DNA from: Dehalococcoidia bacterium
Lineage (GTDB): Bacteria; Chloroflexota; Dehalococcoidia; UBA2979
Assembly (NCBI GenBank): GCA_963667465.2
Contig: CAXXDN010000002.1
Coordinates: 544,001 to 608,000 of the forward strand
Reading direction: 5' to 3'
DNA: 64,000 nucleotides
The notes beneath the pieces are model-generated. The model searched no databases. It worked only from the letters and a program-made list of their open reading frames with translations, and was not told where the DNA came from. The stretch's first letter is position 1. Every line of letters begins with the position of its first letter. The position numbers were made by a program, and so were the translations under genes. Of this stretch, positions 1-64,000 are shown piece after piece.

Positions 1-595
1 GCTGCGTCGCCCGCTCGCCGAGGGCGCGCAGCGCCTCGGCGATCAGCGCGCCCGCGCCATCGCCCTGCACCTGCGTCGGCTGCACGATCACCTCGGCGAT
101 CGGCCAGCGCCGGCCCAGCACGTCGAGCACGTCGTGCAGCACCGCGCCGGCGGCCGAGGTGACGACGCCGACGCGTTGCGGGAAGGCGGGCAGCGGGCGC
201 TTGCGCTCCGGCGCCAGCAGCCCGTCCGCCTCGAACAGCGCACGCAGCCGCTCGAACTCCGCGGCCTGCGCCCCGGTGCCCTCGGGCTGCACGAACTCGA
301 CGATGAAGGAGAGCTCGCCGCGCGGCTCGTAGACGGAGAGCGAGCCGTAGACGACGACCGAGGCGCCCTCGGCGAGCCGCTCTCGCTGGCCGATGTTGCG
401 CTGACGGAAGAAGGCGCAGCGCAACCCGGCCCGGGCCTGCTCGTCGCTGAGCGTGAAGTAGATGTGCCCCGAGGAGGCCGCCGTGAGGTTGCGCACCTCG
501 CCCGCGACCCAGATCTGCGAGAGGTGGCGGTTGGCCTCGATCAGCTCGCGCAGGTAGCGGGTGACCTGGCGAACCGGGTAGACCTCGGGAGGCAT
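1..595 (-). CDS. xseA: Exodeoxyribonuclease VII large subunit, 5' part (runs off the window)
   Basis: Manual translation from ATG at 595: MPPEVYPVRQVTRYLRELIE...IWVAGEVRNL..SSGHIYFTLSD...RKRPLPAFPQRVGVVTSAAGAVLHD, the typical XseA OB-fold and catalytic-domain start. Not in the ORF track because it is partial. Confidence 0.93.
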   Translation of the reverse strand, partial: MPPEVYPVRQVTRYLRELIEANRHLSQIWVAGEVRNLTAASSGHIYFTLSDEQARAGLRCAFFRQRNIGQRERLAEGASVVVYGSLSVYEPRGELSFIVEFVQPEGTGAQAAEFERLRALFEADGLLAPERKRPLPAFPQRVGVVTSAAGAVLHDVLDVLGRRWPIAEVIVQPTQVQGDGAGALIAEALRALGERATQ

Positions 596-617
596 CGCGT
601 GCGCCCTCGATGGCCCG

Positions 618-1181
618 CTAGGCGGTGGAGGTCCGCTCGAGGTACCCACTGCCCGAGGTGGAAACCTTGATCGTGTCGCCGCGGTTGATGAACAGCGGCA
701 CGTCGACGACCAGACCGGTCTCCAGCGTCGCCTGCTTCGTCGCGCCGGTCGCGGTGTCGCCCTTCACGCCGGGTTCCGCCTCGGTGATGAGCAGGGTGAC
801 GGCGGCGGGCAGCTCGACGCCGAGCGCCTCCTCGCCGTAGGTCAGCACCTGGACGATGTCGTTCTCCTTCAGGTAGGGGAGCTGGTCGTCGATCAGCGCG
901 CGCGGTACGAGGATCTGGTCGTAGTTTTCGGTGTTCATGAACGTCAGCATCTCGCCGTCGGAGTAGAGGTACTGCATCGCGCGGCGCTCGACGCGCGCGG
1001 CGGTCAGCTTCTCGCCGGCGTTGAAGGTGCGCTCGATCTGGTGGCCGGCTCGCAGGTCGCGCAGCTTCACGCGGTAGACGGCCGACTTCTTGGTCTTGAT
1101 GTGGTGCGCCTCGACCACCTGGTAGAGCGTGCCGTCCACCTCGACGGTCGTCCCGCGCCGCAGATCGCCGCTTCCGATCAC
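618..1181 (-). CDS. efp: Translation elongation factor P
   Basis: C-terminal part of ORF 618..1982: (V)IGSGDLRRG...MQYLYSDG..FMNTENYDQ...EPGVKGDTATGATKQATLETG..VPLFI. The GTG start at 1181 overlaps the upstream stop; 187 aa. Confidence 0.95.
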   Translation of the reverse strand: MIGSGDLRRGTTVEVDGTLYQVVEAHHIKTKKSAVYRVKLRDLRAGHQIERTFNAGEKLTAARVERRAMQYLYSDGEMLTFMNTENYDQILVPRALIDDQLPYLKENDIVQVLTYGEEALGVELPAAVTLLITEAEPGVKGDTATGATKQATLETGLVVDVPLFINRGDTIKVSTSGSGYLERTSTA

Positions 1182-2311
1182 GAGGCCACCCCCACTCCGA
1201 ACCCAACTGATGGTCGCACTTGCAGATCCAGTTTCGGCGCGCGCGACAGTACGCGCAGCCGTCCGTCCTCCATCACGCACTGATCCTCGATGCGCACGCC
1301 GCCCCAGCCGGGGAAGTAGGCGCCCGGCTCGACCGTCACGACGTGCCCGTCGGCCAGCACGTCGCCCGAGTCGGCCGCGAGCCGCGGCGCCTCGTGGACC
1401 TCGAGGCCGACACCGTGGCCGAGGCCGTGCGTGAAGGCCTCGCCGTAGCCGAACTCGCTGAGGACGGTCGCCGCGATCGCGTGCGCAGCGGCGCCGCTCA
1501 TGCCCGCCTCGATTCGCTCGACGGCCATCGTCTGGGCGGTCAGGACTGCATCGTACACCCGTGCGAAGCGCGCATCCGGCTCGCCGGCGAAGACGGTGCG
1601 CGTCAGGTCCGAGCAGTAGCCGTCGACGACCACGCCGAGGTCCATGACCACGCCCTGTCCGGCCTCGACGGCGACGTCGCGAGGGCGCGCGTGCGCCATC
1701 GAGCCGTGCGGTCCGGCGGCGATGATCGTCTCGAAGGAGAGGCGCTCGGCGCCGTGCTGCAGGGCGTGGCGCTGCACCTCCCACGCCAGTTCGCGCTCGC
1801 TGACGCCGGGCCGCAGTTGCGCGGCCGCGTGCGCGAACGCCTCGTCGCCGAGCCGCACCGCGCGTGTGATCGCCTCGAGCTCTCCGGCGTCCTTGATCGC
1901 GCGCAGCGGCTCGATGGCGTCTCGCAGCGGCGTGAGCTGCGGGCGGTCTGAGGGCGGAAGCGATTCGATCGCCTCGGCCCACTCGGCGTGCTCCGCGACC
2001 GTCATCTGCGCTGCCTCGATGGCGACGGCGTTGCCGCCGAGCCCGGCGAGGAGGTCCGCCGCGAACGAGTCGATCCGCCGCAGCGGGGCCGCGACGAGCG
2101 CGAAGGCGGGCGCCTGTCGCCGCGCCTGCTCGTGGTAGCGGCCATCGGTGGCGATGCGCGCGGCCTCGGAGCTCACGAGCAGCACACCGGCCGAGCCCGT
2201 GAAGCCGGAGAGCCAGCGGCGGTTCGCCGGCGTGGTCACCAGCAGCGCGTCGACCTCGAGCGTGTCGAGCCGCTCGCGCAGGCGCGCGAGGCGTGAGGGG
2301 GCAGCGCTCAC
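1178..2311 (-). CDS. Xaa-Pro aminopeptidase (M24B family)
   Basis: Creatinase-like N-domain (NRRWLSGFTGS) and metal motifs DGYCSDLTRT, HGLGHGVGLEVHE, TVEPG..GVRIED. Usual position upstream of efp. Confidence 0.93.
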   Translation of the reverse strand: MSAAPSRLARLRERLDTLEVDALLVTTPANRRWLSGFTGSAGVLLVSSEAARIATDGRYHEQARRQAPAFALVAAPLRRIDSFAADLLAGLGGNAVAIEAAQMTVAEHAEWAEAIESLPPSDRPQLTPLRDAIEPLRAIKDAGELEAITRAVRLGDEAFAHAAAQLRPGVSERELAWEVQRHALQHGAERLSFETIIAAGPHGSMAHARPRDVAVEAGQGVVMDLGVVVDGYCSDLTRTVFAGEPDARFARVYDAVLTAQTMAVERIEAGMSGAAAHAIAATVLSEFGYGEAFTHGLGHGVGLEVHEAPRLAADSGDVLADGHVVTVEPGAYFPGWGGVRIEDQCVMEDGRLRVLSRAPKLDLQVRPSVGFGVGVAS

Positions 2312-2751
2312 TCGCCGGCGCCTTCGCTCAGCCGCGCGTGCAGCAGGTCGAGCGCGGCCAGGTAGCCACGGAAGCCGAAGCCGCTGATCAGGCCCCAGGC
2401 GTGAGGCGCGGTCAGCGACTGGCGGCGGATCTCCTCGCGCGCGTGGATGTTGCTCAGGTGCACCTCGACGACCGGGGGCTCGAAGGCGGCGAGCGCATCG
2501 GCGAGGGCGAGCGAGGTGTGGGTGTAGGCGGCGGCGTTGAGGATCACGCCGTCCCGATCGCGGTGCGCCTGGAGCAGGTCGACCAGCTCACCTTCGGAGT
2601 TGGACTGGGCGAACTCGATCGCGATGCCCAGCTCGGCAGCGCGCGCGCGGCACTGCTGCTCGAGGGTGGCAAGGGTGTCGCTGCCGTAAATCTCCGGCTC
2701 GCGCTCGCCGAGGAGATTGAGGTTTGGGCCGTTGAGAATCAGCACGCGCAT
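2308..2751 (-). CDS. aroQ: Type II 3-dehydroquinate dehydratase
   Basis: LNGPNLNLLGEREPEIYG, QSNSEG, NAAAYTHTS, EVHLSNIHARE signatures. Confidence 0.97.
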   Translation of the reverse strand: MRVLILNGPNLNLLGEREPEIYGSDTLATLEQQCRARAAELGIAIEFAQSNSEGELVDLLQAHRDRDGVILNAAAYTHTSLALADALAAFEPPVVEVHLSNIHAREEIRRQSLTAPHAWGLISGFGFRGYLAALDLLHARLSEGAGE

Positions 2752-2777
2752 GGCGGTCGGTTCCTTCAGTCGGTCCT

Positions 2778-3770
2778 TCAGCCGGTCTTCGCCTCGTTCG
2801 TTTCGCGGTCGCCGTCGCGCTCGACAGCGCGTGCGCGGGCCAGCGCCGCGGAGACGATCGCCTCCTTCCGGGAGCCGGTCACCGCGGTGTAGATCTGCGT
2901 CGTGTCCGCCGAGGCGTGCCCCAGCAGTTGCTGCACGATTCGCAGGTCGGCGCCCTCGTCCAGCATATGCGTCGCGAAACTGTGGCGCAGCAGGTGCGGA
3001 TGCACGCGCTGGCGCACGGACGCCGCCATCCCCGCCGAGCGCACCATCGACTGGATCGAGCGCGCCGAAAGCCGCCCGCCGGAGCGGTTGAGGAACAGCG
3101 CCGCCTCGGCGCCGCGCGCCAGTTGCGGGCGGCCTCGATCGAGATAGTCGCGCAGCGCGTCGCGCGCCGGCCGACCGAAGAGCGCGATGCGCTGGCGCTT
3201 GCCTTTGCCGGTGACGCGCACCTGCCGGTTCGCGAGATCGAGGTCGGAGCTGTCCAGCGCGGCGGCCTCGCTGACGCGCAGGCCCGCGCCGTAGAGCAGC
3301 TCCAGCAGCGCGCGGTCACGCAGCCCGGCGGGCGTGTCGTCCTGGGGAGCGGTCATCAGGTCGCCGGCTTCCTCGCCGGAGAGGATCTGCGGAAGGCGAT
3401 TCGGGGCCTTCGGTGAGCGCAGCCGCAGGATCGAGTCGCCGGGCTGCCCCGGCCGCAGCTCGCCCTCGCGATCGAGCCAGCCGTAGAACGCGCGGATCGT
3501 CGAGGCGATGCGCTTGACCGAGGCGGGCGCGCGGTGCTCGCCCTGCAGCAGCAGCCCCAGGTAGGTCCGCGCCTGCTCGCGTCCGGCCTCGTCGAACTCG
3601 ACCCCCGCGCCGGCGAGGTGCGAGAAGAAGCCGCCCAGGTCGTCGCGGTAGTTGCGGATCGTGCGCTCCGAGCGCTGTCTCACAAGCGCGAGCTCGCCGA
3701 GGTAGCGTTCGAGCGTCTCGAGGGCGCGAGCGTCTGGGGGCGGTGGTTCGGGGGTACGCGGCTCCGACAC
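2778..3770 (-). CDS. xerC: Tyrosine recombinase XerC/XerD
   Basis: RDRALLELLYGAGLRVSE, GKGKRQR, HPHLLRHSFATHML..GADLR.VQQLLGH...TTQIY. dprA-topA-xerC context. Confidence 0.88.
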   Translation of the reverse strand: MSEPRTPEPPPPDARALETLERYLGELALVRQRSERTIRNYRDDLGGFFSHLAGAGVEFDEAGREQARTYLGLLLQGEHRAPASVKRIASTIRAFYGWLDREGELRPGQPGDSILRLRSPKAPNRLPQILSGEEAGDLMTAPQDDTPAGLRDRALLELLYGAGLRVSEAAALDSSDLDLANRQVRVTGKGKRQRIALFGRPARDALRDYLDRGRPQLARGAEAALFLNRSGGRLSARSIQSMVRSAGMAASVRQRVHPHLLRHSFATHMLDEGADLRIVQQLLGHASADTTQIYTAVTGSRKEAIVSAALARARAVERDGDRETNEAKTG

Positions 3771-3834
3771 CGTCAGTCTCCGGTGTGCTCCGTAACCCCG
3801 CGCATCGAGCGTAGCACGACAGCCGGGCAGGAGA

Positions 3835-6555
3835 TCAGGCGGAGCGCCTCTTCGGCGAGCGTCCGCCGCGCCGCGCCCCGCCGCCGCGCCTGCCGCGCTG
3901 CTGCTTCGGCGCGCGCGGATCCTGGCCCTGCTCGCGCATGCGCTCCTCGCGGGCCGCGATCAGGCCGAGGGCCTCGTCGAGCGTGACTGTCGAGGGCTCC
4001 TGTCCCCGCCGCAAGGAGGCGTTGACCTGGCCGTCGGTGACGTACGGGCCGTAGCGCCCGTTGCGCAGTTCGATGCTCGCGCCGCTGTCCGGGTGCTGGC
4101 CGAGCACCGCGAGCGGCCCTGCCGCCGCGCCGCGGCCCCGGCGCTTCGGCTCCTTGAGCAGCTGTATCGACTCGTCGAACTCGATGGCGCGCAGGTGTTC
4201 GTGGTCGCGCAGGCTGCGGGTCTCCTTGCCGGCGCGGATGAACGGGCCGTAGCGCCCGTCCATGGCCGCGATCTCCTCGCCGCTCTCGGGGTGCTCGCCG
4301 AGGATCCGCGGGTAGGACAGCAGCTCGAACGCCTGGTCCGCCGTCAGGGTCTCGATGCTCATCTCGGGCCAGAGGCTGGCGCGCTTCGGCTTGCCCTTGT
4401 TGTCGTCGTTCTCGCCGACCTGCACGTAGGGCCCGTTCGGCCCGCTCTTGACGTAGATCGGCTTGCCGCTCTCGTCGTCGGTCGCCACGACGCGCCCGCC
4501 GCGGGCAGCCTCGGCCAGCAGCTCGAGGGCGCGCTCGATGGTCAGTTCGTCCGGCGCCTGGTCGTCGGGGATGGTGGCCCGCTGCTCGCCCTCGCCGGCC
4601 TCGAGGTAGGGACCGTAGCGCCCGACGCGCGCGGCGATCGTGCGCCCCTCGGCGTCCTCGCCAAGCGGGATGGTCGAGATCGCCCGCGCGTCGATCGCCT
4701 CCCAGCTGGAGTCGATACGCTGCTTGAGGCCCGCTGCCGCGAGGCCACTACCGGCCTCGCTGTCGTCGCCGAAGTAGAAGCGGTGCAGCCACGGCTCGCG
4801 CTCGAGCTCGCCTCCGGCGATGCGGTCGAGGTCGTCCTCCATCCGCGCCGTGAACTCGAGATCCACGAGGTCGCCGAAGTGCTGCTCCAGCAGCGCGACG
4901 ACGGCGAACGCGGTCAGCGTCGGCGTCAGCGCCGAGCCCTGCTTCCAGACGTAGCCGCGGTCCTGCACCGTCTGGATGATCGAGGCGTAGGTGGAGGGCC
5001 GCCCGATGCCGCGCTCCTCCAGCTCGCGCACGAGGCTGGCCTCAGTGTAGCGGGCGGGCGGTCGGGTTTCGTGGCCGCGCGCCTCGGCGGAGACGCCGCG
5101 CAGCGTCTGGCCCTCGGTGAGCGGCGGCAGGATGCGCTCCCGGTCGTCGAGGGCGGCGTCGGGGTCGTCCGAGCCCTCGACGTAGGCGCGCAGGTAGCCG
5201 GGGAAGTCGATCACCTTGCCGGAGACCGCGAACAGCGCCGCGCCGTGGTCGCCGGCGTCGGCGCGGAGGCGGACGTTCGTGGTCCGTCCGCGGGCGTTCT
5301 CCATCTGCGAGGCGACCGTGCGCTTCCAGATCAGGTCGTAGAGGCGCAGCTCGTCGGGGCGCAGCGCGCCGCGCAGGCTGTCCGGCGTGCGGAAGATGTC
5401 GCCGGCAGGGCGGATCGCCTCGTGCGCCTCCTGTGCGCCGCGCGAGCGCGTCCGGTAGCGGCGCGGCTGCTCGGGCACGTAGGCGTCTCCGTAGAGGTCG
5501 CGCGCCTGCCTGCGGGCGGCGTTGATCGCCTGCTCGGAGAGGTTCACCGAGTCCGTGCGCATGTAGGTGATGTAGCCGTTCTCGTAGAGGTTCTGCGCGG
5601 TGCGCATCGTGCGCTGCGCGGTGAAGCTCAGCTTGCGTCCCGCCTCCTGCTGGAGGCTCGAGGTGATGAACGGGGGCGACGGCCGCTGCGTGTAGGGCTG
5701 CTCGTCGACCTCGACGACCGTGTACTCCGCCGTCGCCACCGCGGTGGCGACGGCGCTCGCGCGCTCCTCGTCGAGCTGCACCACCGTGGCGCCCTCGCGG
5801 AGCTGCCCGGTCTCCGGGTCGAAGTCGCCCCCCCTCGCGAGCCGCTGCCCGCCGAGCTCGGCGAGGCGCGCGCCGAAGGGCTCCGAGGGCGGAACCTCCT
5901 GCTCGCTGCGCACCACCGAGCGGACGTCCCAGAACGAGGCGCTGGCGAAGCGCATGCGCTCACGCTCACGCGCGACGATCAGCCGGATCGCCGCCGACTG
6001 CACGCGCCCCGCCGAGAGGCGCGGCTGGATCTTCCGCCAGAGCACCGGCGAGACCTCGTAGCCGTAGAGGCGATCGAGGACGCGGCGCGCCTCCTGTGCG
6101 GAAACGAGGTGCTCGTCGATCTCGCGTGGGTTGCTGAGCGCCTCGGCGATCGCCCGCTCGGTGATCTCGTGGAAGACCATGCGGCGCACCGGCGCCTTCG
6201 GCTTGAGCACCTCGGCGAGGTGCCAGGCGATCGCCTCGCCCTCGCGGTCCTCGTCCGTGGCGAGGTAGAGCTCGCTCGCCTCGCGCGTCAGTTTGCGCAG
6301 CTTGCTGACCTGCTGCTTCTTGTCGGTCGGGATCTCGTAGCGCGGCTTGAAGCCGTCCTCGATGTCCACGGCGTCGTTGCCGGACGGCAGGTCGCGGATG
6401 TGCCCGATCGAGGACTCGACGACGTACTCGGGCCCGAGGAAGCCGGCGATCGTGCGCGCCTTGGCCGGCGACTCGACGATCACGAGGCGCGTGCCGCCGT
6501 TGCCGGTGGCGTCCGCTGCCTTGCGTCTGCGTCCGCGCGTCGGGCTGCTGGTCAA
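3835..6555 (-). CDS. topA: DNA topoisomerase I (type IA) with C-terminal repeats
   Basis: LVIVESPAKA, ATDEDREGEAIAWHL, SAGRVQS, GYITYMRTDS, AQEAHEAIRP, GIGRPSTYASI and C-terminal GRYGPY repeats. Confidence 0.97.
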   Translation of the reverse strand: MTSSPTRGRRRKAADATGNGGTRLVIVESPAKARTIAGFLGPEYVVESSIGHIRDLPSGNDAVDIEDGFKPRYEIPTDKKQQVSKLRKLTREASELYLATDEDREGEAIAWHLAEVLKPKAPVRRMVFHEITERAIAEALSNPREIDEHLVSAQEARRVLDRLYGYEVSPVLWRKIQPRLSAGRVQSAAIRLIVARERERMRFASASFWDVRSVVRSEQEVPPSEPFGARLAELGGQRLARGGDFDPETGQLREGATVVQLDEERASAVATAVATAEYTVVEVDEQPYTQRPSPPFITSSLQQEAGRKLSFTAQRTMRTAQNLYENGYITYMRTDSVNLSEQAINAARRQARDLYGDAYVPEQPRRYRTRSRGAQEAHEAIRPAGDIFRTPDSLRGALRPDELRLYDLIWKRTVASQMENARGRTTNVRLRADAGDHGAALFAVSGKVIDFPGYLRAYVEGSDDPDAALDDRERILPPLTEGQTLRGVSAEARGHETRPPARYTEASLVRELEERGIGRPSTYASIIQTVQDRGYVWKQGSALTPTLTAFAVVALLEQHFGDLVDLEFTARMEDDLDRIAGGELEREPWLHRFYFGDDSEAGSGLAAAGLKQRIDSSWEAIDARAISTIPLGEDAEGRTIAARVGRYGPYLEAGEGEQRATIPDDQAPDELTIERALELLAEAARGGRVVATDDESGKPIYVKSGPNGPYVQVGENDDNKGKPKRASLWPEMSIETLTADQAFELLSYPRILGEHPESGEEIAAMDGRYGPFIRAGKETRSLRDHEHLRAIEFDESIQLLKEPKRRGRGAAAGPLAVLGQHPDSGASIELRNGRYGPYVTDGQVNASLRRGQEPSTVTLDEALGLIAAREERMREQGQDPRAPKQQRGRRGGGARRGGRSPKRRSA

Positions 6556-7715
6556 GGCGTTGTCTCCTGCTTCGGTGGAGTCGATCCGGCTTCGTACGCG
6601 GGGGCTGGTTCGCGCACCCGGACGTATTGCATGCCGCCCAGATCGCGCACCTGCCCCTTGAGTTCAAGCAATGCGAGCGTAGCCGAGACCCGGGCTGCGG
6701 CCAAACCGCTATCGCGCACGACCTCGTCGACGTGCCTCGGTTCGCGGGTGAGCACCTCCATCAAGGCGCGCTCATCCTCGCTCGCCGGGGGCGCGGTGCG
6801 ACCGAAGTCCATCTGCGCGCCGATCATCGTCAGATTCAGCGCTTCGAGGACGTGCTCGACGCTCGCGACCGGCGTCGCGCCGTCGCGGATCAGCGAGAGC
6901 GGCCCGCGTGATTGCGGCGCGAAGATCGAGCCTGGTACCGCGAACACCTCGCGGTTCTGCTCGCCGGCGAAGCGCGCGGTGATCATCGCCCCGCTCTTCA
7001 CGTCGCCCTCGACGACGAGCGTGCCGAGGGCGACGCCGGACATGATGCGGTTGCGGCGTGGGAAGAACTCGGCGCGCGGCTTGGTGCCCAGCGGGTAGTC
7101 GCTGATCAGCGCGCCCGCCTCGGCGATCTCGCTCGCCAGGCCGCGGTTCTCCGGCGGGTAGACCGTGTCCAGGCCGTTCGCCAGCACGGCGATCGTGCGC
7201 CCGCCGGCGTCCAGCGCCGCACGGTGCGCGATCGTGTCGATGCCGCGCGCGAGGCCGGAGACGACCGTTACGCCGTTCGTGGCGAGGTCGCGCGCGAACT
7301 CACCGGCGGCTTGCCGCCCGTAGGCCGTCGCGCGTCGCGTGCCGACGAGCGCAAGCGCCCACTCGTCCTGCGGCGTCAGCGTACCGTGCACGTAGATGAC
7401 CGGCGGCGGGTCGGCGATCTCGCGCAGCCGCGAGGGGTAGGCCGAGTGGAAGCGCGGGATAGGCCGCACGCCCGCCTCCTCGAGGCGCTCCAGTTCCCGC
7501 TGCGGATCGATCTCCGGCCTCCGCGCGATCACGAGGTCCACCGTCGCCGCGTCCAGCCCGGCCGCGCGGAGCGCCGCGCCGTCGGCCTTCCACGCCTCCT
7601 CGAGCGAGGGGAACGCCCGCTCGAGCAGCCCGAAGCGCACGGAGCCGAGGCGGGAGATGCGGTGGAAGGCGACCCACCACGCCAGACCATTTGTTCTCAC
7701 ATCGTCCATGAGCAC
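6552..7715 (-). CDS. dprA: DNA-processing protein DprA
   Basis: VGTRRATAYG, VSGLARGIDT.AH, FPRRNRIMSG, SGAMITA, VFAVPGSI and a C-terminal winged helix. Confidence 0.96.
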   Translation of the reverse strand: MLMDDVRTNGLAWWVAFHRISRLGSVRFGLLERAFPSLEEAWKADGAALRAAGLDAATVDLVIARRPEIDPQRELERLEEAGVRPIPRFHSAYPSRLREIADPPPVIYVHGTLTPQDEWALALVGTRRATAYGRQAAGEFARDLATNGVTVVSGLARGIDTIAHRAALDAGGRTIAVLANGLDTVYPPENRGLASEIAEAGALISDYPLGTKPRAEFFPRRNRIMSGVALGTLVVEGDVKSGAMITARFAGEQNREVFAVPGSIFAPQSRGPLSLIRDGATPVASVEHVLEALNLTMIGAQMDFGRTAPPASEDERALMEVLTREPRHVDEVVRDSGLAAARVSATLALLELKGQVRDLGGMQYVRVREPAPAYEAGSTPPKQETTP

Positions 7716-7768
7716 AGCCTACCAGCCGTTGGCAAGGGGGCAAGTCTTGAGAGGCCGATGTTGGCCCG

Positions 7769-8179
7769 CTATGCCTCGCTGTTCACCGTGAGGCCGGGAA
7801 TGTCGCTGAAGTCCCGGCGGTTGTGCGTCACGACGGGGCACTGGAGCCACAGCGCCGTCGCCGCGATCCACGCATCGGCAGTCTCGATCTCGCGCCCGAT
7901 GCGACGCCGATGCGCGCGCAACTGAGCGAATCGCTCTGCCATCTGAAGGTGGAACGGAGCCACTGCATAACGGCGCACCTCGCGACGGAGTCGGTCCAGG
8001 CGCGTGTCGCCCCAGCCTCGCTGATATGCGCCTTGTAGCAATTCGGCAACGGTCTGAAACGAGAGCACCGCGACGCGCCCTTCGACATGCGCGCGATAGC
8101 GGTCGGCGAGTGGGTGCGCATGGAAGATGTACGAGAAGACGTCGGTGTCGACGAGGACTGGGGTAGGCGCTGGCTGTAC
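7769..8179 (-). CDS. vapC: PIN-domain (VapC-like) toxin lacking a canonical start codon; possible pseudogene
   Basis: The frame of ORF 7769..8068 extends upstream through PVLVDTDVFSY (first PIN Asp). It has the later motifs TVAEL, DAWIAATAL, VTHNRRDF. No ATG/GTG/TTG lies between the upstream in-frame TGA and the VDTD motif. Confidence 0.8.
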   Translation of the reverse strand, partial: VQPAPTPVLVDTDVFSYIFHAHPLADRYRAHVEGRVAVLSFQTVAELLQGAYQRGWGDTRLDRLRREVRRYAVAPFHLQMAERFAQLRAHRRRIGREIETADAWIAATALWLQCPVVTHNRRDFSDIPGLTVNSEA

Positions 8180-8391
8180 TACTGGAGACTCCCATCACCG
8201 AAGATCGCATCGAGGAACGCCTCGACATCCTCTGGATCTTCGATGTCCGATGGGTCCGGGAAGGTGTAGGGGGCTACCCCTGACTGCCGAGTGAACTCGT
8301 CCGGAGCCGGCGAATGCCAGAATGAGTCGTCCGGGATTGCCGGCTCGGCCGCTTCAGCGTCCAGGACCTGTGCGTTGCGCCTGCTGCTCAC
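8179..8391 (-). CDS. Putative antitoxin of the adjacent PIN toxin
   Basis: 70-aa acidic ORF whose stop abuts the PIN gene; typical type II TA layout. Confidence 0.6.
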   Translation of the reverse strand: MSSRRNAQVLDAEAAEPAIPDDSFWHSPAPDEFTRQSGVAPYTFPDPSDIEDPEDVEAFLDAIFGDGSLQ

Positions 8392-8467
8392 CGGTCAAGT
8401 CTCCCGCTGCGAGTTGCTCTGCGCATCCAGTCTACCGGACTGCCTGCGGGTGTGAACCGACCTCCGC

Positions 8468-9745
8468 CTACCCCGCGGCCGCCTCGTCCACCGGCGGGTG
8501 GTGGGTGACGCGGACGCGGCGGATGCGGCGGCCGTGGATGGACAGCACCTCGAGGTCCAGGCTGTGCTCCACGCTGCTCACGTGGTCTCCCGGCACGGCG
8601 AGGCGGCCGAGCAGCGAGAACACGAAGCCTCCAACCGTGTCGAAGTCCTCGTTGTGGATCTCGGCGCCGAACAGCTCGTTGAGGTCGTCGATCGCGAAGC
8701 GTGCGTCGACGATCGCCTCGTCCTCGGAGATCACCTCGACCTCGACCTCCTCGGTGTCGTACTCGTCGGCGATCTCGCCGACGATCTCTTCGAGCACGTC
8801 CTCGACGGTCACGAGGCCGGCAGTGCCGCCGTACTCATCGACGACGATCGCGACGTGCGTCTGGTCGCGGCGCAGGTCCGCGAGGAGCTCGTCGGTGCGT
8901 TTCGTCTCCGGTACGAAGTAGGGGGGACGCGCGATCAGGCGCAGGTTCGGCGAAGCGACGCCGCGCTGCAGGCGGGCGAGCAGGTCCTTGGCGTAGAGCA
9001 CGCCGATGATGCGGTCGATGTTCTCCTCGTAGAGGGGGATGCGGCTGAACCCGGACGAGTCCACCACTTTCATCACGTCGCCGATCGAAGCCTCGGTGGA
9101 GACGGCGACGATGTCGATGCGGGGCGACATAATCTCTCGCGCCGTCTGGCGTGACATCGCGAGGATGCCGCGCATCATGCGCCGCTCCTCGGTGAGCGTC
9201 TCAGCCCCGTCGCCGTTGGCCGGCGCCTCGAGAACGGCGAGCAGTTCGGCTGCGGGGTCGTCGGGGACTTCGGTGCGGCGGCCGGCGAGGCGGAGCAGCC
9301 CGCGGGCGGGCGTGCTCATCAGCCAGGCGAACGGCGCGAGCAGGGACGCGAGGAAGGCGATCACGCGCGCCAGGCGGTAACCGACGCCCTCCGGGCTGGC
9401 GAGCGCGATGGCGCGCGCGTTCTGGCGCAGTGCGGCGATCACGATGAGCGCGATCAGGCCGGCGGTAGCCGCCTCCAGCACGCCCGGTTCGTCGCCGATC
9501 AGCAGCAGGGCGATCCCGAGGCTGAGCGTGACCGTCGCCAGCGTCACGCCGGCGCCGAGCGCGCTCAGGATCTGCTGACGCTGCTTGATGTAGCTGTCGA
9601 AGAGGCCCGCCACGCCGTTCTCGGCGCGGATGCGGGTGCGGCGGCGGGTGATTGCGGCCACCCCCGCCTCGGCGGCCGAGATCAGCACGAGCAGCACGCC
9701 CGCCGCGATCATCACCACCAGAGCCAGAACTGTCAGGGTATCCAA
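8468..9745 (-). CDS. HlyC/CorC family (CNNM-CBS-CorC) membrane protein
   Basis: N-terminal hydrophobic helices, AREIMSPRID, SGFSRIPLY, VVDEYGGTAGLVTVEDVLEEIVGEI, DTVGGFV. Start chosen at TTG 9745. Confidence 0.9.
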   Translation of the reverse strand: MDTLTVLALVVMIAAGVLLVLISAAEAGVAAITRRRTRIRAENGVAGLFDSYIKQRQQILSALGAGVTLATVTLSLGIALLLIGDEPGVLEAATAGLIALIVIAALRQNARAIALASPEGVGYRLARVIAFLASLLAPFAWLMSTPARGLLRLAGRRTEVPDDPAAELLAVLEAPANGDGAETLTEERRMMRGILAMSRQTAREIMSPRIDIVAVSTEASIGDVMKVVDSSGFSRIPLYEENIDRIIGVLYAKDLLARLQRGVASPNLRLIARPPYFVPETKRTDELLADLRRDQTHVAIVVDEYGGTAGLVTVEDVLEEIVGEIADEYDTEEVEVEVISEDEAIVDARFAIDDLNELFGAEIHNEDFDTVGGFVFSLLGRLAVPGDHVSSVEHSLDLEVLSIHGRRIRRVRVTHHPPVDEAAAG

Positions 9746-9770
9746 ACCTGTACGAGCCGAAGGCGGCCCG

Positions 9771-11156
9771 CTACTGCTCCTCTCCCGCTTCGCCCGAGGC
9801 CTTCCGGATGCGCGCCGGCGCGCCGATCGCGGAGGCGCCCGGGGGCACGTCACGCGTGACCACCGAGCCGACTCCCGTGCGCGCGCCCGCGCCGATCCTG
9901 AGCGGCGCCACCAGCATCGAATCGCTGCCGATGAACGCGCCGTCTCCGATTACGGTGCGGTGCTTCCCGGCGCCATCGTAGTTCGCCGTGACTGTGCCCG
10001 CTCCGATGTTCACAGCCTCGCCCACGTCCGCGTCGCCGACGTAGGAGAAGTGCCCGACGCGGCTGCCCGCGCCGATCCGCGAGGCCTTCACCTCGGCGTA
10101 GTTGCCGAGCCGCGCGCCCGCCTCGATGGTCGAGCCGGGGCGGATGTGACAGTAGGGGCCGACGTGTACGTCGTCGGCGAGCGTGGCGCCCTCGAGGGTG
10201 GAGCCGCCGATGCTGCAGCGCTCGCCGATGCGCGTATCGCGCAGCACGGCGTTGGGCCCGATCCGGCAGTCACGACCCACCGCCGTCGCGCCCAGCAGGT
10301 GCACGCCGGGCAGCAGCGTCGTGTCCTCGCCGACCTCGACGCCGGCGTCGACCCATGTCGCGGAGGGGTCGATGATCGTCACGCCGCCGGCCAGCAGCGC
10401 CTCGCGCACGCGGGCGCGCAGCGCCGCCTCGGCGGCCGCGAGCTGCGAGCGGGTGTTGACCTGCTGCGCCTCGCTCGCGTCGCCCAGCGGGCAGGCGAGC
10501 ACGGTGCGCCCGGCGGCGATCGCCGCGCGCACCGCGTCGGGCAGGTAGACCTCGCCGCCGGGCGAGGGCGCCAGCGAGGCCAGCGCCGGCCACAGCCAGG
10601 CGGCCTCGGCGGTGTAGACGCCGACGTTGATCTCGCGGATCGCGCGCGTGGCCTCGTCGGCCTCGCGCTCCTCGACGATCGCCGCGACGGAACCGCCGGA
10701 GCGCACGATACGTCCATACCCTGAGGGGTCCTCGACCTCGACGGTGAGGAGGCTGAGCGTGGCCTGTGCGTCCAGGTGTGCGTTCGCGAGGGCGGCGAGG
10801 CTGCCCGAGGTGAGCAGCGGCAGGTCGCCGTGCGCGATCAGCACGCGGCTCGCTTCACCGACCGCCTCGGCGGCGGACAGGGCGGCGTCGGCGGTGCCGC
10901 GCGGCTCGCGCTGGACGGCGATGAGGGCGCCCGCCTCGCGGGCGGCTAGCGCGACCTCGTCGTCCGCGTCCGCGACGACGACCACGGTGCGGTCGCAGCC
11001 GGCGCCGGCGAGGGCGTCCAGCAGCAGGAGCAGCATCGGGCGGCCGGCGACCTCGTGCAGCGCCTTGGGGCGGCGCGAGCGCATGCGAACGCCGCGCCCG
11101 GCGGCGAGCACGACGGCGGTCCAGCCGCGCAGCGGCGCCGATCCGCCGGAACTCAT
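9771..11156 (-). CDS. glmU: Bifunctional UDP-GlcNAc pyrophosphorylase / glucosamine-1-P acetyltransferase
   Basis: VLAAGRGVRMRS..PK, GYGRIVR, EINVGVY, hexapeptide repeats, GHFSYVGDA, NYDG..KH. Start at ATG 11156 (11222 possible). Confidence 0.96.
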   Translation of the reverse strand: MSSGGSAPLRGWTAVVLAAGRGVRMRSRRPKALHEVAGRPMLLLLLDALAGAGCDRTVVVVADADDEVALAAREAGALIAVQREPRGTADAALSAAEAVGEASRVLIAHGDLPLLTSGSLAALANAHLDAQATLSLLTVEVEDPSGYGRIVRSGGSVAAIVEEREADEATRAIREINVGVYTAEAAWLWPALASLAPSPGGEVYLPDAVRAAIAAGRTVLACPLGDASEAQQVNTRSQLAAAEAALRARVREALLAGGVTIIDPSATWVDAGVEVGEDTTLLPGVHLLGATAVGRDCRIGPNAVLRDTRIGERCSIGGSTLEGATLADDVHVGPYCHIRPGSTIEAGARLGNYAEVKASRIGAGSRVGHFSYVGDADVGEAVNIGAGTVTANYDGAGKHRTVIGDGAFIGSDSMLVAPLRIGAGARTGVGSVVTRDVPPGASAIGAPARIRKASGEAGEEQ

Positions 11157-11384
11157 GCGGAGTGGGACGAGGGAGGTTTGTCGCTGTCGGCGCTGGTTTC
11201 GATCGTGGTGCTCCACGGTCACGCGCCTGCCCCGCCTTGTGCGGGAGCGGCTGCGAAAATTGACCCGTCACTCGCGCCCATTCTACACTCGCATGCGGCC
11301 CTGTCTCTACCGGAGCGGCCCGATCGCTGGCCCGGAGACTGCGCCGCAGGGGCGTGGCAGTGATCGATCGGCAGTGACCATAGC

Positions 11385-14066
11385 GTGATCGTCGAAGAGC
11401 TGCGCGCCGCGTTCCTCGCCTACTTCGAGGCGCGCGCCCACCGCCGCATTCCGTCCGCCTCGCTCGTCCCCTACGGCGACCCCTCGCTGCTCTTCACGTC
11501 GGCGGGGATGGTGCAGTTCAAGCCCTACTTCCTCGGCCTGGAAACGCCGCCCGCGAGGCGCCTGACGTCCGTCCAGAAGTGCTTCCGCGCCACCGACATC
11601 GAGTCCGTCGGCGACGACTCGCACCTCACCTTCTTCGAGATGCTCGGCAACTTCTCGCTGGGCGACTATTTCAAGGCCGAGGCGATCGAGGCGGCGCTCG
11701 GCTTCCTGATCGGCGTCCTGGAACTCGACGTCGATCGGCTCTGGGTGACCGTCTACACCGACGACGATGAGGCGTTCGAGCTGTGGCGCGGCCAGGGCGT
11801 GCCAGCCGAGCGGATCCTGCGCTACAGCGCCGAGCTGGGGAACTACTGGTACTCCGGGGACACCGGGCCGTGCGGCCCCTGCTCCGAGCTGCACTACTAC
11901 TTCGGCGACGACCCGGCCTCCGAGCCGCGCCTGCCGGACGGGCAGATCGACCTCGAATCGCCCAACTTCCTCGAGATCTGGAACCTGGTCTTCATGGCCT
12001 TCGAACGCGCGGCCGACGGCTCGCTGACGCCGCTGCCCTCGCAGAACATCGACACCGGGGCAGGGCTGGAGCGGCTCGCCTGGGTGCTGCAGAAGGTCGG
12101 CTCCGTCTACGAGACCGACCAGCTGCGCTCGGTCCTCGCGAGCGCCGAGGCCGCCGCCGGTATCGCCTACGACCCGGACGGCGCGCCCGGGCAGGCGCGC
12201 GCGCTGCGCGCCATCACCGAGCACGCCCGGGCCGCCGCGTTCCTGATCCACGACGGGGTGTTGCCGGGCAACGAGGGCCGCGGCTACGTGCTGCGCCGCG
12301 TGCTGCGTCGCGCGATCTACTTCGGCTACACGATCGGCCTGCGCGAACCGTTCATCGAGGGCGTGATCGAGGCCGCAATCGACGCCTCGAAGGCCGCGCA
12401 CACCGGCCTCGACGAGCAGCGCGCGTTCATCATCCGCGTCGCCGCCGACGAGGAGCGCCGCTTCCAGGCGGCGCTCTCGCGAGGCATCGAGCTGCTCGAG
12501 GGCGTGATCGAGCGCGAGGCCGCGGCGCAGCACATCCCCGGCCGCGACGTGTTCACGCTCTACGACACGCACGGCCTCCCACCCGAGCTGACGCGCGAGC
12601 TCGCCTCGGCCCGCGGCTACGCCGTCGATGAGGAAGGCTTCGAGGCGGAGATGGCCGCACAGCGCGAGCGCTCGCGCGGTGAAACGGGGTTCAGCGACTT
12701 CGGTGGTGACGAGGCAGAGCGCTTCGCCGCCCTCGGCCTCCACAGCGCCTTCCTCGGCTACGAGGCGCTCGAGGCGCAGTCGACCGTCGCGGCGCTGTTC
12801 GCGGACGGCGAGCGCGTCGAACGCCTCGAGGCAGGCGCCGCGGGCGACGTGGTGCTGGAGGCGACGGCGTTCTACGCCGAGGCTGGCGGGCAGGTTGGCG
12901 ATCACGGCGAGATCATCACCACGGGAGGGCGCTTCCGCGTCGACGACACGCAGCCCCTCGGCGGCGTGCACGTGCACCGTGGCGAGGTCGTCGAGGGCGC
13001 CCTCGCGGAGGGCGAGCCCGCCGAGGCGCGGGTCGATCCGGCCTGGCGCGCCGGGAGCCGCCGCAATCACACCGCCACGCACCTGCTGCACGCGGCGCTG
13101 CGCGAGGTGCTCGGGCAGCACGTACGGCAAGCCGGCTCGCTCGTCGCGCCGGACCACCTGCGCTTCGACTACACCCACCCCCAGGCGCCGTCCGCCAGCG
13201 AGCTCCGCGAGGCGCAGCGACTGGTCAACGCGAGGATCCGCGACGACATCGCGCAGGAGACGTTCATCCTCCCCTACGAGGAGGCGATCGACCGCGGCGC
13301 GATCGCGTTCTTCGAGGACCGCTACACGGCGGAGGTGCGCATGGTCGAGTACTGCGAGGCGCGCGCCGCCCCGGGCGGCGCGGCGCACACGCACACGCCC
13401 GCCTGCTTCAGCCGCGAGCTGTGCGGCGGCACGCATCTGCACTCCACCGGGGGCGTCGGCAACTTCGTGATCAGCGGCGACTCCTCGATCGGCGCGGGCC
13501 TGCGCCGCATCGAGGCGCTGACCGGCCCCGAGGCGGAGCGCTACATCGAGGAGCGCCTGGAGCTGGTGGACGACCTCTCGCAGCGCTTCAAGGCGCCGCC
13601 CGCCGAGATCGCCGGGCGTATCGACGCCCTCGAGGAGCAGCTTGCCGAGGAGCGCCGCCGCGCCCGCGCGCAGTCCGCGGACCGCGCCGCCGGGCTCGCC
13701 GAGGAGTTGGTAGACCAGGCGGAGCAACTGGGCGGCGTACGGCTCCTCGTCGCCGTCGTCGAGGCGGACTCGGCCGACGCGCTGCGCGGCATGGCCGACC
13801 GCATGCGCGCGCGCATGGACAGCGCCTTCGTGACGCTGGGCGCGGTGATCAACGAGCGCCCGCAGCTGCTCGCGCTCGCCACCGATGACGTCGTCGAGCG
13901 GGGACTCCGCGCCGACGACGTCGTGAAGGCCGCGGCTGCGGTCGTGGGCGGCGGCGGGGGCGGCAGGCCCGGACTCGCGCAGGCCGGCGGGCGTGACGCG
14001 AGCCGCCTCGCCGAGGCGCTCGAGGCCGCGCGTCTGTTGGCTCGCGAGCGCCTGGGCGAGGCGTAG
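11385..14066 (+). CDS. alaS: Alanine--tRNA ligase
   Basis: LFTSAGMVQFK, HLTFFEMLGNFS, EIWNLVFM, IDTGAGLER, NHTATHLLH, ELCGGTH and a C-Ala GGGGGRP..AQAG motif. Confidence 0.98.
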   Translation: MIVEELRAAFLAYFEARAHRRIPSASLVPYGDPSLLFTSAGMVQFKPYFLGLETPPARRLTSVQKCFRATDIESVGDDSHLTFFEMLGNFSLGDYFKAEAIEAALGFLIGVLELDVDRLWVTVYTDDDEAFELWRGQGVPAERILRYSAELGNYWYSGDTGPCGPCSELHYYFGDDPASEPRLPDGQIDLESPNFLEIWNLVFMAFERAADGSLTPLPSQNIDTGAGLERLAWVLQKVGSVYETDQLRSVLASAEAAAGIAYDPDGAPGQARALRAITEHARAAAFLIHDGVLPGNEGRGYVLRRVLRRAIYFGYTIGLREPFIEGVIEAAIDASKAAHTGLDEQRAFIIRVAADEERRFQAALSRGIELLEGVIEREAAAQHIPGRDVFTLYDTHGLPPELTRELASARGYAVDEEGFEAEMAAQRERSRGETGFSDFGGDEAERFAALGLHSAFLGYEALEAQSTVAALFADGERVERLEAGAAGDVVLEATAFYAEAGGQVGDHGEIITTGGRFRVDDTQPLGGVHVHRGEVVEGALAEGEPAEARVDPAWRAGSRRNHTATHLLHAALREVLGQHVRQAGSLVAPDHLRFDYTHPQAPSASELREAQRLVNARIRDDIAQETFILPYEEAIDRGAIAFFEDRYTAEVRMVEYCEARAAPGGAAHTHTPACFSRELCGGTHLHSTGGVGNFVISGDSSIGAGLRRIEALTGPEAERYIEERLELVDDLSQRFKAPPAEIAGRIDALEEQLAEERRRARAQSADRAAGLAEELVDQAEQLGGVRLLVAVVEADSADALRGMADRMRARMDSAFVTLGAVINERPQLLALATDDVVERGLRADDVVKAAAAVVGGGGGGRPGLAQAGGRDASRLAEALEAARLLARERLGEA

Positions 14067-14068
14067 CC

Positions 14069-15817
14069 GTGTCCGGGGAGCAGCCCCGCTCGATTATGGA
14101 TCAGGCCCGGACCGTCCTGTTGCGCGCCTGGGATGAACTGACTACAGCTCTCGAGGATCTTGCCGCTCGCGTCGGGGCACAGCGCCGCCGCGCGGCGGCC
14201 AAACGCCGCGCCGCCAGGGAGGAAGCCGCCGCGACCCGTGCGGCCGGGGAGCGAGACGCGCCGCGCCGCCTGCGCGGTCCGCGCCTGCCCGGTGCGGCCA
14301 CCGTCGTCGCCGCGCGCGAGGACGACGCCCGCGCGATCATCGGCCGCATCGCTGCGGCGAGCGAGGTGGAGCTGCTGCTCGTCGTGCCGCGCCGCAGCCA
14401 TGCGCTGCGCAACGCGGTGGAGTGGCTGCGCATCGCCGCCTACGTGCAGCAGCGCGGGATCCAGGTGCGGGTGCTCGCGAGCCGCGGGGATGTCCGCCAG
14501 CATGCCGCGGACGCCGGCCTGCCCGCCGCGCGCACCGTTCGGGCCTTGCGCCCCCGGCGTGCGCTGCGCATCCCCTTCGGCAGCCGAGACTTCTTGCTCC
14601 GCGCCCCGTCGCTTGGCCCGTTCGTGCGAGCGGCGCTGCTGGCGGGCGTGGTCTTCCTGATCGGCCTCGCGGCCTGCACCTACATCCCGTCCGCCTCGAT
14701 CCTGGTCTCGCCGCCGGTGGAGACGCTGTCGGTGACGACCCGCGTGCGCCTGAGCCCGCTCGGTGAGACCGACCTCGGGCTCGGCGTGATCGCCGTCGAT
14801 TCCGTGCAGGCGGAAGTGACCTTCGTGGTCTCCGCCGCCTCAACCGGGCTCGCGACCGTGGGCGACAAGCACGCGCGCGCCGGACTCACCTTCACGAACA
14901 ACGGCGACGCCGACCTCGTGCTGCCGATTGGCACGCCGGTCGAGTCCGCGAGCGGAGTGACATTCACCACCGACCGATCGGTCTCGATCGCACCGGGCTC
15001 CAGCTCCGTTGTCGGTGCGACCGCGATCGAGCCGGGGACCGCCGGCAACGCTCCCGCGGACAGCCTGACGCAGCTGACCGGGTTCCCGCCGACCCTCACG
15101 GTCACGAACATTGCCGCCGGGGGTGGTACGGACATCGAGGTCTCCGTCGTCAGCCCGGACGACGTGATCACGGTCGCCAACCTCGCCGACGCCGCGCTGC
15201 GCCGCGCGGGCGAGCGCGAGTTGCAGCGCTCCGTCACGGACGGGACGGTCTTCCCGGAGACGATCTCCGCGGTGATCCTCGGCCAGACCCCGCTGGACGA
15301 GGTCGGGGCCCCAACCGATGTCTTCTCGATGGAGTACAGCGCCGTCGCGAACGCGTTCGTGCTGACTGACGAGGCTGCCCAGCGCGTCGCGCAGCAGCTG
15401 CTGCAGAGCAGACTGCCCGACGGCATGGCGCTGCTGCCCGATACCGCCGAGGCGACGATCGATGAGGTCCACTCTTTCGATGGCAGCCGCCTCACGATCG
15501 ACCTGACCGCGACCGGCTGGGGCAGCCCGCTGTTCGACCCGGCCTCGCTGCGCGGCCAGCTCACGAACGTCTCGCCCGCCGTCGCCGCGCAGCGGCTGCG
15601 CGAGGAGCTGGAGCTCTCACGCGATCCGCACATCACCGTGCATCCGGGGTGGATCCCGGGCCTGCGCATGCCTCGCCGCTCGGATCGCATCTCGATCACG
15701 CTTGTCAGCCCGGAGGCGCTTGCCGCTGCTATCGCAGGTGACCCGCTGGAGGACGAGGAGGACGGGCCCGAGGACGCCGAAGATGCGGAGAGCGCGGGCG
15801 CCGATGAGGGCTCCTGA
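14069..15817 (+). CDS. Single-pass membrane protein with extracytoplasmic baseplate J-like beta domain
   Basis: Arg-rich N-part, one TM helix (AALLAGVVFLIGLAA), then LPIGTPV..SGVTFTT, A.EPGTAGN, VTN..AGGGTD motifs resembling baseplate J/gp47-like domains. Lies between alaS and ruvX. Confidence 0.65.
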   Translation: MSGEQPRSIMDQARTVLLRAWDELTTALEDLAARVGAQRRRAAAKRRAAREEAAATRAAGERDAPRRLRGPRLPGAATVVAAREDDARAIIGRIAAASEVELLLVVPRRSHALRNAVEWLRIAAYVQQRGIQVRVLASRGDVRQHAADAGLPAARTVRALRPRRALRIPFGSRDFLLRAPSLGPFVRAALLAGVVFLIGLAACTYIPSASILVSPPVETLSVTTRVRLSPLGETDLGLGVIAVDSVQAEVTFVVSAASTGLATVGDKHARAGLTFTNNGDADLVLPIGTPVESASGVTFTTDRSVSIAPGSSSVVGATAIEPGTAGNAPADSLTQLTGFPPTLTVTNIAAGGGTDIEVSVVSPDDVITVANLADAALRRAGERELQRSVTDGTVFPETISAVILGQTPLDEVGAPTDVFSMEYSAVANAFVLTDEAAQRVAQQLLQSRLPDGMALLPDTAEATIDEVHSFDGSRLTIDLTATGWGSPLFDPASLRGQLTNVSPAVAAQRLREELELSRDPHITVHPGWIPGLRMPRRSDRISITLVSPEALAAAIAGDPLEDEEDGPEDAEDAESAGADEGS

Positions 15818-15830
15818 TGAGGCGCGCCCC

Positions 15831-16250
15831 ATGAGGTGGCTGGGCATCGACCCGGGGGAGGTGCGCATCGGCATCGCCGCGTGCGACCCTGACGAGCGCA
15901 TCGCCGTGCCGCTCGAGGTCGTCCCCGCCGCGGCTGCCTTTCCGGCGATCCGCAGCATCGCGCAGCGCGAGGAGATCGGCGGCATCGTCGTCGGGCTGCC
16001 GCGCCTGCTCGGCGGCGAGGAAGGCGCGGCCGCCGCCGCCGCACGCGTCCTCGGGGAGCGGCTGCGGAGCCGCCTCGACCTTCCGGTCGAGTACGAGGAC
16101 GAGCGCCTGACCTCGGTCGCCGCCGAGCGGTCGGCGCCCCGCAACCGGGCGAGCGACGATCTCGCCGCCGCGCTGCTGTTGCAGCAGTTCATCGATCGAC
16201 GGCGGCGCCTGCGCAAGAGCGCGCGGATGGACGACGCCGGTGATCCGTAA
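15831..16250 (+). CDS. ruvX: Holliday junction resolvase-like / pre-16S rRNA nuclease YqgF
   Basis: MRWLGIDPGEVRIGIA, VVGLP, DERLTS, DDLAAALLLQ. ATG at 15831. Confidence 0.93.
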   Translation: MRWLGIDPGEVRIGIAACDPDERIAVPLEVVPAAAAFPAIRSIAQREEIGGIVVGLPRLLGGEEGAAAAAARVLGERLRSRLDLPVEYEDERLTSVAAERSAPRNRASDDLAAALLLQQFIDRRRRLRKSARMDDAGDP

Positions 16251-17340
16251 ATTCGACCCGATCCTGATCGTGAGCGTGTTGTTGCTGGTCTGGGTCGCCC
16301 TCGTGGTCTCCGTGCTGGTCGCCACGTTGACCGACACGCAGTCGCGGACGGTCGGCGCCATGGCCGCGAGTGTCCCGCCGCCACGGGACTCCGCGGGCGC
16401 CCGGACCGCCGAGGCCGAGCCGATCACCGTGACCGTGGAGCCCGGCGACGGCGTGGACGCGATCGCCGCCCGCCTCATCCGGAGCGGCGTCCTCCAGGGC
16501 GAGGAACGCTTCCGTGTGCTGGTGCAACTGATCGGCGTCGGCGCCGAACTCCGCGCCGACAGCTACAGCTTCGCGCCGAACACCCCGGCAGCCGAGATCA
16601 TCCGCCAGCTGCGCGAGGGCGTCCCGCGAGAGCGCTTCTTCGTGGTGCACGAGGGAATGCGCGTCGAGGAAATCGGCCAGGCGGTCGTCGCCCTCGATCT
16701 GGCGACGCAGGAGGAGTGGGATCTCGCGGTCACCATGCGGCGCACGGAGCCGATCCTCCGTGACCGTCCATTCGACGCCACGCTCAACGGCTACCTCTTC
16801 CCCGCGACCTATCCGATCGACAAGGAGACCACGGCAGAGAGCCTCGTCGCGGCGATGATCGAGGCGCTCGACGAGGCGCTCGACCGGGTGCTGCGTGGCC
16901 GCATCGCGCTCTCGGACTTCACGCTGCACGAGGTGCTGACGCTCGCCTCGATCGTCGAGCGCGAGACGCTGCTGCGGGCGGAGATGCCGCTGGTCGCCTC
17001 CGTCTTCCTCAACCGTATCGAGGTAGGCGTGAAGCTCGACGCCGACCCGACCGTGCAGTACGCGATCACCACCCAGAGCAGCGGGGAGCCGGGCGACGGC
17101 TGGTGGAAGGTCGCCCTGACCCTCGACGATCTTGCCTTCCAGTCGCCGTACAACACCTACCTCGTGGCGGGCCTGCCGCCCGGGCCGATTGCCAGCCCCG
17201 GCCTGGCCGCCATCGAGGCGGTGCTGAGCCCGGCGGACACGGACTACTTCTACTTCGTGGCGCGTGGCGACGGCTCCCACGCCTTTGCCGAGACGCTCGC
17301 CGAGCACAACGAGAACGTCGCCGAGTACCTCGGCCAGTGA
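16240..17340 (+). CDS. mltG: Endolytic transglycosylase MltG (YceG)
   Basis: N-terminal TM, GYLFPATY, LASIVERE, ADPTVQY, SPYNTY..GLPPGPIASPG, YFVA. Confidence 0.95.
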   Translation: MIRKFDPILIVSVLLLVWVALVVSVLVATLTDTQSRTVGAMAASVPPPRDSAGARTAEAEPITVTVEPGDGVDAIAARLIRSGVLQGEERFRVLVQLIGVGAELRADSYSFAPNTPAAEIIRQLREGVPRERFFVVHEGMRVEEIGQAVVALDLATQEEWDLAVTMRRTEPILRDRPFDATLNGYLFPATYPIDKETTAESLVAAMIEALDEALDRVLRGRIALSDFTLHEVLTLASIVERETLLRAEMPLVASVFLNRIEVGVKLDADPTVQYAITTQSSGEPGDGWWKVALTLDDLAFQSPYNTYLVAGLPPGPIASPGLAAIEAVLSPADTDYFYFVARGDGSHAFAETLAEHNENVAEYLGQ

Positions 17341-17379
17341 CGCCGCCGCCGATGCGCGGCGAGGACGTATGATCGAGGC

Positions 17380-18696
17380 ATGAGCGCGCCCGAGCACCGC
17401 CACGTCCTGCCCGCTGACATGATCTCCGTCGAGGAGGCGCGCGCGAGGATCCTCGCGCACTTCGCGCCCCTCGAGGCGGTTTCCGCGCCGCTGCTCGAGA
17501 CGCTCGGCCAGGTGCTGGCGGAGGACGTGCGTGGCGGCTTCGACATCCCGCCGCTCGCCAACACCTCGATGGATGGCTACGCCGTCCGCGCCGCGGACAC
17601 CACGGGCGCCGCGCCCGCCAGCCCGCGTCGGCTGCGCGTCAGCGGCTACCTCGCGGCGGGCTCCGTCTACGACGGCTCGGTCGGCCCCGGCGAGGCCGTG
17701 CGCATCATGACCGGCGCGCCGCTCCCCGACGGCGCCGACGCGATCGTCCCCTTCGAGGAGACCGACGAGGAGGAGCAGCACACCCGCTGGGAGGATGCCC
17801 CCCGCGGCGACGTCCGGATCGACGTCGCCGCGGCGCCCGGCGCGAACGTGCGCCCGGCCGGCGAGGACGTGCGCGCCGGCGAGCTGGTACTGGCGGCGGG
17901 GACGATCCTCGGACCAGCGCAGATCGGCGTGCTCGCCTCGCTCGGCCTCGATCAGGTCACGGTGATCCGCCGTCCGCGCGTCGCCGTGCTCTCGACGGGC
18001 GACGAGCTGCTGCGGCCGGGGGAGCCGCTGCGGCCGGGCGCGATCTACGACGCCAACGGCTTCTCGCTCGCCTCGATGGTGCGCGAGCTGGGCGCGGAGC
18101 CGCTCGTGCTGGACATTGCCGGCGACACTGTCGAGGCGCTGACGGCGCGCGTCCGCGAGGGCGTCGCGGACGCCGACCTGCTGGTGACCTCGGCCGGCGT
18201 CTCGCGCGGTGACTTCGACGTGGTCAAGCAGGTGCTCGCCCGCGAGGGCGAGGTCGGCTTCTGGACGGTGCGGATGCGGCCCGGCAAGCCGCTCGCCTTC
18301 GGAACCTTCAGCGCGGGCGAGGGCGAGCGCGAGCGCGTGGTGCCGCACCTCGGGCTGCCGGGCAACCCGGTCTCCGCGATGATGACCTTCGAGCTGTTCG
18401 GGCGGGCGGCCGTGTTCACGATGCTCGGTAAGCCGCAGGCCTGGGAGCGCCCTCGGGTGCGCGCGATCGCCGCGGAGCGCATCGCGCGGCCGGACGAGCG
18501 CCGCTTCTACGCCCGCGCCATCGTCGAGCGGCGCGACGGTCGCTACCACGCACGGCTGACGGGCCCGCAGGGCTCCGGCGTGCTCACCTCGTTCGCCCTC
18601 GCCAACGGCATCGCCGTCGTGCTTGAGGATGCACCGCCGGTGGAGCCGGGCGACGAGGTCGAGGTGCTGCTGATCGAGCGCGTCCCGGAGCGATGA
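17380..18696 (+). CDS. moeA: Molybdopterin molybdotransferase
   Basis: SMDGYAVR, IMTGAPLP.GADA, STGDEL, GVSRGDFD, RPGKP, LPGNPVSA, QGSG. Confidence 0.96.
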   Translation: MSAPEHRHVLPADMISVEEARARILAHFAPLEAVSAPLLETLGQVLAEDVRGGFDIPPLANTSMDGYAVRAADTTGAAPASPRRLRVSGYLAAGSVYDGSVGPGEAVRIMTGAPLPDGADAIVPFEETDEEEQHTRWEDAPRGDVRIDVAAAPGANVRPAGEDVRAGELVLAAGTILGPAQIGVLASLGLDQVTVIRRPRVAVLSTGDELLRPGEPLRPGAIYDANGFSLASMVRELGAEPLVLDIAGDTVEALTARVREGVADADLLVTSAGVSRGDFDVVKQVLAREGEVGFWTVRMRPGKPLAFGTFSAGEGERERVVPHLGLPGNPVSAMMTFELFGRAAVFTMLGKPQAWERPRVRAIAAERIARPDERRFYARAIVERRDGRYHARLTGPQGSGVLTSFALANGIAVVLEDAPPVEPGDEVEVLLIERVPER

Positions 18697-19238
18697 CGAC
18701 CGATCCTTCGCCATCGGGTAACGCCGGGCCCCCCGTGCTGCGCGTCGTGGGGCCGCAGATTCCGGCGCGCAACCTGCTCGTGATCGCCCTCGTCGAGGCG
18801 CTGCGCGCGCGCGGGCTGCGCACCGCCACCGCCGAGCTGCTCGCCGATGGCCGCGCCACGGTGACACTGCCCAGCGGCGGCCGCGTCACGCCCGCGCCTG
18901 GCGGAGTACCGCTCGACAGCGCCGCGACGCTCGCCGCCTTCATCGCCTCGCTCGACCCGCGCGCCGACCTCGTGATCGCCGAGGACTCCGAGGAGCCCGG
19001 CGTGGCGGCGGTCGCGTTGACGGCCTCGGGCGGCGAGGCTTCCGGAGGGGCCGTCGCGCCGGGCGATTTGCTCGCCTCGGTCGAGGCGGAACGCCTCGAG
19101 GGCGACTTCACGGCGCGCGGCGCCGAGGCGGTCGCGGAGCTGGCGGCGCTCGTCGAGGCGCGGCTGCTGCGCGGCGAGGCTGCGCCGGAGGGAGGCGGGC
19201 TGCTCGCCAGGCTGCGAGGGCGGCTGCGGGGCGGCTAG
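18693..19238 (+). CDS. Divergent MobB-like protein
   Basis: Overlaps the moeA stop. The N-terminus VLRVVG...LVEALRARGLRTAT and DLVIAE resemble MobB, but there is no GKT. Confidence 0.45.
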   Translation: MTTDPSPSGNAGPPVLRVVGPQIPARNLLVIALVEALRARGLRTATAELLADGRATVTLPSGGRVTPAPGGVPLDSAATLAAFIASLDPRADLVIAEDSEEPGVAAVALTASGGEASGGAVAPGDLLASVEAERLEGDFTARGAEAVAELAALVEARLLRGEAAPEGGGLLARLRGRLRGG

Positions 19239-19259
19239 CTAGATACGAGGACGGCGGCG

Positions 19260-19589
19260 CTAGATCACAGCCTCGAAGCCGCTGAACTCGCCGGTGGCTT
19301 CCTCCCAGCGGTACTCCACGTCGTGCACCACGGCCATGCGCGGGCCCTCGCGCAGGCGCTCGATGAAGCGGCGCAGCGTCGGCTCGTCCGCCTCGGCCTG
19401 GACTTCGACGCTGCGGCCGTCGGGCAGGTTGCGGGCGTAGCCGTCGACGTGCAGCCGCCCCGCCTCGTCGGCGCAGAAGGCGCGGTAGCCGACGCCCTGG
19501 ACGCGCCCGATGGCCTTCGCTACGAGGCGGCGAGGACTGCGCGGGTCGGCGCGGCTGCCGCCCTCGTTCGCACCGTTGCCCAGCGCCAC
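19260..19589 (-). CDS. acyP: Acylphosphatase
   Basis: GRVQGVGYR, GYARNLPDG.SVEV, L.EGP. Confidence 0.93.
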   Translation of the reverse strand: MALGNGANEGGSRADPRSPRRLVAKAIGRVQGVGYRAFCADEAGRLHVDGYARNLPDGRSVEVQAEADEPTLRRFIERLREGPRMAVVHDVEYRWEEATGEFSGFEAVI

Positions 19590-19599
19590 GCGGTCTGGC

Positions 19600-21297
19600 C
19601 TATCCGGCAGTGAGGGCGCGCACGACGTCGCGCACGATCTCGCCCGGCACGTCGCCGTGGACGACCGGGTGTCCGATCTCCTCGAGCAGCACGAAGCGCA
19701 GCCGCCCCGCCTCGACCTTCTTATCGAGGAGCATCGTCTCCATCACCGCCTCGGCGTTCACGCCCGGCGCGGCGAGCGGCAGGCCGAGCGTGCGCAGCAC
19801 GTCCGCCTGGCGGGCGACGACCTCGTTGTCGAGGATGCCCATGCGCTCGGCGATGCGGGCCGCGCCCATCATGCCGACGGAGACCGCCTCGCCGTGCAGG
19901 TAGTCCTCGTAGCCGGTCACCGCCTCAATCGCGTGGCCGATGGTGTGTCCGTAGTTGAGGATCGCGCGCAGCCCGCGCTCCTTCGGGTCGGCCGAGACGA
20001 TCAGCGCCTTGAGCCGCGAGGAGCGCGCGATCACGTGCGCCAGCAGCTCCTGGTCCGGCGCCAGACCGCCGAGGTCGCCCGCGTGCCGCTCGATCTCGCC
20101 GAGCAGCAGCGGGTCGAGGATCAGCGCGTGCTTCACCACCTCGGCGAGGCCCTCGGTGAAGGCGCGACGCGGCAACGTGCGCAGCAGGTCGATGTCGGAG
20201 AGGACGGCGCGCGGCTGGTGGAAGGCGCCGACGAGGTTCTTGCCGCCCGGCAGGTCGACGGCGACCTTGCCGCCGATCGCCGCGTCGTTCATCGCCAGCA
20301 CGGAGGTCGGCACCTGCACGAAAGGCATCCCGCGCAGGTAGGTGGCCGCCACGTAGCCGGCGAGGTCGCCGACCACGCCGCCTCCGAAGGCGAGCACCGT
20401 ATCGCGGCGCTCCGCGCGCGACTGCGCGAGCCAGCCGTAGATCTCCTCGGCGGCGCGCAGGCTCTTCGAGGTCTCGCCTGGCGGGACGACGTAGGAGGCG
20501 CCGCGGTAGCCGCCGCTGTCGAGCGCGTCGACAAGCAGCTCGCCGTGCGCCTCCATAACCGACTCGTCGGCGATCACGTACACGGAGCCCTCGAGGCCGA
20601 GCAGGCGCAGCCGCTCGGGCAGCCGCATCAGCTCGCCGGCGCCGACCCAGATCGGGTAGCGCTCGCTGCCCGTGTCGACGATCGCGGCCGGGCCGGCGAC
20701 GGGCTGGGGGCTGCCGAGGCGCTCGAGGCGGCGCGCACCGCCGGCGGGCACGTCCGCGCCGCCCGACCAGGCCTGCAGGATGCGATCCGCCACGTCCTCC
20801 GGGGACATGCCCTGCGCGGGCGTCCAGAGGTCGGCCTGGCTGTAGTGGATGCGCCGCTCGTCGCTCAGCTCCTGCAGGCGGCCCTCGAGGTCCTCGCCGA
20901 GCAGCGGGCGCTCCGTGGAGTCCGGCGCGTCGCGCAGGCGGCGCGCGATCTCTGCGGGCGCGGCGTCGAGCCAGCAGATCAGCCCGCGCTCCCCGAGGGC
21001 GCGTCGCGAGCGGGAGCTGAGGAAGGCGCCGCCGCCGAGCGAGATCACGGCCGGCGTGCGCCGCGCGGCCTCGGCCACCACGCGCTCCTCGACCTTACGG
21101 AATTCCGGCTCGCCGCGGGTCGTGATCAGCTCCGCCGGCGAGCGGCCCTCCAGCTCGGTGACGAGGTCGTCGGTGTCGATCAGCGGCCAGCCAAGGCGTT
21201 CGGCGAGGATCGCGCCCACCGAGGACTTGCCGACGCCGCTGAGGCCGATCAGCACGATCTGCTGCAGCGGAACCTCCGCCCGCTCGTTGGCGCTCAT
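19600..21297 (-). CDS. aroB: Fused shikimate kinase / 3-dehydroquinate synthase
   Basis: N-terminal GLSGVGKS...DTD...GEPEFR...SLGGG (AroK) followed by GGGVVGDLAG, QVPTS, GGKVAV, GKNLVGAF, LNYGHTIGHAIE, HGEAV (AroB). ATG at 21297. Confidence 0.94.
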   Translation of the reverse strand: MSANERAEVPLQQIVLIGLSGVGKSSVGAILAERLGWPLIDTDDLVTELEGRSPAELITTRGEPEFRKVEERVVAEAARRTPAVISLGGGAFLSSRSRRALGERGLICWLDAAPAEIARRLRDAPDSTERPLLGEDLEGRLQELSDERRIHYSQADLWTPAQGMSPEDVADRILQAWSGGADVPAGGARRLERLGSPQPVAGPAAIVDTGSERYPIWVGAGELMRLPERLRLLGLEGSVYVIADESVMEAHGELLVDALDSGGYRGASYVVPPGETSKSLRAAEEIYGWLAQSRAERRDTVLAFGGGVVGDLAGYVAATYLRGMPFVQVPTSVLAMNDAAIGGKVAVDLPGGKNLVGAFHQPRAVLSDIDLLRTLPRRAFTEGLAEVVKHALILDPLLLGEIERHAGDLGGLAPDQELLAHVIARSSRLKALIVSADPKERGLRAILNYGHTIGHAIEAVTGYEDYLHGEAVSVGMMGAARIAERMGILDNEVVARQADVLRTLGLPLAAPGVNAEAVMETMLLDKKVEAGRLRFVLLEEIGHPVVHGDVPGEIVRDVVRALTAG

Positions 21298-22478
21298 GCG
21301 TCCGGCTCCCGCGGGCCGACCGTCGCCTGGAAGGCCTCGTAGTTGCGCAGGAACTCGTCGATGTGGTCGCCGCCGAACTTCTCGAGGGCGGCGTCGGCGA
21401 GCGTCATCAGCACCATCGCCTCGCCGATCACGCCCGCCGCCGGGACCACGCAGGTGTCGGCGCGCTCGAAGAAGGCCTGGGCTTCCTCGCCGGTCAGCAG
21501 GTCGGCGGTGGGCAGGCGGCGGGCGAGGGTGGCGATTGGCTTGAGCGCGCCGCGCACGATCAGCTCCTCGCCGTTGGTCATGCCCGCCTCGAGGCCGCCC
21601 GCGCGGTTGGTGCGCCGCTCCCACGGCCGGTCGCTCCACTGCGAAGCGGGCAGCAGCTGGTCGTGAACCTCGGAGCCGGGCTTGCGTGCGTTGTCGAAGG
21701 CGGGGCCGATCTCGACGCCCTTGACGGCGTTGATCGCGAGGATCGCCTGCGCGATCTGCCCGTCCAGGCGCCGGTCCCACTGCACGTGCGCCCCGAGGCC
21801 GAATGGCAGCCCGCTCGCGCGCACCTCGAAGATGCCGCCCAGGCTGTCGTGCGCGTCCTTCGCCGCGTCGATCGCCGCGATCATGCGCGGCTCCGCCTCG
21901 CGGTCGGCGACCCGCACCGGCGAGGCCTCGACGGCCTCCCAGTCGATCGCGCCCTCGGGCGGGGCAGCCTCCACGTCGCCGATCGCGATCGTGTGCGAGC
22001 GCACCGCGACGCCGATCCCGGCGAGCAGCGCGCGCGCGATCGCCCCCGCGCCGACGCGCATCGCGGTCTCGCGCGCGCTCGAGCGTTCGAGGATCTGGCG
22101 CACGTCGTCGAGTTGGTACTTCTGCGTGCCGGCGAGGTCGGCGTGGCCGGGCCGCAGCAGCGTGACGCGCTCGACCTCCTCGTCGACCTCCTCGGTGGCC
22201 ATGCGCACGCGCCAGTTGGCGTTGTCGTGGTCCTTGTTGCGCAGCCAGAGCGCAATCGGCGATCCGATCGTGCGCCCGTGACGGACGCCCGAGGTGATCT
22301 CGGCGCGGTCGGTCTCGATCTGCTGGCGCTTGCCGCGCCCGTAGCCGCGCTGCCTGCGCCCCAGGTCGATGGCGATCATGTCTTCGTCGATGCGCAGCCC
22401 GGCGGGGACGCCCTCGACGATCACGGTCAGCGCCTTGCCGTGCGACTCGCCCGCGGTGAGGAAGCGGAAACGGCTCAC
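21294..22478 (-). CDS. aroC: Chorismate synthase
   Basis: TAGESHG, RRQRGYGRG, RPGHAD, ERSSARET, NRAGGLEAGMTNGE, KPIAT. Confidence 0.97.
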   Translation of the reverse strand: MSRFRFLTAGESHGKALTVIVEGVPAGLRIDEDMIAIDLGRRQRGYGRGKRQQIETDRAEITSGVRHGRTIGSPIALWLRNKDHDNANWRVRMATEEVDEEVERVTLLRPGHADLAGTQKYQLDDVRQILERSSARETAMRVGAGAIARALLAGIGVAVRSHTIAIGDVEAAPPEGAIDWEAVEASPVRVADREAEPRMIAAIDAAKDAHDSLGGIFEVRASGLPFGLGAHVQWDRRLDGQIAQAILAINAVKGVEIGPAFDNARKPGSEVHDQLLPASQWSDRPWERRTNRAGGLEAGMTNGEELIVRGALKPIATLARRLPTADLLTGEEAQAFFERADTCVVPAAGVIGEAMVLMTLADAALEKFGGDHIDEFLRNYEAFQATVGPREPDA

Positions 22479-23131
22479 GATGCGCCCTCCACGCTGGCGG
22501 GCGCAGCCGCCGGCTTCGCGTCCGCCTCCGGCTCGATCAGCGCGCCCGCCTCGGGGTCGAGCGGGGCGTCTGGCTGGCGCTCGCGCGTGTGCCAGGTGGC
22601 GAGGATCTCCTCGAAGCCCAGCTCGTCCCAGTAGGTCTCCGCGCCTTCTTCGCGCGTCAGCTGCGTGGTCAGCAGGCAGACGGACTCTGTGACGCCTTCG
22701 GGGTCGCGGTACTCGGTGTAGACGTCGACCTGCACGGCGTCGAAGCGGATCAGCGGGATCTCGTAGAGCAGCCGCTCGGCCATCATCACGGCCGAGCGGC
22801 GCGCGACGTGGATCGCCCCGCCGACCTCGTCGCGCACGCCGTCGACGACGCGGATGTCGGGGTCGGCGAGCAGCGAGACGCGGCAGCGCGTGCTGTCGGC
22901 GGCAACGATCCCGGCCGACTGCAGCGCGCGCCAGTCCGAGGGGATCACGTCGCGGTCGGGGCGCATCCGCCGCCAGGTGTCGAAGGCCTCGAGCAGCGCG
23001 GCGCGCATTGCGGCCTCGTCGCCCTGCGCGATCGCGCGCCGCCAGTAGCGGTGGCCGAAGAAGGACTGGACGATCACCCAGCCCAACGCGCCGCCGATCA
23101 CGACTGTCAGGATGATCCCGATCTCGATCAC
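22475..23131 (-). CDS. Hypothetical membrane-anchored protein
   Basis: GTG at 23131 overlaps the aroE stop. N-terminal TM (IGIILTVVIGGALGWVIV), coding-like composition, stop overlaps aroC start. Confidence 0.7.
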   Translation of the reverse strand: MIEIGIILTVVIGGALGWVIVQSFFGHRYWRRAIAQGDEAAMRAALLEAFDTWRRMRPDRDVIPSDWRALQSAGIVAADSTRCRVSLLADPDIRVVDGVRDEVGGAIHVARRSAVMMAERLLYEIPLIRFDAVQVDVYTEYRDPEGVTESVCLLTTQLTREEGAETYWDELGFEEILATWHTRERQPDAPLDPEAGALIEPEADAKPAAAPASVEGAS

Positions 23132-24006
23132 GGCAGCGACTCCTGAGCTGCGAGTGCGGCGCGGGCGGCCCCGAACATCACCTCGAGCGGGGGCTCGAGG
23201 CCGGTCCAGAGGCGGAACGACTCTGCGCCCTGGTGGACCAGCATGCCCAACCCGCCGATCGGCCGGGCGCCCGCAGCTCCGGCGGCGTGCAGGAACGGCG
23301 TGCGCTCGGGTGTGTAGACCAGGTCGAAGGCGGCCTGCCCCGGCTGGAAGCAAGCCGCCGGCAGGGGTGTCGCCGCCTCGTCCGGCCCGTGGCGCATCCC
23401 CAGCGAGGTCGAGTGTATCACCAGCCCCGCGCGCTCCAGCGCCGCGCGCAGCGGCCTCGTGTCCACGTCCAGCGGGCAGACGCGCAGCTCGAGGGGCGGC
23501 GTAGCGCCCTCCTCGGCGACCTCGTGCAGCGCCTCCGCGCGCTCCGGCGTGCGGTTGGCGACGGTGAGCGAGCGCGCGCCGCCCGCGCGCAGCGCCGCGA
23601 CCACAGCGCGAGCCGCACCACCCGCGCCGATCAGCACCACCTCGATGTCCTCGAGGGCGACCGAGGCGTCGGCGAGCGCGCGCTGCACGCCGGCGACGTC
23701 GGTGTTGGTGGCGTGCAGCACGCCGTCGTCGCGGCGGACAAGCGTGTTGGCCGCGCCGATGCGCCGCGCGACGGCGTCGGCGGAGTCGGCGAGGCGCAGC
23801 GCCTCGAGCTTGTGAGGGACGGTCACGTTGGCGCCGAGCACGGCGGGGTCGCGCAGCCGTTCGAGGGCGTCCGGCACGTCCGCGGGGGGCGTGTCCCAGG
23901 CCTCGTAGCGCGCCTCGACGCCGAGCGCGTCGAGGGCGGCCTGCTGGAAGGCAGGCGAGATCGAGTGGGCAACCGGGTGTCCGAGCAGCGCGATGGTCTG
24001 CGTCAT
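23128..24006 (-). CDS. aroE: Shikimate dehydrogenase
   Basis: GHPVAHSISP, GANVTVPHK, GAANT, NTDV.G, GAGGAARA, NRT, DLVYTP, GLGMLVHQG. Confidence 0.96.
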   Translation of the reverse strand: MTQTIALLGHPVAHSISPAFQQAALDALGVEARYEAWDTPPADVPDALERLRDPAVLGANVTVPHKLEALRLADSADAVARRIGAANTLVRRDDGVLHATNTDVAGVQRALADASVALEDIEVVLIGAGGAARAVVAALRAGGARSLTVANRTPERAEALHEVAEEGATPPLELRVCPLDVDTRPLRAALERAGLVIHSTSLGMRHGPDEAATPLPAACFQPGQAAFDLVYTPERTPFLHAAGAAGARPIGGLGMLVHQGAESFRLWTGLEPPLEVMFGAARAALAAQESLP

Positions 24007-24058
24007 GGCCCAAGCGTCCGCCAGCCGGCGCTCACGCGCCAGCGGCGCGCCCTCCGCG

Positions 24059-24268
24059 CCCTCCGATCCCCTCGCCCCTGGCGGGAGAGGGTGAGGGTGA
24101 GGGGGATCCGCGCAGTTGCGCGGCCAGCGAGGCAGTCCGGCTCCCTCCGATCCCCTCTCCCCCGGCGGGAGAGGGTGAGGGTGAGGGGGATCCGCGCAGT
24201 TGCGCGGCCAGCGAGGCAGTCCGGCTCCCTCTCCCCCAGCGGGAGAGGGTGAGGGGGATCCGGCCAGC
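24059..24268. repeat. Tandem array of 84-nt REP-like palindromic units (2 full plus 1 partial)
   Basis: Units start at 24059, 24143 and 24227. Each has a ccctc(t/g)ccc..gggagaggg hairpin plus tgaggg repeats; the two full units also have cgcgcagttgcgcg. Confidence 0.85.
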
Positions 24269-24292
24269 GGCTACCCGAGGGTCAGCCGGCGG

Positions 24293-24544
24293 TCAGCCGA
24301 GCGAGACTGCGAGGCAGGTGGTGGTGCGTTGCACGCCGGCGACGGACTGCAGTTCCTTGGTGATGCACTTGCCGAGCTGGTCGAGGTCCTCGGCGTCGAG
24401 CTGGACGATGACGTCGTAGGGGCCGGTGACGGTGTCGACGGCGGTAACGGTGGCGAGCTCGGACGCGAGGTCGCGCATGGCGCGCCCGACTGCCTGGGTC
24501 CTCCCCACCTCGGTCTCGACGAGGATGTAGCCGCGAACGCTCAC
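24293..24544 (-). CDS. Stand-alone Lrp/AsnC ligand-binding domain protein
   Basis: GYILVETEVG, VTGPYDVIV, GVQRTTTC; 83 aa with no HTH. Confidence 0.88.
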   Translation of the reverse strand: MSVRGYILVETEVGRTQAVGRAMRDLASELATVTAVDTVTGPYDVIVQLDAEDLDQLGKCITKELQSVAGVQRTTTCLAVSLG

Positions 24545-24727
24545 GGGGTGCTCCTTTCGGGAGTGCGATGTGTGGGGATTGTAGGGGACGGGGGTAGGGG
24601 GCGGCGCATGGAACGGGTGTTCGCGGTACTGTGTGGCCGCAACCGAGTGCGAGCTCGCGGTTTACGCGCACATGCCCCTTGATGTATCCTTCCGCTATTG
24701 CAGATAAGCAGAAGGTGAGGGTGACCG

Positions 24728-25420
24728 ATGGTCGGCGAAACGACTCCAGTGCTGAACGTCACTGCGTGGTGGGCACTGCGACAGCAATTCAAGCGCACGC
24801 TGCCGCCGCTTGTAACCGAGATGTACCTGGCCACAGTGCTCTCCCTAAAGGACGGCCCGGCCCGGAATGTGCTGCGCAACCTCAGGATGCTCGGCCTCGT
24901 GGGAGAGGAGAACCAACCGACTGAGCTGGCGAACCGCTGGCGGGACGATGAACAGTACCGGGCTGCGTGCGAAGAGATCGTGGCGCGCGCTTACCCTGAC
25001 GAGCTTCGTGCGGCAGTGCCGGGTCCTGACCCGGACCCGGCCAAAGCGGCTCAGTGGTTCCTGCGAAGTCGGCGGCTCGGGGAGGGCGCAGCCAAGAATG
25101 CTGCGCGGACGTACGTCCTGATCGCTTCGGCGAAGCTGCCCGACGAGCCTGGTGCGGCTGCTACTCGCACGCCGGGCGCTCCTGCTCGCAAAGGAGGCTC
25201 GGCGAGGAAGGCACTGCGAACGCCGAAGGAAACTCGCTCACGCACCAAGGGGGCCCGAGCGGGTGCTGCACAGCGGCCTGAGATGGCAGGTGGGTTCGAA
25301 ATGCCTCGCCCGCAGATCGCCGTGCAGATCAACATCGCTCCCGATATGTCGGCGGAGCAGATCGACCAGGTCTTCGCAAGCATGGCGAGGCACCTCTACA
25401 GCGGGGCGGGTGTCGAGTAA
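24728..25420 (+). CDS. DUF5343-like protein
   Basis: WW.LR..FK...P, L..LGL...N.PTELANRWRDD..Y...C.EIV..AYP, a low-complexity linker and C-terminal QINI.P....EQIDQVFASMARHLY, as recalled for DUF5343 proteins. Codon usage is visibly different from neighbours. Confidence 0.65.
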   Translation: MVGETTPVLNVTAWWALRQQFKRTLPPLVTEMYLATVLSLKDGPARNVLRNLRMLGLVGEENQPTELANRWRDDEQYRAACEEIVARAYPDELRAAVPGPDPDPAKAAQWFLRSRRLGEGAAKNAARTYVLIASAKLPDEPGAAATRTPGAPARKGGSARKALRTPKETRSRTKGARAGAAQRPEMAGGFEMPRPQIAVQINIAPDMSAEQIDQVFASMARHLYSGAGVE

Positions 25421-25423
25421 GCC

Positions 25424-25912
25424 GTGAACCACGAGCCATTGCTCCTTGCGGCGCGCGGGCTTGCGCTGGCCGCCCGTGCTGGTGCATCTCGTCGCGTGCC
25501 CAGCGGCGAACCCCTCGAACTCTTCGACGCGGTTGTGACACACCCGTTGCTCACCAGCGCTACCCGCCAACTATTCGCGGACGGGCATTACGCTCGCGCC
25601 GTCGAGCAAGGATTCAAGGCCGTGAACAGCGTCGTGAAGAAGCGCACCGGATTCGCTGACGAGGGGCGCCCACTGATGGAACGGGCATTCTCGCCGAAGA
25701 CGCCCAGGCTCGCGGTGAACAACCTAAAGGTCCGCACCGAGAAGGACGAGCAAACCGGGGTCATGTTCTTGTTTGCTGGCGCCATGGCTGGGATCCGCAA
25801 CGTGCGAACGCACGACCTCACGCATGTAGACGATGCAGCGACGGCGCTCGAGCTGTTGGGGTTCGCGAACTACCTCATGCGCATCGCCGAGGCGGCATCG
25901 ATCAGGAACTAG
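25424..25912 (+). CDS. TIGR02391 / Ymh (HEPN-like) protein
   Basis: HP......LF.DGHY..AV...FK.V...VK...G, G..LM..AFS, EQ.G...LF.GA...IRN...H, A.ELL..A..L pattern. R-x4-H motif RNVRTH. Confidence 0.8.
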   Translation: MNHEPLLLAARGLALAARAGASRRVPSGEPLELFDAVVTHPLLTSATRQLFADGHYARAVEQGFKAVNSVVKKRTGFADEGRPLMERAFSPKTPRLAVNNLKVRTEKDEQTGVMFLFAGAMAGIRNVRTHDLTHVDDAATALELLGFANYLMRIAEAASIRN

Positions 25913-25984
25913 ACCGCGCGAGCCAGCTCTGACGCTCGACCCGCACCCTTCCCCCTCCCCTGCCCCCTCCATACACTCCCCTGC

Positions 25985-27052
25985 ATGACCGCCAACCCCC
26001 CTGCTGACCTCGATACCCTCGCGCGAGAGTGGCGTGCGGCGCTCGCGCGCGCGGGCGACGAGGAGGCCGTCGAGGAGTGGCGGCGCTCCGTGCTCGGGCG
26101 CTCGGGGGCCCTCACCGGCGTGCTGCGCGGGCTCTCCGCGCTGCCGCCCGAGGAGCGGCGCGCGACCGGGCAGGCTGCCAACGCGCTCAAGCGCGACCTC
26201 GAGGCGGATCTCGAGGCGCGCCGGGAGGAACTGCGCGCCGCCGCGCTTGCCTCGCAACTTGCCGGGGGCGCGGTCGATGTGACGCTGCCCGGCAGACGCC
26301 GCCGCCGCGGCGGGCTGCACCCCGTGACGCAGACGCTGCAGGAGATCCTCGACGCCTTCACGCGCATGGGCTTCGCCACCGTCGAGGGCCCCGAGGTCGA
26401 ACTCGACGACTACAACTTCACCCGCCTGCGCATCCCCGAGGACCACCCCGCGCGCGATATGTGGGACACCTTCTGGCTCGACGAGGACGTGGACGGCGAG
26501 CAGCCGCTGCTGCTCCGCACGCATACCTCGCCGATGCAGATCCGCTACCTCGACGCCCACGACGAGCCGCCCGTGCGCATCGCGGTGCCGGGCCGCTGCT
26601 ACCGCTACGAGGCGACCGACGCGACGCACGAGTGGATGATGACCCAGGTCGAGCTGCTCGCCGTCGACGAGGGCGTCTCGCTCGCCGACCTCAAGGGCAC
26701 GCTGCTGGAGTTCGCCCGCCAGCTCTTCGGCGGCGAGCGCCGCGTGCTGCTGCGGCACTCCTACTTCCCTTTCGTCGAGCCCGGCGTGGAGGTCGCCGTC
26801 GACTGCTTCTCCTGCCCCGGCGACAACCCGGCCTGCGCGGTCTGCCGCGGCAGCGGCTGGCTCGAGATCCTCGGCGCGGGGATGGTGCATCCCGAGGTGC
26901 TCGCCGCCTCGGGCTTCGACCCGGATCGCTACACCGGCTTCGCCGCCGGCATGGGCGTCGAGCGGATCGCGATGCTGCGCTACGGCATCGAGGACATCCG
27001 CAACTTCTACGCCAACGACCTGCGCTTCCTGCGCCAGTTCCAGGGGGTGTGA
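25985..27052 (+). CDS. pheS: Phenylalanine--tRNA ligase alpha subunit
   Basis: HPARDMWDTF, LRTHTSPMQ, YFPFVEP, WLEILGAGMVHP, GFAAGMGVERIAM. Confidence 0.98.
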   Translation: MTANPPADLDTLAREWRAALARAGDEEAVEEWRRSVLGRSGALTGVLRGLSALPPEERRATGQAANALKRDLEADLEARREELRAAALASQLAGGAVDVTLPGRRRRRGGLHPVTQTLQEILDAFTRMGFATVEGPEVELDDYNFTRLRIPEDHPARDMWDTFWLDEDVDGEQPLLLRTHTSPMQIRYLDAHDEPPVRIAVPGRCYRYEATDATHEWMMTQVELLAVDEGVSLADLKGTLLEFARQLFGGERRVLLRHSYFPFVEPGVEVAVDCFSCPGDNPACAVCRGSGWLEILGAGMVHPEVLAASGFDPDRYTGFAAGMGVERIAMLRYGIEDIRNFYANDLRFLRQFQGV

Positions 27053-27054
27053 CG

Positions 27055-27480
27055 ATGTCCGATGACACTGCGGCCAGCGACATCGAGGCGCCCGAGCCGC
27101 CCCCTGCGGGCGACCCAAACCTCGGCTATTTCTCGGTCAGCCTGTCGGTGAGCGACCTCGCGGTCTCGCAGGAGTTCTACGAGCAGCTCGGCTTCGAGCC
27201 GCTCGGCGGCGGCGAGGGCTGGCTGATGATGCGCCAGGGCGGCGCGATGATCGGCCTCTTCGAGGGGATGTTCGAGGGCAACATCCTGACCTTCAATCCT
27301 CCCGACGTGCGCGCCGTCCGCAGCCGCCTCGCCGAGCGCGGCCTCGAGACCGAGCTGCTGCACGAGATGCCGGACGGCCAGGACCCCTCGGTCGCGCTCC
27401 CGGCCACCGGGGACGAGGGCCCGGCGCACGTCGTCCTCGAAGACCCGGATGGCAACGCCATCCTGCTCGACCAGTTCTAG
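27055..27480 (+). CDS. VOC/glyoxalase family protein
   Basis: FSVSLSVSDL..S..FYE.LGF, IGLFEGMFEGNILTFNP, GPAH..LEDPDGN.ILLDQ. ATG at 27055. Confidence 0.88.
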   Translation: MSDDTAASDIEAPEPPPAGDPNLGYFSVSLSVSDLAVSQEFYEQLGFEPLGGGEGWLMMRQGGAMIGLFEGMFEGNILTFNPPDVRAVRSRLAERGLETELLHEMPDGQDPSVALPATGDEGPAHVVLEDPDGNAILLDQF

Positions 27481-27493
27481 CGAGGCCTGCCGA

Positions 27494-29929
27494 ATGCTCG
27501 TCTCCCTCAAGTGGCTGCGCGACTACGTCGACCTTCCGGACGACCTCGACGTCGAGGCGTTCGCGGAGCGGCTGACGATGGCCTCGGCGGAGGTCGAGGG
27601 CATCGAGCGCGTCGGCGGCTGGGACCGCGAGCTGGTGACCGTCGCCGAGGTGCTCTCGGTCGACCCGCACCCGAACGCCGACCGCCTCAAGCTCGCGACG
27701 GTCGATTGCGGCACGCCCACGCCGCATACGGTGGTCTGCGGCGCGCCGAACGTCGCCGCCGGGCAGCGCGTCGCCTTCGCGCGCGTGGGCGCGACGCTCG
27801 TCGATCCGCGCAGCGGCGAGAGCGCGACGCTCAAGGCCGCGCGCATCCGCGGCGTCGAGTCCTCGGGGATGGTGCTGTCCGAGCGCGAGCTGGGGCTGTC
27901 CGAGGAGCACGAGGGCATCCTCGAGCTGCCGGGGGACGCGCCGGTGGGCGCGCCGCTCGCCGACTACCTCGGAGACGTGGTGCTCGACGTGCACACCTGG
28001 CCGAACCGCGCCGACATGATGAACATGGTCGGCGTCGCCCGCGAGGTCGCCGCCGTCCTCGGCTCCGCGCTGCGCCTTCCGGACAGCGCCCACGCCGAGA
28101 GTGACGAGGCCGTCGAGGACGCCGCCGCCGTCGCGATCGACGATCCGGACCGCTGCGCGCGCTACATCGCCACGGTCATCGAGGGCGTGCGCGTCGGGCC
28201 CTCGCCGCGCTGGCTGCAGGAGCGCCTGCAGGCCGCCGGGCAGCGCCCGATCAACAACGTCGTCGACGTCACGAACTACGTCATGCTCGAGCTCGGCAAC
28301 CCGCTGCACGCCTTCGACGCCGACCGCCTGCAGGGCACGGTCGTCGTGCGCCTCGCAAGCGAGGGCGAGCGGCTGAGGACGCTCGACGGCGAGCACCGCG
28401 AGCTGAGCGACGACACGCTGCTGATCACCGACGAGAGCGGCCCGATCGCCCTCGCGGGCGTGATGGGCGGCCTCGAGAGCGAGGTCCACGAGGGCACGAC
28501 GCGCGTGCTGCTCGAGGCCGCGCAGTTCGACCCCGCGAGCATCCGCCGCACCTCGACGCGGCTGCGGCTGCGCAGCGAGGCCTCCTCGCGCTTCGAGCGC
28601 GGGCTCTCGCCGGAGCTGGCGGAGCACGCCTCGCGCCGCGCGACGCAGCTGCTGGTCGAGGTCTGCGGCGGCACGGCGCGGCGCGGCACGGTCGACGTCT
28701 ACCCGCGACCGCAGGGCGCCGCCCGCGTGACGCTGACCCGCGACCGCCTCGACACCGTGCTCGGCTTCCACGTCCCCGACGCCGAGGTTGAGTCAGCCCT
28801 CCGCACGCTCGGCTTCACGGTCGCCCGTGAGGGCGGCGCGGACGGCGGCGCGGAGCGCTTCCTCGTCGAGTCGCCGTGGTGGCGTACCGACGTGACGATC
28901 CCCGACGACCTCGCCGAGGAGGTCGTGCGTATCGCCGGGTACGACCGGCTGCCGGCGACGACGGTGCGCGGGCGCGTGCCCTCGTACGAGCCGGCGCCGC
29001 TGCCGGCGCTGCGCGACCACGTGCGTCGCGCGCTCGCGGCGGCGGGGCTGCAAGAGGTGATCAACTACTCGCTGACCACGGGCGAGACGCTGAGCCGCGT
29101 CCGGCCCGCCGCCGAACTGGAGGCGAACGCGCCGCTGCGGCTGCGCAACACGCTCTCCTCGGAGCACGAGGTGCTGCGCACCTCGCTGCGCCACTCGCTG
29201 ATCGAGACGGTCGACCGCAACCTGCGGGCAGGCGCCGACGAGATCGCGATCTTCGAGGCAGGGCGCAGCTATACGCCGCGTCGTGGCGAGGACGGCCCGT
29301 TGCCCGACGAGCGCGAGGTCGTCGCCGGCGCGCTCTGCGGCGTCGAACGCGACCGCTGGGGCAGCCCGCTTGAGCGTGCCCTCGGTTTCTTCGACGCGAA
29401 GGGCGTGCTCGACGAGCTGGGCGAGCGCCTCGGCGTCGCCTTCGAGTACGAGCCGCACGAGGAACACGGCCTGCTCGCCGGTCGCTGCGCGCGCGTCAGC
29501 GTCGGCGGGACGGCCGTCGGCACGCTCGGCGAGGTGCACCCCGACACGCTTGAGGCGTTCGGCGTCGAGCAGCCGGTCGCGCTGTTCGAGCTCGACCTCG
29601 CGGTGCTGCTTGAGGCCACGCCCGGACGGCGCAGCGCCGAGCCGGTGCCGCGCTTCCCGGCGGTGGAGCAGGATGTCGCGCTCGTCGTCGACGAGGGCGT
29701 CCCGGCGGGTGCGCTGCGGGCGCTCATCGAGCAGTCGCGGCTGGTCGCGGAGGCGCGCGTCTTCGACGTCTACCGAGGCGAGCAGCTGCCCGCGGGCAAG
29801 AAGTCGATCGCCTTCGCAATCCGCTACCAGGCGTCCGACCGCACGCTCACGAGCGAGGACGCCAACCGCGAGCAGGCACGCATCCTCCAGCGCCTCGCCC
29901 GCGAGCACGGCGCGGAGCAGCGTGTGTAG
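27494..29929 (+). CDS. pheT: Phenylalanine--tRNA ligase beta subunit
   Basis: MLVSLKWLRDY, HPNADRL, VCGAPN, RGVESSGM, INNVVDVTNYVMLE, RFERG, DLAEEV.R, FDVY.G...GKKS. ATG at 27494. Confidence 0.97.
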   Translation: MLVSLKWLRDYVDLPDDLDVEAFAERLTMASAEVEGIERVGGWDRELVTVAEVLSVDPHPNADRLKLATVDCGTPTPHTVVCGAPNVAAGQRVAFARVGATLVDPRSGESATLKAARIRGVESSGMVLSERELGLSEEHEGILELPGDAPVGAPLADYLGDVVLDVHTWPNRADMMNMVGVAREVAAVLGSALRLPDSAHAESDEAVEDAAAVAIDDPDRCARYIATVIEGVRVGPSPRWLQERLQAAGQRPINNVVDVTNYVMLELGNPLHAFDADRLQGTVVVRLASEGERLRTLDGEHRELSDDTLLITDESGPIALAGVMGGLESEVHEGTTRVLLEAAQFDPASIRRTSTRLRLRSEASSRFERGLSPELAEHASRRATQLLVEVCGGTARRGTVDVYPRPQGAARVTLTRDRLDTVLGFHVPDAEVESALRTLGFTVAREGGADGGAERFLVESPWWRTDVTIPDDLAEEVVRIAGYDRLPATTVRGRVPSYEPAPLPALRDHVRRALAAAGLQEVINYSLTTGETLSRVRPAAELEANAPLRLRNTLSSEHEVLRTSLRHSLIETVDRNLRAGADEIAIFEAGRSYTPRRGEDGPLPDEREVVAGALCGVERDRWGSPLERALGFFDAKGVLDELGERLGVAFEYEPHEEHGLLAGRCARVSVGGTAVGTLGEVHPDTLEAFGVEQPVALFELDLAVLLEATPGRRSAEPVPRFPAVEQDVALVVDEGVPAGALRALIEQSRLVAEARVFDVYRGEQLPAGKKSIAFAIRYQASDRTLTSEDANREQARILQRLAREHGAEQRV

Positions 29930-30091
29930 GACCGGCTCCCGCCGCCGCCTCGCGGCCCGCGCACTCCCGGCCCTTGTCCGGCCTTTGTCATTTCTGGAAG
30001 GTTGGAGCATACTCCAGCCATGAGTACCGGAAACTGGTTCGGGAGTCTTGTGCGCCGCGTCTTCGGGGGCGGCGGGAATGGGGAGGTGGCG

Positions 30092-30826
30092 ATGGCCACG
30101 ACAGAGGACTGGGCGGGCCTCAGCCAACGGCTGATGTCGAGCGTCGGGACCGACGTGCCGCCGATCGCGATCACCTTCTCGGACGCGCCTCCCGACGGCG
30201 TGGACGCCTTCGACGACCCGATGCCGCCGCCGCTCGAGGACGGCCGCACCGGCCGCGTCTCGGCCGGCTGCGTGTTCTGGATGAAGTCCACGGACCGCAC
30301 CTTCTCGACCGTCGCCGAGGACCACGGCAACTGTAGCGTCGGCAGCCTCACGCACGGTCTCAAGACGCTCGAGGAGGTCGGCGGCAACTCCGACGTGGCC
30401 GCGATCCTCGAGTGCGGCTGGGTGACGATGGACATCGTGCCGCTGATCCCGGTGGTCACGGAGAAGCCGGGCGCGATCACCTACGGCCCGCTCGCCGGAA
30501 CGCCGATCGACCCGGACGTGGTGATGCTGCGCGTCACCGGGCGCCAGCTGATGGTGCTGTCAGACGCGCTGCCGGACCTGAGCCTGCAGGGCAAGCCACA
30601 GTGCCACATCGTCGCGATGGCGAAGGAACACGGAGTCGCAGCCGCGAGTGTTGGCTGACAGCTCAGTCGTGTACGGACCGGGATGTCCAACTCCGAAATG
30701 ACCTGCGCGATTCCGGCAAACCAGCTGGCCGACGTCGTCTCGAAGATCGAGGCGGCCGGCGGCGCCGACCTTGCCGTGGCGGGCTACGCCGCCGAGGATG
30801 CGAGGCGCTTCCCTCCGGTGAACTGA
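30092..30826 (+). CDS. DUF169-like Cys-rich protein with in-frame UGA (candidate selenoprotein)
   Basis: Frame has AGCVFW, HGNCSVG, PQCHIV, then SVG-UGA(30656-30658)-QLSRVRTGMSNSEMTCAIP and stays open for 55 more codons to TGA 30826. Start is ATG 30092 (GGAGGT SD) or ATG 30020. Confidence 0.8.
30659..30691 (+). promoter_or_regulatory. Candidate bacterial SECIS hairpin
   Basis: GGAC(30675-78)/GUCC(30685-88) stem closing a CGGGAU loop that starts 21 nt after the UGA, with possible further GU/AC pairing below. Folded by eye only. Confidence 0.5.
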
Positions 30827-30856
30827 CGCCGAGGGCGCGCTGGCAGCGAATACCGG

Positions 30857-30885
30857 ACGGGGCGGCTCAGCCGCCCCGTTTGCTT
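30857..30885 (+). terminator. Intrinsic terminator-like hairpin between convergent genes
   Basis: acggggcggc-tca-gccgccccgt followed by ttgctt. Confidence 0.7.
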
Positions 30886-30919
30886 GCCCTCGGGAGTAGC
30901 GGCGTCGGGAGTAGCGGCG

Positions 30920-31276
30920 TCAGGCCAGGGCGGCCTGGGCGCGTGTGGCGAGCTGGCCGAAGGCCTCGGGCTCGCGGGCCGCGAGGTCCGCAAGCATCTT
31001 GCGGTCGATCTCGATGCCGGCGCGCTTGAGGCCCTGGATCAGGCGGCTGTAGCTGAGGCCGTGCAGCCGGGCTGCCGCGTTGATGCGCACGATCCAGAGG
31101 CGGCGGAAGTCACCCTTGCGTTCGCGCCGGTGGTCGGTCGCGTAGCGCATGGCGTGCAGCACCGACTCGTTCGCGACCTTGAAGTTGCGATGGCGCTTGC
31201 CACGGTGGCCGCGTGCGCGGCGGAGGATCTTCTTGTGGCGGGCGCGTGTGGCGACCCGATTGCGCGTGCGCGGCAT
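30920..31276 (-). CDS. rplT: 50S ribosomal protein L20
   Basis: R.RHKKIL, YA..HRR.RK.DFRRLWI.RINAA, SYSRLI.GL, DRKMLADLA. Confidence 0.97.
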   Translation of the reverse strand: MPRTRNRVATRARHKKILRRARGHRGKRHRNFKVANESVLHAMRYATDHRRERKGDFRRLWIVRINAAARLHGLSYSRLIQGLKRAGIEIDRKMLADLAAREPEAFGQLATRAQAALA

Positions 31277-31295
31277 GGCGTTCTACCCCTCGTGC

Positions 31296-31490
31296 CTAGC
31301 GGCCGAGCAGCGTGCGGAGGCGCTTGCGCTGCGTCGGGTGCGCCTCGTGCAGGCGACCGAGCGCCTGCAGCTTCTCGCGGCGCTTCTTCATGCGCTTGTT
31401 GTTGAGGTGATGGGCGCGGACCATCAGCTTCCCGCTGCCGGTCACCTTCACACGCTTCGCCGCACCGCGGTGCGTCTTCATCTTGGGCAT
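31296..31490 (-). CDS. rpmI: 50S ribosomal protein L35
   Basis: MPKMKTHRGAAKRVKVTGSGK; located between infC and rplT. Confidence 0.97.
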   Translation of the reverse strand: MPKMKTHRGAAKRVKVTGSGKLMVRAHHLNNKRMKKRREKLQALGRLHEAHPTQRKRLRTLLGR

Positions 31491-31556
31491 CGCTTGAGTC
31501 CTGTTGAGTTCCGTGTTCGAGTCTACCGAGCCGGAGACGCTACGGGCCAGCGCCGG

Positions 31557-32096
31557 CTACGAGTCCGCTGCCGCCTCCGCAGCCTCCGCCTTCGGGTCGC
31601 GCATCACGACCATCGAGAGCATGCGTCCCTCCATTTGCGGCGGCCGCTCGACCGTCGCGACGTCCTCGATGCGCGAGTAGAAGCGATCCAGCAGGTCGCG
31701 GCCCACCTCCGGGTGGGTGATCTCGCGCGCGCGGAACATGACCGAGATCTTCACCTTGTCGCCCTCGGCCAGCAGCTTGCGCGCGGTGCGCGCCTTGAAG
31801 GCGATGTCGTGCTCGTCGATCTTGACGCGCATCCGCACCTCGCGCAGCGAGGAGTGGCGCGAGGACTTGCGCGACTCGCGCTCCCGCTTGGCCTGCTGAT
31901 ACTTGAACTTGCCGTAGTCCATGATCCGGACCACCGGCGGGCTGGCCGTCGGCGCGACCTCGACGAGATCGAGGTTCGCCTCGTCGGCGACGCGCTGCGC
32001 CTCGTTGATATCGAGGATGCCGAGTTGCTCGGTGTCACGGATCACGCGGACCTGCGGTACCTGAATCTGCTCGTTGACCCGCAGCTCTTTCGCGAT
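31557..32096 (-). CDS. infC: Translation initiation factor IF-3
   Basis: RVNEQI, LDLVEVAP...PPV.RIMDYGKFKY, GDKVK...FRARE. Likely ATC start at 32096 downstream of a GAGGTG SD (track uses GTG 32105). Confidence 0.95.
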   Translation of the reverse strand: MAKELRVNEQIQVPQVRVIRDTEQLGILDINEAQRVADEANLDLVEVAPTASPPVVRIMDYGKFKYQQAKRERESRKSSRHSSLREVRMRVKIDEHDIAFKARTARKLLAEGDKVKISVMFRAREITHPEVGRDLLDRFYSRIEDVATVERPPQMEGRMLSMVVMRDPKAEAAEAAADS

Positions 32097-32197
32097 CGGA
32101 GGCACCTCTCAGCTACATGCGGGCCCCGGCGGGGCGCGCGGGCGCTGATTCTAGCACTCCGCGCAACGCCTGTGGCCGCCGCTCGGCAGACCCGTCG

Positions 32198-32703
32198 CTA
32201 CTCCTCGGCCTCGGCGGGGGCGTATTCGATGAGCAACTGGCCCTGCTCCACGCTGTCGCGCGCGTTGACGTGCACGGCGGTCACCGTGCCCTCAAGCGGG
32301 ATCAGCACCTCGTTCTGCATCTTCATCGCCTCGAGGACGAGCACCGTCGTCCCGGCCTCCAGCTCGTCGCCCGGCGCGACGCGCACCTCGACGACGACGC
32401 CGGCGAGGGGCGAGGAGATCTCGCCGGGCGCGTCCTCCGCGCCGCCAACGACACCGCGGCCGCGGCCGCTACCCGTGACCTGCTGGATTTGGAAACGCCG
32501 CGAGCCTACGGTCACGTCGAACGAGGCGCCGTCGCGCGCCACATAGGCGCGCCGGGTGACGCCTCCGATGCGGAACGCGACGAAGCCGGGCAGCTCCGCC
32601 GCGTCCACGTCGATCGCGATCGGCTCCGCCTCGTCGATCGTGACGAGTGTCTCGGCGCCCCCGCCGGGGGCGCTGTCGAGCACGACCGTGCGTTCCTCGC
32701 CGC

Positions 32704-32731
<28 letters not shown>
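32198..32731 (-). CDS. Biotin carboxyl carrier protein
   Basis: SPLAG.V, LEAMKMQNE biotinylation motif. Confidence 0.92.
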
Positions 32732-34284
<1,553 letters not shown>

Positions 34285-34339
34285 CGAGGCCGCGCGTCAG
34301 ATTGTCACGGCATGCGGCCGTCAGCAACCACGCGGCGCG

Positions 34340-36166
<1,827 letters not shown>

Positions 36167-36227
36167 CGCTCGCTCCTGCTCGCTGTCCATCGATCGTCGT
36201 GGCAGCGGCGGCGCGCGAGAAGCGGGA

Positions 36228-36469
36228 GACGCGAAACGGCGCGCCGCCGTCCGCTCAGGGACGGGAAGCGCGCCTCACGTGGTTCCACCCTGTTTCCCCC
36301 GGCCGCCGAGGCGGTCGAGGCTCATTGAGGCCGCTAACGGGGCCAGCCGCCACGGGTTCGCCCGTGGGCTCCGGGGGTGGTGCGCCCTCGCGTGCGGCGG
36401 CGGGGCTTCCAGCCGTGGCCCCGCTCTCTGTGCGCCGCGTCTCGCGACGGCGTGCGTCCCCATCGACGC
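36228..36469 (-). ncRNA. T-box riboswitch (Thr) leader of thrS
   Basis: Minus strand has AGAGAG and GGCTGGAA stem-I motifs, an ACC (Thr) codon in the specifier region, T-box AGGGTGGAACCACG and a downstream cgtcc/ggacg hairpin. Confidence 0.88.
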
Positions 36470-36650
36470 TCGGTCTGGCGGCGTCCGCGGACGCCGGACC
36501 GCGATCCATGGTAGCAACCGGCGCGCCTGAGGGCAGCGGCAATCCTCGCCCGGTGCAGGAGGACCAGGCTACGCTGCTCGTTCCTGCTCGTTCCTGCTCG
36601 TTCCTGCGAGCGCCCTGGCGGACCGCTCGGGCGTGCCCTGCGGTGGTTGG

Positions 36651-37259
36651 TCAGTAGAGCCGCTCGCGGTTGGCCTCGTCCTCGGAGGCGTCGATCGCGG
36701 TGGCGTTCGCGCCGCGGATCTGGTCGGCGAGGACCTGTCCGTAGGTGGGGTAGCAGGAGCGGTCGATCTGCGTCTCGGTGTCCCAGAGCCGCGAGCGGAT
36801 CAGGGAGCGGCCGCAGTGCAGGAACGCCTCCTCGACGGTGATGCGCAGGCCGGAGGGTGGCGCCTTGCGGCCGACGGAGAGTGGCGCGAGGAGCGCCGCG
36901 TCGGTGACGATCTCGGCCCTGCCGCTGACACGCAGGGTCTCGTTCATGCCCGGCGCGAGGAAGAGCAGCCCCACCTGCGGGTGGGCGAGCACGTTCTGGA
37001 GCGAGTCGAGCTGGTTGTTGCCGGGGCGGTCGGGGATGAGCAGGGTGTGCTCATCGAGCACCGCCACGAAGCCGGGCGGGTCGCCCCTGGGCGAGGTGTC
37101 CTGGCGTCCGTCGGCGCCGCGGGAGCTGATCACGCAGAAGGGCGAGAGCGCGATGAAATCGCGGGCGTGCCGGTCGATGTGGTCCAGCACCTTCTGTTGT
37201 GCCCGCGGTGCCGGCTCCCGGTAGGTCTCGCGCAGCTCGGTCTGGCTAGCGATGCCCAT
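36651..37259 (-). CDS. Pyridoxamine 5'-phosphate oxidase-like FMN-binding protein (MSMEG_1061 type)
   Basis: FIALSPF, SPRGDPPGFV, IPDRPGNN..DSL.N, VGLLFL.PG..ETLRV.G, EAFLHC.R...RS.LW. ATG 37259. Confidence 0.9.
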   Translation of the reverse strand: MGIASQTELRETYREPAPRAQQKVLDHIDRHARDFIALSPFCVISSRGADGRQDTSPRGDPPGFVAVLDEHTLLIPDRPGNNQLDSLQNVLAHPQVGLLFLAPGMNETLRVSGRAEIVTDAALLAPLSVGRKAPPSGLRITVEEAFLHCGRSLIRSRLWDTETQIDRSCYPTYGQVLADQIRGANATAIDASEDEANRERLY

Positions 37260-37399
37260 GCGCGCACCTCCCCGGTGGCTCATTGGGGAGTATGGCACAC
37301 GCCGCAGGCGGACCGCGCCAGCGGATCGTGGGAGCCCTCGTTTCGCGGGCCGGGCGGCCGGCCCGCCGGCAGCGGCGCAGCGCGCCGGGCCGGGCCGGT

Positions 37400-38137
37400 T
37401 TACCCGGGGTCCTGCGGTTCGCGCGAGCGCGCAAGCTCGGCGCGCAACTCGCGCACCTCGTCGCGGAGCGAGGCGAGGGCGGCGGCTGCGGGGTCCTCGC
37501 GTCTCGCCAGCATCGAGGCGAAGTTGGCGGTGAGCGCGCCGAAGAGCCCGATGCCGCCGAGCATCAGCACGTAGGCGAAGGCGCGTCCGGGCGCCGTGAC
37601 TGGCACGATATCGCCGTAGCCGACCGTCGTAACGGTGGCGATCGACCACCAGAGGGCGTCGGGGAAGGAGTCGACGGGCGAGTCGTGGCCGCGTTCGAGC
37701 GAGGTCACGATAGTCGCGATCAGGAGCACGAGTCCGACGGCGTAGGCGCCGAGGAAGTCGACGTGGGCGAACCGCACCGGGCGGCGGTAGGCGCGCGAGC
37801 CGTAACGGGTGATCCAGAGTATCCTCAGCGGGCGTGCGACCGGGAGCAGCACGGCGAGGGCGTCGAGCCAGTGCTGCCGGAGGTAGCGCCCGCGCCGGGG
37901 AGCGATGGCCAGCCTGACAAGCAGTTCAGCGGCGAAGCCGGCCCAGATGGTGAGACTGCAGGAGAGCGCGAGGGCCTGCGAGGCGGGCCGCAGCTCCCAG
38001 AGCAGGGGCGCCGCGAGGAGCGGGATCAGCGCGAACGAGAGGATCATCAGCGGCAGTTCCGTGCCGCGCTCGATCCTGTCCAGCAGGGCCTCGCGGCGGG
38101 CGCTGCGTCCCGGCTCGGGTTCGCTGGGTCGGTGCAT
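37400..38137 (-). CDS. Potassium channel family protein
   Basis: DALWWSIATVTTVGYGD selectivity filter, several TM helices and an S4-like RPLRIL. Confidence 0.92.
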   Translation of the reverse strand: MHRPSEPEPGRSARREALLDRIERGTELPLMILSFALIPLLAAPLLWELRPASQALALSCSLTIWAGFAAELLVRLAIAPRRGRYLRQHWLDALAVLLPVARPLRILWITRYGSRAYRRPVRFAHVDFLGAYAVGLVLLIATIVTSLERGHDSPVDSFPDALWWSIATVTTVGYGDIVPVTAPGRAFAYVLMLGGIGLFGALTANFASMLARREDPAAAALASLRDEVRELRAELARSREPQDPG

Positions 38138-38214
38138 GGGGCATCTCCTTCCCGGTGGGTTCGTTCAGCCTATCGGACCGCAATCGTGGCGGATGAGCAG
38201 AGAGGTCCGGGGCG

Positions 38215-40656
38215 ATGCCGAGAGTGCTTGATGGACTGAGTTGGCTGGTCACGGTGCGGCCGCTCGCGACGCTGCTCGCGCTGCTGGTCGTCACGGTCGC
38301 GCTCGGTGCGGGTATCACGCGGCTGGCGCCGCAGGCCGACAACACCGTCTTCCTGCCGGAGGACAGCGACGTCACGCTCGCCTCGGAGACGATCGACGCG
38401 CTCTTCGGCCGCTCGCAGGAGACGGTCTCCGCGACGCTGCTCTTCCGCGGCGAGGCGCTCACGCCGGCAGGTCTCGCGCAGATCGACGAGGTCGTGACGT
38501 CCGCCGCGTCCGACCCGCGCGTGCAGGCGCTGCTCGCGCCGCAAGGCGCGGTCGTCTCGCCCACCTTGCTGTTCGCGCAGGCGCTGGGCACGGACGACTT
38601 CGCGGCGCTCGCGCAGGCGCAGATCGACGGAGCCGCGGCGCAGCTGCCGCTCGGGCGGCTGGTCGGCACGGACACCGACGGGACGACTGTGACGATCGCC
38701 GCGATCCGGCTGCGCGCGGACGGCGACGGCGACGGCGACACGGCCGACGACGAGGCCGGGCTCGCAGAGGCCGAGCTCGCGATCCGCGACATCGCCCGGG
38801 ACAGCGCGGGTCCGCTCACGGGCAGCAGCCTCTCTGCGGCCACCACGGCCGAAGAGACCGAGCGCGCCACCGGTACGGAGATGGCCGTGATCATGGTCAT
38901 CGCGCTGGCGGTGATCGGCGCGTTGCTGCTGCTCTTCACGCGCTCGCCGATCGACCTGCTGCTCTCGGTGCTGGGGCTCGTGCTCACGATCGTCTGGGTG
39001 CTCGGCGCCCAGGGCTGGCTCGGCCCGGAGGGGGCCGGCCTGATTGGCGCGCCCAACACGCTGACGACGATGGTGCCGGTGATGCTGATCGGGCTCGTCG
39101 TCGACTACGCGATCCAGACCGTCGGGCTCTACCGCGAGCGGCGCGGCGAGGGCCACGGCGCGCGCGCGGCGGCGCGGCTCGGGCTGCGTTCGGTGATCAT
39201 CCCGCTCTCGCTCGCCGCCGTGACCACGGTCGTCTCCTTCCTCACCAACCTCAGTTCGCCGATCCCGGCCAACGGCGACTTCGGGGTCGTCGCGGGCGTG
39301 GGCGTCATCGCCGGGCTGGTCGTGATGCTGGCGCTGCTCGCCTCGGCGCGCGCGCTGATCGACGGCCGCCGCGAGTCGCGCGGCGGGCTGCCGGAGGCGA
39401 AGCCGGTCTCCGGGGCGATCCCCGGAGTGGGCCGCGCCGTCGAAGCGCTTGGAGGGCAGCTCGCGCGCCGGCCCGCGCCCTTCCTGGTGGTGGTCGGCAT
39501 CGTCACGGTGCTGCTGGGCATCGCCTCCACGAATCTCGATACCGTCTTCGACTCTCGCGACTTCCTGCCCAGGGGGGGCGACGCGGTCCGCGACGTGGAG
39601 ACGCTCGACGCCGCCTTCGGTGGCTCGACCGACGTGGTCCAGGTGCTGATCGAGGCGGAGGCGACCGCCGGCCGCACGGTCCGCAACATCCTCGACTTCA
39701 GCTTCGCCTTCGACGACGACCTGCGCCGCCCCGAGGGGGTGGTCGGGGGCATCCAGTCCTCGCTCGGGACGTTGCTGCTCGACTGGATCACGGACGGCGG
39801 CCCGGACGACCCCGCCTACGACGCCGAGCTCGTGGCGATGACCGAAGCGGCGGACCAGTTCCGGCTTGACGCGCAGCAGGTGCAGGCGATCTACGAGCGT
39901 CTGGCGGCGCTCGACCCGGAGCGCTTCGCCCGGGTGGCGGTCGTCGACCCGGCGGGGGCCGACACGCTGCTCGTGCGCTTCGACGCGCTCACGCGCGACC
40001 AGGAGCGTGCGGGGCGCATGGTCGCCGACATCGAGGGGTTGTGGTTCGGGAGCGACGAGGAGATCACGGCCACCTCGAGCGAGATCATCGGGCTCGAGGT
40101 AGTGGACGCGATGACCTCCAGCCAGACGGCGGCGATCGCCACGACGGTGCTCGCCGCCTTCGCGATCCTCACGCTCTTCTTCTGGATCACCGACGGGCGC
40201 CCGGAGCTGGGCTTCATCGCGGTCGCGCCGATCGTGATGGTGCTCTTCTGCGTGCTCGGGACGATGGCGCTCGCGGGCATCCCCTACAACGTGATCACGG
40301 CGCTGATCACGGCGCTCTCGATCGGCATCGGTGTGGACTACACGATCCACATCATCCACCGCTACGAGGAGGAGTTTGAGCACTCGCATGACCCCGAGCA
40401 GGCGGCGCGCCGCACGCTCGGCACGACCGGCTCGGCGCTGCTCGGATCGGCGCTGACGACGGCGCTGGGCTTCGGGGTGCTGGTGTTCTCCTCGCTCACG
40501 CCCTTCCAGCAGTTCGGGATCGTGACCGCGATCACGATCGCCTACGCGCTGATCGCGGCGATCGTGGTGGTGCCGCCGGCGATGATCCTCTGGGGTGCCT
40601 ACCAGCACTACCGCCTGCGCAGCGCCGCCGAGCGCGCTGCCCAGCTCGACGCGTAG
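38215..40656 (+). CDS. MMPL/RND family transporter
   Basis: Two 1+5 TM halves with IGLVVDYAIQ and IGIGVDYTIH motifs, SALTTALGF, FQQFG. Confidence 0.9.
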   Translation: MPRVLDGLSWLVTVRPLATLLALLVVTVALGAGITRLAPQADNTVFLPEDSDVTLASETIDALFGRSQETVSATLLFRGEALTPAGLAQIDEVVTSAASDPRVQALLAPQGAVVSPTLLFAQALGTDDFAALAQAQIDGAAAQLPLGRLVGTDTDGTTVTIAAIRLRADGDGDGDTADDEAGLAEAELAIRDIARDSAGPLTGSSLSAATTAEETERATGTEMAVIMVIALAVIGALLLLFTRSPIDLLLSVLGLVLTIVWVLGAQGWLGPEGAGLIGAPNTLTTMVPVMLIGLVVDYAIQTVGLYRERRGEGHGARAAARLGLRSVIIPLSLAAVTTVVSFLTNLSSPIPANGDFGVVAGVGVIAGLVVMLALLASARALIDGRRESRGGLPEAKPVSGAIPGVGRAVEALGGQLARRPAPFLVVVGIVTVLLGIASTNLDTVFDSRDFLPRGGDAVRDVETLDAAFGGSTDVVQVLIEAEATAGRTVRNILDFSFAFDDDLRRPEGVVGGIQSSLGTLLLDWITDGGPDDPAYDAELVAMTEAADQFRLDAQQVQAIYERLAALDPERFARVAVVDPAGADTLLVRFDALTRDQERAGRMVADIEGLWFGSDEEITATSSEIIGLEVVDAMTSSQTAAIATTVLAAFAILTLFFWITDGRPELGFIAVAPIVMVLFCVLGTMALAGIPYNVITALITALSIGIGVDYTIHIIHRYEEEFEHSHDPEQAARRTLGTTGSALLGSALTTALGFGVLVFSSLTPFQQFGIVTAITIAYALIAAIVVVPPAMILWGAYQHYRLRSAAERAAQLDA

Positions 40657-40725
40657 CGGGCCGGCTGCGATGACACCTCAGGGATGACGGGGTCGCACGA
40701 TGCGTGATCGCAGGGGTGCGCAGCC

Positions 40726-41139
40726 ATGATCCCGCAGCCGGCACGACGTGGCGTGGCGCTCTACCTGGCCGCCACGGCGATCGCCGTGGCCCTGCTCCTG
40801 ATGCTGACGCCGATCTTCCACGATGGCTCGCCCGACTATCCCGCCTGGAAGGTGCTGAACTGGTTCATGGCCGCGGGCGTGGTTGTGATCATGGTTGCCG
40901 CCGTCAGCAGCTACCGCGCGTTCGGCGACGACGACCGCAACACGGTCGGCTACCTGCGCTCCCGGCTCGGGTCCTACGGAGCGGTGGTGCTGGCGATGCT
41001 GTTCTTCTGGGGCTGGTTGTGGACCCTTAACCCGGAGAGCGAGACGGGAGGGGCCGTGACCTCGCACCTCGTCTACTTCCCCGTCATGGACGCCCTCTAC
41101 GTCGTCCTCGCGCTCAGCACCGCGCGCCGCCTCTGGTGA
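40726..41139 (+). CDS. Small four-TM hypothetical protein
   Basis: Four hydrophobic segments and genome-typical codon usage. Confidence 0.7.
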   Translation: MIPQPARRGVALYLAATAIAVALLLMLTPIFHDGSPDYPAWKVLNWFMAAGVVVIMVAAVSSYRAFGDDDRNTVGYLRSRLGSYGAVVLAMLFFWGWLWTLNPESETGGAVTSHLVYFPVMDALYVVLALSTARRLW

Positions 41140-41295
41140 GGCGTAGCGGACTCCAGCCCGCAATCGAGGAGGGCGCGAGCGCCCGAGGATCCAGAGTGCG
41201 CCGTCAGCCGCTACGAGGGAGCCGCTACGAGGGAGTCGAGTTCGTGGAGCAGTCGACCAGGCCCTTCGACTTCGCCCGGTGAGGGGCCAATCAGA

Positions 41296-42558
41296 GTGAG
41301 CGCAAGGAACCCCCGTGGCTGGGCGATCGCGGCGGTGCTTGCGCTCGCGGCCGTCGCGGCGCTGGGTCCTGCACCCCGCCTGGTGGCGGCGCAGGAGGGC
41401 GCGGACTCCGCCGGCGAGGCGCGCGTCGTCGCGCGGCTGCTCTCCGACGGCCGCCTCGAGGTCGCGCTGCAGGCCCGCACGGGCGCCGGAGGCTGGAGCG
41501 AGCGGATCGCGCCCGGCAGGCGCTTCCTGCCCGCCGCCACCGAGCCCGGCCGCTGGCTCTGGACGGCGCCGGAGCAGCTCGGCAACCTCGAGTGGCGCGT
41601 CAACGCCCGCAGGCTTTCCGGCGGCGGCTTCGAGGTCGCGCTGCAGGCGCGCACCGGCGCGTACGGCGCCTGGGGCGAGCGCCTGCTGCCGGAGCGCCGC
41701 TTCCTCCCCGCCAACCTCGAACCCGGACCCTGGCTTTTTTCGTCGCCTGTCGTACCCGGACCCAGGCTTGTTTCGGCGCCTGTCGAGCCCGTTCTTGTGC
41801 AACCCCAGATCGTCACCTTCTACGGACACCCCGACGTGCGGGCGATGGGCGTGCTCGGCCACGGCACACCCGCCGAGGTGGCGCTTGAGGTCGCCGCCTG
41901 GGCGGAGCGCTACGACGAGCTCAACGGCCCCCGCTCGGCCGTCGGGGCCTACCACCTGATCGTGGGCGTCGCCCAGACCTGGCCGACCCCCGAGGGCGAC
42001 TGGCTCGGCCATCTCGACCACGAGCGCATCGCCCGCTACGTCGAGGCCGCGCGCGAGCATGGCCTGCTGCTCTTCCTCGACACGCAGATCGGCTGGAGCG
42101 ACCCGCTGTCCGAGGTGCGACTGCTGGAGCCCTTCCTCAGGGAACCCTTCGTGCACGTTGCCATCGACCCGGAGTTCGCGACCGAGCACCGGGGCGTTGC
42201 ACCGGGGCTCGTCATCGGTTCGGTGAGCGCCACGCAGGTGAACGAGGTTCAGGCCTACCTCGCCGGGATCGTGCGCGAGGAGGGCCTGCCGCCCAAGATC
42301 CTGATGGTGCACCAGTTCACGGACTGGATGCTCACAGGACGCGAGGAGGTCGAGGACTATCCCAACGTCGAACTCTCGATCGACATGGACGGCTTCGGGC
42401 GCGCCCCCATCAAGGTCGACGGCTACGAGCGCTGGGCGCTGACCGCCCCCTCGGAGCGCCCCGCCTTCAAGCTGTTCTTCGATCTGGACACCCCGGTCAT
42501 GACTCCGCAGGAGGTGCAGGACCTCGATCACCCGCCCGATATCATCATCTACCAGTAG
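41296..42558 (+). CDS. Secreted protein with two N-terminal ~55-aa repeats and a C-terminal TIM-barrel/glycoside-hydrolase-like domain
   Basis: Signal peptide ending AAQE. Repeats ARLLSDGRLEVALQ / ARRLSGGGFEVALQ. C-domain has FYGHP...MGVLG, LFLD.Q.G, VH.AIDPEF, MVHQF, DMDGFG, FKLF. Confidence 0.75.
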   Translation: MSARNPRGWAIAAVLALAAVAALGPAPRLVAAQEGADSAGEARVVARLLSDGRLEVALQARTGAGGWSERIAPGRRFLPAATEPGRWLWTAPEQLGNLEWRVNARRLSGGGFEVALQARTGAYGAWGERLLPERRFLPANLEPGPWLFSSPVVPGPRLVSAPVEPVLVQPQIVTFYGHPDVRAMGVLGHGTPAEVALEVAAWAERYDELNGPRSAVGAYHLIVGVAQTWPTPEGDWLGHLDHERIARYVEAAREHGLLLFLDTQIGWSDPLSEVRLLEPFLREPFVHVAIDPEFATEHRGVAPGLVIGSVSATQVNEVQAYLAGIVREEGLPPKILMVHQFTDWMLTGREEVEDYPNVELSIDMDGFGRAPIKVDGYERWALTAPSERPAFKLFFDLDTPVMTPQEVQDLDHPPDIIIYQ

Positions 42559-42622
42559 GCGACCGTAGCGGCTCGACTCCCGGGTGAGTCTCCGCTTCCG
42601 TCCCGGAACCCTGCGCCGGCCC

Positions 42623-43384
42623 CTACTCGAACGTCGCGGCGTCCGCTCCGAGCCATTTGCGGATGAGCGCGTTGAGGGCGCCGTCGGCCTTCATCGAGTC
42701 GAGCGCCTCGTTGAACCTGCCCAGCAGGTCGCTGCCCGTGCGCACGCCGATGCCGAGGCCTTGGTCGAGCCGCAGCGACGGACCCACGGCATCGAGGCGC
42801 CCCGCGTGCTCGGCGAGCTTCGCGACCCCGTAGCCATGATCGACGAGCACGGCGTCGACATCCCCGTTCAGCACGGCGGTTGCGGCGTCGGCTCCTCCGT
42901 CGAGCGGCACGAAGGCGATGCCCTGCTCCGTCAGGTAGTCGGAGAAGATGGTGTTGGCCGCGACGCCGATCGCACCCTCGACCGCCTCGTCACCCGCACC
43001 TGCTCGCGCCAGGTACATGGAGGGTCGCGGCGGATAGTAGGGGCCCGCGAAGTCGATCAGCCCGTCACGCTCGGCAGTGATGCTCATACCGGCGATGATG
43101 ACGTCGAACTGCTCCGTGACGAGGTCGGGGATGAGCGTCTCCCAGTCGTGCAGGATCCACTCGCACTCCAGTGCGGCGCGCCGGCACAGCTCGTCGCCCA
43201 GCTCGCGCTCGAGGCCGTCGATCTCGCCCTCGTCGTTGATGAAGTCGAAGGGGTGATAGTCCCCCACGGTGGCGATCACGACCGGGTCGTTCCCGCCGCA
43301 GGACGCGAGCAGCGGCAGGAACGCTACGGCGATGAGCAGGGTGGCGAGCGGGCGCATCCGGCCTTTGATGAAGGTCTGCGACAT
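42623..43384 (-). CDS. Polar amino-acid ABC substrate-binding lipoprotein (orphan)
   Basis: Lipobox LASC, Y.PF, W..LIP.L....FDVIIAGMSITAER...IDF..PY, FNEAL..MKADG. Confidence 0.9.
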   Translation of the reverse strand: MSQTFIKGRMRPLATLLIAVAFLPLLASCGGNDPVVIATVGDYHPFDFINDEGEIDGLERELGDELCRRAALECEWILHDWETLIPDLVTEQFDVIIAGMSITAERDGLIDFAGPYYPPRPSMYLARAGAGDEAVEGAIGVAANTIFSDYLTEQGIAFVPLDGGADAATAVLNGDVDAVLVDHGYGVAKLAEHAGRLDAVGPSLRLDQGLGIGVRTGSDLLGRFNEALDSMKADGALNALIRKWLGADAATFE

Positions 43385-43904
43385 CTCGTACCTCCGCAGT
43401 CTCGGCAGCAAATGGTAGCGTCCTCTGCGGCCCTGTCCAACCACAGCGCCACTCCGCAAGAGTCGGCGCCGCGCGCTTCACGGTCGGCGTGCAATCCGCG
43501 TGCAGATCCCTGCAGCCCGGCGAGCGCGTTCTGAGCACGGAGCGACTTGAGGCGATCGACGCGCTCACCCTCACCCTCACCCTCGCCGCACACCCGGCCC
43601 TCGCCGATGTCCGTCCCTGAGGCGAACCCGGTGCGCGGTGCGGGCCCAGTTTGATTCGGCGCGGGAGCGAAGGGGGTGACCGTACCGCTTGTCACTCACG
43701 AATGGCCACGTCTCCATGAGTTCGCCGTCCTTTGGGAAAGCGGTGATGTGACGACGCGGATGCTGCCACCGCCAAGCAGTTGACGTTCAAGCCACGGTGT
43801 GCAACCATCGTCCTTCACGCTTTCATCCCCGCCGTCCTTTCTCGTACCCTTCTCGTTCTCGTACCCTTCTCGTTCCTTGCTCTTGTCTTCTGCTTGGGGA
43901 TGAA

Positions 43905-46900
43905 TTGCCTGGCAGGAGGGCGACTGGTGTTCGCGTGCTAGCGGCTGGTACCGTTGGTCGATCATCTGGATCATCCCCCGTGGTGACCCTGGTTGTCGCG
44001 CTGGGCGCGCTGGTGGCGATCGCCCTGCTCTCGTCGGGGGCCGCAGCGAGCACCCCACCGCCCGGTCCATGCGAGGACGGCTACGTGGCGCCTACGCCGA
44101 CCACCGTGTCGGTGACCAGCATGCCCATCACGGTCAACTCGACGACCGCGGACTATTTCGTGCTCTACGCCCGAGCGGGCAGCCCGCCCTACACGACCAA
44201 GGGGCTGCCGATCCTCGTCAAGCGAGGCGAAGCCGGCACGACAACCCTTGCCGACAACCTCGAACCGCTGCCCGTCACCCGCTACCGCCTCGAGAAATAC
44301 TCGGTCGCGCAGCCCGGAGACCTCGACGGCGACTGCGTTGACGACGTCACGGAGCTGTCGGACCTGGGGACATACAACCCCATCAACTCAGGGAAGAAGA
44401 TCGCCTTCAGCAATGGCGTGGTGTCCATTGACTCGCGCGAGACGTTCCGCGATCTGTCCTTCAAGGGGGATACGGGCGTCAGAGGCCTGGAATACCTTGA
44501 TGGGCTGGAGTTCGTCAAGTTCGCCATTCGGGATTTCCACTCCGTCACCCCGGCCACATACTTCATCAATTCAAACACTCACAAGGTCCACGCCAACTTC
44601 GACGCAGCCATCGGGATCTCTGTCAGCAAGCCTACAGACATTGGTAACGGCACTATCGTCTATTACCCAAACATAGTCGCACTGGACGGGTCACTCGGAG
44701 TGTATGCCTTCCGCTTTGACCGGTGGGGTATCGCGGGAATCTCAAGCATCGAGAAGTACTACGAACTGCTCGCTGCTGGTATGCCTTTCGTGTCCAATGA
44801 TAAACTCTATTATCACCCGTTCACAAAGAGTCAAGTGGACCTGTACGCAAAGGAAAAGGCTCAGTACGACAGCTCCCGGGTCAACGTCCTGTTGGATGAA
44901 GACGTACTCCCGGATGTGTCCTTTATCCCGCACAACCAGGGGCAAGGGTACGGACGCCTGCGGCTGATGGAGGACGATGAGCGGCCCAGCCCCTTCGACG
45001 TCGCTATCTACAAGTCCCTGCCCAACGACCTCCCTCGCGTGGCCGGAACCATCACCACCGTGCCGCAAACGCCACTGTCCCATGTCAACTTGCGCGCCAT
45101 CCAGAACGGCCTCCCCAATGCGTTCATTCGCGATGTGCTGGAGGACAGCACCATCAAGTCGCTGATCGGCAGCTATGTCTACTTTGCCGTCGGCGCCGAC
45201 GGCTACACGATCCGCGCGGCGTCCAAGGCAGATGTCGACGCGCATTTCGCAGCGATCCGCCCGCAGCAAACCCAGACCCTCCAGCGCGACTTGACGGTCA
45301 CCTCGATCGCCTCGCTGGCCAACGTGAGCTTTGCCGACTGGAACGCCTACGGCGTCAAGGCGGCCAACGTGGCCGAGTTGACCAAGCTGTCCCTGCCCAC
45401 CGGCACCACCCCCGTAGGGTACGCCGTGCCCTTCTACTTCTACGACGAGTTCATGAAGCAGGCGACGCTCGGCAAGGCAACGATCCTCGGCAAGAAGAAG
45501 GCTCCGGCTGCGGAGAAGATCACCCTCACGGCCGAAACAACGCTCGCCCAGGCGGTCACCGCGATGCTGGCCCACTCGTACTTCCAGTCGGATGCCGAGA
45601 TCCAGGAAGAGATGCTGGACGACCTGCGCAAGGCGATCAAGAACGCGACGTCGCCGCAATGGATCATCACCGCGCTGACAACGCTGCACGCCAACTACCC
45701 CGATGGCCAGTCCCTGCGCTACCGATCCAGCACCAACAACGAGGACCTGCCATCCTTCAACGGGGCCGGCCTCTACGACTCCAAGACACAGGACCCGGAC
45801 GAGACCACCGCAGATGGCATCGACAAATCCATCAAGGCGGTGTGGGCCAGCCTCTGGAACTACCGGGCCTTCCTCGAGCGGGACTTCCATCGAGTGGACC
45901 ACAGCACCGTCGCGATGGGCGTGCTGGTGCACCCGAACTACTCAGACGAACTGGTCAACGGCGTCGCCGTCAGCTATGACCCGATCACCTTCCAGGCCAA
46001 CACCCACTACATCAACTCGCAGGTCGGCGAAGACCTGGTCACCAATCCGGAGGCGTACTCCCAGCCCGAGCAGTTGCTGCTGGCAGCCGGTGGAGCCGCG
46101 ACGGTGCTGTCACGCTCCAGCCTGGCGAAGTCAGATAAGCTGCTGATGAGCGCTGCCCAGATGACGCAACTGCGCAGTAACCTCGACACTATTCACACTC
46201 GGTTCCGGACGCTCTACCAGGTGCAGGATGGCGATGACTTCGCCATCGAGATTGAGTTCAAGATCACGGCGGCCAACACGCTCGCCATCAAGCAGGCGCG
46301 TCCGTGGATCTTCCCGGAGCCGCTTGTGCTGCCGGATCCGGAGGTCTCTATCGCCCTCGGTGCGGCTCAGGTCGCCGAGGACGATGAGCTGGATCTCACC
46401 GTGACTCGCAGCGGCGGCATCCTGTCGACCCCGGTACTGGTTGACCTGGCCTGGAGCGAGACCGGGGCGATGCTGCAGAGCAGCAAGCCCGCCTCCGTGA
46501 CGATCCCGGGCAACCAGACGAGCGCCACCGTCGCCGTGCCGATCGCCGACGACCAGAACGACGAACACGACAGCGTCGTGACTGTCAGCGTCAGCGCCAG
46601 GAGCGGCTACACCGTCGGGACCTCGGGCTCAGCCTCCGCCACCATCACCGACAACGATCAAACGAAGATCAGGGTGCACGCCGATGCCGGCAAGGTCACC
46701 GAGGGATCGTCGGTCGGCTTCACGTTCACGCGCTCCGGCACTGTTCTGGAGCAACCACTCACGGTGAGCGTCACGGTCACCGAGTCGGGCAGCCGGCTCC
46801 AGGGCGCCGCGCCGACCACGGTCACCTTCGCAGCCAACAGCCCTTCCGCGACCATGTCACTCCCGACCCTCAATGATTCGGTCCGCACAGACCAGAGCGT

Positions 46901-49900
46901 CGTGAAGGTCCAGATCGGCGCCGGCAGCGATTACGACGTCCATGGGACGGGGAAAGCCTCCACCACCATCGAGGACGACGAACTCCCGCCACCCACGCTG
47001 CTGATTGACTTCAACCACGCAGTGGCAGAGCGAGAGACCTACATACTGCCAATCAACGCCCGTGGTGCCAGGGGCAACTTGAGCATGTCCGTGAGCGGGC
47101 CTGATGCTCGTCACTTCAAGGACTACACTTTTGCGCGCATGATTGTGATGGATGCACCGCAGTACGACGATCCCATCGACGCGAACAAGGATGGCGTGTA
47201 CGAGATCGATCTCACCGCATCGTCCAGCCTCGGTGGAACCATCACGGCACGCCTGCGGTTCACGGTGGTCAACGGCGAGTTGCGCGCCCTCGCGCAACAG
47301 CAGTGGGATCAGCTCAGCCAGGAGGAGCGCGCAACGCTTCTGCCGGAGGTGGGTAGCGACCAGCTCGAGCCGGCATTCGCGAGTCTCACCGACGACGTGC
47401 GGGCCAGCGTGCTGCGGCTCTCCCGCCAGCAGCAACTCCCCTCCCCCGGCCCCACGATCAGCATCGCCGCAGGCAGCGACGTCATCGAGGGCAGCGACGC
47501 GACGTTCACCATCACCGCCACTCCCCCGCCCGCGGCTCCCCTGTCGGTCAGCGTCACGGTGTCCCAGAGCGGCGAGTTCGCCGCATCCACCGTCCAGCAG
47601 ACTGTGACCATCCCGACCGGTGGGAGCTACACGCTCACTGTCCCCACCATCGGCGACAACACCGACGAGCCCGACGGCTCCGTCACCGCAACCGTGGACC
47701 AGGGCACCGGTTACGTCGTCTCGTGGACGGCGGGCGCGGCAACCGTGGCGGTGTCCGATGATGACGACCCATCGGCCACGCAACCCGAGATCAGCATCGC
47801 CGCAGGCAGCGACGTCACCGAGGGCAGCGCCGCCACGTTCACCATCACCGCGTCCCCGACGCCCGCAGCCGAGCTCGATGTGACGATCGAGGTGTCCCAG
47901 AGCGGCGACTACGCCGCGACCGGTTCGCAGACGGTGACGATCCCCACCTCCGGCACCTACACGCTCACCGTCGCTACCACCAACGACAGCGCCGACGAGC
48001 CCGATGGCTCGGTGACCGCGACGGTGAGCGACGGCACCGGCTACACCGTCTCGTCATCGAACGGCGCCGCGACGGTGGCCGTGGCTGACGACGACGTGCC
48101 AGAGATCAGCATCGCCGCAGGCAGTGGCGTCACCGAAGGCAGCGCCGCCACGTTCACCATCACCGCGTCCCCGCCGCCCACCGCCGGCCTCGATGTCAGC
48201 GTCACCATCTCGCAGAGCGGCGACTACGCCGCGACCGGTTCGCAGACGGTGACGATCCCCACCTCCGGCACCTACACGCTCACCGTCGCTACCACCAACG
48301 ACAGCGCCGACGAGCCTGACGGCTCTGTGACCGCGACGGTGAGCGACGGCACCGGCTACACCGTCTCGACCTCGAACGGCGCCGCGACGGTGGCCGTGGC
48401 TGACGACGATGATCCGCTGCCGGCCACCCCGGAGATCAGCATCGCCGCAGGCAGCGGCGTCACCGAAGGCAGCGCCGCCACGTTCACCATCACCGCGTCC
48501 CCGCCGCCCACCGCCGACCTCGACGTGACGATCGAGGTGACGCAGAGCGGCGACTACGCCTCGACAGGCTCGCAGACGGTGACGATCCCGACCTCCGGCA
48601 CCTACACGCTCACCGTTGCCACCACCAACGACAGTGCTGACGAGCCCGACGGCTCGGTGACCGCGACGGTCGACACGGGGACCGGCTACACCGTCTCGAC
48701 CTCGAGCCGCGCGGCGACGGTGGCCGTCTCCGACGACGACGACCCGCCGCCGGCCACACCTGAGATCGGCATCGCCGCAGGCTCCGGCGTCACCGAGGGC
48801 TCAGACGCGACGTTCACCATCACCGCCACGCCTCCACCAGCGACTGACCTCGATGTGACCGTCACCGTCTCGCAGAGCGGCGACTACGCCTCGACAGGCT
48901 CGCAGACGGTGACGATCCCCACCTCCGGCACCTACACGCTCACCGTTGCCACCACCAACGACAGCGCCGACGAGCCCGATGGCTCGGTGACCGCGACGGT
49001 GAGCGACGGCACCGGCTACACCATCTCGTCCTCGAACGGCGCCGCAACGGTGGCCGTCGCCGACGACGATCCGACTCCGACCCCTGATTGCACCCTGCCC
49101 GATGACGCCATCACCGTGGCCGAGGTGACCGGCTGGCGGGACGAGTACAGCGCAGCTACGCATCAATCACGCTGGAACCGGGTGCTGGAGGCGCTGGGTG
49201 AGGACACTGGCAGCGGCGAGTCGCCAATGACCGCAGCGCAGGCCCGGGACATCAAGAGCCAGATCGACAACTCCAGGTGGGACCGTACCGTGCGCACCCT
49301 GGAGGCTATGGACCAGTGCGATGCGCCGCCGGCCACGCCAGAGATCAGCATCGCCGCCGGCAGCGGCGTCACGGAGGGCGGCGACGCCACGTTCACCGTC
49401 ACCGCCACCCCAGCCCCCGCGGCCGGCCTCGACGTGACGATCGACGTGTCACAGAGCGGCAGCTTCGCCTCGACAGGCTCGCGCACGGTCACCATCTCGA
49501 CGACGGGTAGCGCCACGTTCACTGTCGCCACCACCAACGACAGCACCGACGAACCTGACGGCTCGGTGACCGCGACGATCGACACGGGCACCGGCTACAC
49601 CGTCTCGACCTCGAACGGCGCTGCGACCGTCGCCGTGGCCGACGACGACGACCCGCCGCCGGCCACCCCGGAGGTCAGCATCGCCGCAGGCTCAGGCGTC
49701 ACCGAGGGCGGCGCCGCCACGTTCACCATCACCGCGTCCCCGGCGCCCACCGCCGACCTCGACGTGACGATCGAGGTGTCGCAGAGCGGCAACTACGCCT
49801 CGACGGGTTCGCAGACGGTGACGATCCCGACCTCCGGTACCTACACGCTCACCGTCGCCACCACCAACGACAGCACCGACGAGCCTGACGGCTCTGTCAC

Positions 49901-51636
49901 CGCCACGGTGAGCGACGGCACCGGCTACACCGTCTCGACCTCGAACGGTGCGGCGACGGTGGCCGTGAGCGATGACGATGCGAGCGGCCAGGGACAGGTG
50001 CGGTCCCGGGAGATCATCGATGCGTGCGTCTCCGACAGCCTGCTGCAGTTGGTGCGCCGCTACTACGATGCCAACAAGCACCGGCCGCCAAACAACGGCC
50101 GCAACTGGAAGCGTGTGCTGATCGCGTTCGCCGACGTGGAGGACTCGCAGCTCACGCCATACACAGCGACCGAGGCCCTCGCCGGCGAGCAGCAGTGGTT
50201 TGGCTGGAAGCCGGTTCGAGAGGCGTTGGAATGCATCGAGGAGGCCCCAGCCCCGCCGCCGCCGGCCACCCCGGAGATCAGCATCGCCGCAGGCAGCGGC
50301 GTCACCGAGGGCTCAGACGCGACGTTCACCATCACCGCCACCCCAGCCCCCGCGGCTGGCCTCGACGTGACGATCGAGGTGACGCAGAGCGGCAACTTCG
50401 CCTCGACGGGGTCGCGCACCGTGACCATCACAACCAGCGGCAGCGCCACCTTCACCGTCGCCACCACCAACGACAGCGCCGACGAGCCCGACGGCTCGGT
50501 CACCGCGACGATCGACACGGGCACCGGCTACACCGTCTCGTCCTCGAACGGCGCCGCGACGGTGGCCGTCTCCGACGACGATGATCCGCCGCCGGCCACG
50601 CCGGAGATCAGCATCGCCGCAGGAAGCGGCATCACCGAGGGCGGCGCCGCCACGTTCACCATCACCGCGTCCCCGCCACCCGCGGCCAACCTCGACGTGA
50701 CGATCGAGGTGTCCCAGAGCGGCGACTACGCCTCGACAGGCTCGCGCACGGTCACCATCGCGACGACGGGCAGCGCCACCTTCACCGTCGCCACCACCAA
50801 CGACAGCGCCGACGAGCCCGACGGCTCGGTCACCGCCACGGTGAGTACGGGCACCGGCTACACCGTCTCGTCATCGAACGGCGCTGCGACGGTGGCCGTC
50901 TCCGACGACGATGATCCGCCGCCGGCCACGCCGGAGATCAGCATCGCCGCAGGAAGCGGCATCACCGAGGGCGGCGCCGCCACGTTCACCATCACCGCGT
51001 CCCCGCCGCCCGCTGCCAACCTCGACGTGACGATCGAGGTGACGCAGAGCGGCAACTTCGCCTCGACCGGCTCGCGCACGGTCACCATCTCGACGACGGG
51101 CAGCGCCACGTTCACCGTCGCCACCACCAACGACAGCGCCGACGAGCCCGACGGCTCGGTGACCGCGACGGTCGACACAGGCGCCGGCTACACCGTCTCG
51201 TCCTCGAACGGCGCGGCGACGGTGGCCGTGGCCGACGACGACGACCCGCCGCCGCCGCCGCCGTCGCGCCGTCGACCCGCCGCCGCCGCCGCCGTCGCGC
51301 CGTCCGCCGACAGTGCACGTGAGCGATGCGTCCGCCAGCGAGGGCTCGGAAGGCCTGCGCTTCGTGGTCACGCTCTCGCACGCGCATTCGCAGACCATCA
51401 CCTTCCGCTACGGCGGGTTCGACAGAACGGCCGCTGCGGGCCAGGACTTCACCCTCGAGTACAAGGCGTTCACCCTCGCTGCTGGCGCTACCAGCCTCGA
51501 GATCGTCGTGCCGGTCATCGATGACAGCACCGTGGAGGGGGATGAGACGCTCAACGTGTACGTATACGCGACGAGCGGCATCACCATCCCCGGCTACTTC
51601 GTCTACGCCGACGGGACCATCACCGACGACGACTGA
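43905..51636 (+). CDS. Giant secreted protein with a PEP/pyruvate-binding (PPDK-N-like) domain and Calx-beta repeats; frameshifted near the 3' end
   Basis: Hydrophobic signal region. YGVKAANVAEL, RYRSSTNNEDL..FNGAGLYDS, IKAVWASLWN.RA..ER, MGVLV, IEFK..KQARP. Then Calx-beta-like units ending DDD. The last domain (to TGA 51636) is out of frame because of a 31-nt duplication. Start uncertain (43905/43935/43980). Confidence 0.8.
47450..51245 (+). repeat. Ten near-identical ~330-nt Calx-beta-like coding repeats
   Basis: Each reads PEISIAAGSGVTEG..ATFTITA...TTNDS.DEPDGSVTATV..GTGYTVS..NGAATVAV.DDD. Confidence 0.92.
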
Positions 51637-51650
51637 CCGCTCACCGGCGG

Positions 51651-52019
51651 CAGGGCACGGGTTACACCGTCTCATCGAGCTCGAGCGCGGCGACGGTTGC
51701 CGTGTCGGACGATGCTGTGCCCGAACTGAGCATCGCCTCCGACGGCGATGTCACCGCAGGCGCCGCCGCCAGCGTCACCGTCACCGCCGGCCCGACGCCG
51801 CATTCCGCGCTGATCGTGAGCGTCACGGTGTCCGCAGCGGGAGCCTTTGGCGTCAGCGCCAGCTCGCAGAGCGTCACCATCCCGACGAATGGCTCCAAAG
51901 CCTTCGCGGTCAGCACGACCGGCGACGCGACCGACGAGCCCGACGGCTCGGTCACCGCGACGCTCGGCACGGCTGAGTCCCGGCCCATGACCACGCCGAG
52001 GCAACCACGCTCGGTGTAG
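51651..52019 (+). pseudogene. Orphan Calx-beta repeat fragment
   Basis: QGTGYTVSSSSSAATVAVSDDAVPELSIA...DEPDGSVTATL lies after the stop of the giant gene. It begins mid-repeat and is cut off near 51990 by the cassette leader. Confidence 0.75.
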
Positions 52020-52082
52020 ATTGATGGGAAGCACAGAGCGGACAGGCAGCATGCGAGCAATGCCCTGACGCACCTGCGAACG

Positions 52083-52928
52083 ATGGCGAGGCGGCTTGCG
52101 CTGGCGCAGCGCGCGTGGCTGCTCGCCGCGGTCAGCGTCCTCGTCTCGCTCGCCGTCGGCGGCGGCCTCTGGCTGAGCTTCGGCAGCGGCGGCGGCGCCG
52201 CTCACACCGTTGCCACGGTTGGGGAGAGCAGGCCACTCAGCCTGATCGTCGTCTCGGACGGCTCGCACGACTCGCTGCTCCTCGAATGGACCGGCGGCCC
52301 TGCGAACGCCACCAAGTGGCAATACCGGCAGCGACGCTGGGAGAACATGCAGCCGCTCGCTTGGGAGGCGTGGACGGATGTACCGGGCAGCGGCGCGGAC
52401 ACACGCAGCTACCGTCTCGGCGGACTGCGTTCCGGATCGCCGTATGACCACCAGGTGCGCGCGGTCAGTGGGTCGGTGAGCGGACCGCCGTCCCCCGTTG
52501 CCGAAACTGGTACGACGCACGAGCAGGGAGCCCTGCCGAGGGTGTTCTCCGATCAGATTGTTGAGGGAGACGGGCGCACGCGGTGGCGCATCGGCTATCT
52601 GAGCATCGCGATCACGATCCCGGACGGCGTGCGGCTCGTGGGCGGGGGTGCCTTCGTCTCTGTGCCCTGTGCGACGCCAACAGCTGCGCCGCCGGGATCG
52701 CAGGCCTCGATCCTGCCCGGATGTCCCGGGGGCGGAGCGGGGACGAGCCTCAAGGACTTCGCGACCGGCTCCATCCTGACGTTCTCGTATGAGGGCGTGG
52801 AGTTGAACCGCCACGTCGTGGAGCCGGTCACAGGTACCGGGGCGGCCGACACTCAGAGTAGTCTGGGGCGCAGCGTCCACGACCTCTTCGATCAGCTCAT
52901 CGACTCGGTCAAGGTGGTGCCGCAATAG
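52083..52928 (+). CDS. Secreted/anchored fibronectin type III-like protein, copy 1
   Basis: Signal/TM, then L.LEW.GGP...WQYRQR...SY.L.GL..GSPYD.QVRAV (FN3 pattern), and a C-domain starting VEGDGRTRW. Confidence 0.8.
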   Translation: MARRLALAQRAWLLAAVSVLVSLAVGGGLWLSFGSGGGAAHTVATVGESRPLSLIVVSDGSHDSLLLEWTGGPANATKWQYRQRRWENMQPLAWEAWTDVPGSGADTRSYRLGGLRSGSPYDHQVRAVSGSVSGPPSPVAETGTTHEQGALPRVFSDQIVEGDGRTRWRIGYLSIAITIPDGVRLVGGGAFVSVPCATPTAAPPGSQASILPGCPGGGAGTSLKDFATGSILTFSYEGVELNRHVVEPVTGTGAADTQSSLGRSVHDLFDQLIDSVKVVPQ

Positions 52929-52939
52929 CCAGGCTGCCG

Positions 52940-53248
52940 TTGATCGCTGCGCTTGGCGCCGCTACGTGCCTGGCGTTCGCCACCGTGGTGACCGTTCCCC
53001 GCGCCGCCCATGCGGATCACCCTGCCGAAGTCACGTCGCATCTCAACGTGCTCCTTCAACACACGGCTGACGGCCGCAATAGAGTCGTTCCGGCTGACCA
53101 CCCGTCTGTCGTGCTGACGGCCCGCGTGGTCGCGCGCAACCCGATCGCGCACACGGAGCCGCGTGGCGGGAAGATCAAGGTTTGCAGCGTGGCCCGCTAC
53201 ACGGGACCAGTCCAGGAGGCCACGCCGAGGCAACCACGATCGGTGTAG
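52940..53248 (+). pseudogene. Truncated N-terminus of a secreted partner protein, copy 1
   Basis: Signal peptide ending AHA, then IKVCSVARY..PVQEA, cut by the next cassette leader at 53220. Confidence 0.6.
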
Positions 53249-53311
53249 ATTGCTGGAAGCACAGAGTCGGGCGGGCAGCATGCGAGCAATGCCCTGACGC
53301 ACCTGCGAACG

Positions 53312-54139
53312 ATGGCGAGGCGGCTTGCGCTGGCGCGCCGGGCGTGGCTGCTCGCCGCGCTCAGCGTCGTCGTCTCGCTCGCCGTCGGCGGCGGCCTCTG
53401 GCTGAGCTTCGGCAGCGGCGGCGGCGCCGCTCACACCGTTGCCACGGTTGGGGAGAGCAGGCCACTCAGCCTGATCGTCGTCTCGGACGGCTCGCACGAC
53501 TCGTTGCTCCTCGAATGGACCGGCGGCCCTGCGAACGCCACCAAGTGGCAATACCGGCAGCGACGCTGGGAGAACATGCAGCCGCTCGCTTGGGAGGCGT
53601 GGACCGACATCCCAAGCAGCGGGGCGAGTACGTACAACTACCGGGTCGCGAGACTGCACCCCGACACCCCCTATGACTTCGAGGTACGCGCCGTTGTTGG
53701 CGCGGTCGCCGGGGGGCCGTCCGTCAACGGAATCTCGTCTCCGTTGGGGGACCACCCGGCGGGCGGCACGACTCACAAGCAGGGTGCGCTGCCGGGCGTG
53801 TATCCCCTACAGGTCGTCGAGGGCGACGGGCGCACGCGGTGGCGCATCCACTACTTGAGCATCACGATGACGATCCCCAACGATGTGCGGCTCGTGGGTG
53901 GATTCGGCTTTGTCATGACCTGTCTGCAGGATCGGCCGTGCGCCGACGGAGGAACGGACCTGACGGACCTCGCGACCGGTTCCGTCCTGACGTTCTCGGA
54001 CGAGGGCGTGGAGTTGAACCGCCACGTCGTGGAGCCGGTCACAGGTTCCGGGGCGGCCGACACTCAGAGTAGTCTGGGGCGCAGCGTCCACGACCTCTTC
54101 GATCAGCTCATCGACTCGGTCAAGGTGATGCCGCAATAG
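53312..54139 (+). CDS. Secreted/anchored fibronectin type III-like protein, copy 2
   Basis: Near-identical to copy 1 up to WEAWTD and in the last ~50 aa; different middle. Confidence 0.8.
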   Translation: MARRLALARRAWLLAALSVVVSLAVGGGLWLSFGSGGGAAHTVATVGESRPLSLIVVSDGSHDSLLLEWTGGPANATKWQYRQRRWENMQPLAWEAWTDIPSSGASTYNYRVARLHPDTPYDFEVRAVVGAVAGGPSVNGISSPLGDHPAGGTTHKQGALPGVYPLQVVEGDGRTRWRIHYLSITMTIPNDVRLVGGFGFVMTCLQDRPCADGGTDLTDLATGSVLTFSDEGVELNRHVVEPVTGSGAADTQSSLGRSVHDLFDQLIDSVKVMPQ

Positions 54140-54150
54140 CCAGGCTACCG

Positions 54151-54412
54151 TTGATCGCTGCGCTTGGCGCCGCTACGTGCCTGGCGTTCGCCACCGTGGT
54201 GACCGTTCCCCGCGCCGCCCATGCGGATCACCCTGCCGAAGTCACGCCGCATCTCAACGTGCTCCTTCAACACACGGCTGACGGCCCGCGTGGTCGCGCG
54301 CAACCCGATCGAGCACACGGAGCCGCGTGGCGGGAAGATCAAGGTTTGCAGCGTGGCCCGCTACACGGGACCAGTCCAGGAGGCCAGGCCGAGGCAACCA
54401 CGATCGGTGTAG
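54151..54412 (+). pseudogene. Truncated and frameshifted partner-gene fragment, copy 2
   Basis: Same sequence as 52940-53248 but missing 47 nt between two gctgacggcc microhomologies. Confidence 0.65.
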
Positions 54413-54475
54413 ATTGCTGGAAGCACAGAGTCGGGCGGGCAGCATGCGAGCAATGCCCTGACGCACCTGCGAACG

Positions 54476-55255
54476 ATGGCGAGGCGGCTTGCGCTGGCGC
54501 GCCGGGCGTGGCTGCTCGCCGCGCTCAGCGTCGTCGTCTCGCTCGCCGTCGTCGGCGGCCTCTGGCTGAGCTTCGGCAGCGGCGGCGGCGCCGCTCACAC
54601 CGTTGCCACGGTTGGGGAGAGCAGGCCGCTCAGCCTGATCGTCGTCTCCAACGGCGCGCACGACTCGCTGCTCCTTGAGTGGAGCGGCGGGCCCGCGGAC
54701 GCGACGGGCTGGCAGTACCGCCAGCGCCACTGGACGCGCGAGGGACAGATCTTCTCTTGGACGGCTTGGACCGACATTCCCGGCGGCACGAACATTCGCA
54801 GCTACCGGGTGTCGGGATTGAGCGAACGCAGCTCCTACGAGTACCAGCTGCGCGCAGTCGTGGGCACGACCCCGGGCGCGGAATCCGAGCCGCCCGGACG
54901 GGGCGGCACGCAGGCGCAGGGCGCCGAGGTCTACGACATCTACCTCAGCCGCGTCGTCGAGGGCGACGGGCGTTCGCGGTGGCAGGTGGTCGACTTTACG
55001 ATCGTCATTCCCGACGGCGTGCGCCTCAAGGCCCATGGGTCCGTGATCGCGTCGGACTCCGGGAACTTGACGCCGGTCTACGTCGCCGACGGCAGCGGCG
55101 GCGTCGCGTTCGATCGAACGGGTCGCGTGTACAGCCGCTACCCGGAGGCCGCCTCGCCTACCAGCGGCGCCGCCACCGCCATCAGCGGCGCCAGCACGAG
55201 CGACGCCGCTACGCTGATCGACCAGATCGTCAAGTCGGTGCAGAAGTACCCCTGA
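54476..55255 (+). CDS. Secreted/anchored fibronectin type III-like protein, copy 3
   Basis: Shares the first ~58 aa with copies 1 and 2. Divergent thereafter but keeps WQYRQR, Y..QLRAV, VEGDGR.RW, IPDGVRL, DQI..SV. Confidence 0.8.
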   Translation: MARRLALARRAWLLAALSVVVSLAVVGGLWLSFGSGGGAAHTVATVGESRPLSLIVVSNGAHDSLLLEWSGGPADATGWQYRQRHWTREGQIFSWTAWTDIPGGTNIRSYRVSGLSERSSYEYQLRAVVGTTPGAESEPPGRGGTQAQGAEVYDIYLSRVVEGDGRSRWQVVDFTIVIPDGVRLKAHGSVIASDSGNLTPVYVADGSGGVAFDRTGRVYSRYPEAASPTSGAATAISGASTSDAATLIDQIVKSVQKYP

Positions 55256-56100
55256 GACTCCTCGCAGCCGGGCTGAGCACACTGCTGCTGGCCGCGCTCG
55301 CGGTCACGACGGCGCTCCCGGACGGAGCCCGGGCTGAGCATCAAACACCCGTCACCCGGGATCTCAAGCTCGTGCTGGACGGTTACCGGCAGGCAGACGG
55401 CTTCGGAACTCGCCGCGATGTCCGGGACGACGAGGAGCGGGTCGATATGGTCTCCCTGAACCCGACTGCGATCGGGCTGAAGGACCCCAGCGACAGCAGC
55501 AAGCGCAAGTGGCGCATCCCGGTCTGCGGCGACTCCCGGTACAAGACCGAACTCACGGCCGCGGTCAACGTCTGGAATCGCGGCGCGGGCGTGCCGATCT
55601 TCGAGGTGCTGAACGCATCGCCGGCCGTCACCTACGACGGGATGGGCAAGATCGACACGGTCACCTCGGCGGGCTGCCCCGCAACTGCCGAGCCGGAGAG
55701 CGGGGAGGAAAAGTACGTCGCGAGCGTCGTCGTGCTGAAAAAAGCATGGAGCACAGTGCTGAGCGGCTACAACAACGACCCGGACCGCGGGCCTGTGGGT
55801 CACTGGGGGTACAGCTGGGCCAGGTGGGTACGCGCGGGGACGGTCATGGGCAGTGGCTCAGGCGAGCAGGCGGCAGCCGAGCCTGCTGCGTTGGGGGACG
55901 CGAGATCGAAGGCGGCCGGTTCGCTGTCGGGCATCTCGTACAGCACGTCGAAGATCACGGGGACGGTGGTCACCGTCACAGCCACAGCCGGCTACACGTG
56001 GCTGCAGTACCGTGGGCAGGAGGCCGCTGCACAGTCTGGAGTCGGCGTCGGCACCGCTGACGAATCCGCTATCCCGGCCCACGAGCCGGAACCGGAATAG
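55252..56100 (+). CDS. Secreted partner protein, probably an internally deleted remnant
   Basis: CTG overlapping the upstream TGA, signal peptide ending ARA, IPVCGDSRY...AAVNVWN. The C-terminal third looks patchwork and no HExxH is seen. Confidence 0.5.
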   Translation: MRLLAAGLSTLLLAALAVTTALPDGARAEHQTPVTRDLKLVLDGYRQADGFGTRRDVRDDEERVDMVSLNPTAIGLKDPSDSSKRKWRIPVCGDSRYKTELTAAVNVWNRGAGVPIFEVLNASPAVTYDGMGKIDTVTSAGCPATAEPESGEEKYVASVVVLKKAWSTVLSGYNNDPDRGPVGHWGYSWARWVRAGTVMGSGSGEQAAAEPAALGDARSKAAGSLSGISYSTSKITGTVVTVTATAGYTWLQYRGQEAAAQSGVGVGTADESAIPAHEPEPE

Positions 56101-56157
56101 CGCTCGGTGCGGCTGCATCCCAGGGCGGAACCTCAAGGCGAAGGTTCTCGAGTTTGT

Positions 56158-56231
56158 CAAGCGATACTGGATTCGAACCAGTGACCTCAGCGATGTCAAC
56201 GCTGCGCTCTAGCCATCTGAGCTAACCGCCC
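56158..56231 (-). tRNA. tRNA-Val(GAC) with aberrant 3' end
   Basis: GGGCGGT TAGCTCAGATGGCTAGAGC G CAGCG-TT-GAC-AT-CGCTG AGGTC ACTGG-TTCGAAT-CCAGT ATCGCTT G. No CCA. Confidence 0.85.
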
Positions 56232-56255
56232 GCGCCGGCCAGACGCCGGGAATCG

Positions 56256-56285
56256 AGCCTAGCCCCGCTGCTCGCGGGGCGTCAA
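56256..56285 (-). promoter_or_regulatory. Sigma70-type promoter of tRNA-Val
   Basis: TTGACG-18 nt-TAGGCT on the minus strand. Confidence 0.6.
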
Positions 56286-56335
56286 CGCTCGCCGCCGGGC
56301 GGATGCGGCTGGCGTCAGTTCCTGTATTCTGGAGT

Positions 56336-56410
56336 GGGCCTCTAGCTCAATGGCAGAGCAGCTGACTCTTAATCAGCCGGTTCAGGGTTCGAATCCCTGG
56401 GGGCTCACCA
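56336..56410 (+). tRNA. tRNA-Lys(CTT)
   Basis: Cloverleaf with GCTGA-CT-CTT-AA-TCAGC, GGTTCGAATCC and encoded ACCA. Confidence 0.96.
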
Positions 56411-56583
56411 GGCTTTCCGTCCCCGCTGCCACAATGCGCAACCCCCAACAGGGCGGTTACGGGCTATAGTGAGGCGTCGCTTCCTCGGAGGACGCGGCGA
56501 GCAAGCCGACAGCGGCGGCGCGGATGGTCTATAATCCCGCGCCGTCAGGCGGTGGGGAGACAAGCTCAGGGGACAGCGTCTAC

Positions 56584-56668
56584 GGGGAAGTGTCGGAACT
56601 GGTAGACGAGCATGATTTAGGATCATGTGCCGCGAGGCGTAGGAGTTCGAGTCTCCTCTTCCCCACCA
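56584..56668 (+). tRNA. tRNA-Leu(TAG)
   Basis: GGGGAAG/CTTCCCC acceptor, CATGA-TT-TAG-GA-TCATG, long variable arm and ACCA. TATAAT at 56530-56535 upstream. Confidence 0.96.
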
Positions 56669-56715
56669 TCGGAACCCGCGGGACGGGTTTCCACTTCTCC
56701 GGACGGAGGGGAACT

Positions 56716-57729
56716 TTGGCGAAGCTGCTCGAGATCAACAATCTGCGGACGTACTTCTACACGGAGGAAGGCGTCGTCCGCGCCGTCGATGGGGTCTCCT
56801 GGGACCTCGACGAAGGCGAGACCCTCGGGCTCGTCGGGGAGTCCGGCTGCGGAAAGTCCGTCTCCGCGCTCTCGATCCTGCGGCTGATTCCGCGCCCGCC
56901 GGGCCGAATCGTCGACGGCGAGATCCTGTTCGAGGGCGAGAACCTGCTGGAGGTCTCGGACGCGGAAATGCGCTCCATCCGGGGCAACCGCATCGCCATG
57001 ATCTTCCAGGAGCCGATGACCTCGCTGAACCCGGTGCTCACTATCGGCAACCAGCTAACCGAGGCGATCACGCTGCACCTCGGACTGGAGAAGTCCGACT
57101 CGCGCGCGCGCGCCGTGGAGCTGCTGGAGCTGGTCGGCATCCCGGAGGCGGCGAACCGCCTCGATGACTATCCGCACCAGTTCTCGGGCGGCATGCGCCA
57201 GCGTGTGATGATCGCGATGGCGCTGTCCTGCAACCCGAAGCTGCTGCTGGCCGATGAGCCGACGACCGCCCTCGACGTCACGATCCAGGCGCAGATCCTG
57301 GAGCTGATGGCGCAGCTCTCGAAGGACCTCGGCACAGCCGTGGTGATCATCACGCACAACCTCGGCGTCGTCTCGCGCTACGCCGACCGGGTGAACGTGA
57401 TGTACGCGGGCAAGATTGTCGAGTCCGGCTCGACGTTCGACATCTTCAAGGACCCGCGCCACCCCTACACCGTGGGCCTGATGAACTCGGTGCCGCGCCT
57501 CGACGAGACCGAGCACGTCCGGCTCGACGCGATCGAGGGCCAGCCGCCGCTGCTGATCGACCCGATCCCGGGTTGCCCCTTCGAGCCGCGTTGCGACTGG
57601 GCGATCGACAAGTGCGTGACGGACCACCCGCCGCTCGAGCTGAAGGAAGAGGCGCACTGGTCTGCTTGCTGGCGCGACCCGCAGCAGGACGAACGCACGC
57701 GCAGCACCGAGACCGCGGACATCAGCTAG
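56716..57729 (+). CDS. oppD: Oligopeptide/dipeptide ABC ATPase (OppD/DppD)
   Basis: [54 protein letters not shown] 56716 with GGAGG SD. Confidence 0.92.
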
Positions 57730-57756
57730 GCCCGCAGGCCGGACGGGAACACGCTC

Positions 57757-58773
57757 ATGACCACAGACGCCGCCACGATGACGGAAACGGGCAACGGCCA
57801 CGCCAAGAACCTTGTCGAGGTCGACGCGCTGAAGATGTACTTCCCGGTGACCTCCGGGATCCTCTTCCAGCGCAAGGTCGCCGACGTCAAGGCTGTCGAC
57901 GGCATCTCGTTCTTCGTCCGCGAGGGCGAGACGCTCGGACTCGTTGGTGAGTCCGGCTGCGGGAAGTCGACCACCGGCCGGGCGATTCTGCAGCTCTACC
58001 GCCCGACGGAGGGGACGGTCACCTTCGACGGCACCGTCCTCAACGACGTGAAGGGCCGCTCGCTGCGCGCCTTCCGCCGCCGCATGCAGATGATCTTCCA
58101 GGACCCCTACTCGTCGCTGAACCCGCGTATGAGCGTCTCCAGCATCATCTCCGAGCCGATGGTGATCCACGGCCTCTACAAGGGGCGGGAGCGCCAGGAG
58201 CGCGTCGAGTACCTGCTGGAGGAGGTGGGCCTCAACCCCTACTTCGCGAAGCGCTACCCGCACGAGTTCTCCGGTGGTCAGCGCCAGCGCATCGGCGTAG
58301 CGCGGGCGCTCGCGGTGGAGCCTGAGTTCATCGTCCTCGACGAGCCGGTCTCCGCCCTCGATGTCTCGATTCAGGCGCAGATCATCAACCTGCTGGAGGA
58401 TCTGCAGAACGAGTTCAACCTCACCTACCTGTTCATCGCCCACGACCTGGCGGTCGTGCGACACATCTCCGACCGCGTGGCCGTGATGTACCTCGGGCGC
58501 ATCATGGAGCTTGCCGACCGCAACGAGCTCTACGAGAACCCGCTGCACCCGTACACGAGGGCGCTGCTCTCCGCCGTGCCGATCACCGACCCGGAGGTGG
58601 AACGCTCGCGCGAGCGCATCATCCTCGTCGGCGACGTGCCGTCGCCGGTGCGGCCGCCTCCCGGCTGCGTGTTCAACACGCGCTGCCCGATCGTGGTCGA
58701 CGAGTGCCGCGAGCGGATCCCCGAGTGGCGCGAGGTCGAGCGGGACCACTGGGTGGCCTGCCACCGCGTCTAG
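57757..58773 (+). CDS. oppF: Oligopeptide/dipeptide ABC ATPase (OppF/DppF)
   Basis: [51 protein letters not shown]. Confidence 0.92.
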
Positions 58774-58796
58774 CGGCCTCATCCGGGTACGCAACC

Positions 58797-58824
58797 AACG
58801 AGGGCGGGTCTCCCCGCCCTCGTT
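58797..58824 (+). terminator. Perfect 12-bp hairpin after oppF
   Basis: aacgagggcggg-tctc-cccgccctcgtt; weak U tail. Confidence 0.6.
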
Positions 58825-58893
58825 CACGTCCAGAATGTGCCGAGGATCGGCGCCCGCGTGCGCCTGCGGGCGTCACACGGCTACGATGATCGC

Positions 58894-60705
58894 GTGCAGC
58901 ACATCCGCAACTTCTCGATCATCGCTCACATCGACCACGGCAAGTCGACGCTCGCCGACCGCATGCTGGAGCACACCGGCGCCGTCTCCGACCGCGAGAT
59001 GCGCGAGCAACTGCTCGACCAGATGGACCTCGAGCGCGAGAAGGGCATCACGATCAAGGCGCAGGCCGTGCGCATGCACTACCGCGCTGCCGCCGGCGCC
59101 GACTACGAACTGAACCTGATCGACACCCCCGGCCACGTCGACTTCGCCTACGAGGTCTCGCGCGCCCTCGCCGCCTGCGAGGGCGCCGTGCTGGTCGTCG
59201 ACGCTGCGCAGGGCATCCAGGCGCAGACGCTGGCCAACGTCTATGCCGCGCTCGACCTCGACCTCGCGCTGATCCCCGTGGTCAACAAGATCGATCTCCC
59301 CGCCGCCGACCCCGATCGCGTCGCCCGCGAGTTGGTCGACGTCGTGGGCTTCGATCGCGACCAGGTGCTGTACGCCTCGGCCAAGAGCGGCGAGGGCATC
59401 GAGGCGATCCTCGAGGCGATCGTCGAACACGTCCCCGCGCCGGAGGGAGACCCGGAGGCCGCTCCGCGCGCGCTCGTCTTCGACTCCAAGTACGACGCTT
59501 ACAAGGGTGTGCTCGCCTACGTGCGCGTGGTGGACGGATCGCTGGCTGCGGGGCAGCGGTTGCGCCTGATGCAGCAGGGCACGCGCTTCGAGCCGCTGGA
59601 TGTCGGCGCCTTCCGCCCGGAGCTCGATGTCCAGCCGCGCCTCGAGGCGGGGCAGGTCGGCTACCTCGCGACGGGCCTCAAGAGCGTCCACCAGAGTCGC
59701 GTCGGCGACACGGTCACCCTCGAGCGTCGCGGCGCCGAGGAGCCGCTGCCCGGCTACCGCCCGGCCAAGCCGATGGTCTTCGCCGGCATCTACCCGACCG
59801 ACCCCAATGAGTACGAGGAGCTGCGTTCCGCCTTCGAGCGGCTGAGCCTCAACGACGCCTCGCTGGTCTGGCAGCCGGAGAGCTCGGCGGCGCTCGGCTT
59901 CGGCTTCCGCGCGGGCTTCCTCGGGCTGCTGCACATGGAGATCGTGCAGGAGCGGCTGGAGCGCGAGTTCGGCCTCGATCTGGTCGCCACCGCCCCCTCG
60001 GTGGAGTACGAGGTCACGCGTTCGGATGGCCGCGAGCTGGTCGTGGACAGCCCCGCTGACCTGCCGCCGCCCAACGAGATTCGCGAGGTTCGCGAGCCGT
60101 GGGTGCGCCTCGCGATCACCGTGCCCTCGCGCTACCTCGGAGCAGTCATGGAACTGGTGACGGCCCGGCGCGGGCGGCACCAGCGGCTGGAGTACCTCGA
60201 TCATGGCGTCGCCGAGGGCGACGCGCGCGTGCTCGTCGAGTTCCTCTGCCCGCTCTCCGAGATCCTCGTCGACTTCTACGACCAGCTGAAGTCGCGCACC
60301 CAGGGCTACGCCTCGCTCGACTACCAGATCGAGGGCTTCGAGCCGGCGAAGGTGCTGCGGCTCGACATCCTCGTCAACGGCGAGCCGGTCGACGCACTTT
60401 CGACGATCGTGCAGTCGGAAGGCGCGGCGGCGAAGGGGCGGCAACTGACGGCGGCGTTGAAGGAGCTGATTCCTCGCCAGCTCTTCGCCGTGCCGATCCA
60501 GGCCGCTGTCGGCGGCCGCATCGTCGCGCGCGAGACGGTGCGGGCGATGCGCAAGAACGTGCTCGCGAAGTGCTACGGCGGCGACGTCACGCGCAAGCGC
60601 AAACTGCTGGAGCGCCAGAAGGCGGGCAAGAAGCGCATGAAGATGCTTGGCGCCGTCGAGGTCCCGCAGGAGGCCTTCATGGCGGTGCTCAAGCTGCGGG
60701 AGTGA
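58894..60705 (+). CDS. lepA: Translation elongation factor 4
   Basis: [59 protein letters not shown] 58894. Confidence 0.98.
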
Positions 60706-60715
60706 GCGCGGGCGC

Positions 60716-60751
60716 TTGCAGAATGCTGGCAGTGCTGGCAAAATGCTGGCA
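60716..60751 (+). promoter_or_regulatory. TA promoter with three tgctggca direct repeats (putative operator)
   Basis: TTGCAG-17 nt-CAAAAT overlapped by tgctggca at 60724, 60733 and 60744. Confidence 0.55.
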
Positions 60752-60753
60752 CA

Positions 60754-60987
60754 ATGGTGCAGATCACCATCCGAAACGTCTCCGAAGAGATGCGCGCCGT
60801 GCTGAAGGCACGCGCCGCGCGCCGCCGCCAGTCGATGCAGGAGTACCTGCTCGGTGAACTGGAACGGATCACCTCGAAGCCCTCGGTCGAGGAGTTGATG
60901 GCCGAGGTGCGCGCCGAGAAGGAAGCCGACCCGGTGTATATCGGCACGGAGACCATCCTGCGACACCGGGATGCGGATCGGAAGTGA
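60754..60987 (+). CDS. vapB: FitA-like ribbon-helix-helix antitoxin
   Basis: QITIRNV.EE....LK.RAA....SMQEYL...L; overlaps the PIN gene. Confidence 0.85.
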   Translation: MVQITIRNVSEEMRAVLKARAARRRQSMQEYLLGELERITSKPSVEELMAEVRAEKEADPVYIGTETILRHRDADRK

Positions 60988-61379
60988 CGCTGGTTGTTGA
61001 CGCATCCGCACTGGTTGCCGCACTGATCGAGTCAAGTCCGGAGGGCAGGTGGTTGGAGGGCACGCTCGTGTCCGACGACCTTGCTGCGCCTGAGTTCGCA
61101 TTGGCCGAGTCCACGAACATCTTTCGCCAGTTGGAGCTGTCGGGCGGTATATCGCGCGCGAGAGCCGAGCGCGGTCGGCGCAACCTGCTTCGGCTGCGCC
61201 TCCAGCTCTACGGCTTCGCACCCTTCGCTGATCGCGTGTGGGAGTTGCGGCACAACCTGACTGCGTACGACGCCTGGTACGTCGCACTCGCCGAGTCGCT
61301 CGACTGTCCGCTGGTGACGCTCGACCTCCGCCTCAGCCGCGCCAGCGGCCCCACCTGCGAGATGCTCACGCCGCCCTGA
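60984..61379 (+). CDS. vapC: PIN-domain toxin
   Basis: LVVDASAL, AP...AE, NLTAYDAWYVALAE...LVTLD.RL. Confidence 0.92.
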   Translation: MTLVVDASALVAALIESSPEGRWLEGTLVSDDLAAPEFALAESTNIFRQLELSGGISRARAERGRRNLLRLRLQLYGFAPFADRVWELRHNLTAYDAWYVALAESLDCPLVTLDLRLSRASGPTCEMLTPP

Positions 61380-61457
61380 CGCTTGCGACCCCTCTCCCCT
61401 GCCTCGCCCGCCCCGGAGCGCGCACGTACGATACGTGCGCGTTGGGAGGTCGCCGCC

Positions 61458-62651
61458 ATGTCAGAGCAGGTCGTCGCGCCGCGCATCCGCGGCTTCATCT
61501 CGCTGACCGCCCATCCCGAGGGCTGCGCCGCCAACGTGCGCGGGCAGATCGAGGTCGCCCGCGCGGCCGCCGAGGGCGCTCCCGCGCTCGGGCCTGCCCT
61601 CGTGATTGGGTCGAGCACCGGCTACGGGCTCGCCAGCCTGCTCTCCGCCTGTTTCGGCTATGGCGCGCCGTCCGTCGGCGTCTGCCTCGAGCGGCCCTCG
61701 GAAGACGACAAGCCCGCCAGCGCCGGCTGGTACAACCTCGCCGAGGCGCACCGCATCGCCGCCGCCGAGGGCCGCACGCTGCGCACCGTCAACGCCGATG
61801 CCTTCTCCAGCGAGGCCAGGGAACAGGTCGCCGCCGAGCTGCGCGCCATGCGCGGGCAGGTCGAGTTGCTCGTCTACAGCCTCGCCGCGCCGCTGCGCCG
61901 CGACGCCGACACGGACGAGGTCTGGCGCAGCACGCTCAAGCCGATCGGCCAGGACTGGACGGGAAAAAGCATCGACCTGCGCCGCAACCGCGTGACCGAG
62001 GCGACGATCGAGGCGGCGAACGAAGAGGAGATCGCGGCGACGGTGAAGGTGATGGGCGGCGAGGACTGGGCGGAGTGGGTGCGCTGGCTCGGCGCCGAGG
62101 GCCTGATCGCCGACAACTGCCGCAGTGTCGCCTACAGCTACGTTGGCCCCGAGGCCACGCACGCCATCTACCGTGCGGGCACGATCGGGCGCGCCAAGGA
62201 AGACCTCGAGGCGACCGCTCGCGAGCTGCACGCGCAGCTCGCGCCGGGCGGCGGCGGAGTCTGGGTGAGCATCAACAAGGGCATCGTCACGCAGGCCTCG
62301 GCGGCGATTCCCGGCGTCGCCCTCTACATGAGCGTGCTCTTCGCCGTGATGAAGGAGCAGGGCACGCACGAGGGCCCGATCGAGCAGATCGCGCGCATGA
62401 TGCGCGACCACCTCGGACCCGGAGCCACGCCCAGCACCGACGACGAGGGCCGCATCCGCCTCGACGACCTGGAGATGACGCCCGCGGTGCAGTCAGAGGT
62501 CGCGCGCCGCATGGCCGCGATCGACACGGACTCGCTCGGCGAGCTGAGCGACTACGCCGGCTGGCAGCGCTACTTCCAGCAGCTCTTCGGCTTCGGCCTC
62601 GAGGGCATCGACTACGCCGCGCCGACCGAGGTGGACCGCCTGCTCGTGTAG
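61458..62651 (+). CDS. fabV: Enoyl-ACP / trans-2-enoyl-CoA reductase FabV
   Basis: RGFI..TAHP.GC, GSSTGYGLAS, AGWYN, DAFS, YSLAAP.R, TVKVMGGEDW, Y-x8-K (YRAGTIGRAK), VTQAS.AIP, FGF. ATG 61458. Confidence 0.95.
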   Translation: MSEQVVAPRIRGFISLTAHPEGCAANVRGQIEVARAAAEGAPALGPALVIGSSTGYGLASLLSACFGYGAPSVGVCLERPSEDDKPASAGWYNLAEAHRIAAAEGRTLRTVNADAFSSEAREQVAAELRAMRGQVELLVYSLAAPLRRDADTDEVWRSTLKPIGQDWTGKSIDLRRNRVTEATIEAANEEEIAATVKVMGGEDWAEWVRWLGAEGLIADNCRSVAYSYVGPEATHAIYRAGTIGRAKEDLEATARELHAQLAPGGGGVWVSINKGIVTQASAAIPGVALYMSVLFAVMKEQGTHEGPIEQIARMMRDHLGPGATPSTDDEGRIRLDDLEMTPAVQSEVARRMAAIDTDSLGELSDYAGWQRYFQQLFGFGLEGIDYAAPTEVDRLLV

Positions 62652-62718
62652 CGGCCTCGAAGCGTTCGTTGCCATCGGGGCTTGGGTGCGCCCTCGCTGG
62701 TCGCGCTGGCGCGCGGCG

Positions 62719-63075
62719 CCCCCGCACCCCCGCCCTCTCCGGCGAGGAGACTCTTGCGCAACCTGGCTGCAGGCGTCCCTCTCCTCATTCGCGCGAAAAC
62801 GGGAATCCAGCCCTCTCGCGCGCTCTCCCAGGCGTGCTGGATTCCGGCTTCCGCCGGAATGACGGGAGGGGGAGCCGGAATGGCCGGTTCTGCAACGGTC
62901 TCCCGACGGGAGAGGGGGCGGTCCGGGTGCGAACGTTGAGTGCGCCCTCGATGGTTCCGAGGGGGGCGTGGGGGCGAAGCCCCCACAGGAAGAAAATCCG
63001 AGGGCGGGTGGGTGGGCCGAGCCGCGCGGAGCGCGCTCGTCCGGGATGGGGGCGTGGGGGGCGCAGCCCCCTACA
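62719..63075. repeat. Cluster of REP-like palindromes of at least three types
   Basis: ccctctcc..gggagaggg halves, an inverted tcattc..gggaatccag / ctggattc..ggaatgac pair, and two ggggcgtgggggcg.agcccc elements. Confidence 0.75.
62747..62902. mobile_element. Putative 156-nt MITE with imperfect terminal inverted repeats
   Basis: Left end gagactcttgcgcaacc versus reverse complement of right end gagaccgttgcagaacc (13/17 match). No transposase. Confidence 0.5.
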
Positions 63076-63170
63076 AGAGGACGCGCGCTTGCTCGGTGCC
63101 CCTCGGACCCTTCGGCGTGATCGAGCGCCGCCAAGAGCTGCAAAAGGGTCTCCCGAGGGCAAGGGACAGC

Positions 63171-64000
63171 CTAGGGCCGGCTCATCGGCACGGCCGCCGC
63201 ATCCTCGGGCTCGGTCGCGCCAAGCAGGTCGCCGAGGCTGACGATGCCGTCCTGCTCGACGAGGCGGGCGCGGATCGCGGCCAGCACCGCGTCGTCGAGG
63301 CCCTCGAGGGTGGCGCTGGCGGCGGCGAACAGCTCGGACGTGGGGAGCACGGCGTAGGACGTCGCCTCGGCGGCGACGCGCAGGGCATCGGCGATCGGCG
63401 CCTTGCGCCGATCGGGCGCCTGCAGCCGCTCGCCGTTCGCCACCACGAGGCCGCGCGCCGGGCGGCCCTCCTGCTCGATCCGCTGATCGAGGCGGGCGCG
63501 CAGGCGGTAATGCGGCGCCATCCCGATCGGCTCGACGGAGCCTTCGACTTCGAGCTCGTGCCGGCCCGCGTCGTCGCTCAGCGTGACCAGGCCGTCGCGT
63601 TCGTGGCTGCGGAAGCCGAGCAGCTCCAGGCAGCGCACGACGGCCGGGCGCAGCGCGTGGTTGCCCTCGGTCCAGAGCACGTCGCGCACGCGAGTAAGCT
63701 GCACCAGCTCGCCCTCGGCGGCCTTGCGTTGCGCCTCGGCGCGTTCGACGGCGCTCACCGCCTCGGCGCTCGCCTCCTCCAGCGTCTCGAGGCCGGGCAG
63801 GGGCTGCTGGCGCACCCAGTGCGGCGGGTCGCCGACGGGCAGGTCGAGCAGCTCTCGTGTCGCGGCGAGGATCGAGGACGACTGCTTGCGCCCCGCGTCG
63901 CCGCCGCGGCTGCGCGGGGCGGGCAGGAAGACGACCGTCCCGCCGAGCACGCGGAACTCGACGCCGACGGGCGCGCCTCCGCCGGAACGGGCGATGACCC
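63171..64000 (-). CDS. Hypothetical protein, 3' part (open to the window edge)
   Basis: Frame has no stop up to 64000 and genome-typical codon usage. LEVEG..GLVVANG.R is loosely reminiscent of a PD-(D/E)xK-like fold (weak). Confidence 0.65.
   Translation of the reverse strand, partial: VIARSGGGAPVGVEFRVLGGTVVFLPAPRSRGGDAGRKQSSSILAATRELLDLPVGDPPHWVRQQPLPGLETLEEASAEAVSAVERAEAQRKAAEGELVQLTRVRDVLWTEGNHALRPAVVRCLELLGFRSHERDGLVTLSDDAGRHELEVEGSVEPIGMAPHYRLRARLDQRIEQEGRPARGLVVANGERLQAPDRRKAPIADALRVAAEATSYAVLPTSELFAAASATLEGLDDAVLAAIRARLVEQDGIVSLGDLLGATEPEDAAAVPMSRP

Follow-up and report, generated by a model that had tools for sequence, protein, structure and literature searches.

The window, that is, the whole 64,000-nucleotide stretch of Dehalococcoidia DNA analyzed here, encodes a member of the DUF169 family (Pfam ID PF02596) with an in-frame UGA codon, putatively decoded as selenocysteine (Sec), at position 189. 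The gene and its associated elements are as follows.

29985..30013, + strand: promoter-like site TTGTCA-17 nt-CATACT upstream of the DUF169 gene (consensus match only)
30082..30086, + strand: Shine-Dalgarno-like GGAGG, 5 nt 5' of the ATG at 30092 (read from the sequence)
30092..30826, + strand: DUF169 coding sequence, 244 codons plus stop, with putative Sec at codon 189
30656..30658, + strand: in-frame UGA, codon 189, putative selenocysteine (aligned with Cys)
30659..30705 (+1 to +47 from the UGA), + strand: candidate bacterial SECIS zone, an imperfect stem-loop within the coding sequence (from nucleotide invariance)
30675..30688, + strand: apical hairpin GGAC-CGGGAU-GUCC, 4-bp stem and 6-nt loop
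30824..30826, + strand: true stop codon (TGA) of the DUF169 gene (from the sequence)
about 30854..30882, + strand: GC-rich 13-bp hairpin 3' of the stop, possible terminator (RNAfold)

The promoter-like site was found once, against 0.0 expected in shuffled sequences. Translation from position 30092 yields 244 amino acids, in line with homologues of 239 to 249 amino acids that align from residue 1. The in-frame TGA lies in the context ...AAASVG-TGA-QLSRVRTGMSNSEMTCAIP..., and the same frame stays open for 55 more codons until the TGA at 30824-30826, just as the original prediction described. The terminator that it placed after this stop is borne out in part: the 13-bp hairpin is predicted (RNAfold of 30840-30895, -30.5 kcal/mol), but a consensus terminator scan of 29900-31000 returned no sites, and none is called at 30854-30882 because the T-run is short.

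The encoded protein matches the PF02596 profile with 61 bits (cutoff, 27 bits; E value, 1.8e-16; 52.8 bits in the genome scan), which places it in DUF169. The match covers residues 14 to 217 and profile positions 2 to 208 of 209, crossing the TGA codon, and full-length Cys-containing homologues are found. The window protein belongs to a distinct subfamily; other members of the phylum score up to 198 bits. None of the NCBIfam models matches it at E values up to 0.01, and it therefore falls into no NCBIfam-defined selenoprotein family.

The neighboring genes, named by eye from their translations, are pheT upstream and rplT-rpmI-infC downstream. This setting is kept in 4 of 13 compared loci, all from the same genus, and no conserved gene partner is seen in the more distant genomes among these loci. 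Phylum-wide clustering of neighbors revealed only lineage-specific synteny and one cluster of probable wrong-frame open reading frames.

Codon 189 in the DUF169 subfamily

A search of 61 genomes gave 31 matches. Eleven of these genes contain one TGA each, always at codon 189, so that the window codon recurs in 10 further species-level genomes of the genus. In all 18 stop-free matches extracted for codon comparison, the TGA column is occupied by a Cys codon (TGC or TGT), forming a Cys/Sec pair. The 34-sequence subfamily alignment (A1) has five invariant columns, Cys189 and Arg193 among them, and the subfamily motif reads SVG-C/U-QLSRVRTGM. The original prediction gave S.GC..SR as the pattern of DUF169 homologues. 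This pattern holds for the subfamily, where the Cys form is SVGCQLSR, but not for the Pfam family as a whole: of 26 sequences, 12 have Cys at position 189, 9 have Asp, 4 have Gly, and 1 has Ser. The frequency of Asp and Gly weakens the suggestion, made in the same prediction, that this position is the catalytic residue of DUF169 at large. Residues Cys60, Cys81, Cys171, and Arg193 of the window protein are shared with Pfam DUF169 in the same comparison, whereas the fourth position is the putative Sec.

The Sec form was also sought in genome and metagenome collections with a strict DNA pattern for the G-U-QLSRVRTGM motif, which retrieved 10 loci from genome contigs and 1 metagenome locus. Most of the former probably represent species already found in the 61-genome search; one extra locus among them is an unclassified 568-bp contig (L082) with the same TGA. 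The metagenome lineage L083 shares 82% protein identity with the window protein and differs synonymously in 97 of 187 upstream codons, and it retains both the TGA and the open downstream frame. The TGA is likewise retained in contigs of sequencing runs that belong to other studies. Two of them, that of X8 (13 differences) and the RNA-library contig of X15 (11 differences), have none of their differences within 30650-30705; the latter counts as presence of the gene and does not imply its transcription. Runs X1 and X5 contain an identical 2675-nt contig and, as possibly the source sample, were left out of the support count. Against this background, a sequencing or assembly error in the window record is practically negligible as an explanation, as the TGA occurs in 10 other genomes, at 11 loci of two collections, and in contigs from other studies.

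All 12 Sec rows group together in the phylogenetic tree (support, 86/88), and this clade lies among the Cys rows; the Sec genomes are close kin and do not count as independent observations. Both the Sec clade and its Cys sister clade belong to the same genus, and all have the Sec machinery. A PF02596 scan of 401 genomes of a phylum sample shows matches in 115 genomes and the TGA only in G000; this tally includes the unpublished genome G097, which contributes one stop-free match and on which nothing else rests. The one suspicious partial match, in G339, proved to be a frameshifted Cys form. The restriction of the Sec form to one clade thus refers to one phylum sample and the strict DNA pattern search.

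Nucleotide constraint after the UGA codon

None of the 47 nucleotides that follow the TGA varies among the 11 Sec-form genes, whereas the Cys sister clade shows variation there. They are part of the longest invariant run of the gene (56 nt). In the 56-site stretch around and downstream of the TGA, the Sec clade has no variable site, a count as low as which is given by 0 of 20000 shuffles; the Cys sister clade has 8 variable sites, and 3914 of 20000 shuffles give a count as low as this. Of the 16 codons that come next after the UGA, 12 are the same in L083 as in the window; among codons elsewhere whose amino acid is conserved, the figure is 71 of 185 (Fisher p 0.007). The sequence after the UGA is under nucleotide-level constraint specific to the Sec forms. 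Its differences from the Cys forms amount to a handful and are mostly synonymous; it differs between two Sec lineages only, too few for covariation. An excess of A/T-ending codons near the TGA, noticed in the original prediction, is confirmed: 6 of 16 (codons 186 to 201, a count that includes the TGA codon itself) versus 18 of 229 in the rest of the gene (Fisher p 0.002).

The hairpin proposed in the original prediction is present, with GGAC at 30675-30678, CGGGAT at 30679-30684, and GTCC at 30685-30688, that is, at +17 to +30 from the TGA. Its loop begins 20 nt 3' of the UGA and has G at positions 2 to 4. According to a recent review (PMC13188914), bacterial SECIS elements have a loop of 3 to 9 nt whose first two positions include a G, an upper stem of 4 to 16 bp, and a spacing of 16 to 37 nt between UGA and loop. 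For their stability, the threshold is a minimum free energy of -7.5 kcal/mol or lower. The apical hairpin agrees with this geometry (6-nt loop, G at position 2, spacing of 20 nt), its stem being at the 4-bp minimum. In other candidate SECIS hairpins of the host genome, the loop mostly lies 18 to 20 or 26 nt after the UGA and reads GGUCU, CGUGC, CGUGA, GUG, or GGC.

The core hairpin alone has a folding energy of -3.3 to -4.8 kcal/mol; most other candidate SECIS hairpins of this genome are at about -9 to -14 kcal/mol. The extended fold (+1 to +47) reaches -11.1 kcal/mol in the window and -9.7 kcal/mol in L083. With 45% of mononucleotide shuffles reaching the former value and Cys forms being of about equal stability, folding energy provides no evidence in this case. 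As a discriminator of Sec and Cys forms, it failed in the host genome with its GC content of 70.7%. The apical hairpin is identical in L083, where it is the predicted minimum free energy hairpin (pair probability, about 0.96), whereas in the main Sec clade the model favors a competing fold (about 0.83 versus 0.16 for the hairpin). The apical hairpin would be the putative target of SelB. A search of Rfam with 30500-30900 shows no SECIS match and, at E values up to 10, four weak matches to unrelated small RNAs.

Selenium machinery and the reading of the UGA codon

The host genome encodes the complete Sec system: SelA (425 bits), SelB (299 bits, exceeding its cutoff), SelD (358 bits), which itself has one in-frame TGA in SCGG-U-AGK, and a tRNA-SeC(tca) at C2:1551059-1551155. 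SelA is found in all 19 genomes of the host's genus. Ten TGA genes of the host, picked by their motifs, were scanned against Pfam, and seven exceed the curated cutoff with a domain that spans the TGA: Prx, FdhA, a Trx-like protein, two UGSC-family proteins, a rhodanese-CBS protein, and FTR-beta. The eighth, AhpD/CMD-like, is slightly below its Pfam cutoff, and the remaining two belong to no family. The UGSC-family proteins and other selenoproteins of this genome without known function share with the DUF169 protein the host, the decoding system, and a loop 18 to 20 nt after the UGA, but their hairpins have 6 to 8 bp and short GUG, CGUGA, or GGC loops, in contrast to the 4 bp and 6-nt loop in DUF169.

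In bacterial Sec decoding, termination probably competes with Sec insertion when selenium is scarce. As the regular outcome, true termination at codon 189 would leave a protein of 188 residues, possibly alongside a separate 47-residue peptide translated from the ATG at 30683. Such a split gene would have a start codon at hand, an in-frame ATG (Met197) located 8 codons past the TGA, but Met197 is present in the Cys forms too and is therefore not a new start. It would also lose residues 189 to 196, including the invariant Cys189 and Arg193, whereas every Sec lineage has preserved codons 189 to 196, L083 with a single, synonymous change. Regular termination is accordingly very improbable.

A pseudogene, in which one clade has fixed a nonsense mutation and the downstream frame is a decaying remnant, would agree with the weakness of the SECIS hairpin and with gene-caller products that end at residue 188 (Sec-form records P0011, P0028, P0123, and P0150). 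It is at odds with the downstream frame itself, whose 55 codons are open in all 12 full-length Sec lineages and which is under purifying selection. Within the Sec clade, the changes are purely synonymous in 12 of 16 variable downstream codons and in 57 of 76 upstream ones, that is, synonymous-to-nonsynonymous ratios of 12:4 and 57:19; L083 differs from the window in the 54 downstream codons compared by 21 synonymous and 7 amino acid changes. Furthermore, the TGA has outlasted a divergence that altered more than half of the upstream codons synonymously (the 97 of 187 in L083), and the nucleotide invariance after it is confined to Sec forms. UGA-containing orthologues with a conserved, selected downstream frame are what a selenoprotein gene presents, and decay is very improbable.

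Equally slim are the chances that UGA specifies Trp, Gly, or Cys instead of Sec, through near-cognate decoding or an alternative code. The terminal stop is TAA or TAG in 8 of 11 Sec-form genes and TGA in the window gene and two others, which leaves no room for a genome-wide reassignment of UGA; the aligned residue is Cys, as in known Cys/Sec pairs; and the host has, besides the full Sec system, other TGA genes in known selenoprotein families.

Sec recoding, as originally proposed, is supported, and none of the observations named beforehand as counting against it (a genome lacking the Sec machinery, a TGA unique to this assembly, a Trp or other non-Cys residue in the aligned column) was made. 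We put the probability at roughly 0.88 that the gene encodes a full-length 244-residue DUF169 protein with UGA 189 decoded as Sec, directed by a SECIS element, and with a single origin from a Cys form. The host SelA, SelB, SelD, and tRNA-Sec would decode the putative Sec codon under the direction of a stem-loop in the 47-nt segment immediately 3' of it. The Sec form would have arisen once, from a Cys codon, in one subclade of this uncultured genus, and the SECIS element would have been built mainly by synonymous codon changes plus one Pro-to-Ser change. The Cys-to-Sec switch in this DUF169 subfamily appears genuine and recent.

The gene resembles Cys-derived bacterial selenoproteins in having an in-frame UGA at a conserved Cys column in a Sec-capable host, a candidate SECIS element directly 3' within the coding sequence, and a phylogenetically narrow Sec form among mostly Cys-containing homologues. 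It differs from them in the unusually short stem of the candidate SECIS. Zhang et al. 2006 (PMC1794560) list 33 Cys-to-Sec events in 25 families in their Table 1, and DUF169 is absent from these families. The accessible text of the 2026 review (PMC13188914), including Table 1, contains none of PF02596, COG2043, IPR003748, and DUF169, and that of the BSepDB paper does not contain "DUF". In agreement with the original prediction, no text was found that names DUF169, PF02596, or COG2043 as a selenoprotein family, although supplementary lists may still do so.

Possible function and significance

A literature search for the function of DUF169 found no reports. A sequence search of the PDB with the window protein returned nothing below an E value of 0.2, and a Foldseek search against the PDB found no match at E values up to 0.001. 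The best VIA-align wide match (9ry8_A; Z, 4.7; rmsd, 4.0; 118 residues aligned) is within the noise of the tool, and the next ones, many of them thiolase/KS chains with Z of 3 to 4, are under its stated noise level.

Residue 189 may be located at the N terminus of a helix, adjoining the conserved Arg193, and Cys60, Cys81, and Cys171 each seem to lie at, or one residue before, a helix N terminus. These four residues might together form a functional center. A metal or Fe-S site, with residue 189 as a variable fourth ligand, is conceivable at somewhat below even odds, and a redox or persulfide-type nucleophile is slightly less probable than that. A catalytic role for residue 189, invariant in the subfamily and apparently at a helix N terminus, is plausible.

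Sec contacts metal in FdhA, the NiFeSe hydrogenase subunit FrhA, and (2Fe-2S)-binding selenoproteins, as listed in PMC13188914. Three conserved Cys residues combined with a variable Cys/Asp/Gly/Sec position in DUF169 might similarly represent a metal or cluster site with one exchangeable ligand. DUF169 is related to these proteins by neither sequence nor fold. A tentative and rather doubtful proposal is that DUF169 is an unrecognized selenoprotein family, having a fold without a solved relative, in which residue 189 is an exchangeable fourth ligand or a substrate-facing residue of a Cys60/Cys81/Cys171 metal or Fe-S center. If so, the Sec form would represent a naturally occurring variant, selenium-ligated or selenium-activated, of Dehalococcoidia-type bacteria associated with sponge metagenomes. 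Two weak leads hint that it may handle sulfur or selenium compounds: in Desulfovibrio G20, a DUF169 gene adjoins one for a TauE/SafE-like permease (PMC4001038), and YedE is a STRING partner of a DUF169 protein (PMC5322559).

In every Sec-form record seen, gene callers end the protein at residue 188, so that the database entries are truncated and miss the invariant Sec/Cys189 and Arg193. Sec is nearly always located at a functional site, so residue 189 is probably functionally critical in a widespread family, with 4648 relatives retrieved in a protein search and matches in the 115 of 401 phylum-sample genomes mentioned above. This makes DUF169, a family without a solved structure, a concrete target for mutagenesis and spectroscopy. 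The locus would also offer a clean, datable case of the birth of a SECIS element within a coding sequence. Most likely, the Sec reading would add DUF169 to the known selenoprotein families and mark a key residue in it.

Gene structure and family assignment

The gene at issue, predicted originally from the sequence alone to encode a new DUF169-like selenoprotein, is a genuine selenoprotein gene with a probability of about 0.88. Its features are as follows.

29985-30013, forward strand: promoter-like TTGTCA-17-CATACT, between the end of an upstream 826-aa ORF (which we take by eye to be pheT-like) and the DUF169 start
30082-30086, forward strand: GGAGG preceding the start codon
30092-30826, forward strand: DUF169 coding frame, from ATG at 30092 to the terminal TGA at 30824-30826
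30656-30658, forward strand: internal TGA (codon 189), in frame with the ATG at 30092
30675-30688, forward strand: hairpin of GGAC (30675-30678), loop CGGGAT (30679-30684), and GTCC (30685-30688)

With the internal TGA read as U, the frame encodes 244 residues; translation with table 11 yields 188 residues or a 218-residue ORF beginning at an upstream TTG. Current annotations cut the gene short. As for the terminator thought to follow the gene, a 13-bp GC-rich hairpin does lie past the true stop but is not called by a consensus terminator scan.

The Pfam DUF169 profile (PF02596) matches residues 14 to 217 over its positions 2 to 208 of 209 (61 bits versus a cut-off of 27), so the domain crosses codon 189. 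No match was found among the NCBIfam models, which define many of the newer selenoprotein families. Relatives in the protein database number 4648; the nearest of full length (239 to 249 aa, up to 84% identity) come from Chloroflexi, Dehalococcoidia, or Acidimicrobiia MAGs and carry the name DUF169. Across 34 aligned sequences, with identities as low as 27%, C60, W63, Y131, C189, and R193 are invariant, and H78, C81, and C171 are conserved in at least 90% of sequences. In the wider Pfam family, sampled by 26 sequences from the phylum, C60, C81, C171, and R193 are kept in 22 to 25, and position 189 is Cys in 12, Asp in 9, Gly in 4, and Ser in 1. A GDGGGR variant with Asp at this position is found in seven genomes of genus g118 (L066 to L072), where the adjoining ORFs presumably, judged by eye, encode a BchL/ChlL-type protein and a Mg-chelatase subunit. 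The genome G276 (~1.4 Mb), from the same class as the window's, is unusual for its small size in that DUF169 has expanded to 7 separate matches on several contigs.

Distribution and translation of the Sec form

Of 61 genomes searched in six frames (60 relatives plus the window's own), 28 have the DUF169 gene. Eleven genes, 93 to 100% identical, from the window's genome and 10 of the 18 other genomes of the genus, contain exactly one internal TGA, always at codon 189. The prediction that UGA replaces a conserved Cys agrees with all 18 other extracted matches (8 from the same genus, at 74 to 81% identity, and 10 from other genera), which have TGC or TGT there, within SVG-C-QLSRVRTGM. A PF02596 scan of 401 genomes of the phylum, including the unpublished G097 with one ordinary match, gave matches in 115 and a TGA inside the match only in the window's genome. 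A truncated match in G339, considered as a possible TGA form, was rejected as a frameshifted Cys form. At this locus (L053, G339:C35), a classical DUF169 gene is shifted by +1 within a C/G homopolymer run that immediately precedes its GCYGCRE motif; the sequence is in error there, or else the gene is broken.

A strict degenerate DNA pattern for G-U-QLSRVRTGM retrieved 10 records from the genome collection: nine titled as Dehalococcoidia or Chloroflexi MAGs and an unclassified 568-bp contig (L082), whose downstream frame reaches the contig end after 42 codons. The same pattern retrieved one metagenome contig, L083, a divergent Sec lineage whose protein is 82% identical to the window's; its DNA belongs to the lineage behind P0123, a database protein of 237 residues ending in ...AAASVG. 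A maximum-likelihood tree was built from 29 rows (the N-terminally incomplete L038 was omitted, and the branch of L040 is very long). Its 12 Sec rows group in a single clade (86/88), whose sister within a 20-row clade (starred in the tree) is the Cys clade of the same genus, and every outgroup has Cys. Given this single Sec clade among Cys rows, one Cys-to-Sec change is the simplest reading, and the Sec form appears to have arisen once, recently, in one clade.

The frame past the UGA bears signs of purifying selection. Of its 55 codons, 16 vary among the 11 Sec genes, 12 of them purely synonymously, and 57 of 76 variable upstream codons are synonymous. Between the window and L083, the 187 upstream codons comprise 57 identical, 97 synonymous, and 33 replaced, and the 54 downstream codons comprise 26, 21, and 7, respectively. 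In each of the 12 full-length Sec lineages, the downstream frame stays open up to the homologous place, where TAA, TAG, or TGA ends it. Such an open frame and mainly synonymous changes exclude, for practical purposes, a decaying pseudogene.

Candidate SECIS and selenocysteine machinery

The original observation of unusually A/T-ending codons around the TGA holds (6 of 16, the TGA itself counted, versus 18 of 229 elsewhere in the gene; p 0.002), and the hairpin lies where it was described, +17 to +30 past the TGA. The 47 nt past the TGA are identical in all 11 Sec genes and, with the TGA and 6 nt before it, form an invariant zone of 56 nt; the second-longest run without variation in the gene has 29. 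None of 20,000 shuffles that kept codon-position classes gave zero variable sites there. The seven genes of the Cys sister clade have 8 variable sites in the same 56 nt, an unremarkable number; this difference argues that the constraint acts on the Sec-form RNA and not on the protein. Sec forms use the codons AGT, CGT, GTA, CGG, GGG, and GAA in place of the AGC, CGC, GTG, CGC, GGC/GCC, and GAG that predominate in Cys forms of the genus; codon 198 is TCC (Ser) in Sec forms and CCC/CCG (Pro) in most Cys forms. Within the zone, L083 has synonymous differences at +9, +33, and +36 and no others. It shares 12 of 16 codons past the UGA with the window, versus 71 of 185 codons elsewhere at which the amino acid is conserved (p 0.007). 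Contigs from two further strains (X8 and, from an RNA-library run, X15) show no change in 30650-30705 and differ from the window at 13 and 11 other places, respectively.

The 4-bp hairpin with the loop CGGGAU is intact in the main Sec clade and in L083. In L083 it is the minimum free energy hairpin (pair probability, ~0.96); in the main clade the model favors a competing fold (0.83 versus 0.16), which is impossible in L083. An extended imperfect stem-loop (+1 to +47) containing the hairpin has -11.1 kcal/mol in the window and -9.7 in L083. The candidate agrees in loop length, stem length, loop G, and 20-nt spacing with published bacterial SECIS criteria, as given in the available part of PMC13188914, and its spacing and loop type resemble those of other candidate SECIS elements of this genome. 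Its stem has the minimum permitted length and much lower stability than most of these, its energies are indistinguishable from those of shuffles and of Cys forms, and Rfam gives no SECIS match at this site. Two Sec lineages differ in the zone, hence no real covariation test. The candidate SECIS of the DUF169 gene is thus a minimal one.

The window's genome (2.97 Mb in two contigs, C1 and C2; 70.7% GC; 93.6% complete) has the Sec machinery that the prediction calls for: SelA, SelB (above the curated cut-off), one tRNA-SeC(tca), and SelD, whose gene has an in-frame TGA within SCGG-U-AGK. A GC3-based scan for TGA codons with coding-like flanks gave 109 candidates, ten of which, with selenoprotein-like motifs, were scanned against Pfam. 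In seven, a domain above the curated cut-off spans the TGA: an AhpC/TSA peroxiredoxin, an FdhA-type molybdopterin enzyme, a thioredoxin-like protein, two UGSC-family proteins, a rhodanese-CBS protein, and a ferredoxin-thioredoxin reductase beta chain. An eighth, CMD/AhpD-like, scored 21.2 bits, below the cut-off of 23, and the remaining two matched no Pfam family. By these seven genes and the CMD/AhpD-like candidate, the organism is selenoprotein-rich; the BSepDB paper, in its available part, lists Dehalococcoidia among the bacteria richest in selenoprotein genes. Every one of the 19 genomes of the genus has SelA, which makes the Cys sister species Sec-capable as well.

Several TGA genes of this genome come in sets. 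Two paralogous small ORFs (C1:587206-587466, forward strand, and one with TGA at C1:587072) read ...SLCCGN.GEPGC-TGA-..., with a strong hairpin GAGCCC-CGUGA-GGGCUC starting 11 to 12 nt past the TGA; one runs on into a His-rich tail, EHHHHDHPHAH. They have no Pfam match and may be metal-binding selenoproteins. Three tandem thioredoxin-like genes with the motif W-U-x-x-C (C2, reverse strand; TGA at 1163478, 1164887, and 1165500) have SECIS hairpins with compensating changes (GGCCCGU/ACGGGCU, GGCCCAU/AUGGGCU, and GGCCUGU/ACAGGCU). Four paralogues with D-U-GSCT have TGA on C2 at 956176 and 315221 (forward) and 912254 and 496571 (reverse); the two that were scanned match Pfam UGSC (PF24696) across the TGA. 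The coding-signal scan also flagged four near-identical sequences, ...VSVLLALSVTGD-TGA-AGTDTS.VTCSL (C2, forward strand; TGA at 771405, 782343, 782676, and 789000).

Novelty and possible function

No text was found in the literature that counts DUF169, PF02596, or COG2043 among the selenoprotein families; supplementary lists, the BSepDB website, or Haft and Gwadz 2023 might. DUF169 is not in Table 1 of Zhang 2006, and a term search did not find it in the available text of Table 1 of a 2026 review (PMC13188914), which lists DUF166, DUF3179, DUF1573, DUF1858, DUF2284, DUF523, and DUF466. Sec recoding at a Cys column is an entirely standard mechanism; the family is the new element.

Leads on DUF169 function are thin. 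In the available parts of the respective papers, the gene adjoins a TauE/SafE-like permease among nitrate-fitness genes in Desulfovibrio G20 (PMC4001038) and MerR and YHS genes near hgcAB in Nitrospina (bioRxiv 10.1101/648329), and STRING links a DUF169 protein with YedE, a putative selenium transporter (PMC5322559). The neighborhood in the window consists of housekeeping genes and is conserved only within the genus.

The AlphaFold2 model, built from the 34-sequence alignment, is confident (mean pLDDT, 95.9; pTM, 0.92); none of the solved structures is convincingly like it. The four conserved Cys positions are predicted at, or one residue before, a helix N-terminus: Cys60 at helix 60-65, Cys81 before 82-87, Cys171 before 172-180, and position 189 before 190-196. 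Positions 171 and 189 fall in consecutive strand-loop-helix units of the model, suggesting that they meet at one sheet edge, and a conserved Arg follows four residues past position 189. Three fixed Cys residues, a variable Cys/Asp/Gly/Sec, and the Arg suggest that the DUF169 center might be a metal or Fe-S site whose fourth ligand is exchangeable, or might use its Cys/Sec as a nucleophile toward an anionic sulfur or selenium compound. The function of this family should be probed at the Sec position, at Arg193, and at the three conserved Cys residues.
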